Assembly (NCBI GenBank): GCA_963728205.1
Contig: CAVSIV010000004.1
Coordinates: 168,643-232,642 of the forward strand
DNA from: an uncultured Chloroflexia bacterium
GTDB lineage: Bacteria > Chloroflexota > Dehalococcoidia > UBA2979
DNA length: 64,000 nt
Direction: 5' to 3'
In this document: positions 1 to 64,000 of the stretch, in pieces
Layout of the letters: the number at the start of each line of letters is the position of its first letter
Position numbering within the stretch: position 1 is the stretch's first letter
Position numbers and translations under genes: made by a program
Notes under the pieces: generated by a model
Seen by the model: only the letters and a program-made list of their open reading frames with translations
Database searches by the model: none
What the model was told of the DNA's origin: nothing

Positions 1-831
1 CCCGACCTCACGATCGTGGGCACGCAGCGCGAGAACCAGATGTCGCGCGACGAGGCGCTGCGCTATGCGGCGAAGCACGACATCGCGGTGCGCCAGACGG
101 CGGCGTCGCCCTACTCCACCGACGAGAACCTGTGGGGACGGTCGGTCGAGGCCGGCGTGCTCGAGGACCCGTGGAAGCAGCCGCCCGAGGACGTCTACGC
201 CTGGACGCGGCCGCTCGACCAGACGCCGGCGCAGCCGGCCGTCGTCGAGATCCGCTTCGAGCAGGGCGTGCCGGTCGCGCTCGACGGCGAGCGGCTCGAC
301 CCGGTGGCGCTGGTCACGCGGCTGTCGACGCTCGGCGGCGAGCACGGGATCGGCCGCATCGACATGGTCGAGAACCGCCTGGTCGGCATCAAGTCGCGCG
401 AGATCTACGAGGCGCCCGCGGCCGTGATCCTGCTCGACGCGCACCGCGCGCTCGAGGAGCTGACGCTGTCGAAGCCGCAGATGCGCTGGAAGAGCCTGGT
501 CGCGCAGGAGTACGCGGACCTCGTCTACAACGGGCTGTGGTTCACGTCGCATCACCGCGATCTGTCGGAGTACGTGGCGTCGACGCAGCGGCACGTGACG
601 GGCGACGTGCGCGTGCGACTGTGGCACGGCACGGTGATGACGATGGGCCGGCGCGCGGAGCAGAGCCTCTACAGCGAGGAGCTCGCGACCTACAGCGACG
701 CCGACCAGTTCGACCAGACGCACGCGCAGGGCTTCATCAAGCTGCACGGCCTGCAGGCGCAGGTGCAGGCGCACCGCCAGCTGCTGCAGGAGCACACGGA
801 CCTGATGCGGCTCGCATCTCCCGAGGAATAA
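1..831 (+). CDS. argG: Argininosuccinate synthase, C-terminal part (5' end outside window)
   Basis: Motifs YSTDENLWGRSVEAG and GRIDMVENRLVGIKSREIYEAPA; argH lies downstream. Confidence 0.95.
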   Translation, partial: PDLTIVGTQRENQMSRDEALRYAAKHDIAVRQTAASPYSTDENLWGRSVEAGVLEDPWKQPPEDVYAWTRPLDQTPAQPAVVEIRFEQGVPVALDGERLDPVALVTRLSTLGGEHGIGRIDMVENRLVGIKSREIYEAPAAVILLDAHRALEELTLSKPQMRWKSLVAQEYADLVYNGLWFTSHHRDLSEYVASTQRHVTGDVRVRLWHGTVMTMGRRAEQSLYSEELATYSDADQFDQTHAQGFIKLHGLQAQVQAHRQLLQEHTDLMRLASPEE

Positions 832-843
832 CAGGGCAGTGTG

Positions 844-880
844 GGCGACCAGTGTACACGAATCGTGTACACTGGTCGCC
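844..880. promoter_or_regulatory. Perfect 18-bp inverted repeat, probable TA autoregulatory operator overlapping a TACACT -10 box
   Basis: GGCGACCAGTGTACACGA-A-TCGTGTACACTGGTCGCC ends immediately before ATG 881; TACACT at 868-873. Confidence 0.7.
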
Positions 881-1306
881 ATGAAGAACATCACGTTCAG
901 CGCGGATGAGGACGTCATCGGAGCAGCACGCGCACGCGCGCAGGCGGCCGGGACCACCTTGAACGAAGCGTTCCGCCGCTGGCTGGGCGAGTACGCCGCC
1001 GCGCGAAAGACCGGAACCGGGACCCTTCCCGTGCACGAGTCCGGCGCAGCGTACGTACCTGCTGCCGCCACCGGCCCCGCTGCAGCGGAGGATGGACTGC
1101 GAGCGGATCCCCGCCTGCTGCGGGCCGCGCGCGCGAAGGCCGCCGCGGAGGACAGCACGCTCGATCGTCGCTTCGCCCAGTGGCTGGAGGAGTACACGGG
1201 CGAGCAAGACCCCGTGGAGGCGGCCATGCGGGCCGTGGACCGCATGCGGTCCTACGCCAGCACGGGCGGCCGGAAGTTCACGCGTGACGAGATGAATGAG
1301 CGCTGA
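881..1306 (+). CDS. Antitoxin (RHH-like) with internally duplicated domain
   Basis: Starts MKNITFSADEDVI and ends GRKFTRDEMNER, typical of antitoxins upstream of PIN genes; overlaps the PIN gene start. Confidence 0.75.
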   Translation: MKNITFSADEDVIGAARARAQAAGTTLNEAFRRWLGEYAAARKTGTGTLPVHESGAAYVPAAATGPAAAEDGLRADPRLLRAARAKAAAEDSTLDRRFAQWLEEYTGEQDPVEAAMRAVDRMRSYASTGGRKFTRDEMNER

Positions 1307-1715
1307 CTTCCTCGACACAAACGTCTTCGTGTACCTGCTGGACACGGTCGACGAGCGGAAGCACCGGCGGGCGCGGGCGGCCGTGAGCGACGCGCTTCGG
1401 GGCGACGCGTGCATCAGTCACCAGGTCGTCCAGGAGACGCTCAACGTGATCACACGAAAGCTCACGCCCCCGGTGACGCCCCAGGACGCGCGGGACTTCT
1501 TCACCACGACGCTGGAGCCCCTGTGGACCGTCATGCCCTCGTCGGACCTGTACGCGCGCGCGCTCGACGTCAGCGGGCGCTACCGCTTCTCGTTCTACGA
1601 CTCCCTGATCGTCGCGGCCGCGCTTGGAGCGGGTTGCACGCGCCTCCTCAGCGAGGACCTGCAGCACGGACAGGTGATCGACGGCCTGCGCATCGAGAAC
1701 CCGTTCGCCACCTAG
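1296..1715 (+). CDS. PIN-domain (VapC-like) toxin
   Basis: FLDTNVFVY, QVVQE, FSFYDSLIVAAA, LLSEDLQHG..IENPF. Confidence 0.92.
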   Translation: MSADFLDTNVFVYLLDTVDERKHRRARAAVSDALRGDACISHQVVQETLNVITRKLTPPVTPQDARDFFTTTLEPLWTVMPSSDLYARALDVSGRYRFSFYDSLIVAAALGAGCTRLLSEDLQHGQVIDGLRIENPFAT

Positions 1716-1798
1716 CGATCGCCGGAGCGCGGACCGCTCGCCCGCGGGCGATGGCGGCCGTCCTCACCGCCGGGTAGCCTCGTGCGCGGGAGGCACGC

Positions 1799-3205
1799 GT
1801 GACCGAGACCGCCGGCTCATCGAAGCTCTGGGGCGGCCGCTTCGCGGCCGACACCAACGCGCTCGTCGAGGCCTTCAACGCCTCGATCGACTTCGACCGC
1901 CGGCTCTACCGCGAGGACATCGCGGGCTCGATCGCCCACGCGCGCATGCTCGCGGCGCAGAGCATCATCCCCGGCGACGACCGCGACGCCATCATCGCCG
2001 GCCTCGAGGCGATCCGCGACGAGATCGACGCCGGCACGTTCGCGTTCCGACAGGACCGCGAAGACATCCACCTCAACATCGAAGCGGCGCTCACCGACCG
2101 CATCGGCGACGCGGGACGGCGCCTGCACACCGCGCGCTCGCGCAACGACCAGGTCGCGACCGACACGCGCCTCTTCACGCGCGCCGCCTGCGACGAGGCG
2201 CTCGCGGCGCTGCACGCGCTGCGCGGCGCGCTGATCGACCTCTCCGACCGCGAGGCCGCGACGGTGATGCCCGGATACACCCACCTGCAGCGCGCGCAGC
2301 CGGTGCTCCTCGCACACCACCTGCTCGCCTACGAGGCGATGTTCGCGCGCGACGCCGAGCGCGTCGCGCAGGCGCGCGCCCGCGCGAACGTGTTGCCGCT
2401 CGGCGCGGGGGCGCTCGCCGGCGTGACCTACCCCATCGACCGCGAGGCGGTCGCGCGCGAGCTCGGTTTCGACGCCGTCGCCTCGAACTCGCTCGACGCC
2501 GTGTCCGACCGCGACTTCGTCGTCGACTTCCACGCGGCGGCGGCGCTCGCCATGGTCCACCTCTCGCGGCTCGCCGAGGAGCTGATCCTCTGGTCGACCG
2601 CGGAGTTCGGCTTCGTCACGCTCGCCGACGCCTTCTCCACCGGGTCGAGCATCATGCCGCAGAAGAAGAACCCCGACGTCGCGGAGCTGGCGCGCGGGAA
2701 GAGCGCGCGGGCGATCGGCAACCTCGTGCAGGCGCTGACGATGCTCAAGGGCCAGCCGCTCGCCTACAACAAGGACAACCAGGAGGACAAGGAGTCGCTG
2801 TTCGACAGCGTCGACACGCTGCTCGTGTCGGTGCGCGTCGTCGCCGCGATGCTGCCCACCCTCACCTTTCACCGGGAGCGCATGCGCGCCGCCGCCGGCG
2901 CGAACTTCGCGCTCGCGACCGATGTCGCCGACTATCTGGCGAAGCGCGGCGTGCCGTTCCGCGAGGCGCACGAAGCGGTCGGCGCGCTCGTCGCGCGCTG
3001 CGAGCGCGACGGCCGCACGACGTTCGACGGGCTGGCGCTCGACGACTACCGCGCGGCGCACCGCGCGTTCGAGCGCGACGTGCTCGCGCTGGACCTCGAC
3101 GCCGCGCTCGCCGCGCGCGAGGTGCCCGGCGGGACCGGCCCGCGCGCCGTCGCGGACCAGCGTGCGGCCGCTCGCGCGCGCCTCGCCGCCGAGAGCCGGC
3201 CATGA
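1799..3205 (+). CDS. argH: Argininosuccinate lyase
   Basis: KLWGGRF, RSRNDQVATD, GSSIMPQKKNPD. Confidence 0.97.
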   Translation: MTETAGSSKLWGGRFAADTNALVEAFNASIDFDRRLYREDIAGSIAHARMLAAQSIIPGDDRDAIIAGLEAIRDEIDAGTFAFRQDREDIHLNIEAALTDRIGDAGRRLHTARSRNDQVATDTRLFTRAACDEALAALHALRGALIDLSDREAATVMPGYTHLQRAQPVLLAHHLLAYEAMFARDAERVAQARARANVLPLGAGALAGVTYPIDREAVARELGFDAVASNSLDAVSDRDFVVDFHAAAALAMVHLSRLAEELILWSTAEFGFVTLADAFSTGSSIMPQKKNPDVAELARGKSARAIGNLVQALTMLKGQPLAYNKDNQEDKESLFDSVDTLLVSVRVVAAMLPTLTFHRERMRAAAGANFALATDVADYLAKRGVPFREAHEAVGALVARCERDGRTTFDGLALDDYRAAHRAFERDVLALDLDAALAAREVPGGTGPRAVADQRAAARARLAAESRP

Positions 3206-3885
3206 GCCCGGACCCGGGCGTGCGCATCGCCCCGTCGATCCTGACCGCCGACTTCGGCCGGCTCGCGGCACAGGCGCGCGCGGCCGAGGACGGCGGGGCC
3301 GACCTGCTGCACCTCGACGTAATGGACGGCCACTTCGTCCCGCGCATCACCTTCGGGGACCCCGTGATCGCCGCGGTGCGGGAGGCCACGCGCCTGCCGC
3401 TCGAGGTGCACATGATGGTCGCCAACCCCGGCGACCACTTCGCCGCCTTCGCGCAGGCCGGCGCGGGCCGGCTGCTCTTCCACTACGAGGCCGCCGGCGA
3501 CCTTGCCGCCGTGCGCACGCTGCTCGCGCGGGCACGGGAGCTCGGCGTCGAGACCGGCGTCGCGATCAGCCCGGAGACGCCGTCGTCGGCGCTCTACCCG
3601 CTGCTCGCCGAGATCGACGAGATCATCGTGATGCTGATCCGCCCCGGCTGGGGCGGCCAGGAGATGCGCCCCGAGCTGCTGGCGAAGGTGCGCGACCTGG
3701 ACGGCCGGGCGCGTGCGGCGGGCCTCGACGTGCCGATCGAGGTCGACGGCGGCGTCAAGGCGCACAATGCGCTCGAGTGCGTGCACGCCGGCGCGTCGAT
3801 CCTCGTGGCGGGCTCGGCCGTCTACAACGACCGCCAGAGCCCGGAAGACGCGCTCGCCGATCTGCGGCGCACGCTCGGGCGCTAA
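3202..3885 (+). CDS. rpe: Ribulose-phosphate 3-epimerase
   Basis: IAPSIL.ADF, HLDVMDGHFVP, IEVDGG. Confidence 0.95.
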   Translation: MSPDPGVRIAPSILTADFGRLAAQARAAEDGGADLLHLDVMDGHFVPRITFGDPVIAAVREATRLPLEVHMMVANPGDHFAAFAQAGAGRLLFHYEAAGDLAAVRTLLARARELGVETGVAISPETPSSALYPLLAEIDEIIVMLIRPGWGGQEMRPELLAKVRDLDGRARAAGLDVPIEVDGGVKAHNALECVHAGASILVAGSAVYNDRQSPEDALADLRRTLGR

Positions 3886-3890
3886 GTCTG

Positions 3891-4030
3891 GGCGCGCGGC
3901 AGGCTTCAGGCCTGCCGTGGATCGTGAGTACCTCCGCGGGACGTGAGGCGGCCACCTCCGGGGCGGTCGCCCGCCACTGCACACGGCAGGCCTGAAGCCT
4001 GCCGCGCGCCGGGGACCGGCAGGCCTGAAG
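3891..4030. repeat. REP-like family A doublet (29-bp inverted pair)
   Basis: GGCGCGCGGCAGGCTTCAGGCCTGCCGTG at 3891-3919, its exact reverse complement at 3982-4010, partial copy at 4017-4030. Confidence 0.85.
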
Positions 4031-4050
4031 GCCCGCGCCGCGCGCCGGAC

Positions 4051-4077
4051 ATGAAGAGGCCCCGCGAACGCGGGGCC
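4051..4077 (-). terminator. Probable intrinsic terminator downstream of rpmB
   Basis: GGCCCCGCG..CGCGGGGCC stem followed by TCTTCAT on the minus strand. Confidence 0.5.
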
Positions 4078-4107
4078 GGAGACCGAACCGCTCGCGGCCC
4101 GTCGTTG

Positions 4108-4341
4108 CTAGTAGCTCAGCCCCTTCGCCTCGACGTGCTTGCTCTCCGTGCGGAGGCAGCGCGTGCAGACGTTGATGCGGCGCCAGCGGCCGTCGACGAA
4201 CATCCGCTTCTTGTGCACGTTCGGCGCGAACGGGCGGTTCGTCTTCGGGGCCTTGCGGCGCCACGCACCGGAGTGCTTGTGCTGGATCGCCCGCCCGAAG
4301 ACGGTGTGCTTGTCGCAGAGGTCGCACTTGCCGGCTGCCAT
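4108..4341 (-). CDS. rpmB: 50S ribosomal protein L28 (zinc-binding C+ type)
   Basis: MAAGKCDLCDK..TNRPFAPNVH..INVCTRCLRT; adjacent to DAK2/DegV/recG, the usual neighbourhood. Confidence 0.93.
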   Translation of the reverse strand: MAAGKCDLCDKHTVFGRAIQHKHSGAWRRKAPKTNRPFAPNVHKKRMFVDGRWRRINVCTRCLRTESKHVEAKGLSY

Positions 4342-4489
4342 GATCTCGCTCCGCAGGGGTCCCGCGCGCAGAGTGCGCAGCACCGGGTTCTGGTATATGT
4401 CTGATGACGGCCGATGAGACTGCATCGGCCGGTACAGGCTAGCAGCACGCGCTCCGCAACGTCTATCCGGCCCGGGCCCGCCGCGACCG

Positions 4490-6136
4490 ATGGGAGATCG
4501 CGCGATCGCTTCCACCACCATCGACGGTCGCGACCTGCGCTCCGCGTTCGACGTCGCCGAGCGCTGGCTGGCGCTGAACCGCGATGCCGTCAACGCGATC
4601 AACGTCTACCCCGTGCCCGACGGCGACACCGGCACCAACATGCTCCTCACCTGGCGCGCCGCGCTGGCCGCGCCCGTCGACACGCCGGACGACGTCGGCG
4701 CCGTGCTGCGGGCCGTGGCGCACGGCGCGCTGCTCGGGGCGCGCGGCAACAGCGGCGTGATCCTCTCGCAGATGCTGCGCGGCCTCGCCGAGGCCGTCGG
4801 CGGCGCGCGGCGGATCGGGCTGCGCGACCTCGCGGCGGCGCTGACCGCCGGCGCGCGCGCCGCGTACGACGCGGTGCCGAGCCCCATCGAGGGCACGATG
4901 CTGACGGTGATGCGCGAGAGCGCGGCGGCCGCTGAGGCGGCCGCGGCCGAGCGCGCGGAGGTCGATCACATGACGGCCGCGCTCGTGGCGGGGGCGCGGC
5001 GCAGCGTCGAGCGCACGCCGGACCTGCTGCCGCGCCTGCGCGACGCCGGCGTGGTGGACGCGGGCGGGCTCGGCGTCGCCCTGCTGTTCGAGGGCGTGCA
5101 CCACGGCCTCGCCGGCACGCCGCTCCCCGAGCCGCTGACGCCGAACGCGGCCGCGGTCGAGCTGGAGGCGGTCGCGCACGAGGGCCACGGCTACTGCACC
5201 GAATACGTCGTCATCGCCGACGGCATCGACCGCGCGGCGTTCGAGCGCGAGCTGCTGGCGCTCGGCGGCGAGTCGGTGCTCGTCGTGGGCGACGCGACGG
5301 CCGTGCACGTGCACGTGCACGTCGCCGACCCCGGCCCGGCGCTGAGCGCCGGCGCGCGCCTCGGGGCGCTCGACGCGATCAAGGTCGACAACATGCAGGC
5401 GCAGCACGAGGCCTGGAGCGACGGCATCGTCGCCGCGTCCGGCGGGCGCGAGCCGGCCGACGGCGAGCTCCGGTCGGCGGCGCCGGCCGTTGGGCTCGTC
5501 GCGGTCGCGGCCGGCCCCGGGATCGCGTCCGCGTTTCGCGACCTCGGCGCGACGCGCGTGATCGACGCCGCCGCACGCAAGCCGAGCGCCGGCGAGCTGC
5601 TCGCGGCGGCGCGGGCGGCGGGCCGCGAGCGCGTCTACCTGCTGCCCAACGACCGAGACGTGCTCATGGCGGCCGAGCAGGCGGCCCGCGCGTCCGACGG
5701 CCTCGTCACGGTGATTCCCGCCCGCTCAGCGGCGGCCGGCCTGGCGGCCGCCGTCGCGTTCCTGCCGGACGCGCCCGCAGCCGAGCTGGCCGCGCAGATG
5801 CTCGCTGCAGTCGACGCCGTCCGCAGCGTCGAGGTCACGAGCGCGGTGCGCGACGCGACCGTCGACGGCGTCGCGGTGCGCGCGGGCGACGGCATCGCGC
5901 TCGTCGACGGCTTCCTCGTCATGCGCGGCGACACGCTGGAGGAGGCGCTGGCGGGCGGCCTCGCCCGCGCGGTCGGCGACGGCGCGTCGCTCGTCACCGT
6001 CTACCTCGGCGCCGGCGCGCCGCCGGGGGCCGGTGAGCGGGTGCGCGCGCTGATCGCCAGCCGTCACCCCACGCTGGAGATCGAGGTGGTGGCCGGCGGC
6101 CAGCCGCACTACCCCTACCTCCTGTCGGTCGAGTAG
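4490..6136 (+). CDS. fakA: DAK2-domain fatty acid kinase catalytic subunit (YloV/FakA)
   Basis: INVYPVPDGDTGTNM, GARGNSGVILSQ, YCTE, GGQPHYPY. Confidence 0.92.
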   Translation: MGDRAIASTTIDGRDLRSAFDVAERWLALNRDAVNAINVYPVPDGDTGTNMLLTWRAALAAPVDTPDDVGAVLRAVAHGALLGARGNSGVILSQMLRGLAEAVGGARRIGLRDLAAALTAGARAAYDAVPSPIEGTMLTVMRESAAAAEAAAAERAEVDHMTAALVAGARRSVERTPDLLPRLRDAGVVDAGGLGVALLFEGVHHGLAGTPLPEPLTPNAAAVELEAVAHEGHGYCTEYVVIADGIDRAAFERELLALGGESVLVVGDATAVHVHVHVADPGPALSAGARLGALDAIKVDNMQAQHEAWSDGIVAASGGREPADGELRSAAPAVGLVAVAAGPGIASAFRDLGATRVIDAAARKPSAGELLAAARAAGRERVYLLPNDRDVLMAAEQAARASDGLVTVIPARSAAAGLAAAVAFLPDAPAAELAAQMLAAVDAVRSVEVTSAVRDATVDGVAVRAGDGIALVDGFLVMRGDTLEEALAGGLARAVGDGASLVTVYLGAGAPPGAGERVRALIASRHPTLEIEVVAGGQPHYPYLLSVE

Positions 6137-6157
6137 GCCCTTCGCTACACTCGCGCC

Positions 6158-7042
6158 GTGACCGTCCGCGTCGTCACCGACTCCACCGCCGATCTCCCGC
6201 CAGACGTCGTCGCACGCTACGGGATTGGCGTCGTGCCGCTCAGCATCCTGTTCGGCGACGAGTCGCTGCGCGACGGCGTCGACATCACGTCCGACCAGTT
6301 CTTCAAGCGCCTGGCGCGCGCGGTCGAGCTGCCGACCACGTCGCAGCCGACGCCCGCGCTCTTCCACGAGACGTATGAGCGCCTGAAGGCCGAGGGCGCG
6401 ACCGAGATCGTCTCGCTGCACCTCTCGAGCAAGCTCAGCGGCACCTTCCACTCCGCGGTGCAGGGCGCCGAGGGCATCGCGGACGTGCGCTTTCGTCACG
6501 TCGATTCGCTGTCGGCGTCGCTGGGCCTCGGGCTGGGCGTACTGGCGGCGGCGGAGCTCGCGCAGGACGGCAAGTCGCTCGAAGAGGTGCGCGCGGCGGC
6601 CGTCGACGTCTTCGCGCGTACGCGCGTGTACTTCCTGCTCGACACGCTCGAGTTCCTGCGCCGCGGCGGGCGCCTGGGGCGCGGTGCGGAGATCATCGGC
6701 AACCTGTTGCAGGTGAAGCCGATCCTCGCGATCGAGGGCGGCGAGGTGGTGCCCGTCGCGCGCGTGCGCACCCGCACGAAGGCGATCGAGGAGATGCTGC
6801 GGCGCGTGGCGCTGCTGCGGCCGATCACGCATATCGGCGCGATCCATGCGACCACGCCCGATGACCTCGACTACCTGACGACGCGCCTCGACGGCATCGT
6901 GCCCGACGCGAAGGTGCTGACCGCGCGCGTGACACCGGTGATCGGCGTGCACGGCGGGCCCGGGCTGCTCGGCGTCGCGGCCGTGATCGCGTCGCCCGAG
7001 GCCGCGACCGACGGAGCCTCCCCCACACCGAACACGTCGTGA
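6158..7042 (+). CDS. DegV family fatty-acid-binding protein (FakB)
   Basis: VTDSTADLP, PTTSQP, LSSKLSGT, GGRLG, VIGVHGGPG. Confidence 0.93.
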   Translation: MTVRVVTDSTADLPPDVVARYGIGVVPLSILFGDESLRDGVDITSDQFFKRLARAVELPTTSQPTPALFHETYERLKAEGATEIVSLHLSSKLSGTFHSAVQGAEGIADVRFRHVDSLSASLGLGLGVLAAAELAQDGKSLEEVRAAAVDVFARTRVYFLLDTLEFLRRGGRLGRGAEIIGNLLQVKPILAIEGGEVVPVARVRTRTKAIEEMLRRVALLRPITHIGAIHATTPDDLDYLTTRLDGIVPDAKVLTARVTPVIGVHGGPGLLGVAAVIASPEAATDGASPTPNTS

Positions 7043-9657
7043 CGGCCGACCTCGAGCGGCTGCGCGCGGTCCTGCAGCGCGAGCTCGACGCGGGCGCGTC
7101 GGACGTGCTCGTGCAGGGCGGGCTCGACGAGCTGCTGCGCACGCAGGCACGCGACGAGCCGCCGGGGTCGGCGCTGCTGCGGATGGTGGCGGCGCTGCCG
7201 GCGCAGGGCTATCGGTCGCTCGAGCCCGAGGAGCGCGTGACCTGGCTGCGCCGCGCACTGGCGACGGTGCGGCGCGAGCAGGCGCTCGCGGCGGAGGCCG
7301 CGCCGCGGCGCGCCGCCCCCGGCCGCGCGCCGTCCTCGCGCGCGGCGGCGGCCGGCCGGCAGGCGCCGGCCGGGGCCGCGGGCCGCGCCGGCGGCGCCGG
7401 TCGCACCCCCGCGCGCCGCTCGCCGCGGCGCCCGCCGCGCCGCGTGGCGGAGGAGTCGCCGGACGCCGACGGCGCCGCGGACGGCGCGCCCGCGCGCCCC
7501 GGGTCCGCGGGCGCGCACATCCCACCCGGCGAGGGCGCGCTCGACCTCGAGCTCGCACGCGCTGGCACGCGGCTCGGCGGGCCCAACCTCGATCGGCTGG
7601 AGCGGCTCGGGCTGCGCACCGTGCGCGACGCGCTCCACTTCTACCCGTACCGCCACCACGACTTCAGCCACACGGTGCCGATCTCCGCGCTGCGCATCGG
7701 CGCCGAGCAGACCGTCCGCGGCGTGGTCGAGCGCTCACGCGAGGTGCGGATGGGCCGCGGCGGCCGCATGCGCGCGGCGGAGGTCACGATCCGCGACGCC
7801 GCCGGGTCCACCATCGGGGCCACGTGGTTCAACCAGCCGTTCGTCGCGCGCTCGTTGCGCGAAGGCGAGGAGATCGCGCTCGCCGGCCGCGTCACGATGT
7901 ACCGCAACCACGCGGCGTTCACGAACCCCGAGTACGAGAAGCTGAGCGACGACCCACACCACACCGGACGCATCGTCCCCGTCTACCACCTCACCGCCGG
8001 GCTGGCGCAGCGCACGATCCGCGGCGTGATCGCGCAGCTACTGGAGCGCTTCGGCGATCGCATCGAAGACCCGCTGCCGCCGGACGTCCGCGAGCGCAAC
8101 AGCCTGATGCCGCTGGCCGATGCGGTGCGGCAGGATCACTACCCCGACAGCCAGGCACAGCTGACGCACGCGCGCCGCCGCCTCGCGTTCGACGAGCTGC
8201 TCGCGATCCAGATCGGCGTGATCGCCCGCAAGCGGGAGTGGCAGGCGCAGGGCAACGCGCCGATGATCGGCGACCACGCGGCCGCGGACGCCTTCCTCGC
8301 ATCGCTCCCCTTCCGGCTCACCGGCGCGCAGCAGCGCGCGCTGCACGAGCTGCGCACGGACGTCGCCCGCCCCGTGCCGATGTCGCGGCTGATGGAGGGC
8401 GACGTCGGCTCCGGCAAGACGGTGGTGGCGGTGGCGGCGATGCTGTCGTTCGTCGCGGCCGGCTACCAGGCGGTGATGATGGCGCCGACCGAGGTGCTCG
8501 CCGAGCAGCACTTCCGCACGATCTGCCGGCTGCTCTCGGGCGAGCCGGAGCCGCCCCTCAACGGGCTGATCTCGCTGCCGTCGCTGCCGCTACCGATCCG
8601 CGTCGTGCAGCTCACCGGCTCGACGCGCGCGAAGGAGCGGCGCGACGCCCTCGACGCGATTCGCCACGGCGGGGCGCACATCATCGTGGGCACGCACGCG
8701 CTCATCCAGGAGTCCGTGGAGTTCGCCAACCTCGGCATGGCCGTGGTCGACGAGCAGCACCGCTTCGGCGTGATGCAGCGCAGCGAGCTGCGACGCAAGG
8801 GAGCCGACGGCGTCTCGCCGCACCTGCTGGTGATGACCGCGACGCCGATCCCGCGGTCCCTCGCGCTCACGCTGTACGGCGACCTCGACCTCTCGGTGAT
8901 CGACGAGATGCCGCCGGGCCGCACGCCCATCGAGACGCGCTTCCTCACGCCGATCGAGCGCGGCACGGCGTTCGCGAAGGTGCGCGAGGAGATCGCGGCC
9001 GGCCGGCAGGCGTTCGTGATCTGTCCGCTCGTCGAGGGCTCCGACGCCGTGCAGTCGCGCGCCGCGACCGAAGAGGTGGAGCGGCTGCGCACGCAGGAGT
9101 TCCCCGAGCTCGCCGACCGCATCGCGCTACTGCACGGGCGGATGTCGTCGAGCGACAAGGACGCCGTGATGCGCGCGTTCGCGGTGAACGAGGCGGCGAT
9201 CCTGGTGTCGACCGCGGTGGTCGAGGTCGGCATCGACGTCCCGAACGCGACGGTGATGGTGATCGAGGGCGCCGACCGCTTCGGCCTCGCGCAGCTGCAC
9301 CAGTTCCGCGGGCGCGTCGGCCGCGGGGCACACGCGTCGTTCTGCTACCTGCTGGCGGACGACCCGACGCCGGAGGCGGAGGAGCGGCTCTCGGTGCTGG
9401 AGCGGACCGCCGATGGCTTCGCGGTGGCGCAGGCGGACCTCGAGCTGCGTGGACCGGGCGAGACGTTCGGGACGCAGCAGAGCGGCCGCACGAACCTGCA
9501 CATCGCGAGCCTGCTGGATGTGCGCCTGATCGAGACGACGCGCCACGAGGCGGAGCTGCTGCTGGACGACGACTCCCAGCTCGCAAAGCCCGAGCACCGC
9601 GCGCTCCGCTACGCGATCGCGCGTCGTGCGAGCGAGGTGGTCGCGGAGATGCACTGA
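7039..9657 (+). CDS. recG: ATP-dependent DNA helicase RecG with N-terminal extension
   Basis: GDVGSGKT, DEQHRFG, MTATPIPR, QLHQFRGRVGRG, DLELRGPG. Confidence 0.96.
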   Translation: MTADLERLRAVLQRELDAGASDVLVQGGLDELLRTQARDEPPGSALLRMVAALPAQGYRSLEPEERVTWLRRALATVRREQALAAEAAPRRAAPGRAPSSRAAAAGRQAPAGAAGRAGGAGRTPARRSPRRPPRRVAEESPDADGAADGAPARPGSAGAHIPPGEGALDLELARAGTRLGGPNLDRLERLGLRTVRDALHFYPYRHHDFSHTVPISALRIGAEQTVRGVVERSREVRMGRGGRMRAAEVTIRDAAGSTIGATWFNQPFVARSLREGEEIALAGRVTMYRNHAAFTNPEYEKLSDDPHHTGRIVPVYHLTAGLAQRTIRGVIAQLLERFGDRIEDPLPPDVRERNSLMPLADAVRQDHYPDSQAQLTHARRRLAFDELLAIQIGVIARKREWQAQGNAPMIGDHAAADAFLASLPFRLTGAQQRALHELRTDVARPVPMSRLMEGDVGSGKTVVAVAAMLSFVAAGYQAVMMAPTEVLAEQHFRTICRLLSGEPEPPLNGLISLPSLPLPIRVVQLTGSTRAKERRDALDAIRHGGAHIIVGTHALIQESVEFANLGMAVVDEQHRFGVMQRSELRRKGADGVSPHLLVMTATPIPRSLALTLYGDLDLSVIDEMPPGRTPIETRFLTPIERGTAFAKVREEIAAGRQAFVICPLVEGSDAVQSRAATEEVERLRTQEFPELADRIALLHGRMSSSDKDAVMRAFAVNEAAILVSTAVVEVGIDVPNATVMVIEGADRFGLAQLHQFRGRVGRGAHASFCYLLADDPTPEAEERLSVLERTADGFAVAQADLELRGPGETFGTQQSGRTNLHIASLLDVRLIETTRHEAELLLDDDSQLAKPEHRALRYAIARRASEVVAEMH

Positions 9658-9670
9658 GCCGCGGGCCGGA

Positions 9671-9708
9671 GGCCGGCCACCCGGGACTGGCTCCCGGGGT
9701 GGCCGGCC
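9671..9708. terminator. GC-rich hairpin between convergent recG and fasciclin genes
   Basis: GGCCGGCCACCCGGGA...TCCCGGGGTGGCCGGCC. Confidence 0.55.
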
Positions 9709-9723
9709 GTGACGAGGGCGAGA

Positions 9724-10398
9724 CTACCGGCGGCGGGCCGTGACCAGTCGCGCGCCGCCTGCAAGCGCGAGCGCCCCCAGCGCGAGGAGCGCGATCATCA
9801 CCGGCGCGACGGCGGACGAGCCGCCCAGCCCGGCGTTCCCGGCCGCCGCGGGCGCCGGGGTCGACGCCTGCGCCGGCGGGATCAGGACGGCGTCGATGAC
9901 GTGGATGACGCCGTTGCTGGCCGCCACGTCGGCCGTCGTCACCTTCGCGGACCCGTTGAGCGTCACGCCGCCCGGGCCCGTCGCGATGGCGATCTTCGCG
10001 CCACCCACCGTGGTCGCCTCGGACAGCGTGGCCACGTCGGACGAGGCCACGCGGCCGGGCACGACGTGATACAGGAGCACGGCCTTCAGCGCCGCCGGAT
10101 CCGCGAGCAGGGCATCGAGCGTGCCGGCCGGCAGCGCGGCAAATGCCGCGTCGGTCGGCGCGAAGACCGTGAACGGCCCGGGGCCCTTCAGCGTGTCCAC
10201 GAGCCCCGCGGCCTGGAGCGCCTTCGCCAGCGTGGTGAAGTTGCCGGCCCCGACGGCCGTGTCGACGATGTCGAGCGTCGCCGCCTGGGGAGCGGCCGCG
10301 GGCTGGCCCGCTTCGGGTGCATCGATGGCGGCCATCGCCGTCGTTGCGATGGCCGCCGCGGCGAGGGCGCCGAGCAGCGTTCCGAGCATTCGCTTCAT
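9724..10398 (-). CDS. Secreted fasciclin (FAS1) protein with C-terminal anchor
   Basis: Signal peptide; [32 protein letters not shown]; C-terminal PAAAGNAG + TM + ARRR. Confidence 0.92.
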
Positions 10399-10697
10399 GA
10401 TGGGAGCCGTCCTCTGTCTGTCATTGCGACCGCCGCAGGCGGTCCCCCTGGGTGGCGTTACCGACGAGTCCCTGGCCAGGGTCGACGCGGAACAGATCCC
10501 ATGTGACCAATATTTGACTCACTTGTCAATGGATTATGACGCACTATTGCCACATATCTGACCGGTACGGTCGGGAACGGTCCGGTCGCCGGGCTCCGCC
10601 ATGCCGTGCCTGACCCCAACCCACCTCGGCGTTAGACTGTCCGCCTGAACCACCCGCGGTCCGTGCCGGCGGACCGCTCGCTTCTGGCGGAGGGCGC

Positions 10698-12362
10698 GTG
10701 ATCCGCGACGACATCCGATCCCTGGTCGAGCAGGCGCTGGAGGCGGCGCAGGCGGCCGGCGACGTGCCGCCCTTCGCCGCACCCGAGGTGACGGTCGAGC
10801 ACCCGCAGCGCGCTGAGCACGGCGACTTCTCGGCGAACCTGCCGCTGCGCATCCAGGGGCTCGCGCGCATGAAGGCCGTCGAAGTGGCGGAGGCGCTGCG
10901 TACGCACGTGCCGGCACACGAGGCCGTGGTCGACGTGCGGGTCGCGCCCCCGGGCTTCCTCAACTTCTACCTCGCCCCGGGCTGGGTCGCTGCGCAGGCG
11001 TCGGCCATCGCCGCTGCGGGTGACGCCTACGCGTCGAGCGACCTCGGTGCCGGCAAGCGCGTCCAGATCGAGTACGTCTCGGCCAACCCGACGGGGCCGA
11101 TCCACGTCGGCAACGGCCGCGGCGCGGCGATCGGCTCGACGCTTGCCAACGTGATGCGCGCCGCGGGCTACGACGTCGAGCAGGAGTACTACGTCAACGA
11201 CGCCGGCACGCAGGTCGCCATCTTCGGCCGCACGCTCTACGCGCGGTACCAGCAGCTGTTCGGCCGCGAGGCCACCATCCCGGGGAACGGCTACCCCGGC
11301 GCGTACATGATCGAGGTCGCGCAGGGCATCAAGGACCGCGCCGGCGACCGCTTCCTCCGGCCGGAGGGCGAGGAGCCGGACGCGGAGCTCGGCCGCCTCG
11401 GCATCGAGGTCATGGTCGAGATGATCCGGAACGACCTTGCGCTGATGGGCGTGCGCTACGACGTCTGGTACTCGGAGCGCTCGCTGCAGGCCGAGGGCGG
11501 CGCGTACAACCGCGTGCTCGAGCTGCTGCGCGAGAAGGACTACATCGTCGAGCGCGAGGGCGCGACGTGGTTCGCGTCGTCGGAGCTGGGCGAGTCGAAG
11601 GACAACGTGCTGATCCGCTCGGACGGCATGCCGACGTACTTCGCGAGCGACATCGCGTACCACTACGACAAGTTCGTCACCCGCGGCTTCGACCGCGTGA
11701 TCGACATCTGGGGCGCGGACCACCAGGGTCACGTGTCGCGCGTGAAGGCGGCCGTGCAGGCGGTGGGCGGCGACCCCGCGAACCTCGACGTGCTGCTCTA
11801 CCAGCTCGTGGCGCTGCGGCGCGGCGCCGAGGCGGTGCCGCTGTCGAAGCGCGCCGGCGAGATCGTGACGCTCCGCGAGATCGTCGAGGAGGTCGGCGCG
11901 GACGCCACGCGCTTCTTCTTCCTGCTGCCGTCGGCGAACCAGACGATGGACTTCGACCTCGAGCTGGCGAAAAAGCAGTCGGACGAGAACCCGGTCTTCT
12001 ACGTGCAGTACGCGCACGCGCGCATCGCCGGCATCCTGGCGAAGGCGCGCGACGAGAGCTTCTCCGCCGACGGCGCGGACGTCGCCCTGCTGACGCACGA
12101 CGCGGAGCAGACGCTGATCCGCAAGCTGCTGCTGCTGCCGGAGGTGCTGGAGACGGTCGTCGCGGAGCTGGCGCCGCACCACCTGCCGCACTACGCGCAG
12201 GAGCTGGCCGGCGCGTTCCACGTCTTCTACACGCAGTGCCGCGTGATCGACGCCACGAACGAGCCGCTGACGCGCGCGCGCCTGCTGCTGCTCGAAGCCG
12301 CGCGCGTCGTGCTCGCGCGCACGCTGGGGCTGATGGGCGTGTCCGCGCCGGATCAGATGTAG
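10698..12362 (+). CDS. argS: Arginine--tRNA ligase
   Basis: EYVSANPTGPIHVGNGRG, WGADH, NPVFYVQYAHAR. Confidence 0.97.
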   Translation: MIRDDIRSLVEQALEAAQAAGDVPPFAAPEVTVEHPQRAEHGDFSANLPLRIQGLARMKAVEVAEALRTHVPAHEAVVDVRVAPPGFLNFYLAPGWVAAQASAIAAAGDAYASSDLGAGKRVQIEYVSANPTGPIHVGNGRGAAIGSTLANVMRAAGYDVEQEYYVNDAGTQVAIFGRTLYARYQQLFGREATIPGNGYPGAYMIEVAQGIKDRAGDRFLRPEGEEPDAELGRLGIEVMVEMIRNDLALMGVRYDVWYSERSLQAEGGAYNRVLELLREKDYIVEREGATWFASSELGESKDNVLIRSDGMPTYFASDIAYHYDKFVTRGFDRVIDIWGADHQGHVSRVKAAVQAVGGDPANLDVLLYQLVALRRGAEAVPLSKRAGEIVTLREIVEEVGADATRFFFLLPSANQTMDFDLELAKKQSDENPVFYVQYAHARIAGILAKARDESFSADGADVALLTHDAEQTLIRKLLLLPEVLETVVAELAPHHLPHYAQELAGAFHVFYTQCRVIDATNEPLTRARLLLLEAARVVLARTLGLMGVSAPDQM

Positions 12363-12418
12363 GCATCCGCCCCGAGCACGCAGGTGCGCGGCAGGCCCCG
12401 GGGCCTCGTCGCAACGTC

Positions 12419-12537
12419 AAAGCGGCGGCAGATATGCCGCCGACACGGCGCGGACGCAGTCCGCGGCCGACGCCGCGCGCGGACGCAGTCCGCGGCTGAC
12501 GCCGCGCTTCTGTCGGCGGCATATCTGCCGCCGCTTT
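12419..12537. repeat. REP-like family B inverted doublet enclosing a ~30-bp tandem duplication
   Basis: AAAGCGGCGGCAGATATGCCGCCGACA (12419-12445) with exact reverse complement at 12511-12537; CGCGGACGCAGTCCGCGG twice inside. Confidence 0.85.
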
Positions 12538-12580
12538 GGGTGACGTTCATGCGCGCACGGCGCCCCACCGGGGCGGTCGG

Positions 12581-12679
12581 CTGCCGTGGATCGTGAGCAC
12601 TCCGTAGACCAGGAGGCGGCCACCCTCGCACGCGAGCGGTGACGACTGCACACGGCAGGCCTGAAGCCTGCCGCGCGCC
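12581..12679. repeat. REP-like family A element (one full and one partial arm)
   Basis: 12651-12679 is identical to 3982-4010; CTGCCGTGGATCGTGAG matches 3912-3928. Confidence 0.8.
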
Positions 12680-12681
12680 GA

Positions 12682-14367
12682 TCAGCTCGCCGGGCCGCCG
12701 GTCGTCACCATCCGGTCGATCACGCTCGCGCCGAGCCGGATGAGCCCCGCATCCACGGCCGCACGCTTCGGGTTCGCGTCTGTCAGCGGCTGCGTGCCCA
12801 GCGCGTTGTCGAGGAACGCGCCGACGCGTGTAGCGCCGTCGGCGCCCGGCACGGTCCCGCGCTGCACGCGCACGGGCGCGTCGACGTCGCTGAGCAGCGC
12901 GACGCGCGCGTCCTTCAGCGCGCCGTCGACCGTGACCGGCATCAGCCAGTACAGCGTCGACGACGGCGTGCCCTCGAACGTCTCGTGGATCAGCACGCCG
13001 TCGACGCCGTGGCCGAGCGGCACGACCTCGCGCCCCTCGAGCGTGCGCCCGTGGAAGTCGATGCACTGCTCGATGCTGTAGCGGTCCAGCGTCGCCTTGT
13101 CGTCCGCGACGATCGTCTGGACGGTCGCGAACGGGTTGTCGGGGTGCTGGAGGTCGGCGTACTCCCAGACGTCGCCGCGCGACGAGCGGCCGAAGAGGTC
13201 GGTCCACGAGACGGTCGTGACGTGGGTGAGCGTCCAGCCGTCGACCGCCGGGAGGATCTTGTCGGTGGCGGCGATGTCGACCGCCGGCGCCCCGTCTCCG
13301 ATGCCGATGAACGCGTATTGCTGCACCTGCACGACGAGCACCGCCGCGGCCACGGCCCCGACCACGGTGAGCGCCTGCAGCGTCGCGAGCGGCCGCCCTC
13401 CGCCGCCGGTCGGCTCCCAGACGGCGTGCTCGCCGCGGCGACGCAGGTCGAGCCCCAGTCCGAACGCGGGGAGCAGAGCGAGCATGCCCACGAAGAGCAA
13501 CGCCAGCAGCACGAGACCGATCACGGGGTGTACGACGTCGACGGCGAGGTGCCGCGACGTGCGCGCGGCGAGCGTGAGCAGGACCGTGACGCGCAGCAGG
13601 TTGGAAGCGAACGCGAGCACGAGCCCGAGCGCATACCACCGCAGCCGCCGGCCCCACGGCCCGCGCATCAGCAGGAGCAACGCCGCCCCGACCAGCGCGA
13701 AGCCCATGACCGCCGCCGTGCCCGCGCACAGCTGGCCGATCACCAGCGTGAAGTTCTGGCCGGCGGCGAGGTGCGTCGTCGTCAACACGTCGGGCGACGC
13801 CGGGTCGAACGCGTAGGGCAGCGCGAGGAACCCGACCATGCGGTCGGCGAACCACGAGGTCACGGCGAGGAACGGCGCGGCGATGCGCGACTGCGCCCAC
13901 ACGACGACGTACGGCCAGCCGAGGAAGAGCGCGGCGACGGCCGGCCACACGCGCAGCACCTGCTGGTAGCCGAGGAAGACCACCCCGGCGCCGGTCGCGA
14001 ACAGCGCCAGCGCCAGCAGGTCGACGCGGTTCAGCCAGAAGTACCAGGACAGCCGCGCCGGCGTGACGGCGAGCACGAAGAACGCGCCGAGCAGCAGCGG
14101 CGTCGCAAAGAAGGCGTCGAGCAGCACGTCGCGCTTGCCGGGCCGCCCATCGACGTGGCCGTGCACCCAGAACAGGTATGCGGCGAACGGCAGCATGAAC
14201 GGGACGAAGCCGAGCGCGTTGTCGGCGAGGAGGAAGTCGCGCTCCGCGAGCAGCGACGGCGCGAACGGAGCGAACCCGACGACGATCAGCGCGAGCAGGC
14301 GCCAGCGGCCGAACAGCGCGCCCAGCGGTCGCGCCGGCACGGACGAGACGGCGGCCGAGGGCTGCAC
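12682..14367 (-). CDS. Exosortase/archaeosortase-family transpeptidase fused to an EpsI-like extracytoplasmic domain
   Basis: Multi-TM protein with catalytic-type motifs IGQLCAG (Cys), SNLLRV (Arg) and VVH (His); C-terminal soluble domain containing YSIEQCIDFHG. Confidence 0.82.
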   Translation of the reverse strand: MQPSAAVSSVPARPLGALFGRWRLLALIVVGFAPFAPSLLAERDFLLADNALGFVPFMLPFAAYLFWVHGHVDGRPGKRDVLLDAFFATPLLLGAFFVLAVTPARLSWYFWLNRVDLLALALFATGAGVVFLGYQQVLRVWPAVAALFLGWPYVVVWAQSRIAAPFLAVTSWFADRMVGFLALPYAFDPASPDVLTTTHLAAGQNFTLVIGQLCAGTAAVMGFALVGAALLLLMRGPWGRRLRWYALGLVLAFASNLLRVTVLLTLAARTSRHLAVDVVHPVIGLVLLALLFVGMLALLPAFGLGLDLRRRGEHAVWEPTGGGGRPLATLQALTVVGAVAAAVLVVQVQQYAFIGIGDGAPAVDIAATDKILPAVDGWTLTHVTTVSWTDLFGRSSRGDVWEYADLQHPDNPFATVQTIVADDKATLDRYSIEQCIDFHGRTLEGREVVPLGHGVDGVLIHETFEGTPSSTLYWLMPVTVDGALKDARVALLSDVDAPVRVQRGTVPGADGATRVGAFLDNALGTQPLTDANPKRAAVDAGLIRLGASVIDRMVTTGGPAS

Positions 14368-14379
14368 GGGCGGCCCTCG

Positions 14380-14631
14380 CTAGCCGGCGTCGGAGTCGGA
14401 GGGGCGGCGGTGGCGGCGGTGGTCGATCAGCACGTACCCCGCGACCGCAAGCAGGCCCACCACCGGGATCGCCGCGGCGAGCGGCACCTCGGGGATCTCG
14501 CAGGCGCGCTTGTGCTTGCCCTTGCACGCGTTGTTGTTGTCCGGGCCCTCCTGTGCGAAGGCGGGACCAGCCACGGCGAGGATCACCATGGCCGCGAGCA
14601 CGGTCGCGAGGACAATGCGGCGGATACGCAT
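14380..14631 (-). CDS. Small secreted peptide with PEP-CTERM-like sorting signal (IPEVP-TM-Arg), probable exosortase substrate
   Basis: GAGGAGG SD; signal peptide ending AFA; QEGPDNNNACKGKHKRACE; IPEVP; hydrophobic helix; HRRHRR; ends 12 bp before the exosortase start. Confidence 0.78.
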   Translation of the reverse strand: MRIRRIVLATVLAAMVILAVAGPAFAQEGPDNNNACKGKHKRACEIPEVPLAAAIPVVGLLAVAGYVLIDHRRHRRPSDSDAG

Positions 14632-14810
14632 GAGGCCGGCCTCCTCTCGTGCGTCGTCGCTGCCGGGCCGCGACGAGGCGCGGTTGGCGGTCGGGACCGA
14701 CCCGAATGTATCATCGGGCCCACTCGCCGCCGACCGCGGACGTGTGCCGTCCCGGTTGATAATCGGTAAAAAATCGAGCCGCCACAGCCATCGGATCGAA
14801 GAGGCCCGCG

Positions 14811-15812
14811 ATGACCTCCGAGCGCAAGCGCATCCTCACGGGCGTCCGCCCGACCGGCGCCCTCCATCTCGGTCACTACGTCGGCGCGCTCGAGAACTGG
14901 ATCCGCCTTCAGCGCGAGTACGAGTGCTTCTTCCTGATCGCGGACTTCCAGGTCTCGGACCACGCCGACGAGTTCGACCTCGTGCGCAGCGCGGTGTTCG
15001 AGGTCGCGAAGGACTGGCTCGCGGTCGGGCTCGACCCGGAGCACAGCCACTACTGCATCGAGAGCATGATCCCGGAGCACGCCGAACTGACGACGTGGCT
15101 GTCGTGGTGGATCCCGCTCGCGCGCCTGCAGCGCAACCCGACGCTGAAGGCGGAGATGGGCGAGGACAGCGGCTCGACGCCGGTCGCGTTCTTCAACTAC
15201 CCGGTGATGCAGGCCGCGAACATCCTGATGCCGAAGGCGCACCTCGTGCCGGTGGGCGAGGACCAGCTGCCGCACATCGAGATGACGCGCGAGATCGCGC
15301 GGCGCTTCAACCGCCTCTTCGACACCGAGGTCTTCCCCGTGCCGGAGCCGCTGGTCGGCCGCGTGCCGCGGCTCGTCGGCGTCGACGGCAACGCGAAGAT
15401 GAGCAAGTCGCTGGGCAACGCGATCTACCTGAAGGACGACGCGGAGACGGTCGTGCAGAAGGTGAAGGGGATGTTCACCGACCCCACCCGGCTGCGGGCC
15501 ACGGACCCCGGCCACGTCGAGGGCAACCCGGTGTTCATGTACCACGACGCCTTCAACCCGGACGTCGACGAGGTGAACGATCTCAAGGAGCGCTACCGCG
15601 CCGGGCGCGTCGGCGACGTCGAGGTGAAGGCGAAGCTGCATGCGGCGCTCAACGCGTTCCTCGACCCGATCCGCGAGCGGCGCGCGTACTTCGACACGCA
15701 CCCCGCGGAGGTGCACGACGCGCTGGCCGCCGGCACCGCGCGCGCCAAGCGTGTCGCGGAGGCGACGATGCGCGACGTGCGTGCCGCGATGCAGGTGAAC
15801 TACCTGGAATAG
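14811..15812 (+). CDS. trpS: Tryptophan--tRNA ligase
   Basis: HLGH, VPVGEDQ, KMSKS. Confidence 0.97.
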   Translation: MTSERKRILTGVRPTGALHLGHYVGALENWIRLQREYECFFLIADFQVSDHADEFDLVRSAVFEVAKDWLAVGLDPEHSHYCIESMIPEHAELTTWLSWWIPLARLQRNPTLKAEMGEDSGSTPVAFFNYPVMQAANILMPKAHLVPVGEDQLPHIEMTREIARRFNRLFDTEVFPVPEPLVGRVPRLVGVDGNAKMSKSLGNAIYLKDDAETVVQKVKGMFTDPTRLRATDPGHVEGNPVFMYHDAFNPDVDEVNDLKERYRAGRVGDVEVKAKLHAALNAFLDPIRERRAYFDTHPAEVHDALAAGTARAKRVAEATMRDVRAAMQVNYLE

Positions 15813-15838
15813 GCGGACGGGCCCCCGGTCTTCCCGTG

Positions 15839-16004
15839 AAGCGGCGGCGTGGCGCCGACGCGCCACCCACAGCGGCGGCAGAGAGGCCGCCGACCATAGC
15901 GGCGGCCGGCAGCCGCCGACCATAGCGGCGGCAGAGAGGCCGCCGACCATAGCGGCGGCCGGCAGCCGCCGACGATATCGGCGGCGTGTCTGCCGCCGCT
16001 TGAC
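15839..16004. repeat. Cluster of REP-like family B units (53-bp dimer twice plus an inverted copy)
   Basis: AGCGGCGGC-N5/6-GCCGCCGAC units at 15871, 15898, 15924 and 15951; inverted copy at 15978-16004. Confidence 0.85.
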
Positions 16005-16016
16005 AGGGGCCACACA

Positions 16017-16047
16017 CGAAGAGGCCGCCCCGGGGGCGGCCTCTTCG
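16017..16047. terminator. Terminator hairpin between convergent trpS and citrate synthase
   Basis: CGAAGAGGCCGCCC-CGG-GGGCGGCCTCTTCG perfect 14-bp stem. Confidence 0.7.
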
Positions 16048-16066
16048 TCTACATGCGGCGGGAGTG

Positions 16067-17218
16067 CTACCGCTTGTCGAGCGGCACGAAGTCGCGGTGC
16101 GGCTGGCCGACGTAGACCTGGGTCGGCCGGAAGATGCGGTTCCCGGACTCCCACTGCTCCTTCATGTTCACCATCCAGCCGAGCGTCCGGGACGCGGCGA
16201 AGATCGGCGTGAAGAAGTCCGTGGGGATGCCCAGGGCGGCGAAGATGCAGCCCGAGAAGAGGTCGACGTTCGGGTAGAGGCCCCGGTCGCCGAGCCGTGC
16301 CGTGGCGACCTGCTCGACCGTGAGGGCGATCTGGTAGAGGTCGGCGACCTCGCTGCCCGGCTCGATCACCTCGTCGGCGAGGCGCTGGATCACCTTCGAG
16401 CGCGGGTCCTTGACGTGGTACACGCGGTGCCCGAACCCCGGGATCTTGAACTTGTCGTCCATCAGCTTCTGGATCTCTTCCTCGGCGCGCTTGGGATCGC
16501 CGATCTGCTGGAAGAGACGCAGGGATGCCTCATTGGCGCCGCCGTGAGCGGGGCCGGACAGCGCGCCGATGGCGGCAGCGGTGACGGCCTCGGGCTCGGC
16601 CTTCGTCGAGGTGACGACGCGCGCGGTGAACGTCGACGCGTTGCCGGCAGAGTGGTCGGCCTGGAGGATGAGCAGCGCGTTCATCACGCGCTCGTGGAGC
16701 TCGGACGGCTCCTTGCCGGTGATCATGCGCAGCATCATGCGCGCGTGGGACTCGCCGACGTACGGGCCCTCGTAGGCGCGGCCGTCCGCCGCCTGGGCAA
16801 TGATGCCGGCCAGGTGGCCGACCTTCGCGACCATCGCGAGGCCGCGCTCGCCGACCGTGTTCACCTTGCGCTCGAAGTCGTTGTTCGTCGGGCCGAGCGC
16901 AGCGGTCGCCGACTGGAGCGCGAACATCGGGTGGGTGATGCGCCCGACGTGCTGCGCGACGGACAGCTGCTCCGGCGTGAGGACCCGATTGTCGTGAAGC
17001 TGCTGCTTCACCTCGTCGAGGCGCGCCCGGCTCGGGAGCTCGCCGTCGTAGAGGAGGGCCACCACCTCCTCGAAGGTGACCTCCGGCTGCGTCAGGTCCT
17101 CGATCGAGTACCCACGGTACGTGAGGCGGCCTGCCTGCCCATCGACCTTTGAGATAGCGGATTCGGCAATCGCTACCCCCTCGAGTCCCGGGCTAAAGGA
17201 CGGCGTGTCCAGCGTCAT
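16067..17218 (-). CDS. Citrate synthase / 2-methylcitrate synthase family
   Basis: GLEGV, DH..NASTFTAR, GPAHGGANE, GFGHRVY..DPR, YPNVD; SD before ATG 17218. Confidence 0.93.
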   Translation of the reverse strand: MTLDTPSFSPGLEGVAIAESAISKVDGQAGRLTYRGYSIEDLTQPEVTFEEVVALLYDGELPSRARLDEVKQQLHDNRVLTPEQLSVAQHVGRITHPMFALQSATAALGPTNNDFERKVNTVGERGLAMVAKVGHLAGIIAQAADGRAYEGPYVGESHARMMLRMITGKEPSELHERVMNALLILQADHSAGNASTFTARVVTSTKAEPEAVTAAAIGALSGPAHGGANEASLRLFQQIGDPKRAEEEIQKLMDDKFKIPGFGHRVYHVKDPRSKVIQRLADEVIEPGSEVADLYQIALTVEQVATARLGDRGLYPNVDLFSGCIFAALGIPTDFFTPIFAASRTLGWMVNMKEQWESGNRIFRPTQVYVGQPHRDFVPLDKR

Positions 17219-17454
17219 GTGCTCCCCCAAACTCCTGCTCGAGGCATCCGGCAGCCGCCGCCCCCCGGGCTCCCTGGGTATGTCCCTGCTCGTATCGTGC
17301 GTCAGCGCCATGACACCCATCGCGGTGACTCGCGGGTGGGGCGAACGCAGCCGCAGTATATCCGAACCGCTCGGGCACCACGAAATCCGTGATAACGAGC
17401 GGATCCGTCCGGCGCCGCGGCCCCCCGGGGACGCCGCACGCGGGCTGGACGTCC

Positions 17455-18189
17455 TCAGCGCGCGGCGAACGCGTCGCCGGCGTGGGTGGCGATGAACTCC
17501 CGCAGGAGGTCGTGGACGCGCTCGGCGGACTCCGTGAGCCCGTGGCCCGCGCCCTCGATCAGCACGAGCCGTTTGGGCTCGCTCGCTCGCTCATAGATGT
17601 CCTGCGACGCCGCGTGGTCGAGCACCTCGTCGTGATCACCGTGGATCAGCAGCAAGGGCTTGCCGAGGTCGCCGACCTCCTGCGTGCCGAAGCGCTGCGA
17701 CGACATCCCGACGACGCCGGTCGCGATCGGCGCCAGCTCCCCGGCCTTCACGGCCACCGCGCCGCCGAACGAGTGCCCGACGAGCACCACCTGCTCCGCG
17801 CCGATCCCCTTGAGGAACGAGCACGCGGCGAGCGCGTCGAGCACGCACTCCTCGAACTCGCCCGGCTCGCGGTACTGCACGCGGATCGACGTCACGCCGT
17901 CCGCGACGAGCTCGCGTGCGAGCTGCTCGTAGACGCCGTTCGCCGGCCCCTTCACGCCGCCGCCCGCGCCGCCGAGGAAGATGGCAGCGCCCGTCTTCCC
18001 CTCGCACGGGTGCAGGTGCACGGTGAGCGAGCCGCGGCTGGTGTCGAGCTCGACCTCGAGCTCGCCGGGCGTCTCCCCGGCGCGCGCGCGCACCCCCTTG
18101 ATGGACAGCGTGAGCTCCTCGAGCGGCGTACCGCCCAGGGAGCCCTCGCCGGAACCATTCTCGGGTGCGCGATCCGGGAGGAAGTTCAT
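17455..18189 (-). CDS. Alpha/beta hydrolase
   Basis: GHSFGG nucleophile elbow, LLIHGDHD, GAGH. Confidence 0.85.
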   Translation of the reverse strand: MNFLPDRAPENGSGEGSLGGTPLEELTLSIKGVRARAGETPGELEVELDTSRGSLTVHLHPCEGKTGAAIFLGGAGGGVKGPANGVYEQLARELVADGVTSIRVQYREPGEFEECVLDALAACSFLKGIGAEQVVLVGHSFGGAVAVKAGELAPIATGVVGMSSQRFGTQEVGDLGKPLLLIHGDHDEVLDHAASQDIYERASEPKRLVLIEGAGHGLTESAERVHDLLREFIATHAGDAFAAR

Positions 18190-18244
18190 CCGGGGCAGCG
18201 TAGCAGAGGCGTGCGAGGCTCGCGCCGGGGCCGCACGCGGCGCC

Positions 18245-19723
<1,479 letters not shown>

Positions 19724-19735
19724 TGCGGCGGCGGC

Positions 19736-20026
19736 TCACGTGTCCAGCACCGCGCGCACGCGCAGGAAGTCGCCCTCGCGGCGCGGCGCGTTCGCGAGGA
19801 TCTCGTCGCGGGGCATGGAGGGCTGCGGCGCGTCGTCGCGCTCGACGTTCGCCTGGTCGAGGCTCTGGGCGGTGGGCGGAACCCCCTCGGTGTCGACGTC
19901 GTTGAGGACGGCGAAGTGGCCGAGGATGGCCGACAGCTCGTCGCGCAGGCGCTCGACTTCGTCGTCGGCCAGCGCCACGCGGGCGAGGCGGGCGATATAA
20001 CGGACCTCGTCGGCGGTGAGGGCCAT
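19736..20026 (-). CDS. gatC: Asp/Glu-tRNA amidotransferase subunit C
   Basis: EVRYIARLAR, VPPT, LANAP; directly upstream of gatA. Confidence 0.93.
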   Translation of the reverse strand: MALTADEVRYIARLARVALADDEVERLRDELSAILGHFAVLNDVDTEGVPPTAQSLDQANVERDDAPQPSMPRDEILANAPRREGDFLRVRAVLDT

Positions 20027-20242
20027 CCAGCGCTCCCGGAGTGCAGCGGATCGACTCGGCGCGACCGTGAAGCCCGTGATATGGGGGTCGCGCCTGCGGG
20101 GTCTGCGGCTACTATAGGTGCGGACCCCCTACCACTCCACCGCACACCGGGAGGCGCCAGGCGCGCCGCGCGTGGAGCCATAGACTGTCGCCGAGGCGCG
20201 ACGCCATCGCAGTCCCTGGGCGGGGCGGAAGGTGGTTCCCCA

Positions 20243-21067
20243 GTGGAGCAGCCCACGCGCGGGGCGGCGGACGCCCCGCAGGTTCGCGGGCCGCACGCCC
20301 CGGACGCCGCGCGGCTCGGGAACCCGAGCTTCGTCTGGCGCTTCGGCCAGGACCGGCGGCTCGACCTCATCGAACGCTACGTGCCGCTCACCGGGCGCCG
20401 GGTGCTCGACCTCGGCTGCGGCCTCGGCGAGTATGCGCGTGCGCTGGAGCGGCGCGGCGGACGCGTGATCGGCTCCGACATCGCGGGATCGCGCCTCGTG
20501 GAAGCGCGCCGGCGTGGCCTCGACCCCGCGCGCACCGGCGGCGCGCCCAGCCGCGCGGAGTACCTCACGGCCGGCGGCGAGTCGCTGCCGTTCCGCGACG
20601 GATCGCTCGACGTGATCGTGCTGAACGAGGTGATCGAGCACGTCGCCGACGACCGCGAGACGCTGCGCGAGGTGAGCCGCGTGCTCGCACCCGGCGGCAC
20701 CTGCGTGATCTACGCCCCGAACCGCCTTTACCCGTTCGAAACCCACGGCATCTACCTAGGGAAGCGTTATGTGTTCGGGAACATCCCCCTCGTGAATTGG
20801 CTGCCGACGTTCCTGCGCCGCCGCCTCGTCCCCCACGCGCGCGCCTACCGCCACGGCGACTGGCGCCGGCTGATCGCCGGCACCGCGCTGCGCGTGGTCG
20901 ACCAGGGCTACGTCTACCCCGGGTTCGACAACGTCGCCGCGCGCTGGCCCGCCGTGGCGCGCGGGCTGCGCGCGTTCTGCTACTGGGCGGAGAGCAACCC
21001 GCTGCGCCGCTTCGGGCTCTCGCACCTCGTGATCCTGCGGCGTGAGGAGAGCGGGGCGCCGGCATGA
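20243..21067 (+). CDS. Class I SAM-dependent methyltransferase (start uncertain)
   Basis: VLDLGCGLG, LPF.DGSLD, EVIEHV; overlaps the PBP start. Confidence 0.85.
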   Translation: MEQPTRGAADAPQVRGPHAPDAARLGNPSFVWRFGQDRRLDLIERYVPLTGRRVLDLGCGLGEYARALERRGGRVIGSDIAGSRLVEARRRGLDPARTGGAPSRAEYLTAGGESLPFRDGSLDVIVLNEVIEHVADDRETLREVSRVLAPGGTCVIYAPNRLYPFETHGIYLGKRYVFGNIPLVNWLPTFLRRRLVPHARAYRHGDWRRLIAGTALRVVDQGYVYPGFDNVAARWPAVARGLRAFCYWAESNPLRRFGLSHLVILRREESGAPA

Positions 21068-24000
21068 CCGCCGACGAGCGCGCCGCCGCCCGCCGCCGCG
21101 CACGCATGCGCGCGATCAGCCGCGCCGCCCGCGACGGCGGCGGTGTCTCGAATGGGGGCCCCGGCCGTCGGCTGCTCAGGGCGATCCTCGTCACGCTGGG
21201 CGCGCTGATCATCGTCGGGGCCGGCATCGCCGGCGCCGGTGGCGTCTACGTGATGAACCGGTACAACCAGATCGCCGGCGGCGTCGTGCCGCCGGAGCAG
21301 CTGATCTCGAAGTTCTCGCGCGGCGGCGCGCAGATCTACGACCGCAACGGCAAGCTGCTCTATGAGGTCGTCGACGAGCTCGGCGGGCTGCGCCGCCCGG
21401 TCGCGCTCGCGGACATCTCGCCGTGGATGCCGAAGGCGACGGTCGCCACGGAGGACGCGTCGTTCTACACGAACAACGGCCTGAATACGCGCGGCCTCGC
21501 TCGCGCCGGCATCGAGAACCTCACCCCGTTCGGCACGGGCCTCTTCGGTGGCTCCGGCGGCTCGTCGATCACGCAGCAGCTGGCGAAGAACGTCTACATC
21601 CCGCGCGACGAGCGGGCCCAGCGCTCCATCGACCGCAAGGTCAAGGAGATGGTGATCGCGCTGGAGCTGACCAAGCGCTACAGCAAGGACCAGATCCTCG
21701 AGTGGTACCTGAACTCGATCCCGTACGGCTCGATCTACACGGGCGTCGAGGCCGCATCGCAGGGCTACTTCGGCAAGGATGCGAAGGACCTCACGCTCGC
21801 CGAGGCGGCGCTGCTGGCCGGCATCCCGCAGTCGCCGGCGGCATACGCGCCGCACGCGGGTGACGCCACGCTCGACCCGAGCAGCGCGACGAAGCGTCGC
21901 CAGCTCGAGGTGCTCCACCTGATGGTGGCGCACGGCCAGATCACGCAGGCGCAGGCCGACCAGGCCGCGCAGCAGCCGATCGCGTTCAAGACGAACCGCT
22001 TCGACATCGAGGCGCCGCACTTCGTCCTCAACCGCGTCATTCCCGAGCTGAAGGACCGCTTCGGCGAGGACGCCGTCCTGCACGACGGCCTCCAGGTGAC
22101 GACGAGCCTCAACCTCGACCTGCAGCACCAGGCCGAGGACATCCTCGCGAAGAACGTCGCCCAGTACGGCGACCCGGCGAACTCGCACAACGGCGCGACG
22201 ATCGTGCTCGACCCGCTGACCGGCGAGATCCTCACGTACGTCGGCAGCGCCGACTACTTCAACGACTCGATCCAGGGGCGGGTCGACAACATCACGGCGC
22301 AGAACTCGCCGGGCTCGACGCTGAAGCCGTGGACCTACATGACCGCGTTCACGAAGGGCTGGGGCACCGGCACCGCGATCCTCGACACGCCGTTGTCGCT
22401 GATCGACTACGCCACGGGCCAGGCGTACACCCCGCGCGACCCGATCGCCGCCGTGCTCGGTCCGATCCCCGCGCACGAGGCCCTCGGCAACTCGCTGAAC
22501 ATCCCGGCGGTGAAGACGATCGTGTTCGCCGGCGTGAAGAACGTCGAGCAGATGCTGCGGCAGGTCGGCTACACGACGCTGCACAACCCGAACGGCTACG
22601 GCCCCTCGCTGACGGTCGGCGGCGTCGACATCACGCTCGAGGACCAGGCGATCGCGTACAGCGTGCTCGCTACGGACGGGGTGATGCGCGGCCAGGACGT
22701 GGTCGTCGACCCGACCGTCGCAGGCGAGCGCAGCCTCGAGCCCGTCTCGCTGCTGAAGGTCACGGACTCGACCGGCAAGGTGCTCTACAACTTCGAGAAG
22801 CCGGTCGAGCGGCGGGTGTTGCCGGCGGAGTTCCCCTACCTGATCACGTCCGTGCTCTCCAACGGCCAGAACCAGTGCATCACCTACGGCGTGTGCAACG
22901 CGCTCGCGCTGGCCGACGGGCGCCCGTCGGGGGCGAAGACCGGGACGAGCGAGCCGTACATCGACTCGCCGGGCCTCGTCGGCGACACCTGGACGATGGG
23001 CTACACGCCGAACCTCGTGGCCGGCGTGTGGGCCGGCAACTCCGACAACTCGCCGATCACGGCGCTGTCGTCGACGACCGTCGCGCTGCACACCTGGAAA
23101 GAGGTGATGATGGCGGCGGTGCAGGACCTGAAGCTGCCGCCGACGCCGTTCGCGCGGCCGCCGGGCGTGGTGGAGAAGGAGGTCTGCTGGCCGTCGGGCA
23201 AGCTGCCGACCGACCTCTGCCCGCAGCTGAACCGCTACACGAGCCTCTACGCCGCGAGCGCGCTGCCGAGCGGCGGGCCGGACAAGGCGCCCGACCTCTA
23301 CGACTCATGGTGGCAGAACGTGAAGATCGACACGCGCACCGGGCTGCTCGCCGCGCCGGCGACGCCGGCCAACTTCGTGAAGGAGGAGGTGCGGCTGGTC
23401 TTCCCGCCCGACGAGGTGAAGGGCTGGACCGGGCTCGACGACTGGGCCGACAAGCACAACGTGCGCCAGCTGCTCGCGCCGTCCGAGGAGTCGAGCGCGG
23501 CGAGCGCGCTGGTTTCGATCGCGTCGCCGCTGCCGTCCGCGAACGTGCGGGGGCGCGTGATCGTGCTCGGCCACGCGGACTCGCCCAAGTTCGAGGGCTT
23601 TGAGCTCGACTGGGGTCGCGGTGCGGCGCCGGGCTCGTGGGTGCGCATCGCGCAGTCGCCGCGCCCGGTCGTGTCCGGGACGCTGGGGATCTGGGACACG
23701 TCGAACCTGCCGAACGGCGTGTACACGCTGCGCGCGATGCTGACCGACGGCGATCGCGGCCAGACCTACTACCAGGTCTCGGTCACCGTGAACAACGGGA
23801 ACGCCGCCCCGACGACCGACCAGGCGCCGGCGGCCGTGATCACGAGCCCGTCGAACAACTCCGTGGTGTCGGGCACCGTCTCGGTGACGGGCGTCGCCAC
23901 GGCCGGGAACCTCGCCAGCGCGACCGTCGAGGTCGGCCCGGGGCTCAACCCGACGCAGTGGTTCTCCGCGGGGAGCGTGAATCAGCCGGTCCTGAACGGC

Positions 24001-24144
24001 CAGATCGCCACCTGGGACACCACGGCCGTCGCCGATGGCACGTATACCGTGCGGCTCACGGTCACCGACGCGAAGCTCGGCAGCGCCGTGACGACGATCA
24101 CGGTCGCGGTGAAGAACCCGGCGACGCCGGCGCCGGGCGGTTAG
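21064..24144 (+). CDS. Class A penicillin-binding protein (transglycosylase-transpeptidase) with two C-terminal Ig-like domains
   Basis: ATEDASFY, GGSSITQQLAKN, RKVKE, PGSTLKP (SxxK), SLN, KTGT; WDT..NG.YT repeats. Confidence 0.92.
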   Translation: MTADERAAARRRARMRAISRAARDGGGVSNGGPGRRLLRAILVTLGALIIVGAGIAGAGGVYVMNRYNQIAGGVVPPEQLISKFSRGGAQIYDRNGKLLYEVVDELGGLRRPVALADISPWMPKATVATEDASFYTNNGLNTRGLARAGIENLTPFGTGLFGGSGGSSITQQLAKNVYIPRDERAQRSIDRKVKEMVIALELTKRYSKDQILEWYLNSIPYGSIYTGVEAASQGYFGKDAKDLTLAEAALLAGIPQSPAAYAPHAGDATLDPSSATKRRQLEVLHLMVAHGQITQAQADQAAQQPIAFKTNRFDIEAPHFVLNRVIPELKDRFGEDAVLHDGLQVTTSLNLDLQHQAEDILAKNVAQYGDPANSHNGATIVLDPLTGEILTYVGSADYFNDSIQGRVDNITAQNSPGSTLKPWTYMTAFTKGWGTGTAILDTPLSLIDYATGQAYTPRDPIAAVLGPIPAHEALGNSLNIPAVKTIVFAGVKNVEQMLRQVGYTTLHNPNGYGPSLTVGGVDITLEDQAIAYSVLATDGVMRGQDVVVDPTVAGERSLEPVSLLKVTDSTGKVLYNFEKPVERRVLPAEFPYLITSVLSNGQNQCITYGVCNALALADGRPSGAKTGTSEPYIDSPGLVGDTWTMGYTPNLVAGVWAGNSDNSPITALSSTTVALHTWKEVMMAAVQDLKLPPTPFARPPGVVEKEVCWPSGKLPTDLCPQLNRYTSLYAASALPSGGPDKAPDLYDSWWQNVKIDTRTGLLAAPATPANFVKEEVRLVFPPDEVKGWTGLDDWADKHNVRQLLAPSEESSAASALVSIASPLPSANVRGRVIVLGHADSPKFEGFELDWGRGAAPGSWVRIAQSPRPVVSGTLGIWDTSNLPNGVYTLRAMLTDGDRGQTYYQVSVTVNNGNAAPTTDQAPAAVITSPSNNSVVSGTVSVTGVATAGNLASATVEVGPGLNPTQWFSAGSVNQPVLNGQIATWDTTAVADGTYTVRLTVTDAKLGSAVTTITVAVKNPATPAPGG

Positions 24145-24415
24145 CGGTTGCCGGGCGGGGGGACGGCGACGCCGCGGGCGAATGGCCCGCGTGAGCGGGC
24201 TGGTCGGAACCGGTCCGACTGCGCGCTGGCCACGAGCGGGCGGCCGAGCGTCGTTCCCTCCGCGGCCCGTTCGGGTGCGTGAGCGCAACCGTGGCCGGGA
24301 AGCGCGCCGGGGCGGCCTGCGCGGCTGCTCAGCCCGCTCACGCGGGGCGTGCGCGCGGCATTGCGCGGCGGGGCGCAGGTTGGCGCGCGGGCGTCGAGGC
24401 CGAGCTGTGCCCACG

Positions 24416-25457
24416 ATGACGCCGCGTGAGCCGAGCGACGCCGACACCGAACCCCGACGGGTTCCTCGCTTCGATCCCCCGCTCGACTTCGAGCCCGCGC
24501 CCGTCGTCACCGACGAGGGCACCTTCGGGCACCTGCCGGAGCCGGTGCCCGACATCGAACTGGACGAGCCCGGATACCTGCGCGCGACGCTCGCGCGCGT
24601 TGCCGCGTGGCTGCTCGTCGTGGCCGCGGCCGCGTGCCTGCTTCGTGCTCGGCGGGTGGCAGGCCACGGGGCGCGACGTCGCGATCCCCGCGCTGGAGCG
24701 CGGGGTGGCCGCGCTCACGCAGATCGACGAGCTGCTCGCGATGCACCACGGCGACATCGTCGCCGCCGGCGCGAGCCGCGCCGCGCAGCCGGCGGCGCAG
24801 GTGGAGGTGCCGGGCTTCCCCGTGCCGAGCGTGAAGCTGAGCGCGCTCGAGGCGCGCGACGACTCGGCCGCGCGCCAGCGCGACCTGCTGCTGGGCGCGC
24901 CGCCGACGCGATCTACGCGCAACGGGACGGGCGCGCTGCGGACGACGCAGGGCGAGCTGCTGCGACCCGGCATCTTCTCGACGGCCGGCGCCACGCGCCG
25001 CCTGTTCGGCGCGCTGAGCTCCGCCAACCACGACCGCTTCGGCGCACTGCTCTGGCCGCTCGCGATCGCGTGCGGCGTGCTGGCCGCGGCCGTCGTGGCG
25101 CTGGGGCGCGGGCTCGGGACGGTTCGTCGCGCTCGGCGCCGCGCTGGTCGGCGCCGCGGCGCTCACGCTCGTGGTCACGCTGCTCGTGCGCGGGCTCGTG
25201 GCAGTCGTGGGCACCGACGGCAGCACGCTCGCCGGCGAGATCTCCGCGATCACGCGCGCGCTGGTGTGGACGCCGGTGCGCGACGCCGCGTGGTTCGCGC
25301 TCGCCGGGGTCGGCGATCGCGCTGCCGGCGATGCTCGCGGGGCTCGCTTTCGCCGCGGCGGCGGCGCCACCGCGCCCGACGAGCCGCGGGGCGGCGCCGG
25401 CAGCGCGACGTGGCCGCCGCGCTGAGCGCGCGCGGCGCGCACCTCGTCTCGCGTTGA
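24416..25457 (+). CDS. Hypothetical membrane protein, several frameshifts, end uncertain
   Basis: Protein-like segments in successive frames (MTPREPSD.., ALERGVAALTQID.., LWPLAIACGV.., LVWTPVRDAAW). Confidence 0.5.
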
Positions 25458-25570
25458 CGGGATAGTAGAGAAGCAGCACCGAAACCCGACTCGCGAGACG
25501 ACCGCGGGCGCCGGCGGCGTCCACTGGCCTTTGGTCGCGGCCGCGTACCTGGGGTAGCTTCAGCGGTGGG

Positions 25571-26359
25571 ATGGGAGTCTGCGCCACAGCATGCTACGAG
25601 ACGGCAGAGACGTTGGTGATCCGGGCGCGGCCGCTCCCGATGTGGCGCTCGACCGCCATCAGCAAGCAGCTCGCCGCCTCGATGGGCGGCGTGAGCGGGC
25701 TCGACGCCATCAGCAAGCAGTTCGCCGCGTCGATGGGCGGCGTGGTCGGGCGCGACGCCATCAGCAAGCAGTTCGCCGCGTCGGTGGGCAGCTTGACCGG
25801 GCTCGACGCCATCAACAGGCAGTTCGCCCCGGACTTCCAGACTCTGGACGCCGGCGCGTCGTTCCGCGCGCTCCTCGCCCAGAACGCCGCCGCCTACGCG
25901 GTGCGCTCCTCGTCAGTAGTCGGTCTCATCCGCGACAGCTCGACGGACGAGCACTTGATGCGAGTCGTCCGCGGGGTCTCCTCTACCGCGGAAGCGGATC
26001 GCCGCCTCGCAGCTGCGATCCGCGCGGCCGCGCTGGGGGAGCCTCCCCCGGCGATTCCAGACGAACTGGCCGAAGCCGCCCGCGTGACAGTGTCATCGGG
26101 GCGCGTGCGTCGCGATCTGGAAGAGATTCGGGACGCACTCGATCCGGCCACGGACCCACGCGCATCGCGAGAAGCCCTTGTACTTTCCCGTGGTGTGCAG
26201 AGGCAGCACCTCAAGCTTCTGGCAGCTCGCCTTCTCCAGGAGTTGTCCCGCGGGCTATCCGTGCTCCCTGATTGCGATGCGCGCATGGAGACCGCTGTTT
26301 GGCTGACTTTGGTCGGCACGCTGGTCACCTGCTACTTGACGTTTCTCGCAACCCGGTAA
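25571..26359 (+). CDS. Hypothetical protein with 17-aa tandem repeats and a C-terminal TM helix
   Basis: AISKQFAASMGGxxGxD about 3.5 times (51-nt period); C-terminal VWLTLVGTLVTCYLTFL. Confidence 0.55.
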   Translation: MGVCATACYETAETLVIRARPLPMWRSTAISKQLAASMGGVSGLDAISKQFAASMGGVVGRDAISKQFAASVGSLTGLDAINRQFAPDFQTLDAGASFRALLAQNAAAYAVRSSSVVGLIRDSSTDEHLMRVVRGVSSTAEADRRLAAAIRAAALGEPPPAIPDELAEAARVTVSSGRVRRDLEEIRDALDPATDPRASREALVLSRGVQRQHLKLLAARLLQELSRGLSVLPDCDARMETAVWLTLVGTLVTCYLTFLATR

Positions 26360-26460
26360 GCGGGTGCTCGCCGTTCGCCCATGGTCTGTGGGTTTATGGT
26401 GCGAATGACGACGGCCACCTGCCCGACCGGCGGGGCGAAGGGGGTCGCTGGAGCCAAACC

Positions 26461-27951
26461 ATGAGCATCACCGCCTGGGCAATCGTTCTCGTGGCGCTCG
26501 CCTTCATCTTCCCGCGGCTCCACTGCTGGGGCCTCGCGAACTTGTGTCGGCGTAGGCGTAAGCGCTTTCCTGCCTTTGCTTTCCTGTTTGTCTGCATATT
26601 GGTCGCTGCCTGTTCGGCTGCTTCGAGCCATTCCCGAACGCCAATTCCATCCTCGAGCATTTCAGCGACAAGTACGCCCAGAATGGGTCCGCAGGCTCAG
26701 GCGCCCACACCAGCGACCGATGAGCACGCGGTGCTGCCGGAATTTGGAGTCTTCGAATTGCGGCTCGACCGCGACCAGAGCGAGAGCGTCTCATTCCCTC
26801 TCGTCACTATCCCAAGCACCGGATGTGCGCTCGGGGGAGTGCGGTTCGACTGGAGCGTCCGCCAGCCGTATGCCGAAGGGACCGGACCGAGCGTCGAATT
26901 CTTCGACGAGTATCAGGGTGCCCACCTCTCGCTCGGCGCCGGAAGTAGCGGCGAAAGTGAGGCTGGGTTCTGCGATCCCGTCAGCGTGTCCAATCGGAGC
27001 GACACGTCGATCCTCGTCGAGGTTCGCTACGTTGCGGTGATGCCGGGCCCCGCGGAGCCGGTGGGTGCGCCGTCGGCGGCTCAAAGTCCGACCGGAACCG
27101 CTCCGCCCTCCGCTTGTACGGTGTTTGAGCGGGGTACCGCGGTCTCGGTTACGTTCATGGCATCCGACGCCCTCCAGGCCTGTCAATCCTGGATTCAGGC
27201 GCGGGGGCAACAGGGAGAGTTCTGGTCGACGGATGGCGAGCCCACCGAGCAGCAATCGATGGTGTGCATCTTCCGTTACGAGTCGGGCGCGCACGTACAG
27301 GTCGACGACGGCGGCGGGCAGTTCAACGGGCGCACGATCTGCGCTGGATTCGCCGGAACTCCCGGATGGGTCGAGGACCTTCCGGCAGAGCAAGCATCCG
27401 CGACGGCGGCCGCGAACCAGCGTCGAATCGACGCTGCGCTTCGGACGTTGACTTCGGACCTGTCAGACCTCCAGGCCGAATCGCGGGATCTCAGCGATGT
27501 ATCCATTGCCGCTGACCTGACGACGATGCGCGATGCTATCAAGGGCGTATACCAAGATCTCCAAACAACGCTGACCGCCGATACAACGCTGGTATGTGGA
27601 GACGCGGGTGTCGTGGAGGGCGATGTTGGCGCGCTGGAAGGGGACCAAGGCGTGCTGGAGTCGGACGTGTCCGCGTTGAACACGCGCATCGAGTCAGTTC
27701 AGCACTTGCTCTCCATCGTCCCTGCCGACATGCGGGAGTTGACGAGCGCGGAAGCCTCGCTCCCCTCCTACCAGCCGGCAGGCGTCCCGGAGGACGCGCC
27801 CATTCAGCAAGCGGTTCAAGATGGCATACACGCCGTCAGTGGCGCGGAAAGCGCGATCACGAACGTGCGGGCGCAAGCAGCAGCGTTAGTTCAGCAGGCA
27901 CAGGCGTACTCTTCGCAGGCCGATGCGGCGTGCAAGCAAGCGACACCGTAG
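26461..27951 (+). CDS. Hypothetical lipoprotein/secreted protein with coiled-coil C-terminus (start uncertain)
   Basis: Basic patch, hydrophobic stretch and LVAAC lipobox; Pro/Thr linkers; paired Cys. Confidence 0.65.
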   Translation: MSITAWAIVLVALAFIFPRLHCWGLANLCRRRRKRFPAFAFLFVCILVAACSAASSHSRTPIPSSSISATSTPRMGPQAQAPTPATDEHAVLPEFGVFELRLDRDQSESVSFPLVTIPSTGCALGGVRFDWSVRQPYAEGTGPSVEFFDEYQGAHLSLGAGSSGESEAGFCDPVSVSNRSDTSILVEVRYVAVMPGPAEPVGAPSAAQSPTGTAPPSACTVFERGTAVSVTFMASDALQACQSWIQARGQQGEFWSTDGEPTEQQSMVCIFRYESGAHVQVDDGGGQFNGRTICAGFAGTPGWVEDLPAEQASATAAANQRRIDAALRTLTSDLSDLQAESRDLSDVSIAADLTTMRDAIKGVYQDLQTTLTADTTLVCGDAGVVEGDVGALEGDQGVLESDVSALNTRIESVQHLLSIVPADMRELTSAEASLPSYQPAGVPEDAPIQQAVQDGIHAVSGAESAITNVRAQAAALVQQAQAYSSQADAACKQATP

Positions 27952-27978
27952 GCAACCGATTGCAGATGAGAACTAGCG

Positions 27979-28239
27979 CTACTCGACCGGGGCTTGAGCG
28001 GGGCGAAGCGGTCCACGATTGAGCGTCGAGTAGTGTGTGGGGGGAAGCTCAACACCCGCCGCGTCCACCCCGGAAGCCGGTCCCATGCTCACGTCCTGCT
28101 CCGACCCGTCCAGGAAGCGGAGCGTCACGCAGATCGAATCGAACGTGATCACCCGATCGCCGACAAGCAGGTAGCCGTCCCACGAGCCATTCGTAACCGT
28201 GGTGCCCGCGGACCGTACTTCAACGCGCTGCTTCGTCAC
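27979..28239 (-). CDS. Small hypothetical protein
   Basis: 86-aa ORF with AGGAG SD upstream of GTG. Confidence 0.5.
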   Translation of the reverse strand: MTKQRVEVRSAGTTVTNGSWDGYLLVGDRVITFDSICVTLRFLDGSEQDVSMGPASGVDAAGVELPPTHYSTLNRGPLRPAQAPVE

Positions 28240-28321
28240 GTTGGACTCCTTCTACCCCATGGCCTTGTGTAGATTCGGGTGGCGCCCGGGAACAGTCAAG
28301 GGACCGGGGCGCGCTGGGCTT

Positions 28322-28645
28322 TTACCGGCACCCGACCGAGAGGACCGCGCCGACCCTCGTCGCGTCGAAGCACTCCACGGTCACGAGCGTCTCGTGCTCC
28401 GCCCCGGCGATGATGATGGTGACGTACGTGCCTTGCTTCTTCCCGGCACCGCTGTCGGTGACGGTTACGGCGGAGCCACGCCCGGTGCGATCCGGCACCA
28501 CCCATGGGCCCGTGCCGTACTTGGTCTTGGCGACCACGGTGTAGTCCGCGAGTGCCGTCGGCACCGGCGTTGGCGTCGGGTGCGAGCCGCACGCGCTGAG
28601 GATGAGCGCGAGAGCAACAGCGAGTGCGAGCGGTGCGGATTGCAT
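28322..28645 (-). CDS. Small hypothetical lipoprotein
   Basis: MQSAPLALAVALALILSAC lipobox followed by a PTPTP linker. Confidence 0.6.
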   Translation of the reverse strand: MQSAPLALAVALALILSACGSHPTPTPVPTALADYTVVAKTKYGTGPWVVPDRTGRGSAVTVTDSGAGKKQGTYVTIIIAGAEHETLVTVECFDATRVGAVLSVGCR

Positions 28646-28819
28646 ATTGGACCAGCGTATCCGAAGACAGGCCGCCCCCACGACCCCCGTCAGGCCGCCA
28701 GCCGCCAGCGGGCGGCGTGCCTGCGTTGCAGCGAAGAGGAGCGCGACGCCGAACTCGTCAGCCCTCACGGTAGCGATTCGGGTTTCGGTGCTGCTTCTCT
28801 ACTATCCCCCCGTCTCGCG

Positions 28820-28848
28820 TTGACGCTGTGAGATGCCCGGCTTAGCGT
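28820..28848 (+). promoter_or_regulatory. Sigma70-type promoter for the mcl operon
   Basis: TTGACG-17 bp-TAGCGT. Confidence 0.55.
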
Positions 28849-28950
28849 CCGGCGCGTACCATCGCTCGACCCGGCGACGCCGCTCGCGCGGCCGCGCCGT
28901 CATCCCGGCGAGGGCGCCGCACGGCGCTCGCCAGCGACCCGGAGCACCCG

Positions 28951-30029
28951 ATGCAGCGCAGCCCGCGGGAGTTCTTCAAGCCCCTCGCGCTCGGCGCGCC
29001 CGAGCCCCTGCGCGATATCCCGTTCACGCCCAGCCGCATGATCCACTTCCTCAACGCGGCCAACCCGAAGCATGGTCGCGAAGGTCCCCGAGATGCTGCA
29101 AGCAGGTCGACGTCCTGCTCGGCAACCTCGAGGACGCCGTCCCCGCCGACCAGAAGGTCGCCGCGCGCGAGGGCTTCATCGAGGTCGTCGCAGGCAACGA
29201 CTTCGGCCAGACGTCGGCTGCTGGACGCGCGTGAACAGCCTCGACTCGCCGTGGTTCCTCGACGACGTCATGCGCTTCGTCGAGACCATCGGCGACCGGC
29301 TCGACGTGATCGTCGATCCCGAAGGTGCTCGGCCCCGAGGACATCCACTACGTCGACCGCCTGCTCGCGCAGCTCGAGGCGCGGCGCCAGCGTCACAGCG
29401 TCCGATCCTGCTGCACGCGCATCCTCGAGACCGGCGGCGGCGTGGCGCGCGTCGAGGAGATCGCGCTCGCCAGCCCGCGCATGCAGGGGATGTCCTTCGG
29501 CCCGGCCGACCTCGCCGCCTCGCGGCGCATGAAGACGACGCGCGTCGGCGGCGGTCACCCGTCGTACGTGGTGCGCACGGACCCCGACCCCGAGCACCCG
29601 GACGCGCCGCGCCAGACGGCGCAGCAGGACCCGTGGCACTACTCGATCGCGCGCATGGTCGACGCCTGCGTGAACGCCGACATCCTCCCGTACTACGGCC
29701 CGTTCGGCGACATCTCGGACCCGGTCGGGTGCGAGGACCAGTTCCGCGCCGCGTTCCTGCTCGGGTGCGTGGGCGCGTGGTCGCTGCACCCGAGCCAGAT
29801 CGAGATCGCGCGCCGCGTGTTCAGCCCGGACCCCGACGAGGTGAAGTTCGCGAAGAAGATCATCGACTCCATGCCGGAGGGCGGCGGGGTCGCGATGATC
29901 GACGGCAAGATGCAGGACGACGCGACGTACAAGCAGGCCATGGTGATGTGGAGCCTCGCCGAGCGCATCGCCGAGCGGGACCCGGACATGGCCGCGCAGT
30001 ACGGCATCAGCACGGGAGCCCGCGCCTAG
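28951..30029 (+). CDS. mcl: Malyl-CoA/beta-methylmalyl-CoA lyase-like (HpcH/HpaI-CitE family), frameshifted in this sequence
   Basis: [73 protein letters not shown]. Confidence 0.8.
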
Positions 30030-30156
30030 CCGCGCGGGCGGGTCGGGCCGTTCGTGCCGCCTGGCGGGGCGGCACGAGCGGCGCACCCGATCGACGACCG
30101 GCAAGCCAGCAGTCTCCGCGCCCGCCCGGGCGCGGCGATGATCCGCGAGGGTGCGC

Positions 30157-31356
30157 ATGCGGTTCTACGAGTACGAGGCGAAGCAGGTCCTGGCGAAGCA
30201 CCGCGTCCCGCTCCCGAAGAGCCGGTTCGCGCGGACGCAGGCGGAGGCGATCGAAGCGGCGACCACCCTCGGCGGGCCGGTCGTGCTGAAGTCGCAGGTG
30301 CTCTCGGGCGGCCGCATGAAGGCCGGCGGCGTGAAGTTCGCCGACACCCCGGCCGCGGCAGGCGAGGCGGCCGAGGCGATCCTCGGGCTCACCATCAACG
30401 GGCTCGAGCCGGTGGGGGTGCTCGTCGAGGAGCGCCGCACGGTCGAGCAGGAGTACTACGCGGCGGTGACGTGGGACGGCCGCGCCAAGCGCCCGCTGAT
30501 CATCTTCAGCGACATGGGCGGCATCGACATCGAGGAGGTCGCGGAGCAGCACCCCGAGCACCTCTCGCGCACGCACTTCTCGTCGCTGCGGCCGTTCTCC
30601 GACTACATCGCGAAGACGGCGGTGGCGTCGGTCGGGCTGACCGGCAACGAGCTGACGCGGCTGACCGGCATCGTCGCGGCGCTGGCGCGGGTGTTCCTCG
30701 CATTCGACCTCACGCTCGCGGAGATCAACCCGATCGGGCGGCTCGACGACGGGTCGTTCGTGGCGCTCGACTCGCACATGGACATGGAGGCCGAGGCGCG
30801 GCGCACGCATGCGGCGCTGCTCAAGGAGCTCGGCATCCCCGACGACGACAACCGCCAGGCGCGCCCGCCGACGGCGTTCGAGATCGCGGCGGCGCAGGTC
30901 GACGCGGCGGACCCGCGCGGCGTGGCCGGCAACCTCACGCAGTTCGACGGCAACCTGGGGCTGATCATCGGCGCCGGCGGCGGCTCGCTGACGCTGTTCG
31001 ACGCCGTGCGCGCGGCCGGCGGGCGCCCGGCGAACTACTGCGAGATCGGCGGCAACCCGTCGGTGTCGAAAGCCGCGGCGCTGACGAAGCTGATCTGCGA
31101 GCAGCCCGGCGTCGAGAAGATCGCCGTGATGATGAACGTCGTCTCGAACACGCGCGTCGACATCGTGGCGCGCGGCGTGATCAAGGGCTGCATCGAGGCG
31201 GGCTTCGACCCGAAGGACAAGATCGCGATCTTCCGCATCCCCGGCTCGTGGGAGGAAGAGGGCTTCGCGATCCTGCAGAAGTACGGCGTGGACTACGTCG
31301 ACCGCACGGTGTCGATGCACGAGGCGGCGAAGCGCGCCGTCGCGAAGATGGGCTAG
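30157..31356 (+). CDS. ADP-forming acyl-CoA ligase beta subunit (SucC/MtkA-like)
   Basis: MRFYEYEAK, GGRMKAGGV, AEINP, PANYCEIGGNP. Confidence 0.88.
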   Translation: MRFYEYEAKQVLAKHRVPLPKSRFARTQAEAIEAATTLGGPVVLKSQVLSGGRMKAGGVKFADTPAAAGEAAEAILGLTINGLEPVGVLVEERRTVEQEYYAAVTWDGRAKRPLIIFSDMGGIDIEEVAEQHPEHLSRTHFSSLRPFSDYIAKTAVASVGLTGNELTRLTGIVAALARVFLAFDLTLAEINPIGRLDDGSFVALDSHMDMEAEARRTHAALLKELGIPDDDNRQARPPTAFEIAAAQVDAADPRGVAGNLTQFDGNLGLIIGAGGGSLTLFDAVRAAGGRPANYCEIGGNPSVSKAAALTKLICEQPGVEKIAVMMNVVSNTRVDIVARGVIKGCIEAGFDPKDKIAIFRIPGSWEEEGFAILQKYGVDYVDRTVSMHEAAKRAVAKMG

Positions 31357-31424
31357 CGCCGCCAAGAGGCCGGCGCGGGGCGGGCCTGCGGGCCCGCCGT
31401 GACGCGCGAGAGGAAACCACTGCA

Positions 31425-31480
31425 CACGGCAGGCCTGAAGCCTGCCGCGCGCCCGTCAAGCGGCGGCAGCATGCCGCCGA
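31425..31480. repeat. Adjacent REP-like family A and family B units
   Basis: CACGGCAGGCCTGAAGCCTGCCGCGCGCC followed by GTCAAGCGGCGGCAGCATGCCGCCGA. Confidence 0.8.
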
Positions 31481-31530
31481 TGCGAACGCGGCCGGGAGGC
31501 CGCCCGGACACGAGCGGAACAGGCGAAGCG

Positions 31531-32431
31531 ATGTCGATCCTGATTGACGAGAACACCACCTTCATCATCCAGGGCATCACCGGCCGCGAGGCCGTGACGA
31601 TGGCCCGCGAGGTCCTCGACTACGGCTCGAAGCTGGTCGGCGGCGTGACGCCCGGCCGCAAGGGGCGCGAGGTGCACGGCGTGCCGGTCGAGGACACCGT
31701 GCGCGCGTTCACCGACCGCGAGCGCGTCGACGCGGCCGTCGTCTCGGTGCCGCCGGCGTTCGCCGCCGACGCGGTGTTCGAGGCGATCGACGCCGGCATC
31801 AAGCTGATCGTCGTCGTCACCGAGCGCATCCCGCGCAAGGAGGTGGCGCAGTTCGTCGAGTACGCGCAGCAGCGCGGCACGCGCATCATCGGTCCGAACT
31901 GCCTGGGCGTGATCTCGCCGGGCAAGTCGAAGGTCGGCGGCGTGGGCGGCGCGAACACGGAGCGCGCGTTCCGGCCCGGGAAGATCGGCGTGATGTCGCG
32001 CTCCGGCGGCATGACCGTCGAGATCGCGAACGCGCTGTCGGAGTCGGGGCTCGGCATCTCGACGGCCGTCTCGATCGGCGGCGACGCGATCATCGGGTCG
32101 ACGTACGCGGAGCTGATGCCGCTGTTCGACGCCGACCCGCAGACGGCGGGCATCGCGATCTACAGCGAGCCGGGCGGGCGCGCGGAGTACGAGCTGGCCG
32201 ACTACATGGCGAGCAGTGGGTCGAAGCTGCCGGTGGTCGCGTTCATGGCCGGCCGCTTCATGGACGAGATGCCCGGCATGCGCTTCGGCCACGCCGGGAC
32301 GATCGTGGAGGGCAAGGCCGACACGACGGCCGAAAAGATTCGCGAACCTCGAACGCGCCGGCATCAGCGTGGCGGAGCGCATCGAGGACATCCCGCGCCT
32401 GCTCAAGGAGCGCCTCGGGGAGGGCAAGTGA
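31531..32431 (+). CDS. ADP-forming acyl-CoA ligase alpha subunit (SucD/MtkB-like), frameshift near 32340
   Basis: MSILIDENT..IQGITG, IIGPNCLG, SRSGG, FGHAG (phospho-His). Confidence 0.88.
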
Positions 32432-32652
32432 TGCCGGCCATGTTCATCCGCGTCGACCTCGACCCGGCGATCGAGCAGAACCCGGAGCTGTGCAAGAAGC
32501 TCGTCGAGGTGTGCCCGGTCGACATCTTTGCGCTCGACGACCAGGGGCGCGTGGTGACGGTCGAGGACAACCTCGACGAGTGCACGCTGTGCGACCTCTG
32601 CATCCAGGCGGCGCCGCCGGGCGAGGTGGCCGTCGTCAAGATGTATCGCTAG
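32431..32652 (+). CDS. Small 4Fe-4S ferredoxin-like protein
   Basis: EVCPVDIF and ECTLCDLC; TGATG overlap with the upstream gene. Confidence 0.8.
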   Translation: MPAMFIRVDLDPAIEQNPELCKKLVEVCPVDIFALDDQGRVVTVEDNLDECTLCDLCIQAAPPGEVAVVKMYR

Positions 32653-32868
32653 GCGCCCGGCGGCGCTGTTATTTGCCGCGCTCTGATCCTCCTCCGGCCG
32701 CGTCGGGCTGACGCCGCGGCGCGTCCTCCGGCGGCGCGCGGTCGGCGCGCGCACGCTCAGCGGCGGCGCGCGGCGGGCCGGGAGCCCGCGGTGTGCCAGG
32801 AGGGCGGGCCTTGCGGCCCGCCCTCTCGTCGGCGGCACGGGGCCGCCGCGTACCACGGACTGAGGGGG

Positions 32869-33835
32869 TTACGCGCCGGCGGCCGGGGCCGCCTCGCGCG
32901 GCTGCTGCTTCGGGGCCGGGTTCGGGATGCCGGCGGTGAGTTGCAGCGGGACCGCGAGCCGGAGCTCGTCGACGTTCCAGTGACGCGGCTGTGACACGCT
33001 GCGGATGACCTGCCGCACGCTGTAGCGCGAGGCCTGCCAGCCCGATGTCCCGATCACCTGGCCGCTGATCGCGCCGCCGGCCTCGGTGCACAGCCACGCC
33101 ACGGTCGGCGCGTTGTTCTCCGGGTCGCGCGGCGTCGGGCCGCCCTCCGGCCATGCGGCCTGCGCGGCGCGGCCGTCGCGGCGGATGCCGGCGGCGGCGC
33201 GGATCTCGGCGGCGCTCTCGGGCACGGACTGCGTCATGCGCGTGTTGCCGCCGGGGTAGATCGCGTTGACGGCAATGCCGTGCGGTCCGAGCTCGCGGGC
33301 CAGCGACCGCGCGAAGCCGACCATGCCTTCCTTCGCGGCGGAGTAGTTCGCCTGGCCGGACGAGCCGAGGCCCGACCCGGAGGAGAACAGCAGGATGCGG
33401 CCGTAGCGCTGCCGCAGCATCGGCTCGATGGCGTTGCGCACGGTGTTGAACGCACCCTTGAGGTGGACCGCCAGGACGGCGTCCCACTCCTCCTCGGTCA
33501 TGTTGAAGACCATGCGGTCGCGCAGGATGCCGGCCACGTGGCAGAGGATGTCGAGCCGGCCGAACTCGTCGACCGTCTTCGCCACCAGGTCCTTGCACGC
33601 GGCGAACTGCGACACATCGCCGTAGTGCGCCATCGCGCGACCGCCGTTCGCGCGGAATCTCGCGCGCGACCTCGTCGGCGGGGCCCTGGTCATTGCCCGA
33701 GCCGTCGAGGTTCCCGCCGAAGTCGGCGATCACGACCGCCGCGCCCTCCTCGGCGAGCTGCAGTGCGACGCCGCGGCCGATGCCGCGCCCCGCACCCGTC
33801 ACCACCGCGACGCGACCTTCCAGTCGGTTGCCCAT
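32869..33835 (-). CDS. SDR family oxidoreductase, frameshift near 33660
   Basis: TGAGRGIG, AGILRDRM, NYSAAKEG. Confidence 0.88.
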
Positions 33836-33857
33836 CGTCGTCTCCTTCGTTCCCGCG

Positions 33858-34796
33858 CTAGACCAGCAGCGGGCTGGTGGCGTCGAGCGCCAGCGTGCGC
33901 GGCATCTGCTCGTCGAGCTCGTCGAGCGTGAATCGCCGGCCGAAGCTCAAGAGCTGCCGGTCGATGATCGGCTGCGAGTAGAGCAGCACGTCGCCGCCGC
34001 GCACGCCGAAGAGCTGGCCGTTGACTTCGCCGGCGTCCTCGCTGGCGAGGTAGATCGCCAGCGGCGCGACGCTCGCCGGGTCATCGGGGTGGTCGTCGCC
34101 CTCCCAGTGGAAGGTCGGCGGCGGCGGCGCGATGCGCGCCATCGCCTCCGCGGAGAGCACGCCCGCCGGCGGGCGGAGCTCCTCGGACATGCCGCCCGAC
34201 TGGCGGGTGCGGGCGAGCGGCGAGATCGCGTTGCAGGTCACCCCGTAGCGGCCGACGTCGCGCGCGACGGTCCGCGAGAGGCCGATCACGCCCTCGCCCG
34301 ACGCCGCGTAGTTCGACGCGCCGACGGAGCCGAGGCCCGCGTCCGACGTGAGCATGACGATGCGGCCGTAGCGCTGCTGGCGCATGGCGATCGTCGCGAA
34401 CTTGATGGGCGCGAAGCACGACTTCACGTTGCCGCGGATGACCGTGTCCCAGTCGTCCTCCGTCATCTCCCAGATCGGCGTGTCGCGCCGAATGCCGGCC
34501 GCGCAGATCAGCGCGTCGACGCGCCCGTAATTGTCCAGGGCAGCCTTCACAGCCGCTTCGCCACCTGTCATGGTGCTGACGTCGTCATGCAGCGCGACGG
34601 CCTTGCCGCCGGCGGCCGTGATCTCCGCCGCCACCGCGTCGGCGACCGCGGGGTTCGTGCCGCTGCCGTCGACCTCGCAGCCGTTGTCGACGACAACGAC
34701 CGACGCGCCCTCCGCGGCAGCCTTCAGCGCGATGGCGCGTCCGACACCGCGTCCGCCGCCGGTGACGACGACGGCCTGTCCGTCGAGTGCTCCCAT
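33858..34796 (-). CDS. SDR family oxidoreductase, tandem paralog
   Basis: TGGGRGVG, AGIRRD, NYAASGEG (YxxxK Lys absent). Confidence 0.88.
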   Translation of the reverse strand: MGALDGQAVVVTGGGRGVGRAIALKAAAEGASVVVVDNGCEVDGSGTNPAVADAVAAEITAAGGKAVALHDDVSTMTGGEAAVKAALDNYGRVDALICAAGIRRDTPIWEMTEDDWDTVIRGNVKSCFAPIKFATIAMRQQRYGRIVMLTSDAGLGSVGASNYAASGEGVIGLSRTVARDVGRYGVTCNAISPLARTRQSGGMSEELRPPAGVLSAEAMARIAPPPPTFHWEGDDHPDDPASVAPLAIYLASEDAGEVNGQLFGVRGGDVLLYSQPIIDRQLLSFGRRFTLDELDEQMPRTLALDATSPLLV

Positions 34797-34884
34797 GCTC
34801 ACCCCCTTAGCCGCATGTATGTGATAAGGCGCGGGCGATGGTAGCACCGGGAAGCGAGAGGGTTGGACCGAACCTGTACGGGAG

Positions 34885-36078
34885 TCAAAGCGAGGCGTAC
34901 AGCGCGTCGATCAGCGCGATGTTGCGTGGGTCGCGCCAGGAGCGGCCCGCGCGATTGCAGACGTAGGAGAAGCCGATCCGTGCGTCCGGGTCGGCGAAGC
35001 CGAGGAGGGCGCCGTTGCCGTAATGCCCAAAGGTCCGCGGGTTGGGGCCGAGCGGGCGAACGCCGGGCATCGTCAGCTGAAACCCGAGCCCGAAGCGCGT
35101 CGGTCGGCCGAGCACGAGGTCATCGCCGTGCGCCTGTTCCTCAATCGCGCGGTCGATCGTGTCGGGCTGTAGCACGCGCACGCCATCGACCGCCCCGCCA
35201 CACGCGAGCGCGCCGAAGATCCGCGCGATCGACCGCGCGTTGGAATGGGGGGCCGTGGAGGGGTACTCGGCCGCGCGCCACGTGCGTCCGTTCACGTCGC
35301 CGCGTCCGTCGGGCAGGGACGGGGGGTTGCGATAGGCGAGGACGCGCATGAGATCGATGCCCTCGACCTCCGATGGGTCGCGGTTGAGCCAGGGGCGGCG
35401 CGAGGCGGCGTCGGGATCGGGCGGCGGGTTCACCCAGTCCGCCACCCGATGATCCTCCTCGGGACCGAAGCCCATGAAGAAGTTGATGCCGAGGGGCGCG
35501 GCGATGTCGTCGTGCACGACGTCGCGCAACCGTCGGCCGGTGGCGCGACGGACGACCTCGCCGGAGAGGAACCCGAAGGTGTTCACGTGGTAGCCGTGCG
35601 CCGTGCCGGGCTCCCACCACGGCCCCTGCGCGGCGAGCGCGGCAGTCATGGTGTCCCAGGAGAGCAGGTTCGCGCCCGGAGGCAGCGGCGCGCGCACCGC
35701 CGACAGGCCGGCCTGGTGAGTGAGGAGGTAGCGGAGCGGCAGCAACGCCTTACCCGCCTGCGCGAACTCGGGCCAGACGTCGGCGACCGGCGCGTCGAGG
35801 TCGACCATCCCGCGCTCGACCTGTCGCAGGGTGGCGATCGCGGTCACCGCCTTGCCGACCGACCAGACGTTCACGATCGCGTCACGCGTCCACCGGCGCG
35901 TGCGCGCGGCATCGAGCCACCCGCCCCAGAGGTCGACGACCGGCGAGCCGTCGAGCGTAATCGCAACAGCGGCACCCAGGTCGTCGCGCTCCGCGAAGTT
36001 GCGCTCGAACTCGTGGCGCACGCGGTCGAACCGCGGATCGCAGTAGCCGGAGATCGCGGTCACGTCGGAGGCGGTCAT
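34885..36078 (-). CDS. Serine hydrolase (beta-lactamase-related esterase)
   Basis: WSVGK (SxxK), LLTHQAGL, HGYH, FGHYG. Confidence 0.9.
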   Translation of the reverse strand: MTASDVTAISGYCDPRFDRVRHEFERNFAERDDLGAAVAITLDGSPVVDLWGGWLDAARTRRWTRDAIVNVWSVGKAVTAIATLRQVERGMVDLDAPVADVWPEFAQAGKALLPLRYLLTHQAGLSAVRAPLPPGANLLSWDTMTAALAAQGPWWEPGTAHGYHVNTFGFLSGEVVRRATGRRLRDVVHDDIAAPLGINFFMGFGPEEDHRVADWVNPPPDPDAASRRPWLNRDPSEVEGIDLMRVLAYRNPPSLPDGRGDVNGRTWRAAEYPSTAPHSNARSIARIFGALACGGAVDGVRVLQPDTIDRAIEEQAHGDDLVLGRPTRFGLGFQLTMPGVRPLGPNPRTFGHYGNGALLGFADPDARIGFSYVCNRAGRSWRDPRNIALIDALYASL

Positions 36079-36172
36079 GGCGCGGCATTGTACGCGTGGT
36101 TCGACTGCGCTCACCACGAACGGGCGGCGGGGGGTGAACGGTCGGGAGGAGCGTGGGCCGCGACTCCACGCG

Positions 36173-36427
36173 CTAGAGCAGGGGGCGGCCGTGCTCTCGG
36201 ATCTCCGCGTCGCGCTCGAGACGGCGCAGCGCCTCGCCGGAGCAGCCGATCGCGCGGAGCTGGCGCTCGAATGCGTCGCGCTCGCGCATAGCCTGCAGCA
36301 GCTCGTTCCGCCCGAAGCGGCCGGACGTGTCGACGACGACCGCGTGGTAGCGCTTCCACTCCCGGTACAGCTGCGCGCACTGCTCGGAGTGCTCGTGTCC
36401 ATCGGCGAAGGTGGGGATGCCGGCCAT
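36173..36427 (-). CDS. Hypothetical protein
   Basis: 84-aa protein-like ORF with a TACTCT box 7 nt before the ATG. Confidence 0.6.
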   Translation of the reverse strand: MAGIPTFADGHEHSEQCAQLYREWKRYHAVVVDTSGRFGRNELLQAMRERDAFERQLRAIGCSGEALRRLERDAEIREHGRPLL

Positions 36428-36466
36428 GACCGCTAGAGTAAGCGAGGCCTTCGGAAAGGACACGCC

Positions 36467-36766
36467 GTGGACGCGATCGAGCTGACGAAAGAGGACCGCG
36501 AGTACGCCGCGCACCGCCTGCAGGCGTACTTCCGCGACGAACGCGACGAGGAGCTGGGCGACCTCGGCGCCACGCTGTTCTACGACTTCATCGCGAAGGA
36601 ACTGGGGCCCCTGTTCTTCAATCGCGGGCTGTACACCGCCTCGCTGCTCGCGCGCCGGTCGGCGGACGCGCTCGAAGCGGATATCGACGCTGCGAAGCGC
36701 CTCCCGCCCGGCGGCCGGTACGCGCCGCCACGCGCCGGCGCGGACGACCGCGACGGCGCGGACTGA
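36467..36766 (+). CDS. DUF2164 family protein
   Basis: LQAYFRDERDEELGDLGA..FIAKELGPLFFNRG; AAGGA SD. Confidence 0.8.
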   Translation: MDAIELTKEDREYAAHRLQAYFRDERDEELGDLGATLFYDFIAKELGPLFFNRGLYTASLLARRSADALEADIDAAKRLPPGGRYAPPRAGADDRDGAD

Positions 36767-36860
36767 GTGGGCGCAGGCCGGAGGTTTCTGCCGCGTCGCT
36801 CGCGGCGGCGAGGAGAACGGCCGTGCGCGGCGGGACGGAGCCGCGCCGTCGACGGTCGCG

Positions 36861-37847
36861 TTACGCCCCGGACAGGAGCATGGCCCACACGAAGCTGCTG
36901 ACTACGCCGCCGATCAGCATGTTGCGAGCGGTGGCAGCGTTGGTGCCGCGCACGGCCAGCCACGCAACGGCCCCGCCGATCAGCCCGGCGAAGACGGGAG
37001 CCGCCCACCACAACATGTTGACCTCGCGCTCCGACGCCGCCCGTAGCGGCACCGGCGGGGCGCCGAGCGCCGGCGCGGCGGCCCCGGGCGCCGGCTGAGC
37101 CGTCGGCGGCGTGCGCCATGCGGCGTCCGACGCGGCCTCGACGCTCGCGCCGGCCGCGGTCGCACGCCCGCGCGACGCAGACGACTCCGCCGCGACGAGA
37201 CGCGCGTCGAAGTCCGCGAGCTCGCGGTCGACCCGCACAAGCACGTCATCCCGCTCTCGAAACCGCGCGACCAGTACGCGAAGGTCGGCCGGCGAATGCC
37301 CGTCCTCGAAACGCGCGTCCAGCTGGCGCAGCAGCTCGCCCTGTCGCTCGGCGGTGAGCGGCTGGCGCGAGTCGATCTCCGAGCGGAGGTCGAAGAGATA
37401 CGACGCCGGCACCGGCGGCGGGTCCGGGAGCGGGTCCGGCAGCGCCGGCGCCGCGGGGACGGCGACGAGCGCGCGGTTGAGGGAGGCGAACGCCGACTTG
37501 TCCGGCGCGGTGTAGTCCACGCGCTGCAGCTCCGCGAGGTCGGGCGGCATCAGGCTGTCCGACACGTTGCGCTCGACGAGCACCGGCAGCACGGGCTTCC
37601 CCAGCGCGTTCGCGTACTGGTACTCGGCCTGGCAGGCGCGCGACGACACGCAGGCGTCGCTGATCGCGACCACGAAGATGTCGCACTCGCGGATCTGCGT
37701 CAGGATCTGCTCCCACCAGCGCTGCCCACCGGAGAGCTCGCGGTCGACCCAGGCGTCGTGCCCGAGCGACTCGATATCCCGCTCGAGCTCGCCGACGGGC
37801 GCCGCGTCCTCGCGGCTGTAGCTGACGAACACTCGCTTCTGCGCCAT
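36861..37847 (-). CDS. TIR-domain protein with C-terminal membrane anchor
   Basis: VFVSYSRED, W.D..L.GG..W, CQAEY; two hydrophobic helices at the C-terminus. Confidence 0.85.
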   Translation of the reverse strand: MAQKRVFVSYSREDAAPVGELERDIESLGHDAWVDRELSGGQRWWEQILTQIRECDIFVVAISDACVSSRACQAEYQYANALGKPVLPVLVERNVSDSLMPPDLAELQRVDYTAPDKSAFASLNRALVAVPAAPALPDPLPDPPPVPASYLFDLRSEIDSRQPLTAERQGELLRQLDARFEDGHSPADLRVLVARFRERDDVLVRVDRELADFDARLVAAESSASRGRATAAGASVEAASDAAWRTPPTAQPAPGAAAPALGAPPVPLRAASEREVNMLWWAAPVFAGLIGGAVAWLAVRGTNAATARNMLIGGVVSSFVWAMLLSGA

Positions 37848-38020
37848 GCGGCGACCTCCATCGCAACGCCACCTCGCGCTGCGTCGGCATCCGTCGCGGC
37901 GCGCGGCGACCTACGGTCAGCCCGGCCCGGCGGCATCATATCTCGATTGTGAAGCGTTCCCCGAGGCGCCCATGCGCCCCGGCAGCGCCGGATGGCGACG
38001 CTGCGTCACCCCCGCAGCCG

Positions 38021-39679
38021 CTAGCGCGCGGCCGCCGCGAGCAGCGCGCGGCCGATGACCTTCAGCTCGAGGATCGGCTTGACGCCCTCGAAGATCGGAA
38101 GCACCAGCGCGTCGACCACGTAACGCGCTGATCGGGTCCTCCTCGGAGTAGCCCCAACCGCCGTGCAGCAGCTGCGCCTCGCGCGAGACGTCGCCGGCGA
38201 CGTCGCACGCCAGCAGCTTCGCCATCGACGGCTCGACGCGCGCGGGTGTCGAAGGCGCGCGCCGATGCGTAGGTGATCTGGCGCGCCGCCGCGATGCGCG
38301 TCGCCATCAGGCCGACCTTGTACTGCGTGAGCTGGTACTCGGCGAGCGGCATCCCGAACTGCGCCCGCTGCACGACGTACTGGCACGCCTTCTCCAGCGC
38401 CGCCTGCGCGACGCCGCACGCGCGCCCCGCCGGTCTGCAGGCGCCCCGCCGCGAACCCGCCCATCTGCAGGTAGAAGCCGCGGTTGATGCCGTCGTCGCC
38501 GCCGACGAGCCGGGTGTGAGGCACCCACAGGTTGTCGATCGCGAGCGTGAACGAGTGCATGCCGCGATACCCCGGCGTGGGGTTCGCCGTGCCCTCGATC
38601 ACCCCGCCCTCGGGCTGCTCGAAGCGCCACTGGTGACCGTCGTACGCCGGCTTCTCGATCATGAACAGCGAGAGCCCGCGGCTGCCCGACTGCGGGTCGG
38701 GGTCGGTGCGCGCGAGCAGCGCGAGCAGCGTCGCGCGGCCGGAGAACGTGCTCCACGCCTTCGCCCCGTTGATGCGCCAGCCGCGCTCGCCGTCGTGCTC
38801 CGCCGGCTCGGCGCGCGTCTGCAGCGAGGCGACGTCCGAGCCCGTGTCGGGCTCGGTGACGGCGACCGCGACGAGCACCTCGCCCGACGCGATCTTCGGC
38901 AGCCACTCCGCATGCTGCTCCTCGGTGCCGCCGGCGAGCAGCGCCTTCGTCAGGATCTCGGGGCGCGTCGCCAGGGAGCCGGCACCGGCCAGCGAGGCCG
39001 CCGAGAGCTCCTCGGTCATGATGATCATCGGGAGGTCGCCCATCCCGGTGCCGCCGTACTGCTCGGGGATCGACGAGCCGAAGAAGCCCTGCGCGGAGAA
39101 CTTCGCGAGCAGATCGTCGGGGATGAGCAGGTCGCCGCGATGGATCTCCTGGGCGCGCGGCGCGACCTCGTTCTTCGCGAAGTCGCGCGCCATCTCTCGG
39201 GTGAGGCGCGCGACCTCGTCCTCGAGCTCGACATGGTTCGCGCCGCCGGCGCCGATGCCGGCGCGGCCAATCTGGCGGATGCGCGCCTCGCTCATGCCGG
39301 CGCGCACGGCCTCGCGGGTGGCGGGGGCGTGCAGCGGCTCGACATCGGCCTCGCTCAGCCCGAAGTCGTCCCACGCCGCCTCGACCTGCGAGCGCAGCGC
39401 GTGCGCCACCTCCGCCGCATAGACGAGGGCCATCGACTCCTGCAGGGCGTCGGACACCCCGCCCGCGGCGAGCCGCTCCGCGAAGGCAACCTGCTCATGG
39501 GCGGCGCGCACCTGCGTCGCGAGATAGGCGAGGCGCTCGGTGTGCACCTGGAAGTCGTCGATGCGCGCGCCGCCCTCGGTCGCGCGCGCGCCATGGCTGA
39601 GTGCGGCGTCGACCACCGCCTGGGACAGATCGACCAGCCGCCGCGCGGTGGCGCTGACGTCGAGATCCGCAGTGGTCAT
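38021..39679 (-). CDS. Acyl-CoA dehydrogenase, (2S)-methylsuccinyl-CoA dehydrogenase-like, frameshifted near the 3' end
   Basis: Long N-terminal extension, GSLATRPEI, TEPDTGSD, GYRGMHSF, RLQT, RAQFG, VLPIFEG. Confidence 0.8.
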   Translation of the reverse strand: MTTADLDVSATARRLVDLSQAVVDAALSHGARATEGGARIDDFQVHTERLAYLATQVRAAHEQVAFAERLAAGGVSDALQESMALVYAAEVAHALRSQVEAAWDDFGLSEADVEPLHAPATREAVRAGMSEARIRQIGRAGIGAGGANHVELEDEVARLTREMARDFAKNEVAPRAQEIHRGDLLIPDDLLAKFSAQGFFGSSIPEQYGGTGMGDLPMIIMTEELSAASLAGAGSLATRPEILTKALLAGGTEEQHAEWLPKIASGEVLVAVAVTEPDTGSDVASLQTRAEPAEHDGERGWRINGAKAWSTFSGRATLLALLARTDPDPQSGSRGLSLFMIEKPAYDGHQWRFEQPEGGVIEGTANPTPGYRGMHSFTLAIDNLWVPHTRLVGGDDGINRGFYLQMGGFAAGRLQTGGARVRRRAGGAGEGVPVRRAAGAVRDAARRVPAHAVQGRPDGDAHRGGAPDHLRIGARLRHPRASSRRWRSCWRATSPATSRARRSCCTAVGATPRRTRSARYVVDALVLPIFEGVKPILELKVIGRALLAAAAR

Positions 39680-39915
39680 GGGGTGCTCCTCGCAAGACAG
39701 GACGGGTGACTCAGGGTATCGAGCGGCGGACGTTGGCGCGACGCGTCGGGGGCGGGAGGCAGTCGGCGCGCGGCGCGCTTTAGGCGCGCCGTGAGGGCAC
39801 CGAACGAGTACGGCGCCACGGGGCGGGGCGGGGCGCGAGCAGCGGGCGGTACGCCCGCTGTGCGCCGGGGTACAGCAGGCGCAGCGGGTGCAGCGGTGGC
39901 ATGCCCGCCGCGCGT

Positions 39916-40989
39916 CTACTTCCTGCGCGGAATCAGCACCGTGTAGTCGAGGTCGAGCACCACGTTCGGGTCGTAGCGCTCGCGGCCGTTGTCGTCCGTC
40001 ACCTTGAACGCCTGCTCCGCGGTATTCGGGTCGCTGTTCTTCACCGCGACCAGGCGCAGCCGCAGCGCGCCGGAGTCCACGCGTCCGAGGTCGATGCGCT
40101 CGAGCACGTCGGTCCACGCGAAGAGCGTGTCGCCGGCGAACGTCGGGTTCGCGTGCGTGCCGGCGTTGAAGGCGAGGATGCGCAGCACGTTCTCGAGCCC
40201 GTTGAACGCGAGCGCGTGCGCGACCGAGATCACGTGCCCGCCGTAGACGACGCGCCGGCCGAACCGCGAGTCCTTCAGCGCGTGCGCGTTGAAGTGCGCG
40301 CGCGCCGTGTTCTGGTAGAGGCGCGCCGCCATCTGGTGCTCGGCCTCCTCGATGGCCATGCCCTCCACGTGGTGGATGCGCTCGCCCGGCTCGTAGTCCT
40401 CCCACCACCAGCGCCCGCCGGTGACCTCGGGGTGGAAGCGCGCGAGGTCGATGCCGACGGGCACCTTGAGATGCTCGGTCGCGACGTGGTCCGGCGTGTT
40501 CGGCACCTCGTTCGCGCCGGTCTTCGTCGACGGGTCGCGCTTGTTCATCAGCACCCAGCGCACGTAGGAGAGCACCTCCTCGTCGCGCTGGTTCGTGCCG
40601 ACGGTGCGCACCCACGTGACGCCGGTGTCGCCGCCGCTCGACTCGCGCCAGCCGACGACCGTGCTCTTCGACGTGATCGTGTCGCCCGGGAGCACCGCCG
40701 CGCCAAAGCGGACGTCGGCGTAGCCGAGGTTCGCGATGGCGTTGAGCGAAATGTCCGGGACGGTGTTGCCGAAGACGGTGTGGAAGACGAGCAGGTCGTT
40801 GATCAGCTCGCGGTGGAATCCGAGGTCGCGCGCGAACTCGGCGTTGCAGAAGAGGGGATAGCGACTGGCGGTGAGCGCGAGGTACATCGCCGCGTCGCCG
40901 TCGGTCAGCGTGCGCGGCGTGCCGTGGAGGATCTCGCGGCCGGGGGTGAGGTCCTCGAAATAGTTGCCGGTCGTCGACTTGGTCGGCAT
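39916..40989 (-). CDS. mch: Double-hotdog MaoC protein, mesaconyl-C1-CoA (2-methylfumaryl-CoA) hydratase-like
   Basis: GNYFED..HGTPRT, FHTVFG.TVPDISLNAIANLGY, YQNTA..HF, YGGHVIS, HANPTFAGDT. Confidence 0.82.
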   Translation of the reverse strand: MPTKSTTGNYFEDLTPGREILHGTPRTLTDGDAAMYLALTASRYPLFCNAEFARDLGFHRELINDLLVFHTVFGNTVPDISLNAIANLGYADVRFGAAVLPGDTITSKSTVVGWRESSGGDTGVTWVRTVGTNQRDEEVLSYVRWVLMNKRDPSTKTGANEVPNTPDHVATEHLKVPVGIDLARFHPEVTGGRWWWEDYEPGERIHHVEGMAIEEAEHQMAARLYQNTARAHFNAHALKDSRFGRRVVYGGHVISVAHALAFNGLENVLRILAFNAGTHANPTFAGDTLFAWTDVLERIDLGRVDSGALRLRLVAVKNSDPNTAEQAFKVTDDNGRERYDPNVVLDLDYTVLIPRRK

Positions 40990-41167
40990 GCGGTCCTCCG
41001 TGCGGGCTGGTGCGCCGGGGCGTGCGGGCGGGTCGGCCGATGGGCGCGATTGTAGGCAGGGGGCGCGATACGGGCAGGGCGCGGGTGACGCCGCCGCGCC
41101 CCAGCCGGCGCCACGGCGTCACCCGCGGGAGGGCGATAGACTGGCCGACGCAGAGCGAGGAGGACCC

Positions 41168-41399
41168 GTGGGTACGAAGCAAATCGAGGCGCTCGTCCAA
41201 ATCCTGCAGGCGGAGCTGGAGAAGGGCCGCGACAACCACGTGCAGGGCACCTGGCACATCCACTACGAGCAGGACTGGAAGGGCCAGCCCGCGAATCTCG
41301 TTCAACAAGTGCGAGAGCGAGGTCTACTGCGAGGAGCGTCCCACGGTGTTCGCGCTCGACGGCTCGGTGCTCGACCCCGGAGGGCCGCTGTTCGGGTAG
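41168..41399 (+). CDS. Small hypothetical protein (frameshift near 41295)
   Basis: GAGGAGG SD; MGTKQIEALVQILQAELEKGR.. continuing as FNKCESEVYCEERP in another frame. Confidence 0.55.
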
Positions 41400-41653
41400 C
41401 TGGTTCCGAGGCAAGCAGGACAAGCAGGCGACGTCAGGCCGCTGTCTCCGGCCGGCCGCGCTGACGGGCGGCAAGGACGCGCCCGGGCGGCACCTCACCG
41501 GGCGCCCTCGCCCCGCGGTCTGCGGAGAAACGCTGCGGTGTGCGGCGTCGGAAACAGCGGGCCGACGTCCGCAGCCCGCCCCTGGGGCATAGCCGCCCCG
41601 GCCCGCGGGCGCGTATCTTCCGCGCCTGACAACTGCACCGGGAAGGACGCCTC

Positions 41654-42070
41654 GTGACCGCTCCGATTCGCTTCAAGCACTACACCGTCGCCGTCCACGA
41701 CCTCGACGAGTCCGTGGCCAACTACCAGTCGCGCTTCGGCATGCAGCCGATCGGCGAGCGCGCGTTCAACGGCATCGGCAAGTTCGACTTCCAGCCGATG
41801 GGCTACGACGGCACCGTCATGCTCCACCTGATCCAGCCGCAGACCGACGAGAGCCCGATCGCGAAGCTGATGAGCGAGCGCGTAAACCCGTTCAACCCGC
41901 ATGGCGAGGGCATCTACCTGCTCGCGTACGACTGCGACGACGTCGAGGCCTTCTGCAAGCAGATCGAGGCGGGCGGCGGCCGCGTGAACCGCGCGCCGAA
42001 CACGACGAACGCGTGGGTCCACCCGACGGCGTCGAACTTCGTGTTAATGGAGCTCTTCCAGGCGAAGTAG
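41654..42070 (+). CDS. VOC family protein (methylmalonyl-CoA epimerase-like)
   Basis: H.TVAVHDLD, LIQP, GEGIY, WVHP....VLMEL. Confidence 0.75.
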   Translation: MTAPIRFKHYTVAVHDLDESVANYQSRFGMQPIGERAFNGIGKFDFQPMGYDGTVMLHLIQPQTDESPIAKLMSERVNPFNPHGEGIYLLAYDCDDVEAFCKQIEAGGGRVNRAPNTTNAWVHPTASNFVLMELFQAK

Positions 42071-42108
42071 CCACCGCGCGCGTCCCGCGCGCGAGAGCGA
42101 GCGCGTCG

Positions 42109-42450
42109 ATGGTGATCACGGTGTTCCGCTCGCGGTTGCGGCCGGAGGCGGTCGCGGAGTACGCGCCGCACGCGGAGGCAATCGAGCGGCTGGCCCGCGC
42201 GACGCCGGGCTTCCGCTCCATCAAGACGTTCACCGCGGACGACGGGGAGCGCGTGTCAATCGTGGAGTTCGAGTCGCTGGAGGCGGTTGACGCGTGGCGC
42301 CGCCACCCGGAGCACGTCGAGGCGCAGCGCGTCGGTCGCGAGCGGTACTACCTGGAATACGAGATCCACACGGCGGAACCGGTGCGCTCGCACCGGTTCC
42401 AGGCCGCCGATGGCGCACCGCGGGCGCCCCACGGCGAGCGGCGAGCGTAG
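42109..42450 (+). CDS. Antibiotic biosynthesis monooxygenase family protein
   Basis: MVITVFRSRLR, PGF, FESLEA..AWRRHPEH..AQ..GR. Confidence 0.85.
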   Translation: MVITVFRSRLRPEAVAEYAPHAEAIERLARATPGFRSIKTFTADDGERVSIVEFESLEAVDAWRRHPEHVEAQRVGRERYYLEYEIHTAEPVRSHRFQAADGAPRAPHGERRA

Positions 42451-42520
42451 CGCCCGCTGCCGGCATCCCCGGCCATGCACCGCCACGGCAGGTGGAGAGA
42501 GGGCTCCGCACCGACGCACG

Positions 42521-42550
42521 CGACCGCGACCGCGACCGCGACCGCGACCG
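42521..42550. repeat. (CGACCG)5 microsatellite
   Basis: Five perfect hexamer copies between convergent genes. Confidence 0.85.
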
Positions 42551-42557
42551 GCGGGCG

Positions 42558-43958
42558 CTACGCCCGGTGCTCGCCTGCAAGCGCGTCGGACGCCTTGCGC
42601 GCGGCGACCAGCACCGGGTCCCACACGCCGGAGAACGGCGGCGCGTAGGAGAGGTCGACGTTGACCATCGCCTCCACCGTCATCTCGTTCCACAGCGCCA
42701 TCGCCACCGCGTCGATGCGCTTGCCGGCACCGTCGCCGCCGACGATCTGCGCGCCGAGCAGGCGGTGGGTGCGGCGGTCGGCGACGACCTTCATCGTCAT
42801 CGGCTCGGCGTCGGGCCAGTAGCCGGCCGTCGTCGTCGAGTCGAAGGTCGGCGCCACGACGTCGAAGCCGGCGTCGCGGGCGGCGGCCTCGGTGAGGCCG
42901 GTGCGGGCAACCTCCGTGCCGCACACCTTCGTGATCGCGGTGCCGAGCACCCCGGGGAACGCCTCATCGCCGCCGCCGATGTTGATGCCAGCGATGCGCC
43001 CTTGCTTGTTCGCGATCGTTCCGAGGTGGAAGTTCACCGGCCGGCCGGAGACGCGATGCGTGGCCTCGACGCAGTCGCCCGCCGCCCATACGCCGGGCAC
43101 GCGGGTGCGCATGCGATCGTCGACCCGGACGGCGCCGCTCTCGCCGAGCGGGATGCCGGCCGCGCGCGCGAGGTCGACGACGGGCTGGCTCCCGAGTCCC
43201 AGCACGACGACGTCGGCCGGCAGCACGTGGCCCTCATCTCCGTCGCCGGCCGGCTCGTCGCAGCAGCGCACGCCGGCGACGCGACCGTTGCGCCCTTCGA
43301 TGCGACGCACCTCCTGGCCCGTGTGCACCGTGATGCCGAGCTCGCGCATCGCCGTGATGACGCGGTCGCCCACGTCGGGGTCGAGCTGCGGGATCAGCAC
43401 GGACGGCCCCGCCGTGACGACCGTGACCGCGAGCCCCTCGTTGAGGAAGGCCTCGGCCATCTCCAGGCCGATGTAGCCGCCGCCGACCACGACGGCGCGC
43501 TCCGGCCGCGTCTCCACGATGCGCCGCACCGCGAGCGCGTCGTCGAGCGTGTGCATCTGATGCACGCCGCCGAGGTCGGCTCCGGCGATGTCGGGGCGGT
43601 TCGGCGTCGAGCCGGTCGCGTAGAGGAGGATGTCGTACTCGGCCTCGAAGGAGCGCCCGGCATCGATGTCGCGGACGGTGACGCGCCGCTGCGTAGTGTC
43701 GACGGCGGTGACCTCGTGGCGCAGGTGCGCGGCGATGCCCCGGCGGGCGAACTCGGCCGGCGTGCGGGCGAGCAGGTCGTCGATGCGCGGAACGTATCCG
43801 CCGACGAAGTACGGTTCGCCGCACGCGGCGTACGAGACGTACGACGAGCGCTCGTAGACCTCGATCTCCAGGTCGCCCGGCGCGCGCATGCGTCGCGCCT
43901 GGCTCGCGGCGGACATCCCCGCGGCGTCGCCGCCGATCACCACGAGTCGCTCGGGCAT
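42558..43958 (-). CDS. FAD-dependent CoA-disulfide reductase/NADH oxidase family protein
   Basis: IGGDAAGMSAA, SYAACG, GGGYIGLE, WAAGDC, DLSYAPPF. Confidence 0.9.
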   Translation of the reverse strand: MPERLVVIGGDAAGMSAASQARRMRAPGDLEIEVYERSSYVSYAACGEPYFVGGYVPRIDDLLARTPAEFARRGIAAHLRHEVTAVDTTQRRVTVRDIDAGRSFEAEYDILLYATGSTPNRPDIAGADLGGVHQMHTLDDALAVRRIVETRPERAVVVGGGYIGLEMAEAFLNEGLAVTVVTAGPSVLIPQLDPDVGDRVITAMRELGITVHTGQEVRRIEGRNGRVAGVRCCDEPAGDGDEGHVLPADVVVLGLGSQPVVDLARAAGIPLGESGAVRVDDRMRTRVPGVWAAGDCVEATHRVSGRPVNFHLGTIANKQGRIAGINIGGGDEAFPGVLGTAITKVCGTEVARTGLTEAAARDAGFDVVAPTFDSTTTAGYWPDAEPMTMKVVADRRTHRLLGAQIVGGDGAGKRIDAVAMALWNEMTVEAMVNVDLSYAPPFSGVWDPVLVAARKASDALAGEHRA

Positions 43959-43989
43959 CGGTCGCTCCTTGCTCGCCGCGGGGGCGAAT

Positions 43990-44862
43990 CTAGACGCGCA
44001 GCATCCGTGCCTGCTCGCCGGCGTGGTAGGAGGAGCGCACCAGCGGCCCCGACTCCACGTGGCGGAACCCGAGCCGCCGGCCGACCTCGGCGAGGTGGGC
44101 GAACTCGTCCGGGTGGACGAAGCGCGCGACGGGCAGGTGCTTCGGGCTCGGCCGCAGGTACTGGCCGATCGTGAGGAGGTCGACGTCCTGCTCCCGCAGG
44201 TCGGCCATCACCTGCTCGACCTCGGCGATGGACTCGCCGAGCCCGACCATGACGCCGGTCTTCGTCGTCATCCCCGGGTCGATCTCCTTTACGCGGCGCA
44301 GCAGCTCGAGCGTCCGCTCGTAGCGGCCCTTCGGGCGCGCGACGCGGTAGAGGCGAGGGACGGTCTCCGTGTTGTGGTTGAGGACGGCGGGGCCGGCCTC
44401 GACCACGGTGCGCAGTGCGTCCCAGTTCCCCACGAAGTCGGGGATGAGGACCTCGACCCCGCAATCCTGCCGGAGGTGGTGGATGGCGCGGATGCAGGCG
44501 GCGAAGATGCTTGCGCCGCCGTCGGGGACGTCGTCGCGGTTGACGGAGGTGATCACGGCGTAGTCGAGGCCGAGCGCGTCGACGGTGCGGGCGAGGCGCA
44601 CCGGCTCGAGCAGGTCGAGGGCGCCGGGGCGGCCGGAGGTCACGGCGCAGAAGCCGCAGGCGCGGGTGCAGGTATCGCCGAGGATCATGAAGGTCGCGGT
44701 GCCGGCGTTGAAGCACTCGCCGATGTTCGGGCAGCGCGCCTCCTCGCAGACCGTGTGCAGCTCCTGCTCGCGGAGGAGGTTCTTGATCTGGCCGTAGCGT
44801 TCGCCGCCCGGGAAGCGGACGCGGAACCAGTCCGGCTTGCGCGCGCCGGGCTCGACGGTCAT
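43990..44862 (-). CDS. lipA: Lipoyl synthase
   Basis: CEEARCPNIGEC, CTRACGFC, RSSY. Confidence 0.97.
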   Translation of the reverse strand: MTVEPGARKPDWFRVRFPGGERYGQIKNLLREQELHTVCEEARCPNIGECFNAGTATFMILGDTCTRACGFCAVTSGRPGALDLLEPVRLARTVDALGLDYAVITSVNRDDVPDGGASIFAACIRAIHHLRQDCGVEVLIPDFVGNWDALRTVVEAGPAVLNHNTETVPRLYRVARPKGRYERTLELLRRVKEIDPGMTTKTGVMVGLGESIAEVEQVMADLREQDVDLLTIGQYLRPSPKHLPVARFVHPDEFAHLAEVGRRLGFRHVESGPLVRSSYHAGEQARMLRV

Positions 44863-45596
44863 GCCGTCACCTCCTGCTCCGTGAGCGGCGAGGGGTCGAC
44901 GACCGCGAGGCTCGCGTCGAAGACGCGGGCGAAGGCCGTGCGGAACGCGTCGACGACGGCGTCAAAGGGCGGCGCCGCGCCGAGGACATGCGCCATCGAC
45001 GTCACGCCGGCGTCGGCGATGCCGCACGGAACGATGGCGTCGAACCAGGCGAGATCGGTGTCGACGTTGAGTGCGAGGCCGTGCCGGCTGACGCCGCGCG
45101 CGATGCGCACGCCGATGGCCGCGATCTTGCTCGGTGCGGCGCTCACGCCGGTGCCGGCGGCGACCCAGACCCCGGGGCGACCCGGGACGCGCCCACCGGC
45201 GACGCCAAACGCCGCGAGCGTCGCGATCACGCACGCCTCGAGCGCGCGGACGTACTCGACCGCGTGCAGGCCGCGGCGATGGAGGTCGAGGATAGGGTAC
45301 GCGACGAGCTGACCGGGGCCGTGGAAGGTGATGTCGCCACCGCGGTCGGTCTCGACCAGGCGGGCGCCGCGCGCGGTGAGCGCATCGCCGGGGGCGAGCA
45401 GGTTCGTCCAGCCGCCGCGCGCGCCCATCGTATAGACGGGCGTGTGCTGAAGCAGCGCCAGCGACTCCAGCGCGTCGCTGTCCTCGCGCTGCGCCCGCAC
45501 GGCATCGGCCGCGGCATGCTGCCACCGGAGCGCACGGTCGTAGTCGACGCCGTCGGCGCGGAGCACTGAGACCCGCGACGGTTCGCGATTCGCCAT
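44859..45596 (-). CDS. lipB: Octanoyltransferase
   Basis: HTPVYT.G, RGGDITFHGPGQLVAYP, KIAAIG, IVPCGI. Confidence 0.95.
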   Translation of the reverse strand: MANREPSRVSVLRADGVDYDRALRWQHAAADAVRAQREDSDALESLALLQHTPVYTMGARGGWTNLLAPGDALTARGARLVETDRGGDITFHGPGQLVAYPILDLHRRGLHAVEYVRALEACVIATLAAFGVAGGRVPGRPGVWVAAGTGVSAAPSKIAAIGVRIARGVSRHGLALNVDTDLAWFDAIVPCGIADAGVTSMAHVLGAAPPFDAVVDAFRTAFARVFDASLAVVDPSPLTEQEVTA

Positions 45597-45760
45597 CGTC
45601 GGATCAGTCTATTCCGGCGCCGCCGCGCCGGCCCGGGCCGAAGGTCGGGGTGCGCCCGGAGTTCGTCCACTCCCTCCGGGTCGATCGGTGATCTAGGCTG
45701 GATCGTGGCGCCCGGCAGGCGCGCCCACCGCGACCGCGGCGCAGCAGGACCGGAGCCAGC

Positions 45761-48491
45761 ATGAGCACGGACGCGCGAACGCGAGCGGATGCGCACGGCC
45801 CGACGCCAGACGGCGCCGGCGCGCAGGACTGGATCGAGACGCAGGACTGGGTCGACTCGCTCCGCGACGTCGTCCGCGCCGCCGGGCCGGAGCGCGCCAG
45901 CCGCCTGCTGCAGTCGCTCCAGATCGAGGCGCAGCGCTACGGCGTGCCGCTCCCGGTCACGTCCACCACGCCTTATGTCAACACGATCCCACCCGAGCAC
46001 GAGGTCCCCTACCCGGGCGACCGCCAGCTCGAGCGGCGCATCAAGAGCATCATCCGCTGGAACGCGATGGCGATGGTCGTCGAGGCCAACCAGAAGTCGC
46101 ACGGCATCGGCGGGCACATCTCGACCTACGCGTCGTCGGCCACGCTGCTCGAGGTCGGCTTCAACCACTTCTTCCGCGGCCCAAACCACCCCGACGGTCC
46201 CGACCTCATCTACTTCCAGGGCCACGGCTCACCGGGGATCTACGCGCGGGCGTACCTCGAGGGCCGGCTGACGCCCAAGGCAGCTCCACAACTTCCGCCG
46301 CGAGTTCGCCGCCGACGGCGGGCTCTCCTCCTACCCGCACCCGTGGCTGTTCCCCGACTTCTGGCAGTTCCCGACCGTCTCGATGGGGCTCGGCCCACTG
46401 ATGTCGATCTACCAGGCGCGGTTCATGCGCTACCTCGAGCACCGCGGCCTCAAGCCCCACACCGATCAGCGCGTGTGGACGTTCCTCGGCGACGGGGAGA
46501 CCGACGAACCCGAGACCCTCGGCGCGATCTCGCTCGCCGCGCGCGAGCACCTCGACAACCTGGTGTGGGTCGTGAACTGCAACCTCCAGCGACTCGACGG
46601 CCCGGTGCGCGGCAACGGGAAGATCGTGCAGGAGCTCGAGGCCGTATTCCGCGGCGTCGGCTGGAACGTGATCAAGGTGCTCTGGGGCCAGGAGTGGGAC
46701 GAGCTGCTCGCCCGCGACGACGACGGCCTGCTCGTGCGTCGCATGGGCGAGGTCGTGGATGGCGAGTACCAGAAGTACAGCGTCGCCGGCGGCGCCTACA
46801 TCCGCGAGCACTTCTGGGGCGTCGACCCGCGCCTGCAGCGGATGGTGTCGCACCTCACGGACGACCAGCTCTGGCGCATGCGCCTCGGCGGCCATGACCC
46901 GGTGAAGGTCTACCAGGCGTACCGCGGCGCGATGGAACACCGCGGCGGCCCCACGGTGATCCTCGCGCGCACCATCAAGGGCTACGGCCTGGGCGAGGCC
47001 GGCGAGGGCAAGAACATCACCCACCAGCAGAAGACGCTCAACGAGAACGAGCTGCTGCAGTTCCGCGACCGCTTCGACATCCCGCTGTCGGACGAGGAGG
47101 TCGTGGGCGCGCCGCTCTACCGTCCCGCGCCGAACAGCCCCGAGGCGGCCTATCTGCAGGAGCGCCGGCGCGCGCTCGGCGGCTACGTCCCGCAGCGCGT
47201 GCAGCGGCCGAGCCCGCTGCGCGCCCCCGCGCCCGACATCTTCGCGGAGTTCGCCGAGGGCAGCGCCGGCCGCGAGGCGTCGACCACGATGGTGCTCGTG
47301 CGCATGATCGCATCGCTGCTGCGCGACCCGGCGCTCGGCAAGTGCATCGTCCCGATCATCCCCGACGAGGCCCGCACCTTCGGCATGGAGGCGCTCTTCC
47401 GCAGCGCCGGCATCTACGCCGCCGGCGGCCAGCTCTACGAGCCCGTCGACGCGGGCAGCCTGCTCTACTACAAGGAGTCGACCGAGGGGCAGATCCTCGA
47501 GGAGGGCATCACCGAGGCGGGCGGCACGTCCTCGTTCATCGCCGCCGGCACGGCGCTCGCCAACTACGGCGTCGCGACGATCCCGTTCTTCATCTTCTAC
47601 TCGATGTTCGGGATGCAGCGCGTGGGCGACCTCGTGTGGGCGGCCGGCGATTCGCGCACGCGCGGGTTCTTCGTCGGCGGCACCTCGGGCCGCACGACCC
47701 TGAACGGCGAGGGCCTGCAGCACCAGGACGGCCACAGCCACCTCTTCGCCTCGGCGGTCCCGAACCTCGTGTCCTACGAGCCGGCCTACGCCTACGAGAT
47801 CGCCGAGATCATCCGGCACGGCATCGAGCGCATGCATGACCACGACGAGGACGTCTTCTTCTATCTCACCGTGCACAACGAGAACTACGCGCACCCGGCG
47901 ATGCCGGGCGACGACGACGCCGCGCGCGACGCGGTGCGCGCCGGCATCATCCGCGGCATGTACCGCTTCCGCGCCGCCGAGGGCGGCGAGAGCGGCCCGC
48001 GCGCGCAGCTGCTCGCCAGCGGCGTGCTCGTGAACGAGGCGCTGCGCGCGCAGCAGCTGCTCGCCGACGACTTCGGCGTCGCCGCCGACGTCTGGTCGGT
48101 GACGAGCTGGACGGAGCTGCGACGCGATGCGCTCGAGGCCGAGCGCTGGAACCGGCTCCACCCCGGCGAGGAGCCGCACGTGCCGTACGCCGCGCAGTGC
48201 CTCGATGGCCGGCCGGGCGTGGTGGTGGGCGTGTCCGACTACGTGAAGTCGCTGCCGGACGGCATCGCGAAGTGGGTGGAGGCGCCGTTCGTCGCGCTGG
48301 GCACCGACGGCTTCGGCCGCAGCGCCACGCGCGAGGAGCTGCGGCGGTTCTTCGAGGTCGACGCCGAGCACATCGCGGTCGCGACGCTGTCGGCGCTGGC
48401 CGGCGACGAGCAGGTGGCGGCGAGCGTGGTACGCACGGCGATCGAGCGGTACGGCATCGACCCGGAGGCGCCGAACCCGGCGACGCACTAG
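45761..48491 (+). CDS. aceE: Pyruvate dehydrogenase E1, homodimeric type, frameshift near 46280
   Basis: GGHISTYAS, FQGH, LGDGETDEPE, NCNLQRLDGPVRGN, GEGLQHQDG, GTDGFGRS. Confidence 0.93.
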
Positions 48492-48632
48492 CCCGGGGGC
48501 CGCAGCGGTCCGCGGCGAACGGCCCCGCGTGAGCGGGCTGAGGGGCGACACGGACCAAGCAGCCCGCACGGGTCACGCGGAGCGAGGGCGACGGTCGAGC
48601 GGCGACAAGAACGCAACGGAACGCGAGGCGCT

Positions 48633-50075
48633 ATGGCGACCGAGTTCAAGCTCCCCGACCTGGGCGAGGGCGTCGAAGACGCGGACGTCCTCCGCGTGCT
48701 CGTCTCCGAGGGCCAGGACGTCACGCTCGAGCAGTCGGTGATCGAGATCGAGACCGAGAAGGCCACGGTCGAGGTGCCGTCGAGCGTCGCCGGCAAGGTG
48801 ACGCGCGTGCTCGTGCACGAGGGCGACACGATCAAGCCCGGGCAGCTGATCCTGCTCGTCGACGCCGTCGGCGCGGCGCCGCCGCCGGCGGCTCCCGGCG
48901 GCGCCCCACCCGCCGCCGAGCCGGCCGCCGCCGCCGCAACGCCTCCGCCCGCGGCCCCGCCCACCGCCACGGCCGCCGCGCCCTCGCCACCGCCGCCCGC
49001 CGAGCCCGCGGCCACGCCGGCCCCGCCGCCCGCCGAAGGCGCGCCTTCCGCCCAGCCCACGGCCCCGCCACCCGCCGCCGAGGCGGCGGCCGCGCGGCCG
49101 GCGACCCAGCCGGCCCCGCCACCGCCGCCGCCGCCGCCGGGCGACCGCCCCGTCTTCGCCGCGCCCTCCCTGCGCAAGTTCGCCCGGGAGATCGGCGTCG
49201 ACCTCGCCGACGTCATCGGCACGGGCCCCGGCGGCCGCATCTCCGAGGACGACGTGAAGCGCCAGTCGCGCGCGCTGCGCGCCGCGCCGGCGGCCCCGGC
49301 CCCCGACTCCCAGGCGCGCCCCGCAGCCGGCGCCGTCGTCCCGCCGCCCCCGCTCCCCGACTTCTCCCAGTGGGGCGAGATCGAGCGCGAGCCGCTCACG
49401 CGCCTGCGCCGCACCGTCGCGCGCAACATGGCGACGTCGTGGTCGCACATTCCCCACGTCACGCTGCAGCACTGGGCCGACATCACGGCCATCGAGGAGA
49501 TGCGCCAGCAGTACAAGGAGCGCGCCCGCCAGGCCGGCGGCAACCTCACAATCAGCGTGGTGATGCTGAAGATCGCCGCCGCCGCGCTGCGCGCGCACCC
49601 GAAGTTCAACGCCAGCCTCGACCTCGATGCCAACGAGCTGATCCTGAAGCGCTACTACCACATCGGCGTCGCCGTCGACACCGACCGCGGGCTCGTCGTC
49701 CCCGTCATCCGCGACGTCGATCAGAAGAACATCATCGAGCTGTCCGTCGAGCTCGCCGCGATCTCGGAGCGCGCACGCAAGAACGAGCTCGGCCTCGAGG
49801 AGATGCGCGGCGCCAGCTTCACCGTGACGAACCTCGGCAGCCTCGGCACCGGGTTCTTCTCGCCGATCATCAACCACCCCGAGGTCGCCGTGCTCGGCCT
49901 CGGCCGCGCCGAGCGCCGCCAGGTGTGGCAGGACGGGGCGTGGGTGCCGCGGCTGCTGATGCCCCTGTCGGTCGTCTTCGACCACCGCGTGATCGACGGC
50001 GCGGACGGCGCGCGCTTCGCGAGCTGGCTCGTGGACGCCGTCGACAACCCGCTCTTGCTCGCGCTGGAAGGCTAG
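48633..50075 (+). CDS. aceF: Dihydrolipoamide acyltransferase E2
   Basis: ETEKA lipoyl site, Pro/Ala linker, GTGPGGRI, FDHRVIDG. Confidence 0.93.
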   Translation: MATEFKLPDLGEGVEDADVLRVLVSEGQDVTLEQSVIEIETEKATVEVPSSVAGKVTRVLVHEGDTIKPGQLILLVDAVGAAPPPAAPGGAPPAAEPAAAAATPPPAAPPTATAAAPSPPPPAEPAATPAPPPAEGAPSAQPTAPPPAAEAAAARPATQPAPPPPPPPPGDRPVFAAPSLRKFAREIGVDLADVIGTGPGGRISEDDVKRQSRALRAAPAAPAPDSQARPAAGAVVPPPPLPDFSQWGEIEREPLTRLRRTVARNMATSWSHIPHVTLQHWADITAIEEMRQQYKERARQAGGNLTISVVMLKIAAAALRAHPKFNASLDLDANELILKRYYHIGVAVDTDRGLVVPVIRDVDQKNIIELSVELAAISERARKNELGLEEMRGASFTVTNLGSLGTGFFSPIINHPEVAVLGLGRAERRQVWQDGAWVPRLLMPLSVVFDHRVIDGADGARFASWLVDAVDNPLLLALEG

Positions 50076-50079
50076 GCCG

Positions 50080-51492
50080 ATGACGACCGATCGCCCCCAT
50101 CTGGCCGTCCTCGGCGGCGGGCCCGGCGGCTACCCCGCCGCCTTCCTCGCCGCCGAGCTCGGCATGGACGTCACGCTGATCGACGACGGCGAGAACCCCG
50201 GCGGCGTCTGCCTCTACCGCGGCTGCATCCCCTCGAAGGCGCTGCTGCACGCGGCGCGGCTGATGCACGAGGCGCAGGAGGCGAACGAGTTCGGCCTGCA
50301 GTTCGCGCCACCCACGGTCGACCTCGACGCGCTGCGCGCGTGGAAGGAGCGCGTCGTCGGCAAGCTGACGGGCGGGCTCGGGACGCTCGCGCGGTCGCGC
50401 AAGGTACGGCACGTGCGCGGCCGCGGCCACTTCCTCGACCCGCACCGCATCCGCGTCGCGTCCGACGGCGAGCTCACGGAGGTCGAGTTCGACCACGCGA
50501 TCATCGCGACCGGGTCGCTGCCCGCGATCCCCGGGCCGCTGCGCGTCGACTCGCCGCGCGTGTGGGACTCCACTGCCGCGCTCGCGCTGCCGGAGGTGCC
50601 GCGTCGCCTGCTGGTGGTGGGCGGCGGCTACATCGGCCTCGAGCTCGGGACCGTCTACGCGGCGCTCGGCTCGGAGGTCACGGTGGTCGAGATGACCGCC
50701 GGGCTGCTGCCGGGCGCCGACCGCGATCTCGTCCAGGTGCTGCAGAAGCGCGTCGCGACACAGGTGCGCGAGATCCTGCTGAACACGCGGGTGGCGAAGC
50801 TCGAGGACACGGGCTCCGAGATCCGCGCCGAGCTCGCGGGGGCCGACATCGAGGAGACCCGCTCCTACGACGCTGTCCTGATCGCGGTGGGCCGGCGCCC
50901 GAACTCCGACGGCATCGGCCTCGAGCAGACGGCGGTGCAGCTCGACGACCGGGGTTTCGTCCGCGTCGACCACCAGCGGCGCACGGCCGAGCCGTCGCTC
51001 TTCGCCATCGGCGACGTCGCCGGCGAGCCGATGCTCGCGCACAAGGCGACGCACGAGGCGCGCGTGGCCGTCGAGGCGATCGCCGGCGAGCCGTCGTCCT
51101 GGGACCCGGCCGCGATCCCGGCCGTCGTCTTCACCGACCCCGAGCTCGCGTGGACGGGCCTCACCGAGCAGGAAGCGGGCGCGCGCGGGATCGACGTCGA
51201 GATCGCGAAGTTCCCGTGGGCGGCGTCGGGCCGCGCCACGACGCTGGGCCGCAACGACGGACTGACGAAGCTGCTGATCGAGCCGGGGACGCAGCGCGTG
51301 CTCGGCGCCGGCATCGTCGGCGTGAACGCCGGCGAGCTGATCGCCGAGGCGACGCTCGCGGTGGAGCTGGGCGCGCGGGTCGACGACCTGCGCCTCACGA
51401 TCCACGCGCACCCCACGCTCTCGGAGACGGTGATGGAGGCCGCGGAGAGCCTGTTCGGCACGAGCCCGCACTACATGTCGCGGCGGAGGTAG
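50080..51492 (+). CDS. lpdA: Dihydrolipoamide dehydrogenase E3
   Basis: GGVCLYRGCIPSK, HAHPTLSE. Confidence 0.96.
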   Translation: MTTDRPHLAVLGGGPGGYPAAFLAAELGMDVTLIDDGENPGGVCLYRGCIPSKALLHAARLMHEAQEANEFGLQFAPPTVDLDALRAWKERVVGKLTGGLGTLARSRKVRHVRGRGHFLDPHRIRVASDGELTEVEFDHAIIATGSLPAIPGPLRVDSPRVWDSTAALALPEVPRRLLVVGGGYIGLELGTVYAALGSEVTVVEMTAGLLPGADRDLVQVLQKRVATQVREILLNTRVAKLEDTGSEIRAELAGADIEETRSYDAVLIAVGRRPNSDGIGLEQTAVQLDDRGFVRVDHQRRTAEPSLFAIGDVAGEPMLAHKATHEARVAVEAIAGEPSSWDPAAIPAVVFTDPELAWTGLTEQEAGARGIDVEIAKFPWAASGRATTLGRNDGLTKLLIEPGTQRVLGAGIVGVNAGELIAEATLAVELGARVDDLRLTIHAHPTLSETVMEAAESLFGTSPHYMSRRR

Positions 51493-51524
51493 GCCCCGGC
51501 CGGGCCGGCCCCGTCGTTCCGGCG

Positions 51525-51577
51525 CAAGCGGCGGCAGATGCGCCGCCGACCCAAGCGGCGGCAGACATGCCGCCGAC
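51525..51577. repeat. Two tandem REP-like family B units
   Basis: CAAGCGGCGGCAGATGCGCCGCCGAC and CAAGCGGCGGCAGACATGCCGCCGAC. Confidence 0.8.
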
Positions 51578-51626
51578 GCGAGCGGCCGGCCCAGCCGGCC
51601 GGCATGGGCGGCGACATCCGGTCGAC

Positions 51627-51875
51627 CTAGACGGACCTGCGCGGCGGCCGCATCCGCGCCGCCGCCAGCGCCGCCCACAGCACGCACTGCAACACCGTCG
51701 ACAGCGCCGCGAACGTCAGGCCGAGCGTGAAGAGCGCCACGCCGATCGCCGCCAGGATCACCACAAGCGGCAGGCTCGTCGTGACGGGCGGCTTCTCGGG
51801 GGCGCGCAGCATCGGGAGCAGCGAGACGGCGACGAAGACGCCGCCGAACGACATCACCGCATCCTGCCACGACAT
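51627..51875 (-). CDS. Small membrane protein with about three TM helices
   Basis: Hydrophobic 82-aa ORF MSWQDAVMSFGG..KPP. Confidence 0.6.
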   Translation of the reverse strand: MSWQDAVMSFGGVFVAVSLLPMLRAPEKPPVTTSLPLVVILAAIGVALFTLGLTFAALSTVLQCVLWAALAAARMRPPRRSV

Positions 51876-52021
51876 CGAGGGGTCTCCTGCGGCACGCCCG
51901 GCCGGAGACCCCGTCCGTGGTCATCGTTGCGCGCACCCCGATCATCGGACGTCGCGGACGCAGCGTCGATGGCCGAAGCACTGGATCGCCGTGCGACCCT
52001 GAAACGGAGAGGAGACACGCC

Positions 52022-52906
52022 ATGGCGTTGCTACGCGAGCAGTGGGAAGTCATCGGCCGCAAGCCGGCCGCGGAGCTCGGCGCCACCCGCCGGCAGCTGC
52101 ACTGCGCGCTCCAGGTCCTCGCCCGCGTCCCGGAGACGTTCGTGCCGGCGCGCGAGGACTCCAGCCACGCGGCGTTCGACTGGGACGGCGGCCAGCGCGC
52201 GTTCGTCAGCCAGACGATTCCGGCGCCCGACCCGTACCGCGTCGCGCTGCGCGTGCCGGACGCGATGGCGCTCACCATCGGCGCCGCCGGCGAGCCGCTG
52301 GGTCACTTCGCGCTGCACGGTCGCTCGATCGCCGCCCTCGCCTCCTGGATCAGCGGCGAGACGGGACGGCTCGGCCCCGGCCCTCTGTCGCTCGACGCCG
52401 CGACCGGCGCCGGCTCCGACTGGCCGCCGCCCGCGTGCGCGGGCCGCGACGCCTTCGACTTCAGCGACTACGACGCCCTGCAGGAGCTGCCGCACTACTA
52501 CATGGACGCGTTCCGGCTGCTCGAGGACCTGCGCGGGCGCTGGGTCGACCGCGCGTCGCCGTCCCCCGTGCGCGTCTGGCCGCACGGGTTCGACATCGAC
52601 GCCGTCCTCGCACTCGGCGAGCGCGACGGCGAGCAGCACACCGTCGGCGTGGGCATGTCGCCGGGCGACGCCGACGTCGACCAGCCGTACTTCTACGTGA
52701 ACGCGTGGCCCGCGGGCGATCGCTCGCGGCTGCCACCGATGGAGGAGAGCCGCGGCCGGTGGTCGACCGACGGCTGGTTCGGCGCGGCGCTCCCCGCGCG
52801 CGACGTCGTCGACGACGGCGACCCGGACGCGCAGGCGCTGACCGTCACGCAGTTCTACGACTTCGCCGTGGACGTCCTGTACCGGATGGAGACGGCGACC
52901 GGCTGA
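52022..52906 (+). CDS. Hypothetical protein (DUF5996-like)
   Basis: AGGAG SD; VWPHGFD, GMSPGD...PYFYV.AWP. Confidence 0.65.
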   Translation: MALLREQWEVIGRKPAAELGATRRQLHCALQVLARVPETFVPAREDSSHAAFDWDGGQRAFVSQTIPAPDPYRVALRVPDAMALTIGAAGEPLGHFALHGRSIAALASWISGETGRLGPGPLSLDAATGAGSDWPPPACAGRDAFDFSDYDALQELPHYYMDAFRLLEDLRGRWVDRASPSPVRVWPHGFDIDAVLALGERDGEQHTVGVGMSPGDADVDQPYFYVNAWPAGDRSRLPPMEESRGRWSTDGWFGAALPARDVVDDGDPDAQALTVTQFYDFAVDVLYRMETATG

Positions 52907-52966
52907 CGACGCGGGTGCCGACGTCGTGCCCGAAGCGAGCGCGAGGGATATGATGACGCTCCTCGA

Positions 52967-53042
52967 GCGGGAGTAGCTCAGCTGGCAGAGCATCTGCTTC
53001 CCAAGCAGAGGGTCGCCGGTTCGAATCCGGTCTCCCGCTCCA
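52967..53042 (+). tRNA. tRNA-Gly (CCC)
   Basis: GCGGGAG/CTCCCGC acceptor stem, TAGCTCAG D arm, CTGCT-TCCCA-AGCAG anticodon arm, GGTTCGAATCC, encoded CCA; TATGAT -10 at 52949-52954. Confidence 0.96.
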
Positions 53043-53503
53043 GATCTCTCATTCCTCTGTGCCGCGATTGGCGCTGTCAGGTTTCAGAACCTGGCATTCC
53101 TGCCGATCGAAGTGCGTAGAGCCACGAGTTCCTCGCCGGCCACGTGGCGCCACAACCGACCCACTGCCTCGTCGCCGACCCTATGCCTGCCCCAAAAGGC
53201 GGGGTGGCGCGGCGGCGAGCCCGAATCTGAGCCGATGCCCCGACGCGGTCCATTTGACCCACTGATTTCGAGGCAGTGGGGCGCCCCGGTCGGCCGCTTC
53301 ATCCCGGCGCGACGCCAACGCCGGATGCGCCGCCTGTCCTGACGAAGGCGGTACCGACTCAGCGTGCCGTCCGCCGCCGCGATGACGGCGACCGCGAATC
53401 GCGCGCAGCGCACCGCCCCGAACGTGGCGGTCGACGCCGCCTGGCGCGATACCGATCGTCAAGATCCCTTGACGGTTCCCGCTGGTCATCCGATCATCAC
53501 TCC

Positions 53504-53815
53504 ATGGCCACCACTCAGCCCCAACAGCCGCCCACGCTCGAGGCGCTCCGCGCCCTTCACGCTCGCGAGCGAGACCTGGCGCAGACGAAGCACGACCTGA
53601 TCGCACGGGCGCGCCAGGAACGCCACTCGTGGTCCGAGATCGGGGCTGCGCTTGGCATCAGCAAGCAGGCTGCCTGGCAGGCCTACAACGAGGCCATTAC
53701 CGAGATCCTCGATCAGGCGGCTGCGCGCTCCGGTCTCGGCGAGGACGAGGCGATGCAACTCGCTCGTGAAGAGCTCGCGGCGCTACGACGCGAACGACGC
53801 AAGCGTCGCTCGTAG
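53504..53815 (+). CDS. HTH-containing putative antitoxin
   Basis: SWSEIGAALGISKQAAWQ HTH; abuts the PIN gene. Confidence 0.75.
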   Translation: MATTQPQQPPTLEALRALHARERDLAQTKHDLIARARQERHSWSEIGAALGISKQAAWQAYNEAITEILDQAAARSGLGEDEAMQLAREELAALRRERRKRRS

Positions 53816-54222
53816 GTGCGACTCCTGCTCGACACCAACGTCCTCGTGTCGGCCGTCGTCGCCGCCGGTGTCTCGCGGCGTCTGTTCGAACTGTGGCGGC
53901 GCGATCGCCGATTCGAGCTCGTCGTTTGCCCGACGTTGCTCGCAGAGCTCGAGGCCGTCCTGACGCGGGATCGATTCGCTCGCTTCATCACCCCTGCGGA
54001 GGTCTCGGAGCTCGTTGGGTTCCTCCGGACGGAGGCCGACTTCGTCGACGACCCCGCGGACGTCCCGGCGTCAACCCGGGATCCGGACGATGACTACCTC
54101 GTCGCCGTCGCACAGCGCGAGCGTGTCTATGCGCTGGTCTCAGGCGATAGCGACCTGCAGACTCGAAGATGTCCCCATCGAGGTCCTGTCGCCTGCCGAG
54201 ATCTACGCGCGCCTCGAGTCCG
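53816..54222 (+). CDS. PIN-family toxin, frameshift near 54160, 3' end runs into RHS remnant
   Basis: MRLLLDTNVLVSA, RDPDDDYL, LVSGDSDL, then VLSPAE in a shifted frame. Confidence 0.75.
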
Positions 54223-54540
54223 GCACCGACCCCAGTTCGTCGTCGGAGAGGTGTGCTGGGTCCCGGACGCGTCCGTCATCGAGATCAGGTCCAACCCGTA
54301 CACGCAGCTGTACGCCCCGTCCCGGATCGCCACCGGCAGCGCCGACGCCGCGTGGTACGCCACCACTGAGGTCAGCCGGCCCAGGCTCTCGTACGCGTAG
54401 GTGGTCGTCCCCGCGCCCGTCGCCACCAGGTGCGTGCGGTTGCGCACCGCATCCAGTGTGTACGTGCAGCTCGAGAACGTCCCGTGTTCGCGCTCGTCAC
54501 CGACAGCAACCGGTTGGCGTTGTCGTAGGTGTCGCGGGCC
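54223..54540 (-). pseudogene. Degraded RHS core remnant, interrupted by IS21 and resuming at 56825-56866
   Basis: LPVAIRDGAYSCVYGLDLISMTD and DTYDNANRLLSVT match the downstream RHS cassettes. Confidence 0.75.
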
Positions 54541-54667
54541 TGACGACGCTCATCTGAAGTTCCCCAGACCTGCTCACTGAAATTCCCCACCTCCCAGGCG
54601 GTGTGGTCCCTGCAGGGGCTGCTCTCGATGCTGACGCTGCGGCGGCGGCAGCGAGGAGCCGAGGACC

Positions 54668-55960
54668 GTGCTGCGATGGGAGGAAGACGTGGAAGCACAC
54701 GCGCTGCGCCGACGGGGTTGGACGATCGCGGCGATCGCTCGACACCTCGGGCGCGACCGCAAGACCGTGCGGGCCTACCTGCGCGGAGACCGCGAGCCGG
54801 GGAAGCGGCAGCGCGCGGGGACGGACGAGTTCGAGCCGTTCGTCGCGTACGTCGGTGAGCGCCTGCGCGAGGACCCGCACCTGTGGGCGAGCGTGCTCTA
54901 CGACGAGGTCGTCGCGCTCGGCTATCCGCGCTCGTACCCGTCGTTCACGCGCTCGCTGCGCGATCGCAGACTGCGCCCGCCGTGCCTCGCCTGCGCCGGC
55001 GTGAAGGGTCGAGTGACGGTCGAGATCGCCCACCCGCCCGGGGACGAGATGCAGTGGGACTGGCTCGATCTCGGCGAGGCGCCGTGGGGCGGCAAGGCGA
55101 TCCTGCTGGTCGCGGCGCTCTCGGCATCGGGCCGGGTGCGCGCGGTCTTCGCCGATGGGCAGGACCAGGCGCACGTCGTCGAGGGCATCGACGCCGTGCT
55201 GCGCCGCTTCGGCGGAACCGCGCGGCGCTGGCGCTTCGATCGCATGACCGGCGTCGTCGACACGCGCACCGGCAAGGTGCTCGCGAGCTTCGCCGCGGTC
55301 GCGAAGTACTACGGTGTCGGCATCGACGTCTGCCCGCCGCGAGCCGGCAACCGCAAGGGCGTGGTCGAGGCCGCCAACCGCTTCCTGCAGCGACGCTGGT
55401 GGCGCACCGCCCGCGTCTCCACTCAGCAGGAGGCGCAGGCCGCGCTCGACCGCTTTACGTCGACGACCGCCGACGGACGCCGGCGGGGGGACCAGCTCAT
55501 CCGCGTGCTCGCCGAGGCCGAGCCGCTGCTGCCGCTCCCGGCCGAACCCTACCCGGCTACGCTCGAGGTCGAGCGCACCGTCGGCGCCTCCGCGCTCGTC
55601 GCCTTCCGCGGCAACCGCTACTCGGTGCCGCCCGGGCTCGCCGGGGCCACGGTCATCCTGCGCCAGCGCCTGGACGAGCCTCGCCTACGGGTGCTCACCA
55701 CCGACGGCGTCATCGTGGCGGAGCACGACCTCGCGCGAGCGGGTGCGGGGCAGCTCGTGCGCAGCACTGAGCACGCCCAGGCGCTGGAGCACGCGGTGCT
55801 CGAGCGCTTCACGTCCGACCCGCCGTGCCGGCGCAAGGCGAACCGGCCACCGGGGTCGGCGGCGCTCGCAGAGGCGGCGAAGCTGCGCCCCGACGTGCCC
55901 GGTGCCGTCGTGCACATCGACCTCGCCCGCTGGGCACGCGCGGCGGAGGCGGCACGGTGA
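54668..55960 (+). CDS. istA: IS21 transposase
   Basis: N-terminal HTH, PG.EMQWDW, FDRM, KGVVE, GNRYSVP. Confidence 0.92.
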   Translation: MLRWEEDVEAHALRRRGWTIAAIARHLGRDRKTVRAYLRGDREPGKRQRAGTDEFEPFVAYVGERLREDPHLWASVLYDEVVALGYPRSYPSFTRSLRDRRLRPPCLACAGVKGRVTVEIAHPPGDEMQWDWLDLGEAPWGGKAILLVAALSASGRVRAVFADGQDQAHVVEGIDAVLRRFGGTARRWRFDRMTGVVDTRTGKVLASFAAVAKYYGVGIDVCPPRAGNRKGVVEAANRFLQRRWWRTARVSTQQEAQAALDRFTSTTADGRRRGDQLIRVLAEAEPLLPLPAEPYPATLEVERTVGASALVAFRGNRYSVPPGLAGATVILRQRLDEPRLRVLTTDGVIVAEHDLARAGAGQLVRSTEHAQALEHAVLERFTSDPPCRRKANRPPGSAALAEAAKLRPDVPGAVVHIDLARWARAAEAAR

Positions 55961-56748
55961 CGGAGGCGCAGACCTATCAGCAGCTGCGTGCGCACCTCGC
56001 GTACCTGCGGCTCGACGCCGCGGCCGAGGCCCTGGCGCAGGAGCTCGACGCGGCGCGCGCGGGCAAGCTCTCGCATACCGTCTTCCTCGAGCACCTGCTC
56101 GGTATCGAGGTCACGGCGACCAGCGAGCGTCGGCGCGCCGGCCGTCTGCGCCTCGCCGGCTTCCCCGCCCCCTGGCGGCTCGAGGACTTCGACTTCGACG
56201 CGCAGCCCGGCCTCGACCGCGCGCTCGTCACCGACCTCGCGACGCTGCGCTTCGTCGACGACGCCGCGAACGTGCTCTTCATCGGACCACCCGGCGTCGG
56301 CAAGACGCACCTGGCGATCGCGCTCGGCCACCTCGCGATCGACGCCGGCCATCGCGTCTACTACACGACCGCCGCCGACCTCGCGGCGCGCTGCCACCGC
56401 GCCGCGATCGAGGGCCGCTGGGCCAACACGATGCGCTTCTTCGCGGCGCCGCAGCTGCTCATCGTCGACGAGCTTGGGTACCTACCCCTGCCGCCCGAGG
56501 CCGCCTCCGCGCTCTTCCAGGTCGTGGCCCGGCGCTACCTCAAGGGCAGCATCGTGCTGACCACCAACCGCGGCATCACCGAGTGGGGCGAGATCTTCGA
56601 CGACTCCACCGTCGCCGCCGCCATGCTCGACCGCCTGCTGCACCGAGCGACCGTCGTCGCGATCGACGGCGAGAGCTACCGCCTGCGCACGCACCAGGCA
56701 CGCATCGACCAGCTCCGAAAGGGGATCGCGCCCGTGACCAAACGCTAG
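55957..56748 (+). CDS. istB: IS21 helper ATPase
   Basis: GPPGVGKTHLA, LLIVDELGY, AMLDRLLH, GESYR. Confidence 0.95.
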   Translation: MTEAQTYQQLRAHLAYLRLDAAAEALAQELDAARAGKLSHTVFLEHLLGIEVTATSERRRAGRLRLAGFPAPWRLEDFDFDAQPGLDRALVTDLATLRFVDDAANVLFIGPPGVGKTHLAIALGHLAIDAGHRVYYTTAADLAARCHRAAIEGRWANTMRFFAAPQLLIVDELGYLPLPPEAASALFQVVARRYLKGSIVLTTNRGITEWGEIFDDSTVAAAMLDRLLHRATVVAIDGESYRLRTHQARIDQLRKGIAPVTKR

Positions 56749-56900
56749 GATGAAGCTCGATCACCCGCCCGCGAGGTGGGGAATTTCGATGAGCGACCCT
56801 GGGGAATTTCGCTGAGCCGCGTCAGGCCCTCACCCCGTTCGGGTACGCCGTCGTCGTCAGGTTGCTCGACGCGGTTTCGACGCCCGTACCGGCGCCGACG

Positions 56901-57323
56901 TCAACGCTTCGACGCCATCACGATGAGAGCCTCCGCCAAGATCACGATCACGACTGCGATCTGAATGACAGGCGTCCAGCGTTCCGCTCCGGCAGCTATG
57001 ACGATTCCAGCGACGACTGCTGCGGCAAGAACAAGGGCTATCCAAGCGAACCTACGTCCAACCAGCACCGGTCCGATTGAGTTAGACGGCAGTCGACGAG
57101 GAGCAGAACGAGCACTGTTTACTCGTTCAGCCATGCCCCATCGAGCCAAATGTCGCACAGCGAGTAAGAATAGGATCGATGCCGGCACGAAGAGCAACAA
57201 CCACCAAAGATTGCTCGAGTGCACGACTGCAATCACCATGACAGCTATCGCCGCCGTCGCCACGCTAATGGTCAGCCAACGATAGGTCAGTTTCCGCTCG
57301 TAGATCGCTCTATCCGACGGCAA
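56901..57323 (-). CDS. Putative membrane immunity protein (cassette 4)
   Basis: About four TM helices; TTG start just after the upstream AAGGAG-TAG. Confidence 0.6.
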   Translation of the reverse strand: MPSDRAIYERKLTYRWLTISVATAAIAVMVIAVVHSSNLWWLLLFVPASILFLLAVRHLARWGMAERVNSARSAPRRLPSNSIGPVLVGRRFAWIALVLAAAVVAGIVIAAGAERWTPVIQIAVVIVILAEALIVMASKR

Positions 57324-57327
57324 CCGG

Positions 57328-58815
57328 CTACTCCTTCTCCGCGAGTGGGAGCGCCATTGAGCCCTGGTGCGGATTCGCGATCGAGTTGCGCGTCGATGAT
57401 CCCGTCTGACCTTCACCGTGCTGCCGGAACTCGCGCCCCGCGACGCCCGCGGCAACAGCATCCGCAGCCACCGTGTGCGCGTAGACTGATAGCCCGACCG
57501 TCTCCGGCAGCTGAGGAATAATCACGCTTGCGCCTGCGACCCCAAGGTCGAGCCCGACCTGCACCCATCCACCTTCAGAGTCACCCGACAACTGCGAAGC
57601 AACGTCAAAACCGGTCGCTGTGAGATTGGCGCCCACTGCCAGTACAGCCAAAGCGCCGCACCCGAGCGATGCGCCGCCAAGCGACGCGACCTCACAAGTC
57701 GCTGCAGCACCACCGAGAACGGAACCAACGATGGCAGCGCCCGCGCCGAGTCGATGACATTGAATTCCGAGAAGGCTACAGAGCCCCGTCGGGTCCGTTA
57801 GTAGCGCCGGATTCCCCTGTGCGTACGCGTATCGCTGCGCGAACCCCACCGGGTCCCGCGAGATGAACCGTCCGGTCGTCGGGTCGTAGTAGCGCGCCCG
57901 CAGGAAGTAGTACCCGGTGTCGCCGGAGCCGTCATCGGCCTGCTCCCCCGTGAACTTCCACGCCGTCGCCGTCGTCCCCGTGCGCGCCGTCACCGCCCCG
58001 AACGCGTCGTACACGAACGTGTCCGTCACCGCTCCCGTCCCGTCGGTGAGGTCGGACACCGACCCCAGTCCGTCGTACGAGAGGTAGTGCTGGGTCCCGG
58101 AGCCGTCCGTCATCGAGATCAGGTCCAGTCCGTACACGTAGCTGTACGTCCCGTCCTGGATCACCACCGGCAGCTTCGACGCCGCGTCCCACGTGTACGC
58201 CGTCGTCGTCCCGTTCACCGTGTGGCTCAGCCGCAGCCCGTTGCCGTCGTACACCGAGGACGAGGTCACCCCGCCCACCACCGACTGTGTGAGCCGGTTC
58301 TCGTGGTCGTACGTGAACGTGTCCGACCCCGCGCCCGTCTGGTTCCCGTTCGCGTCGTACGTGTAACTCACGCCGCCCGCAGCGGTCATCTCGTTCGCGT
58401 CGTCGTACGTGTACGACGTGCTGTTCTTCGCCGTCCGGTTCCCGATCGCGTCGTACGTGTACGTGTCCGTCGTCGGCCCCGGGTAGGTCACCGAGGTCAG
58501 CCGGTCCAGGCTGTCGTAGGAGTACGTGGTCGTCCCCGCGCCGGCTCCCGTCGCGACCATCTGGGTGCGGTTCCCCACCGCGTCCAGCGTGTATGTGAAG
58601 CTCGAGAACGTACCCGTGTTCGCGTTCGTCACCGAGAGGAGGCGGTTCGCGTTGTCGTAGGTGTCGGTCGCCGACACCCCGTTCGGGTACGTCGTCGTCG
58701 TCAGGTTCCCGGCGTCGTCGTAAGCGTAGCTCGTCTGGTTGGTTAGCCAGTCCGTCACTGTCGACATGCGGTTGTCCGCATCGTAGGTGTAGCTCACCTG
58801 CTTCGTGTCCGGGTA
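57328..58815 (-). CDS. Orphan RHS core + C-terminal toxin cassette 4 (5'-truncated)
   Basis: YD repeats, YYFLRARYYDP..GRFISRDP, DPTGLC, hydrophobic tip. Confidence 0.85.
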   Translation of the reverse strand, partial: YPDTKQVSYTYDADNRMSTVTDWLTNQTSYAYDDAGNLTTTTYPNGVSATDTYDNANRLLSVTNANTGTFSSFTYTLDAVGNRTQMVATGAGAGTTTYSYDSLDRLTSVTYPGPTTDTYTYDAIGNRTAKNSTSYTYDDANEMTAAGGVSYTYDANGNQTGAGSDTFTYDHENRLTQSVVGGVTSSSVYDGNGLRLSHTVNGTTTAYTWDAASKLPVVIQDGTYSYVYGLDLISMTDGSGTQHYLSYDGLGSVSDLTDGTGAVTDTFVYDAFGAVTARTGTTATAWKFTGEQADDGSGDTGYYFLRARYYDPTTGRFISRDPVGFAQRYAYAQGNPALLTDPTGLCSLLGIQCHRLGAGAAIVGSVLGGAAATCEVASLGGASLGCGALAVLAVGANLTATGFDVASQLSGDSEGGWVQVGLDLGVAGASVIIPQLPETVGLSVYAHTVAADAVAAGVAGREFRQHGEGQTGSSTRNSIANPHQGSMALPLAEKE

Positions 58816-58860
58816 CGTGATGCTCGTGCGGCGTCGTATACCCTTACTCCACAGATTGAA

Positions 58861-59241
58861 CTATCCGTTGAGTAGCATGGAGATGACGACGAGAGCGATC
58901 ATCGCTGCGATGACGATGCCAGCAGTTAAGTACGGATGGTCGAAGAGAGCTCGTTCAACCCACGTGCCCGTCCCGATGACGTTATCACGGCGCTGTTGTT
59001 GTGTTTGAAGCCGTGTCCGGCGTAAGAGATGGTAGATCGCGACTCCGAACGGTATCGTCGATGGAACGAGAAGTGGCACAGGGATGTACTGCTGCAGTTG
59101 ATGGATCCCGAAGCTCGCGAGAACCGGTGCAAAGAAGAACGCGACAGCTACCGCGATCCACCGGACGAGAAGCTCACTCTCGCGATCCGCTTCGGGAGTC
59201 CCCCCACTGCGACGGCGCAACTCGTCTCTACGGCTCGTCAA
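58861..59241 (-). CDS. Putative membrane immunity protein (cassette 3)
   Basis: About three TM helices, directly downstream of the toxin tip. Confidence 0.6.
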   Translation of the reverse strand: MTSRRDELRRRSGGTPEADRESELLVRWIAVAVAFFFAPVLASFGIHQLQQYIPVPLLVPSTIPFGVAIYHLLRRTRLQTQQQRRDNVIGTGTWVERALFDHPYLTAGIVIAAMIALVVISMLLNG

Positions 59242-59245
59242 TGCA

Positions 59246-60106
59246 TCACTCCTTGGCGGCCGTCAACACGCTCTCACCGGCGACCGCAGGCGCACCGCGC
59301 TCGCTGCGGAACACGGAGATGGCATCCAACGGAACGGTCAATGCGTGGTAAGCGATACTCGCGGAGCGGCCGGTCAACGCTGCGTACTCAGCACTCAAAG
59401 CAGGCATCTGCGATACGCTCCTCGCAACGGCCCCCTCTACACCGAGCCCGACAACAGTGCCTGCGAACCGCGGTCGGCTGCCCCCTGGAGGCACCCGCCG
59501 CTGAAGATCTGGTGCCCGAGCACCCCGCAGAGTCCGAGCGGGTCGACCAGCAACGCGGGATTGTCATTCGCATACGCATAGCGCTGCGCGAACTCCACCG
59601 GGTCACGCGAGATGAACCGCCCCGTGGTCGGGTCGTAGTAGCGGGCCCGCAGGAAGTAGTACCCAGTGTCGCCGGAGCCGTCGTCGGCCTGCTCGCCCGT
59701 GAACTTCCACGCCGTCGCCGTCGTCCCCGTGCGCGCCGTCACCGCACCGAACGCGTCGTACACGAACGTGTCCGTCACCGCGCCCGTCCCGTCGGTGAGG
59801 TCGGACACCGACCCCAGCCCGTCGTACGAGAGGTAGTGCTGGGTCCCGGAGCCGTCCGTCATCGCGATCAGGTCCAGCCCGTACACGCAGCTGTACGTCC
59901 CGTCCTGGATCACCACCGGCAGCGCCGACGCCGCGTCCCACGTGTACGTCGTCGTCGTCCCGTTCACCGTGTGGCTCAGGCCCAGCCCGTTGCCGTCGTA
60001 CACGGACGACGACGTCACCCCGCCCACGACCGACTGGGTGAGCCGGTTCTCGTGGTCGTACGTGAACGTGTCCGACCCCGCGCCCGTCTGGTTCCCGTTC
60101 GCGTCA
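59246..60106 (-). pseudogene. Orphan RHS core + C-terminal toxin cassette 3 (short, frameshifted near 59490)
   Basis: RHS core ending DPLGLC; tip continues in a shifted frame to TAAKE-stop. Confidence 0.75.
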
Positions 60107-60153
60107 TAGCGGGATGGGACTTCGGATGGGCAACGGCGAGGCTCAGAAACGGA

Positions 60154-60426
60154 TCATTGTTTCGAGAATCCTTTCCCCATAAACAAGTATCCGGGGATCA
60201 TAGCGAGTCCGACAAGCGCGCCCACGATTAAGTTCCAAATCGATGGACCGCCGATGAGTGTCGCAGCGATGCTACCTGCGACCAGCCCTGACGCAGCCCC
60301 GAATACAGCCCAGGCGATAGCCGGCAACTTGATCGCATGATGCCTCGTTAGGCGTCCCACGACGACTGCAACTGTGTAAATCAGAGCAAATACTAAGAAG
60401 GTCGAGACGACGCCATGCGCAGACAT
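60154..60426 (-). CDS. Putative membrane immunity protein (cassette 2)
   Basis: 90-aa, about three TM helices, AAGGAG SD. Confidence 0.65.
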   Translation of the reverse strand: MSAHGVVSTFLVFALIYTVAVVVGRLTRHHAIKLPAIAWAVFGAASGLVAGSIAATLIGGPSIWNLIVGALVGLAMIPGYLFMGKGFSKQ

Positions 60427-60434
60427 CGGTAGCG

Positions 60435-62022
60435 CTACTCCTTTGTTGAAAGCGGCTCAGTCGATGAGGGCGCCGCCACCGTGCCACTCACGGGTGCGAG
60501 AGTCGCTGTGGCCTGCGGCGGACGAACCGCCAAGTCGATGAGGAGGGCGCCGCCGGTCCCGACCGCGGCGCCAGTTGCGACGCCTACCCCGCAGACTATG
60601 GGCCAAAGCGGGCCGGTGTAGAAGGCAGTACAGGTTACGGCGGGGAAGTAGGTGCTTAACGCAACCAAAGCGACGCCGATCGATGCACGCTCGACAACGT
60701 CGTGTTCTGGCGTTAGCGGGATGACTGCGAGCGCCGCAGCACGTCCGATCGTACGAGTCGCATCGAACGCGCAGTCGCCCCAGTCTCTAGGGCTAAAGCT
60801 GCGCCGGCAGAGGCCGCTCGGATCGATGAGCAGCGCTGGGTTGTCATTCGCATATGCATAGCGTTGCGGGAACTCCACCGGGTCACGTGAGATGAACCGT
60901 CCGGTCGTCGGGTCGTAGTAGCGCGCCCGCAGGAAGTAGTACCCGGTGTCGCCGGAGCCGTCATCGGCCTGCTCCCCCGTGAACTTCCACGCCGTCGCCG
61001 TCGTCCCCGTGCGCGCCGTCACCGCCCCGAACGCGTCGTACACGAACGTGTCCGTCACCGCTCCCGTCCCGTCGGTGAGGTCGGACACCGACCCCAGTCC
61101 GTCGTACGAGAGGTAGTGCTGGGTCCCGGAGCCGTCCGTCATCGAGAATCAGGTCCAGTCCGTACACGTAGCTGTACGTCCCGTCCTGGATCACCACCGG
61201 CAGTTGCGACGCCGCGTCCCACGTGTACGTCGTCGTCGTCCCGTTCACCGTGTGGCTCAGCCGCAGCCCGTTCCCGTAGTACACCGACGACGAGGTCACG
61301 CCCCCCACCACGGCCTGCGTCAGCCGGTTCTCGTGGTCGTGCGTGAACGTGTCCGACCCCGAGCCCGTCTGGTTCCCGTTCGCGTCGTACGTGTAGGTCA
61401 CGCCGCCGGCGGCGGTCATCTCGTTCGCGTCGTCGTACGTGTACGACGTCGTGTTCTTCGCTGTCCGATTCCCGATCGCGTCGTAGGTGTACGCGTCCGT
61501 CGTCGGGCCCGCGTAGGTCACCGACGTCAGTCGGTCCAGGCTGTCGTAGGAGTACGACGTCGTCCCCGCGCCGGCGCCCGTCGCCACCATCTGCGTGCGG
61601 TTGCCCACCGCGTCCAGCGTGTACGTGAAGCTCGAGAATGTCCCGCTGTTCGCGTTCGTCACCGACAGCAGCCGGTTCGCGTGGTCGTAGGTGCCGCTGG
61701 CCGTGACCCCGTTCGGGTACGTCGTCGTCGTCAGGTTGCCGGCGTCGTCGTAGCGTAGCTCGTCTGGTTCGACAGCCAGTCCGTCACCGTCGACATGCGG
61801 TTGTCCGCGTCGTAGGTGTACGTCACCTGCTTCGAGTCCGGCTAAGTGATGCTCGTGCGGTTCCCCGCGTCGTCGTACTCGTACGACACCACGCTCGAGC
61901 CCGGATACGTGATCGAGGTCGTCCGACCGTCCGCGTCGTACGCATAGCTCGTCGTCCCCTGCGGATCCGTCATCGAGGTCTGGCGGTTCGCGTCGTCGTA
62001 CGCGTAGCTGACCGTGTCGACC
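60435..62022 (-). pseudogene. Orphan RHS core + C-terminal toxin cassette 2 (frameshifts/stop in repeat region)
   Basis: YD repeats split over frames, DPSGLC, hydrophobic tip ending STKE. Confidence 0.8.
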
Positions 62023-62024
62023 GA

Positions 62025-62324
62025 TTAGCGCCTCCTCTTTGACTGTTGAGCCGACGCAACGAAGTCCGTAAGGACGCGCCGTTCCCAAGCATACTTCACG
62101 CCGGATGCTAGCACTGCGCTCACCACAAGGACCGTCAGAGGCAACCCGGTGTACGGATCGAGTTGGAGAGCCATAGCCATACCAAATATCAAGACGATGC
62201 TCGCTGCTAGTCCGAATCCCAGGCGGGCGGCCATTGTCAGATCAGCCCTGCGGAACAGAACAAGAGTTAGCACGATAGTCGGCGCACTTACGATCCACAG
62301 AACAATCACGATGTAGAGAGGCAT
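62025..62324 (-). CDS. Putative membrane immunity protein (cassette 1)
   Basis: About three TM helices, downstream of AAGGAG-TGA. Confidence 0.62.
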   Translation of the reverse strand: MPLYIVIVLWIVSAPTIVLTLVLFRRADLTMAARLGFGLAASIVLIFGMAMALQLDPYTGLPLTVLVVSAVLASGVKYAWERRVLTDFVASAQQSKRRR

Positions 62325-62332
62325 AGGAGCGG

Positions 62333-64000
62333 TCACTCCTTCTGGATCGAAGCCGATGTCATCTGCTTTGCCACGGTGGACATCTGGAGATCCGCCTGAA
62401 GCTGCCAAGCGTCCAGAGTCGTGCCGACAAATGGGATGAAGTTCGGTACGAGAACGCCGGCGGTCGCTCGTGCGAGTGCACCCCGACAGTCACCGCTGAA
62501 CCCCTCCGACCGGCATGTCCCGTAAGCACCGATCGCACTCAGCGCGTCGGCGACATACCGGGATGGCAGGACCAAGACATCCACGGCACCTGCGGGCAGC
62601 GGACCGCCCGCGAGGAACGCTGCCGAAATTGCCGTATCGGCGAAGGTGTTGATGCCGATCCCGAACGCGTCGAGTGACCGAATCGTCTTTGGACTCTGGA
62701 GGGAAGCGTCGAGCGCCGATGCCGCGTCACCTATGCACTCCCACGGCTTGAGCCAGGCGCAGAGGCCCAGCGGATCGACCATCAGAGCTGGGTTGTCGCT
62801 CGCATACACATACCGCTGTGCGAACTCCACCGGGTCGCGCGAGATGAACCGCCCCGTGGCCGGGTCGTAGTAGCGCGCCCGCAGGAAGTAGTACCCGGTG
62901 TCGCCCGAGCCGTCGTCGGCCTGCTCCCCCGTGAACTTCCACGCCGTCGCCGTCGTCCCCGTGCGCGCCGTCACCGCCCCGAACGCGTCGTACACGAACG
63001 TGTCCGTCACGGCGCCCGTCCCGTCGGTGAGGTCCGACACCGACCCCAGCCCATCGTACGAGAGGTAGTGCTGGGTCCCGGAGCCGTCCGCCATCGAGAT
63101 CAGGTCCAGCCCGTACACGTAGCTGTACGTCCCGTCCTGGAGCACCACCGGCAGCGCCGACACCGCGTCCCACGTGTACGTCGTCGTCGTCCCGTTCACC
63201 GTGTGGCTCAGCCGCAGCCCGTTGCCGTCGTACACCGAGGACGAGGTCACCCCGCCCACCACCGCCTGCGTCAGCCGGTTCTCGTGGTCGTACGTGAACG
63301 TATCCGACCCCGCGCCCGTCTGGTTCCCGTTCGCATCGTACGTGTAGCTCACGCCGCCGGCGGCGGTCATCTCGTTCGCGTCGTCGTACGTGTACGACGT
63401 CGTGTTCTTCGCCGTCCGATTCCCGATCGCGTCGTACGTGTAGCTGTCCGTCGTCGGGCCCGGGTACGTCACCGAGGTGAGCCGGTCCAGGCTGTCGTAC
63501 GAGTACGAGGTGGTCCCCGCCCCCGCTCCCGTCGCCACCAGTTGCGTGCGGTTCCCCACCGCGTCCAGCGTGTAGGTAAAGCTCGAGAACGTCCCGCTGT
63601 TGGCGTTCGTCACCGACAGCAGCCGGTTCGCGTTGTCGTAGGTGTCGCTCGCCGCGACCCCGTTCGGGTAGGTCGTCGTCGTCAGGTTGCCGGCGTCGTC
63701 GTACGCGTAGCTCGTCTGGTTCGAGAGCCAGTCCGTCACCGTCGCCATGCGGTTGTCCGCATCGTAGGTGTAGCTCACCTGCTTCGTGTCCGGGTACGTG
63801 ATGCTCGTGCGGTTTCCCGCGTCGTCGTACGCGTACGACACCACGTTCGAGCCCGGATCGGTGATCGACGTCGTGCGACCGTCCGCGTCGTACGCGTAGT
63901 TCGTCGTCCCCTGCGGGTCGGTCATCGAGGTCTGGCGGTTCGCGTTGTCGTACGCGTAGCTGACCGTGTCGACCTTCGTCCCGCCGTTCCAGTGCTCGAG
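62333..64000 (-). CDS. RHS/YD-repeat protein, C-terminal part (frame open beyond window), possibly the full-length toxin
   Basis: Uninterrupted YD repeats, RHS core, DPLGLC, tip ending IQKE. Confidence 0.9.
   Translation of the reverse strand, partial: LEHWNGGTKVDTVSYAYDNANRQTSMTDPQGTTNYAYDADGRTTSITDPGSNVVSYAYDDAGNRTSITYPDTKQVSYTYDADNRMATVTDWLSNQTSYAYDDAGNLTTTTYPNGVAASDTYDNANRLLSVTNANSGTFSSFTYTLDAVGNRTQLVATGAGAGTTSYSYDSLDRLTSVTYPGPTTDSYTYDAIGNRTAKNTTSYTYDDANEMTAAGGVSYTYDANGNQTGAGSDTFTYDHENRLTQAVVGGVTSSSVYDGNGLRLSHTVNGTTTTYTWDAVSALPVVLQDGTYSYVYGLDLISMADGSGTQHYLSYDGLGSVSDLTDGTGAVTDTFVYDAFGAVTARTGTTATAWKFTGEQADDGSGDTGYYFLRARYYDPATGRFISRDPVEFAQRYVYASDNPALMVDPLGLCAWLKPWECIGDAASALDASLQSPKTIRSLDAFGIGINTFADTAISAAFLAGGPLPAGAVDVLVLPSRYVADALSAIGAYGTCRSEGFSGDCRGALARATAGVLVPNFIPFVGTTLDAWQLQADLQMSTVAKQMTSASIQKE

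Follow-up and report, generated by a model that had tools for sequence, protein, structure and literature searches.

The inserted segment and its cargo

Within the window, as we call the whole 64,000-nt stretch of DNA analysed here, lies a 3,350-bp segment bounded by a 36-nt terminal inverted repeat in which 35 of 36 positions match (97%) and the outer 31 nt are perfect, as an initial annotation of this DNA had described and as was confirmed at the positions given in Table 1. The segment is flanked by a direct repeat that is exact over 14 nt; including the following G, which is ambiguous, extends it to 15 nt, and starting from 25443/28809 gives 16 nt with one mismatch. Taken alone, this duplication also fits 15–16 nt, and its length is set by three related elements, all of which show 14; of the 14–16 bp first suggested, the 14 exact nucleotides hold and the 16 do not.

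Four ORFs occupy the interior. ORF2 gave 188 HMMER matches at E<=1e-3, and its structure model has a mean pLDDT of 73.8, with values >90 in most ten-residue blocks from aa 221 onward; a fold search with this model returned no specific match. ORF4, read from ATG 28648, has a signal peptide that ends ...LSAC/G. Searches of the four ORFs against Pfam, PHROGs, PADLOC and NCBIfam found no recombinase, transposase, integrase, Cas1 or PolB domain, in agreement with the first reading of the segment. Judging from their sequence features, the cargo products would be membrane-anchored or lipoprotein-like proteins of an envelope type, which bears out the surface-type cargo proposed earlier.

Table 1. Features of the window element and its insertion site, and members of the transposon family
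Feature	Position	Strand	Length	Remarks
Left target-duplication copy	25445..25458		14 nt	CGTCTCGCGTTGAC; includes TGA stop of upstream gene (25455-25457)
Left terminal inverted repeat	25459..25494	+	36 nt	tip GGGATAGTAGAGAAG...; same tip in G003, G423 and G448 elements
ORF1	25571..26359	+	262 aa	three 51-nt tandem repeats (25654-25831); hydrophobic C-terminal tail; no family match; codon-position GC pattern fits frame
ORF2	26461..27951	+	496 aa	N-terminal membrane anchor or lipobox-like segment, beta-rich modules, long helical bundle; unnamed protein family
ORF3	27979..28239	-	86 aa	no family match
ORF4	28322..28768	-	108 or 148 aa	lipoprotein-like; 108 aa from ATG 28648, 148 aa from GTG 28768
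Right terminal inverted repeat	28773..28808	-	36 nt	partner of left arm
Two extra C	28809..28810		2 nt	spacer between right repeat arm and right duplication copy; real or homopolymer miscall
Right target-duplication copy	28811..28824		14 nt	CGTCTCGCGTTGAC; exact match to left copy
Promoter-like motif	28820..28848	+		TTGACG-N17-TAGCGT, for downstream HpcH/citrate-lyase-beta-like gene (ATG 28951); -35 within right duplication copy
Window member	25459-28808		3,350 bp	duplication CGTCTCGCGTTGAC
G003 member	contigs C159 + C259			ends 40/46 identical; duplication GCGTACGGCTTGAC
G423 member	G423:C36:2639-9610		6,972 bp	duplication GGCACACCATTGAC
G448 member	G448:C8:77618-79232		1,615 bp	duplication ACTCGATTCTTGAC

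The segment is a genuine insertion, with ends, a duplication and an empty site. In G001, a genome of the same genus, the flanks are separated by ~115 bp and the target is present once, which answers the check for an empty allele that the initial annotation had recommended. The lower GC content noted there for the interior was measured as 65.7%, against 72.4–72.6% in the large contigs. The 4.13-Mb assembly was scanned genome-wide for direct repeats (>=11 nt) with an inverted repeat (>=19/24 nt) directly beside them, within 15 kb: the 24/24 matches were the window element and a fold-back artefact on contig C2, and nothing else. The other pairs reached 19–23/24; those outside the C2 fold-back are G+C-rich, and we judged them to be due to chance. 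Among the matches listed from 40 other genomes, none covered the interior of the element.

An assembly artefact, or a chance repeat that is not a mobile element, has to be weighed in an assembly whose contig C2 opens with a 14.6-kb fold-back and in which small indels occur, the conserved lyase gene shifting frame near 29067. These defects make the length of the C-run at 28806-28811 unreliable, and the CC spacer within it is absent from the other three family members. The insertion as a whole, however, has an empty site in a relative and shares its architecture with three further elements; moreover, an independent public assembly has a 3,387-bp contig containing ORF1 and ORF4, and two 151-nt contigs from a soil run are identical to ORF2. 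We therefore give the artefact practically no credence.

A family of four elements

When a degenerate pattern of the tip was searched, elements related to this one turned up in three genomes of the same bacterial order (G003, G423 and G448), and all four tips read GGGATA(G/A)NAGA. The exact pattern TTGACGGGATARNAGA occurs at four places in 99 genomes, precisely the four members, and the reversed control gave zero exact matches in the 99 genomes. All four duplications are exactly 14 nt long and have TTGAC as their last five bases, set against one tip. The site of the G003 element is empty in G001 and in the genome that hosts the window element (G000). The four elements form one small terminal-inverted-repeat transposon family of this bacterial order, apparently undescribed. 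Their passenger genes differ, each member carrying unrelated ones. The repeats of the window and G003 elements are identical at 7/7 and 12/15 positions of the tip, at 15/25, and at 20/36 overall; since they match only at the tip, the G003 enzyme need not recognise the window ends.

This comparison bears on the idea that the segment could be an integrative-element remnant, mobilisable in cis, which a tyrosine or serine recombinase inserted at an attachment core of 14 nt, using the inverted repeats as binding arms. attL/attR sites likewise place a direct repeat beside inverted arms, and at one locus (L037) a homologue of ORF2 lies immediately downstream of a large serine recombinase. The four loci, however, have four different 14-nt repeats with only TTGAC in common, which argues for a target duplication and not for a fixed att core. 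Furthermore, serine recombinases exchange at 2 bp, host flanks and element arms are alike at 3/12 positions in a by-eye count, and no recombinase gene was found in or adjoining any of the four members. Such a remnant seems to us very improbable.

The insertion site

The upstream gene (frame of ORF 24426..25457) takes its stop codon TGA from the left duplication copy, and its homologue in G001 terminates ...GTC GAG CGT TGA, within the same TTGAC. On the other side stands the promoter-like motif of the downstream gene; a scan for the E. coli-type consensus did not flag it, the -10 scoring 3/6, and TTGAC-N18-TAGC(G/T)T was found upstream of the orthologous gene in 10/10 relatives examined. In the family, the TTGAC of the target is a promoter -35 hexamer in at least two insertions. 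Through its left copy the duplication restores the stop of the upstream gene, and through its right copy the downstream -35 box, which leaves the insertion nearly neutral. Whatever the enzyme, this placement precisely on -35 boxes makes a neat example of a host-sparing transposon, the promoter and the adjoining stop being rebuilt.

The DDE elements of the TnGBS/ISLre2 type insert 15–17 bp upstream of the -35 of sigma-70-type promoters and make short duplications. The family described here resembles them in directing insertion at promoters of this type near the -35 box, and differs in that the -35 hexamer is the last 5 nt of the 14-nt duplication itself.

Known transposon families compared

The host's own transposases are of the IS21 and IS110 types, with ends unrelated to those of the window element. 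An IS1202/IS481/IS3-like element was considered and rejected: no rve-type transposase is found in the element, and the three rve matches of the host genome are all IS21 IstA. The ISSod11 subgroup of the IS1595 family, which makes a 16-bp repeat, was likewise set aside, PF12762 giving 0 matches in the host genome. Tn3-derived mobile insertion cassettes are transposase-less segments with ~36–38-nt inverted repeats starting with a G run and with passenger genes, and the window element shares this transposase-less, inverted-repeat-bounded, cargo-bearing layout; Tn3-family duplications are 5 bp, however, and here the duplication is 14 nt, and PF01526 gave 0 matches in the host. A close DDE parallel is the ISTde1 subgroup of the IS1202 family, whose members have inverted-repeat ends and make duplications of 15–17 bp; they carry passenger genes occasionally and are reported from Chloroflexi among others (bioRxiv 10.1101/2022.12.17.520857). 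Given such duplications, the proposal in the initial annotation that long duplications mark Cas1 enzymes was too narrow. Membership in ISTde1 was rejected, as the ends in that report begin with 5'-TGT and those of the window element with GGGATAG, and the direct repeats are 14 nt in 4/4 members, not 15–17 bp.

A stand-alone Cas1 in one member

The G003 element is the only member of the family with any DNA-processing gene, and this gene codes for a stand-alone Cas1 of 534 aa near one end (Pfam 144 bits over aa 20-301; stop codon 323 nt from the element tip), which supports the casposon-like interpretation first put forward for the window element. The protein has a C-terminal extension of ~230 aa with a Cys cluster, and it matches the CRISPR Cas1 4n06 at 3.9e-21 and, slightly more weakly, the casposase 6OPM at 3e-19. 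Cas2 was not found in G003, and no further cas gene lies on the contig of this Cas1. For a family 3 bacterial casposase, a fusion of Cas1 with a zinc-binding domain and an HTH has been described (PMC4046053), which the Cys-rich extension of this stand-alone Cas1 resembles. Around three distant homologues (L060, L061 and L062; 39–60% identity) no frame of repeats plus duplication was found within 10 kb.

The genome that hosts the window element (89% complete) gave 0 matches to PF01867 and has no casposase that could act in trans; no Cas1 match was found in it or in G423 and G448 (79–89% complete). For PolB, the other hallmark of casposons, PF00136 gave no match in G003, and PF03175 gave none in G000, G003, G423 and G448, but control genomes were also silent with the latter profile. 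Following the ends to autonomous partners, as had been suggested, has thus led to a Cas1-bearing element, but no second occurrence of the exact window repeat and no PolB were found.

Several observations were counted against the Cas1 reading. Cas1 is present in 1/4 members, the window, G423 and G448 elements being cargo-only, and the assembly lacks the central part of the G003 element, where a different transposase could be encoded. The lack of Cas1 matches in the other three host genomes, the tip-only match between the window and G003 repeats, the PolB results, the slightly better score of the G003 Cas1 with a CRISPR Cas1 and the missing frame around its distant homologues were counted likewise.

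The same family could be moved by a transposase other than Cas1, for example a DDE enzyme whose active sites are set far apart, as in IS1202/ISTde1; its gene would reside in the part of the G003 element missing from the assembly, or on elements or plasmids outside the sample, and the G003 Cas1 would then be a passenger. Long-duplication DDE families do exist, three of the four members lack Cas1 and belong to genomes without a Cas1 match, and, since all members bear unrelated passenger genes, a passenger Cas1 is conceivable. Against this, the assembled parts of the four elements have no other recognisable transposase and no DDE domain, the GGGATA ends and 14-nt duplications depart from those of ISTde1, the rve matches of the host belong to IS21, and the IS1595-type and Tn3-type DDE domains were not found there. 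The G003 Cas1, moreover, is subterminal and without CRISPR linkage. We consider a non-Cas1 transposase unlikely, although it is the alternative that we take most seriously.

Casposon-like features and proposed mode of transposition

The CRISPR adaptation machinery is proposed to descend from casposons, Cas1 being the protein family behind CRISPR spacer capture; casposons themselves are rare and mostly archaeal, and by their standards the 1.6–7 kb of the present family is small. To our knowledge they are known solely as large autonomous elements with PolB, and no cargo-only derivatives were found in our literature search, which covered its sources in part. A published account gives casposon duplications of 14–15 bp and, for the M. 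mazei element, a 31-bp repeat, a 14-bp duplication overlapping a gene end, and a 3'-terminal C (PMC6977970). The family studied here likewise has terminal inverted repeats of ~30–46 nt, a 14-nt duplication and a 3'-terminal C, and its insertions, too, fall between genes or right at a gene's end. In contrast, the window element itself has neither Cas1 nor PolB, and the family targets TTGAC at a promoter -35, whereas casposons target the end of a tRNA or aEF-2 gene.

Our preferred explanation, which we hold to be probable though well short of certain, places the window element in a casposon-like family as a non-autonomous member with cargo, which a Cas1-type integrase supplied in trans would move and direct to TTGAC. 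The initial annotation had proposed a trans-mobilised element of this kind, and had named a mini-casposon and an undescribed transposon with long duplications as possible identities; the insertion, the lack of an enzyme of its own and the Cas1-linked family have stood, and we infer Cas1 as the mobilising enzyme, mobilisation in trans and the casposon link, the last from the association (1/4 members), the 14-nt duplication and the end architecture. A Cas1-type integrase (casposase), supplied by an autonomous relative such as that of G003, would bind both ends, and their 3'-OH (on the terminal C) would attack both strands of a TTGAC-containing target at points 14 nt apart; repair of the gaps would then double the 14 nt. 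The window element was gained recently, as its 65.7% GC in a 72.5% genome and its near-identical ends and duplication indicate.

More tentatively, and at somewhat less than an even chance in our estimation, Chloroflexota may harbour a Cas1-driven transposon lineage that departs from the casposons described so far: it would lack PolB, recognise the -35 hexamer TTGAC and integrate at an exact 14-nt offset, and have cargo-only derivatives of 1.6–7 kb moved in trans. If this is true, a casposase would behave as conventional cut-and-paste transposases do, with miniature and cargo satellites of its own, and no non-autonomous casposon would have been described before the window element. The family would then offer a tractable test system, in which ends and natural targets are available from four insertions and relatives provide empty sites. 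If confirmed, a bacterial family in which Cas1 stands alone, cargo-only relatives are short and the target is easily read (TTGAC at one edge of the 14-nt repeat) would widen the known roles of Cas1 integrases.

Results

A repeat search found one outstanding inverted repeat in the window, with arms of 36 nt that differ at a single position and are perfect over their outermost 31 nt, and an exact 14-nt direct repeat lies outside the arms. The ends are thus as the initial annotation had described them, and the lower-GC interior that it had noted was also borne out (65.7% over the 3,350 bp between the repeat tips, against 72-79% in the flanks). The whole source assembly (G000; 4.13 Mb, six contigs, ~72.5% GC), in which the window is C4:168643-232642, was then scanned for direct repeats of at least 11 nt abutting inverted repeats of at least 19 matches in 24 nt, and the only strong matches were this element and a fold-back with which contig C2 begins. 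The remaining pairs outside the fold-back are G+C-rich, match at 19-21 of 24 positions, and are judged to be chance. The C2 fold-back is an inverted self-match of 95% identity over 14.6 kb, typical of a long-read assembly artefact.

The segment is an insertion. In G001, a relative of the same genus, a single contig carries both flanks, with ~115 bp from the upstream gene's end to the downstream gene's start, and the empty site that had been proposed as a check is present there, as a single target copy without insert (...CCCCCGTCGAGCGTTGACGCTG...); the synteny at this place differs in G002, another relative, and in G003, which is of the same genus. When the 8.5-kb neighbourhood of the element was searched against 40 relatives, no match outside G000 covered the interior, among the matches listed. 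On the right side, two extra C residues stand between the inverted repeat and the direct repeat, and may be either real or a homopolymer miscall.

Features of the element and of its surroundings (window positions, unless a contig of G000 is named)
Feature	Position	Strand	Description
Upstream gene	24426-25457		frame shifts near 25070, 25310 and 25400; stop codon at 25455-25457
Left duplication copy	25445-25458		14 nt
Left inverted repeat	25459-25494		36 nt
ORF1	25571-26359	+	262 aa; three 51-nt tandem repeats (25654-25831)
ORF2	26461-27951	+	496 aa; membrane anchor, beta modules, helical bundle
ORF3	27979-28239	-	86 aa; matches no family
ORF4	28322-28648/28768	-	108 or 148 aa; lipoprotein-like signal
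Right inverted repeat	28773-28808		36 nt
Extra C residues	28809-28810		
Right duplication copy	28811-28824		14 nt
Putative promoter motif	28820-28825, 28843-28848		TTGACG, 17 nt, TAGCGT
Downstream gene	28951-30011		HpcH/citrate-lyase-beta-like; ATG at 28951; frame shift at ~29067, a second a few codons on
IS21-family element (IstA/IstB)	54540-56828		2.29 kb; 99.9% identical to C1:847260-849549
Divergent IstA/IstB pair	C6:335303-338050		third pair
Paralogous segments	57821-63974		three of ~1.0-1.2 kb, 92-93% identical, near the window end: C4:226463-227473, C4:229449-230664, C4:231401-232616
Fold-back	C2:1-14577		

The four interior ORFs have the expected codon-position GC pattern, with a GC3 lower than that of host genes. 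None of them matched a named family above curated cut-offs, a recombinase or a function in Pfam, PHROGs, PADLOC or NCBIfam, in agreement with the initial reading that the interior lacks a transposase, an integrase, Cas1 and PolB, and the element has no Rfam match. ORF1 gave only low-score matches in a protein atlas; its head-to-tail repeats are 88-93% identical, encode the 17-aa unit DAISKQFAAS.GG..G. and, unlike the rest of the element, have a host-like GC3 (0.92-1.0). ORF2 belongs to an unnamed protein family, with 188 HMMER matches at E<=1e-3, of which the top ones are 39-44% identical over aa 221-494. Its structure model is confident from aa 221 onward, and a fold search with this model returned nothing more specific than beta-sandwiches and helical bundles. 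The evidence allows the cargo to be described only as envelope-associated proteins. The relatives of ORF2, at six loci from genomes and metagenomes, lie in variable islands beside large serine recombinase, NERD, McrBC, Mrr and STAND-like ATPase genes, and these loci have neither clean inverted repeats nor any of the other cargo genes. At two of them the setting is variable and defence-island-like: in L037 (286-2955) the homologue lies directly 3' of a large serine recombinase, with NERD and McrBC+EVE genes close by, and in L035 (3873-7441) it lies between Mrr-type endonuclease, AAA_16 ATPase and DUF5677/HNH-repeat genes.

Two proteins of the element (P0156 and P0157) are also encoded on a stand-alone 3,387-bp contig of another public assembly, which spans at least 25571-28768 and has almost exactly the length of the element. 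Its 233-aa protein is identical to ORF1 for 148 residues and is then frame-shifted by one indel, and its 148-aa protein is identical to ORF4. This contig could reflect a polymorphic insertion, another genomic context or an element in free or circular form, or else no more than a break in the assembly. In a soil run, two 151-nt contigs are identical to ORF2 and none crosses the element junctions. Small indels are present in the G000 assembly: the frame shifts in the conserved lyase gene and in the upstream gene look like indel noise of a long-read assembly, the other reading being that these are pseudogenes.

A partner with identical ends, which the initial annotation had hoped for, was not found in the collections searched. 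The repeat of the window's element is single-copy in G000. No exact match was found in public genome contigs (31-mer, 20-mer tip and 21-mer inner part), in viral contigs (21-mer) or in metagenome contigs (22-mer), and a plasmid collection gave only chance-level matches. The 29-mer at up to three mismatches was found in none of 400 other genomes of the class, and a blastn search with the 72-nt end did not find it in 98 further genomes of the order, where every match fell in the G+C-rich part beyond nt 33. The repeated elements of G000 itself are of the IS21 and IS110 types, and profile searches of this genome for Cas1 and for IS1595-type and Tn3-type DDE enzymes were negative.

A possible counterpart of the sought-after autonomous partner is in G003, which carries a stand-alone Cas1 next to an end that shares the tip of the window's element. 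Of 99 genomes of the order, 12 have Cas1 (PF01867), G003 among them, and the G003 protein is unusual: it has 534 aa, of which 20-301 form the Cas1 domain, and bears a ~230-aa extension with a Cys cluster. Its gene lies on a 5.1-kb contig without any other cas gene, and G003 gave no Cas2 hit. The first end, 323 nt past the Cas1 stop codon, reads ...GCGTACGGCTTGAC followed directly by GGGATAGGAGACAGG..., and has in common with the left end of the window's element the junction of TTGAC with GGGATAG. On its outer side are PIG-L and NUDIX genes, whose G000 counterparts lie at C6:1427105-1428849. In G000, PIG-L adjoins lexA; in G003, lexA is on another contig, and the second end (...GTCAAGCCGTACGC followed by GGGATAGGAGACGGG...) stands just upstream of this gene. 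The two ends are 40/46 identical and are flanked by the 14-nt direct repeat GCGTACGGCTTGAC. The assembled parts of the element also hold an MFS transporter and unknown genes. PolB was not found in G003 with PF00136; PF03175 gave no hit either, but it was silent in the control genomes too. Among solved structures, the G003 Cas1 is closest to a CRISPR Cas1 and to the casposase 6OPM, with similar scores. Its distant homologues at L060-L062 are not framed by inverted repeats and a duplication within 10 kb. Two of these (L060, 4058-11489; L061, 4089-11517; 39-40% identity) lie ~20 kb apart on one Solirubrobacterales MAG contig; a shared module of unknown genes (~1,160, 199, 270 and 155-169 aa) comes before each, and no CRISPR-associated domain was found in the neighbouring ORFs scanned. 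Elsewhere in the order, a type II CRISPR locus (G454:C1; L046, 8095-12221) has Cas9 beside a divergent Cas1 and adjoins a Type ISP restriction enzyme and a NotI-like restriction-modification pair.

The pattern of bases common to the four ends of these two elements was run on 99 genomes, and gave one further match (G423:C36:2639) and none with the reversed control. Across the 99 genomes the exact pattern TTGACGGGATARNAGA matches four times, namely in the window, in G003, in G423 and on contig C8 of G448, the last two being other genomes of the order. The G423 element is complete, with imperfect ends (18/30) and an exact duplication; it abuts a cysteine-desulfurase-like gene, and carries a TelA-like protein, an Ephrin_rec_like/bactofilin-repeat protein and unknowns. 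The ends of the G448 element are 29/30 identical and its duplication is also exact. In G448, an internal third copy of the end stands at 78621 beside a TTGAC of its own, which points to two small elements, nested or rearranged.

Elements with related tips
Element	Position	Length	Duplication	Enzyme gene
Window (G000)	25459-28808	3,350 bp	CGTCTCGCGTTGAC	none
G003	between C159:5127 and C259:3015	5.1 kb or more; assembly lacks the middle	GCGTACGGCTTGAC	stand-alone Cas1
G423	C36:2639-9610	6,972 bp	GGCACACCATTGAC (read from the TTGAC side)	none (no Cas1, no transposase)
G448	C8:77618-79232	1,615 bp	ACTCGATTCTTGAC	none by end and pattern analysis alone

All four members have tips of the form GGGATA(G/A)NAGA and a duplication of exactly 14 nt, with TTGAC as its last five bases against one tip. 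The duplication in the window is therefore to be read as 14 nt; of the 14-16 bp proposed initially, the shorter length stands and the longer reading does not. The cargo is unrelated between members, and tblastx among the elements gave only noise. The tip pattern has 12 matches with one mismatch; since control matches are about as frequent, these may well be chance, and in eleven stretches of ~2-20 kb, with ten candidate sites away from the G448 locus, no site had a partner end.

Discussion

A duplication of 14 nt implies two strand transfers 14 nt apart. Casposases make 14-15-bp duplications, and the Methanosarcina mazei casposon combines 31-bp repeats with a 14-bp duplication that overlaps a gene end, a 3'-terminal C and a target specificity that acts via a short motif at one duplication edge (PMC6977970); bacterial casposons lie in intergenic DNA, with a duplication length specific to the element (PMC4779613); and in one family 3 casposase a zinc-binding domain and an HTH are fused to Cas1 (PMC4046053). 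The present family is in accord with all of these properties, and its sole enzyme gene is the subterminal stand-alone Cas1 of G003. On both grounds we lean towards a Cas1-type integrase, which would mobilise the window's element in trans. This reading is weakened by the presence of Cas1 in only one of four members, by the repeats of the window and G003, which match at the tip only (20/36), and by the unassembled middle of the G003 element. The negative PolB search and the similar scores of the G003 Cas1 against a CRISPR Cas1 and a casposase weaken it as well.

The main rival, which we consider possible but rather doubtful, is that the mobilising enzyme is an unseen transposase other than Cas1. 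DDE enzymes of the ISTde1 subgroup of IS1202 can make 15-17-bp duplications, but ISTde1 ends start with TGT. ISSod11 makes a duplication of 16 bp. A literature search on duplications of 14-17 bp returned nothing useful. Movement by an att-type recombinase is unlikely because the repeats of the four members differ.

The family is casposon-like, and it differs from casposons in its cargo-only members, in having no detectable PolB and in its target, TTGAC or -35 boxes. Our literature search, which lay outside the supplementary tables of the casposon papers, returned no report of non-autonomous casposons; in one paper that uses "non-autonomous", the term refers to IS605-like elements.

What does insertion at TTGAC do to the neighbouring genes? 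The sequence TTGAC-N18-TAGC(G/T)T lies upstream of the orthologue of the downstream gene in all 10 relatives whose upstream region was extracted. As the promoter reading rests on this conservation, we regard TTGACG/TAGCGT as the putative promoter of the gene; it was not called by a scan with an E. coli-type consensus. In the window the motif starts at 28820, so its -35 box would coincide with the final five bases of the right duplication copy. The G001 upstream gene finishes with ...CGT TGA, and this TGA falls within the same TTGAC; in the window the stop codon of the corresponding frame is inside the left copy. Thus, the 14-nt duplication would rebuild the stop codon on one side and the -35 box on the other. 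In G003 the duplication overlaps the -35 of the lexA promoter TTGACG-N17-TAGTGT, which is uninterrupted in G000 and G001; the Cas1 element lies directly upstream of this motif and of a GAAC-rich box (L057, 900-970) that is kept in G000 and G001, and its insertion might touch SOS regulation.
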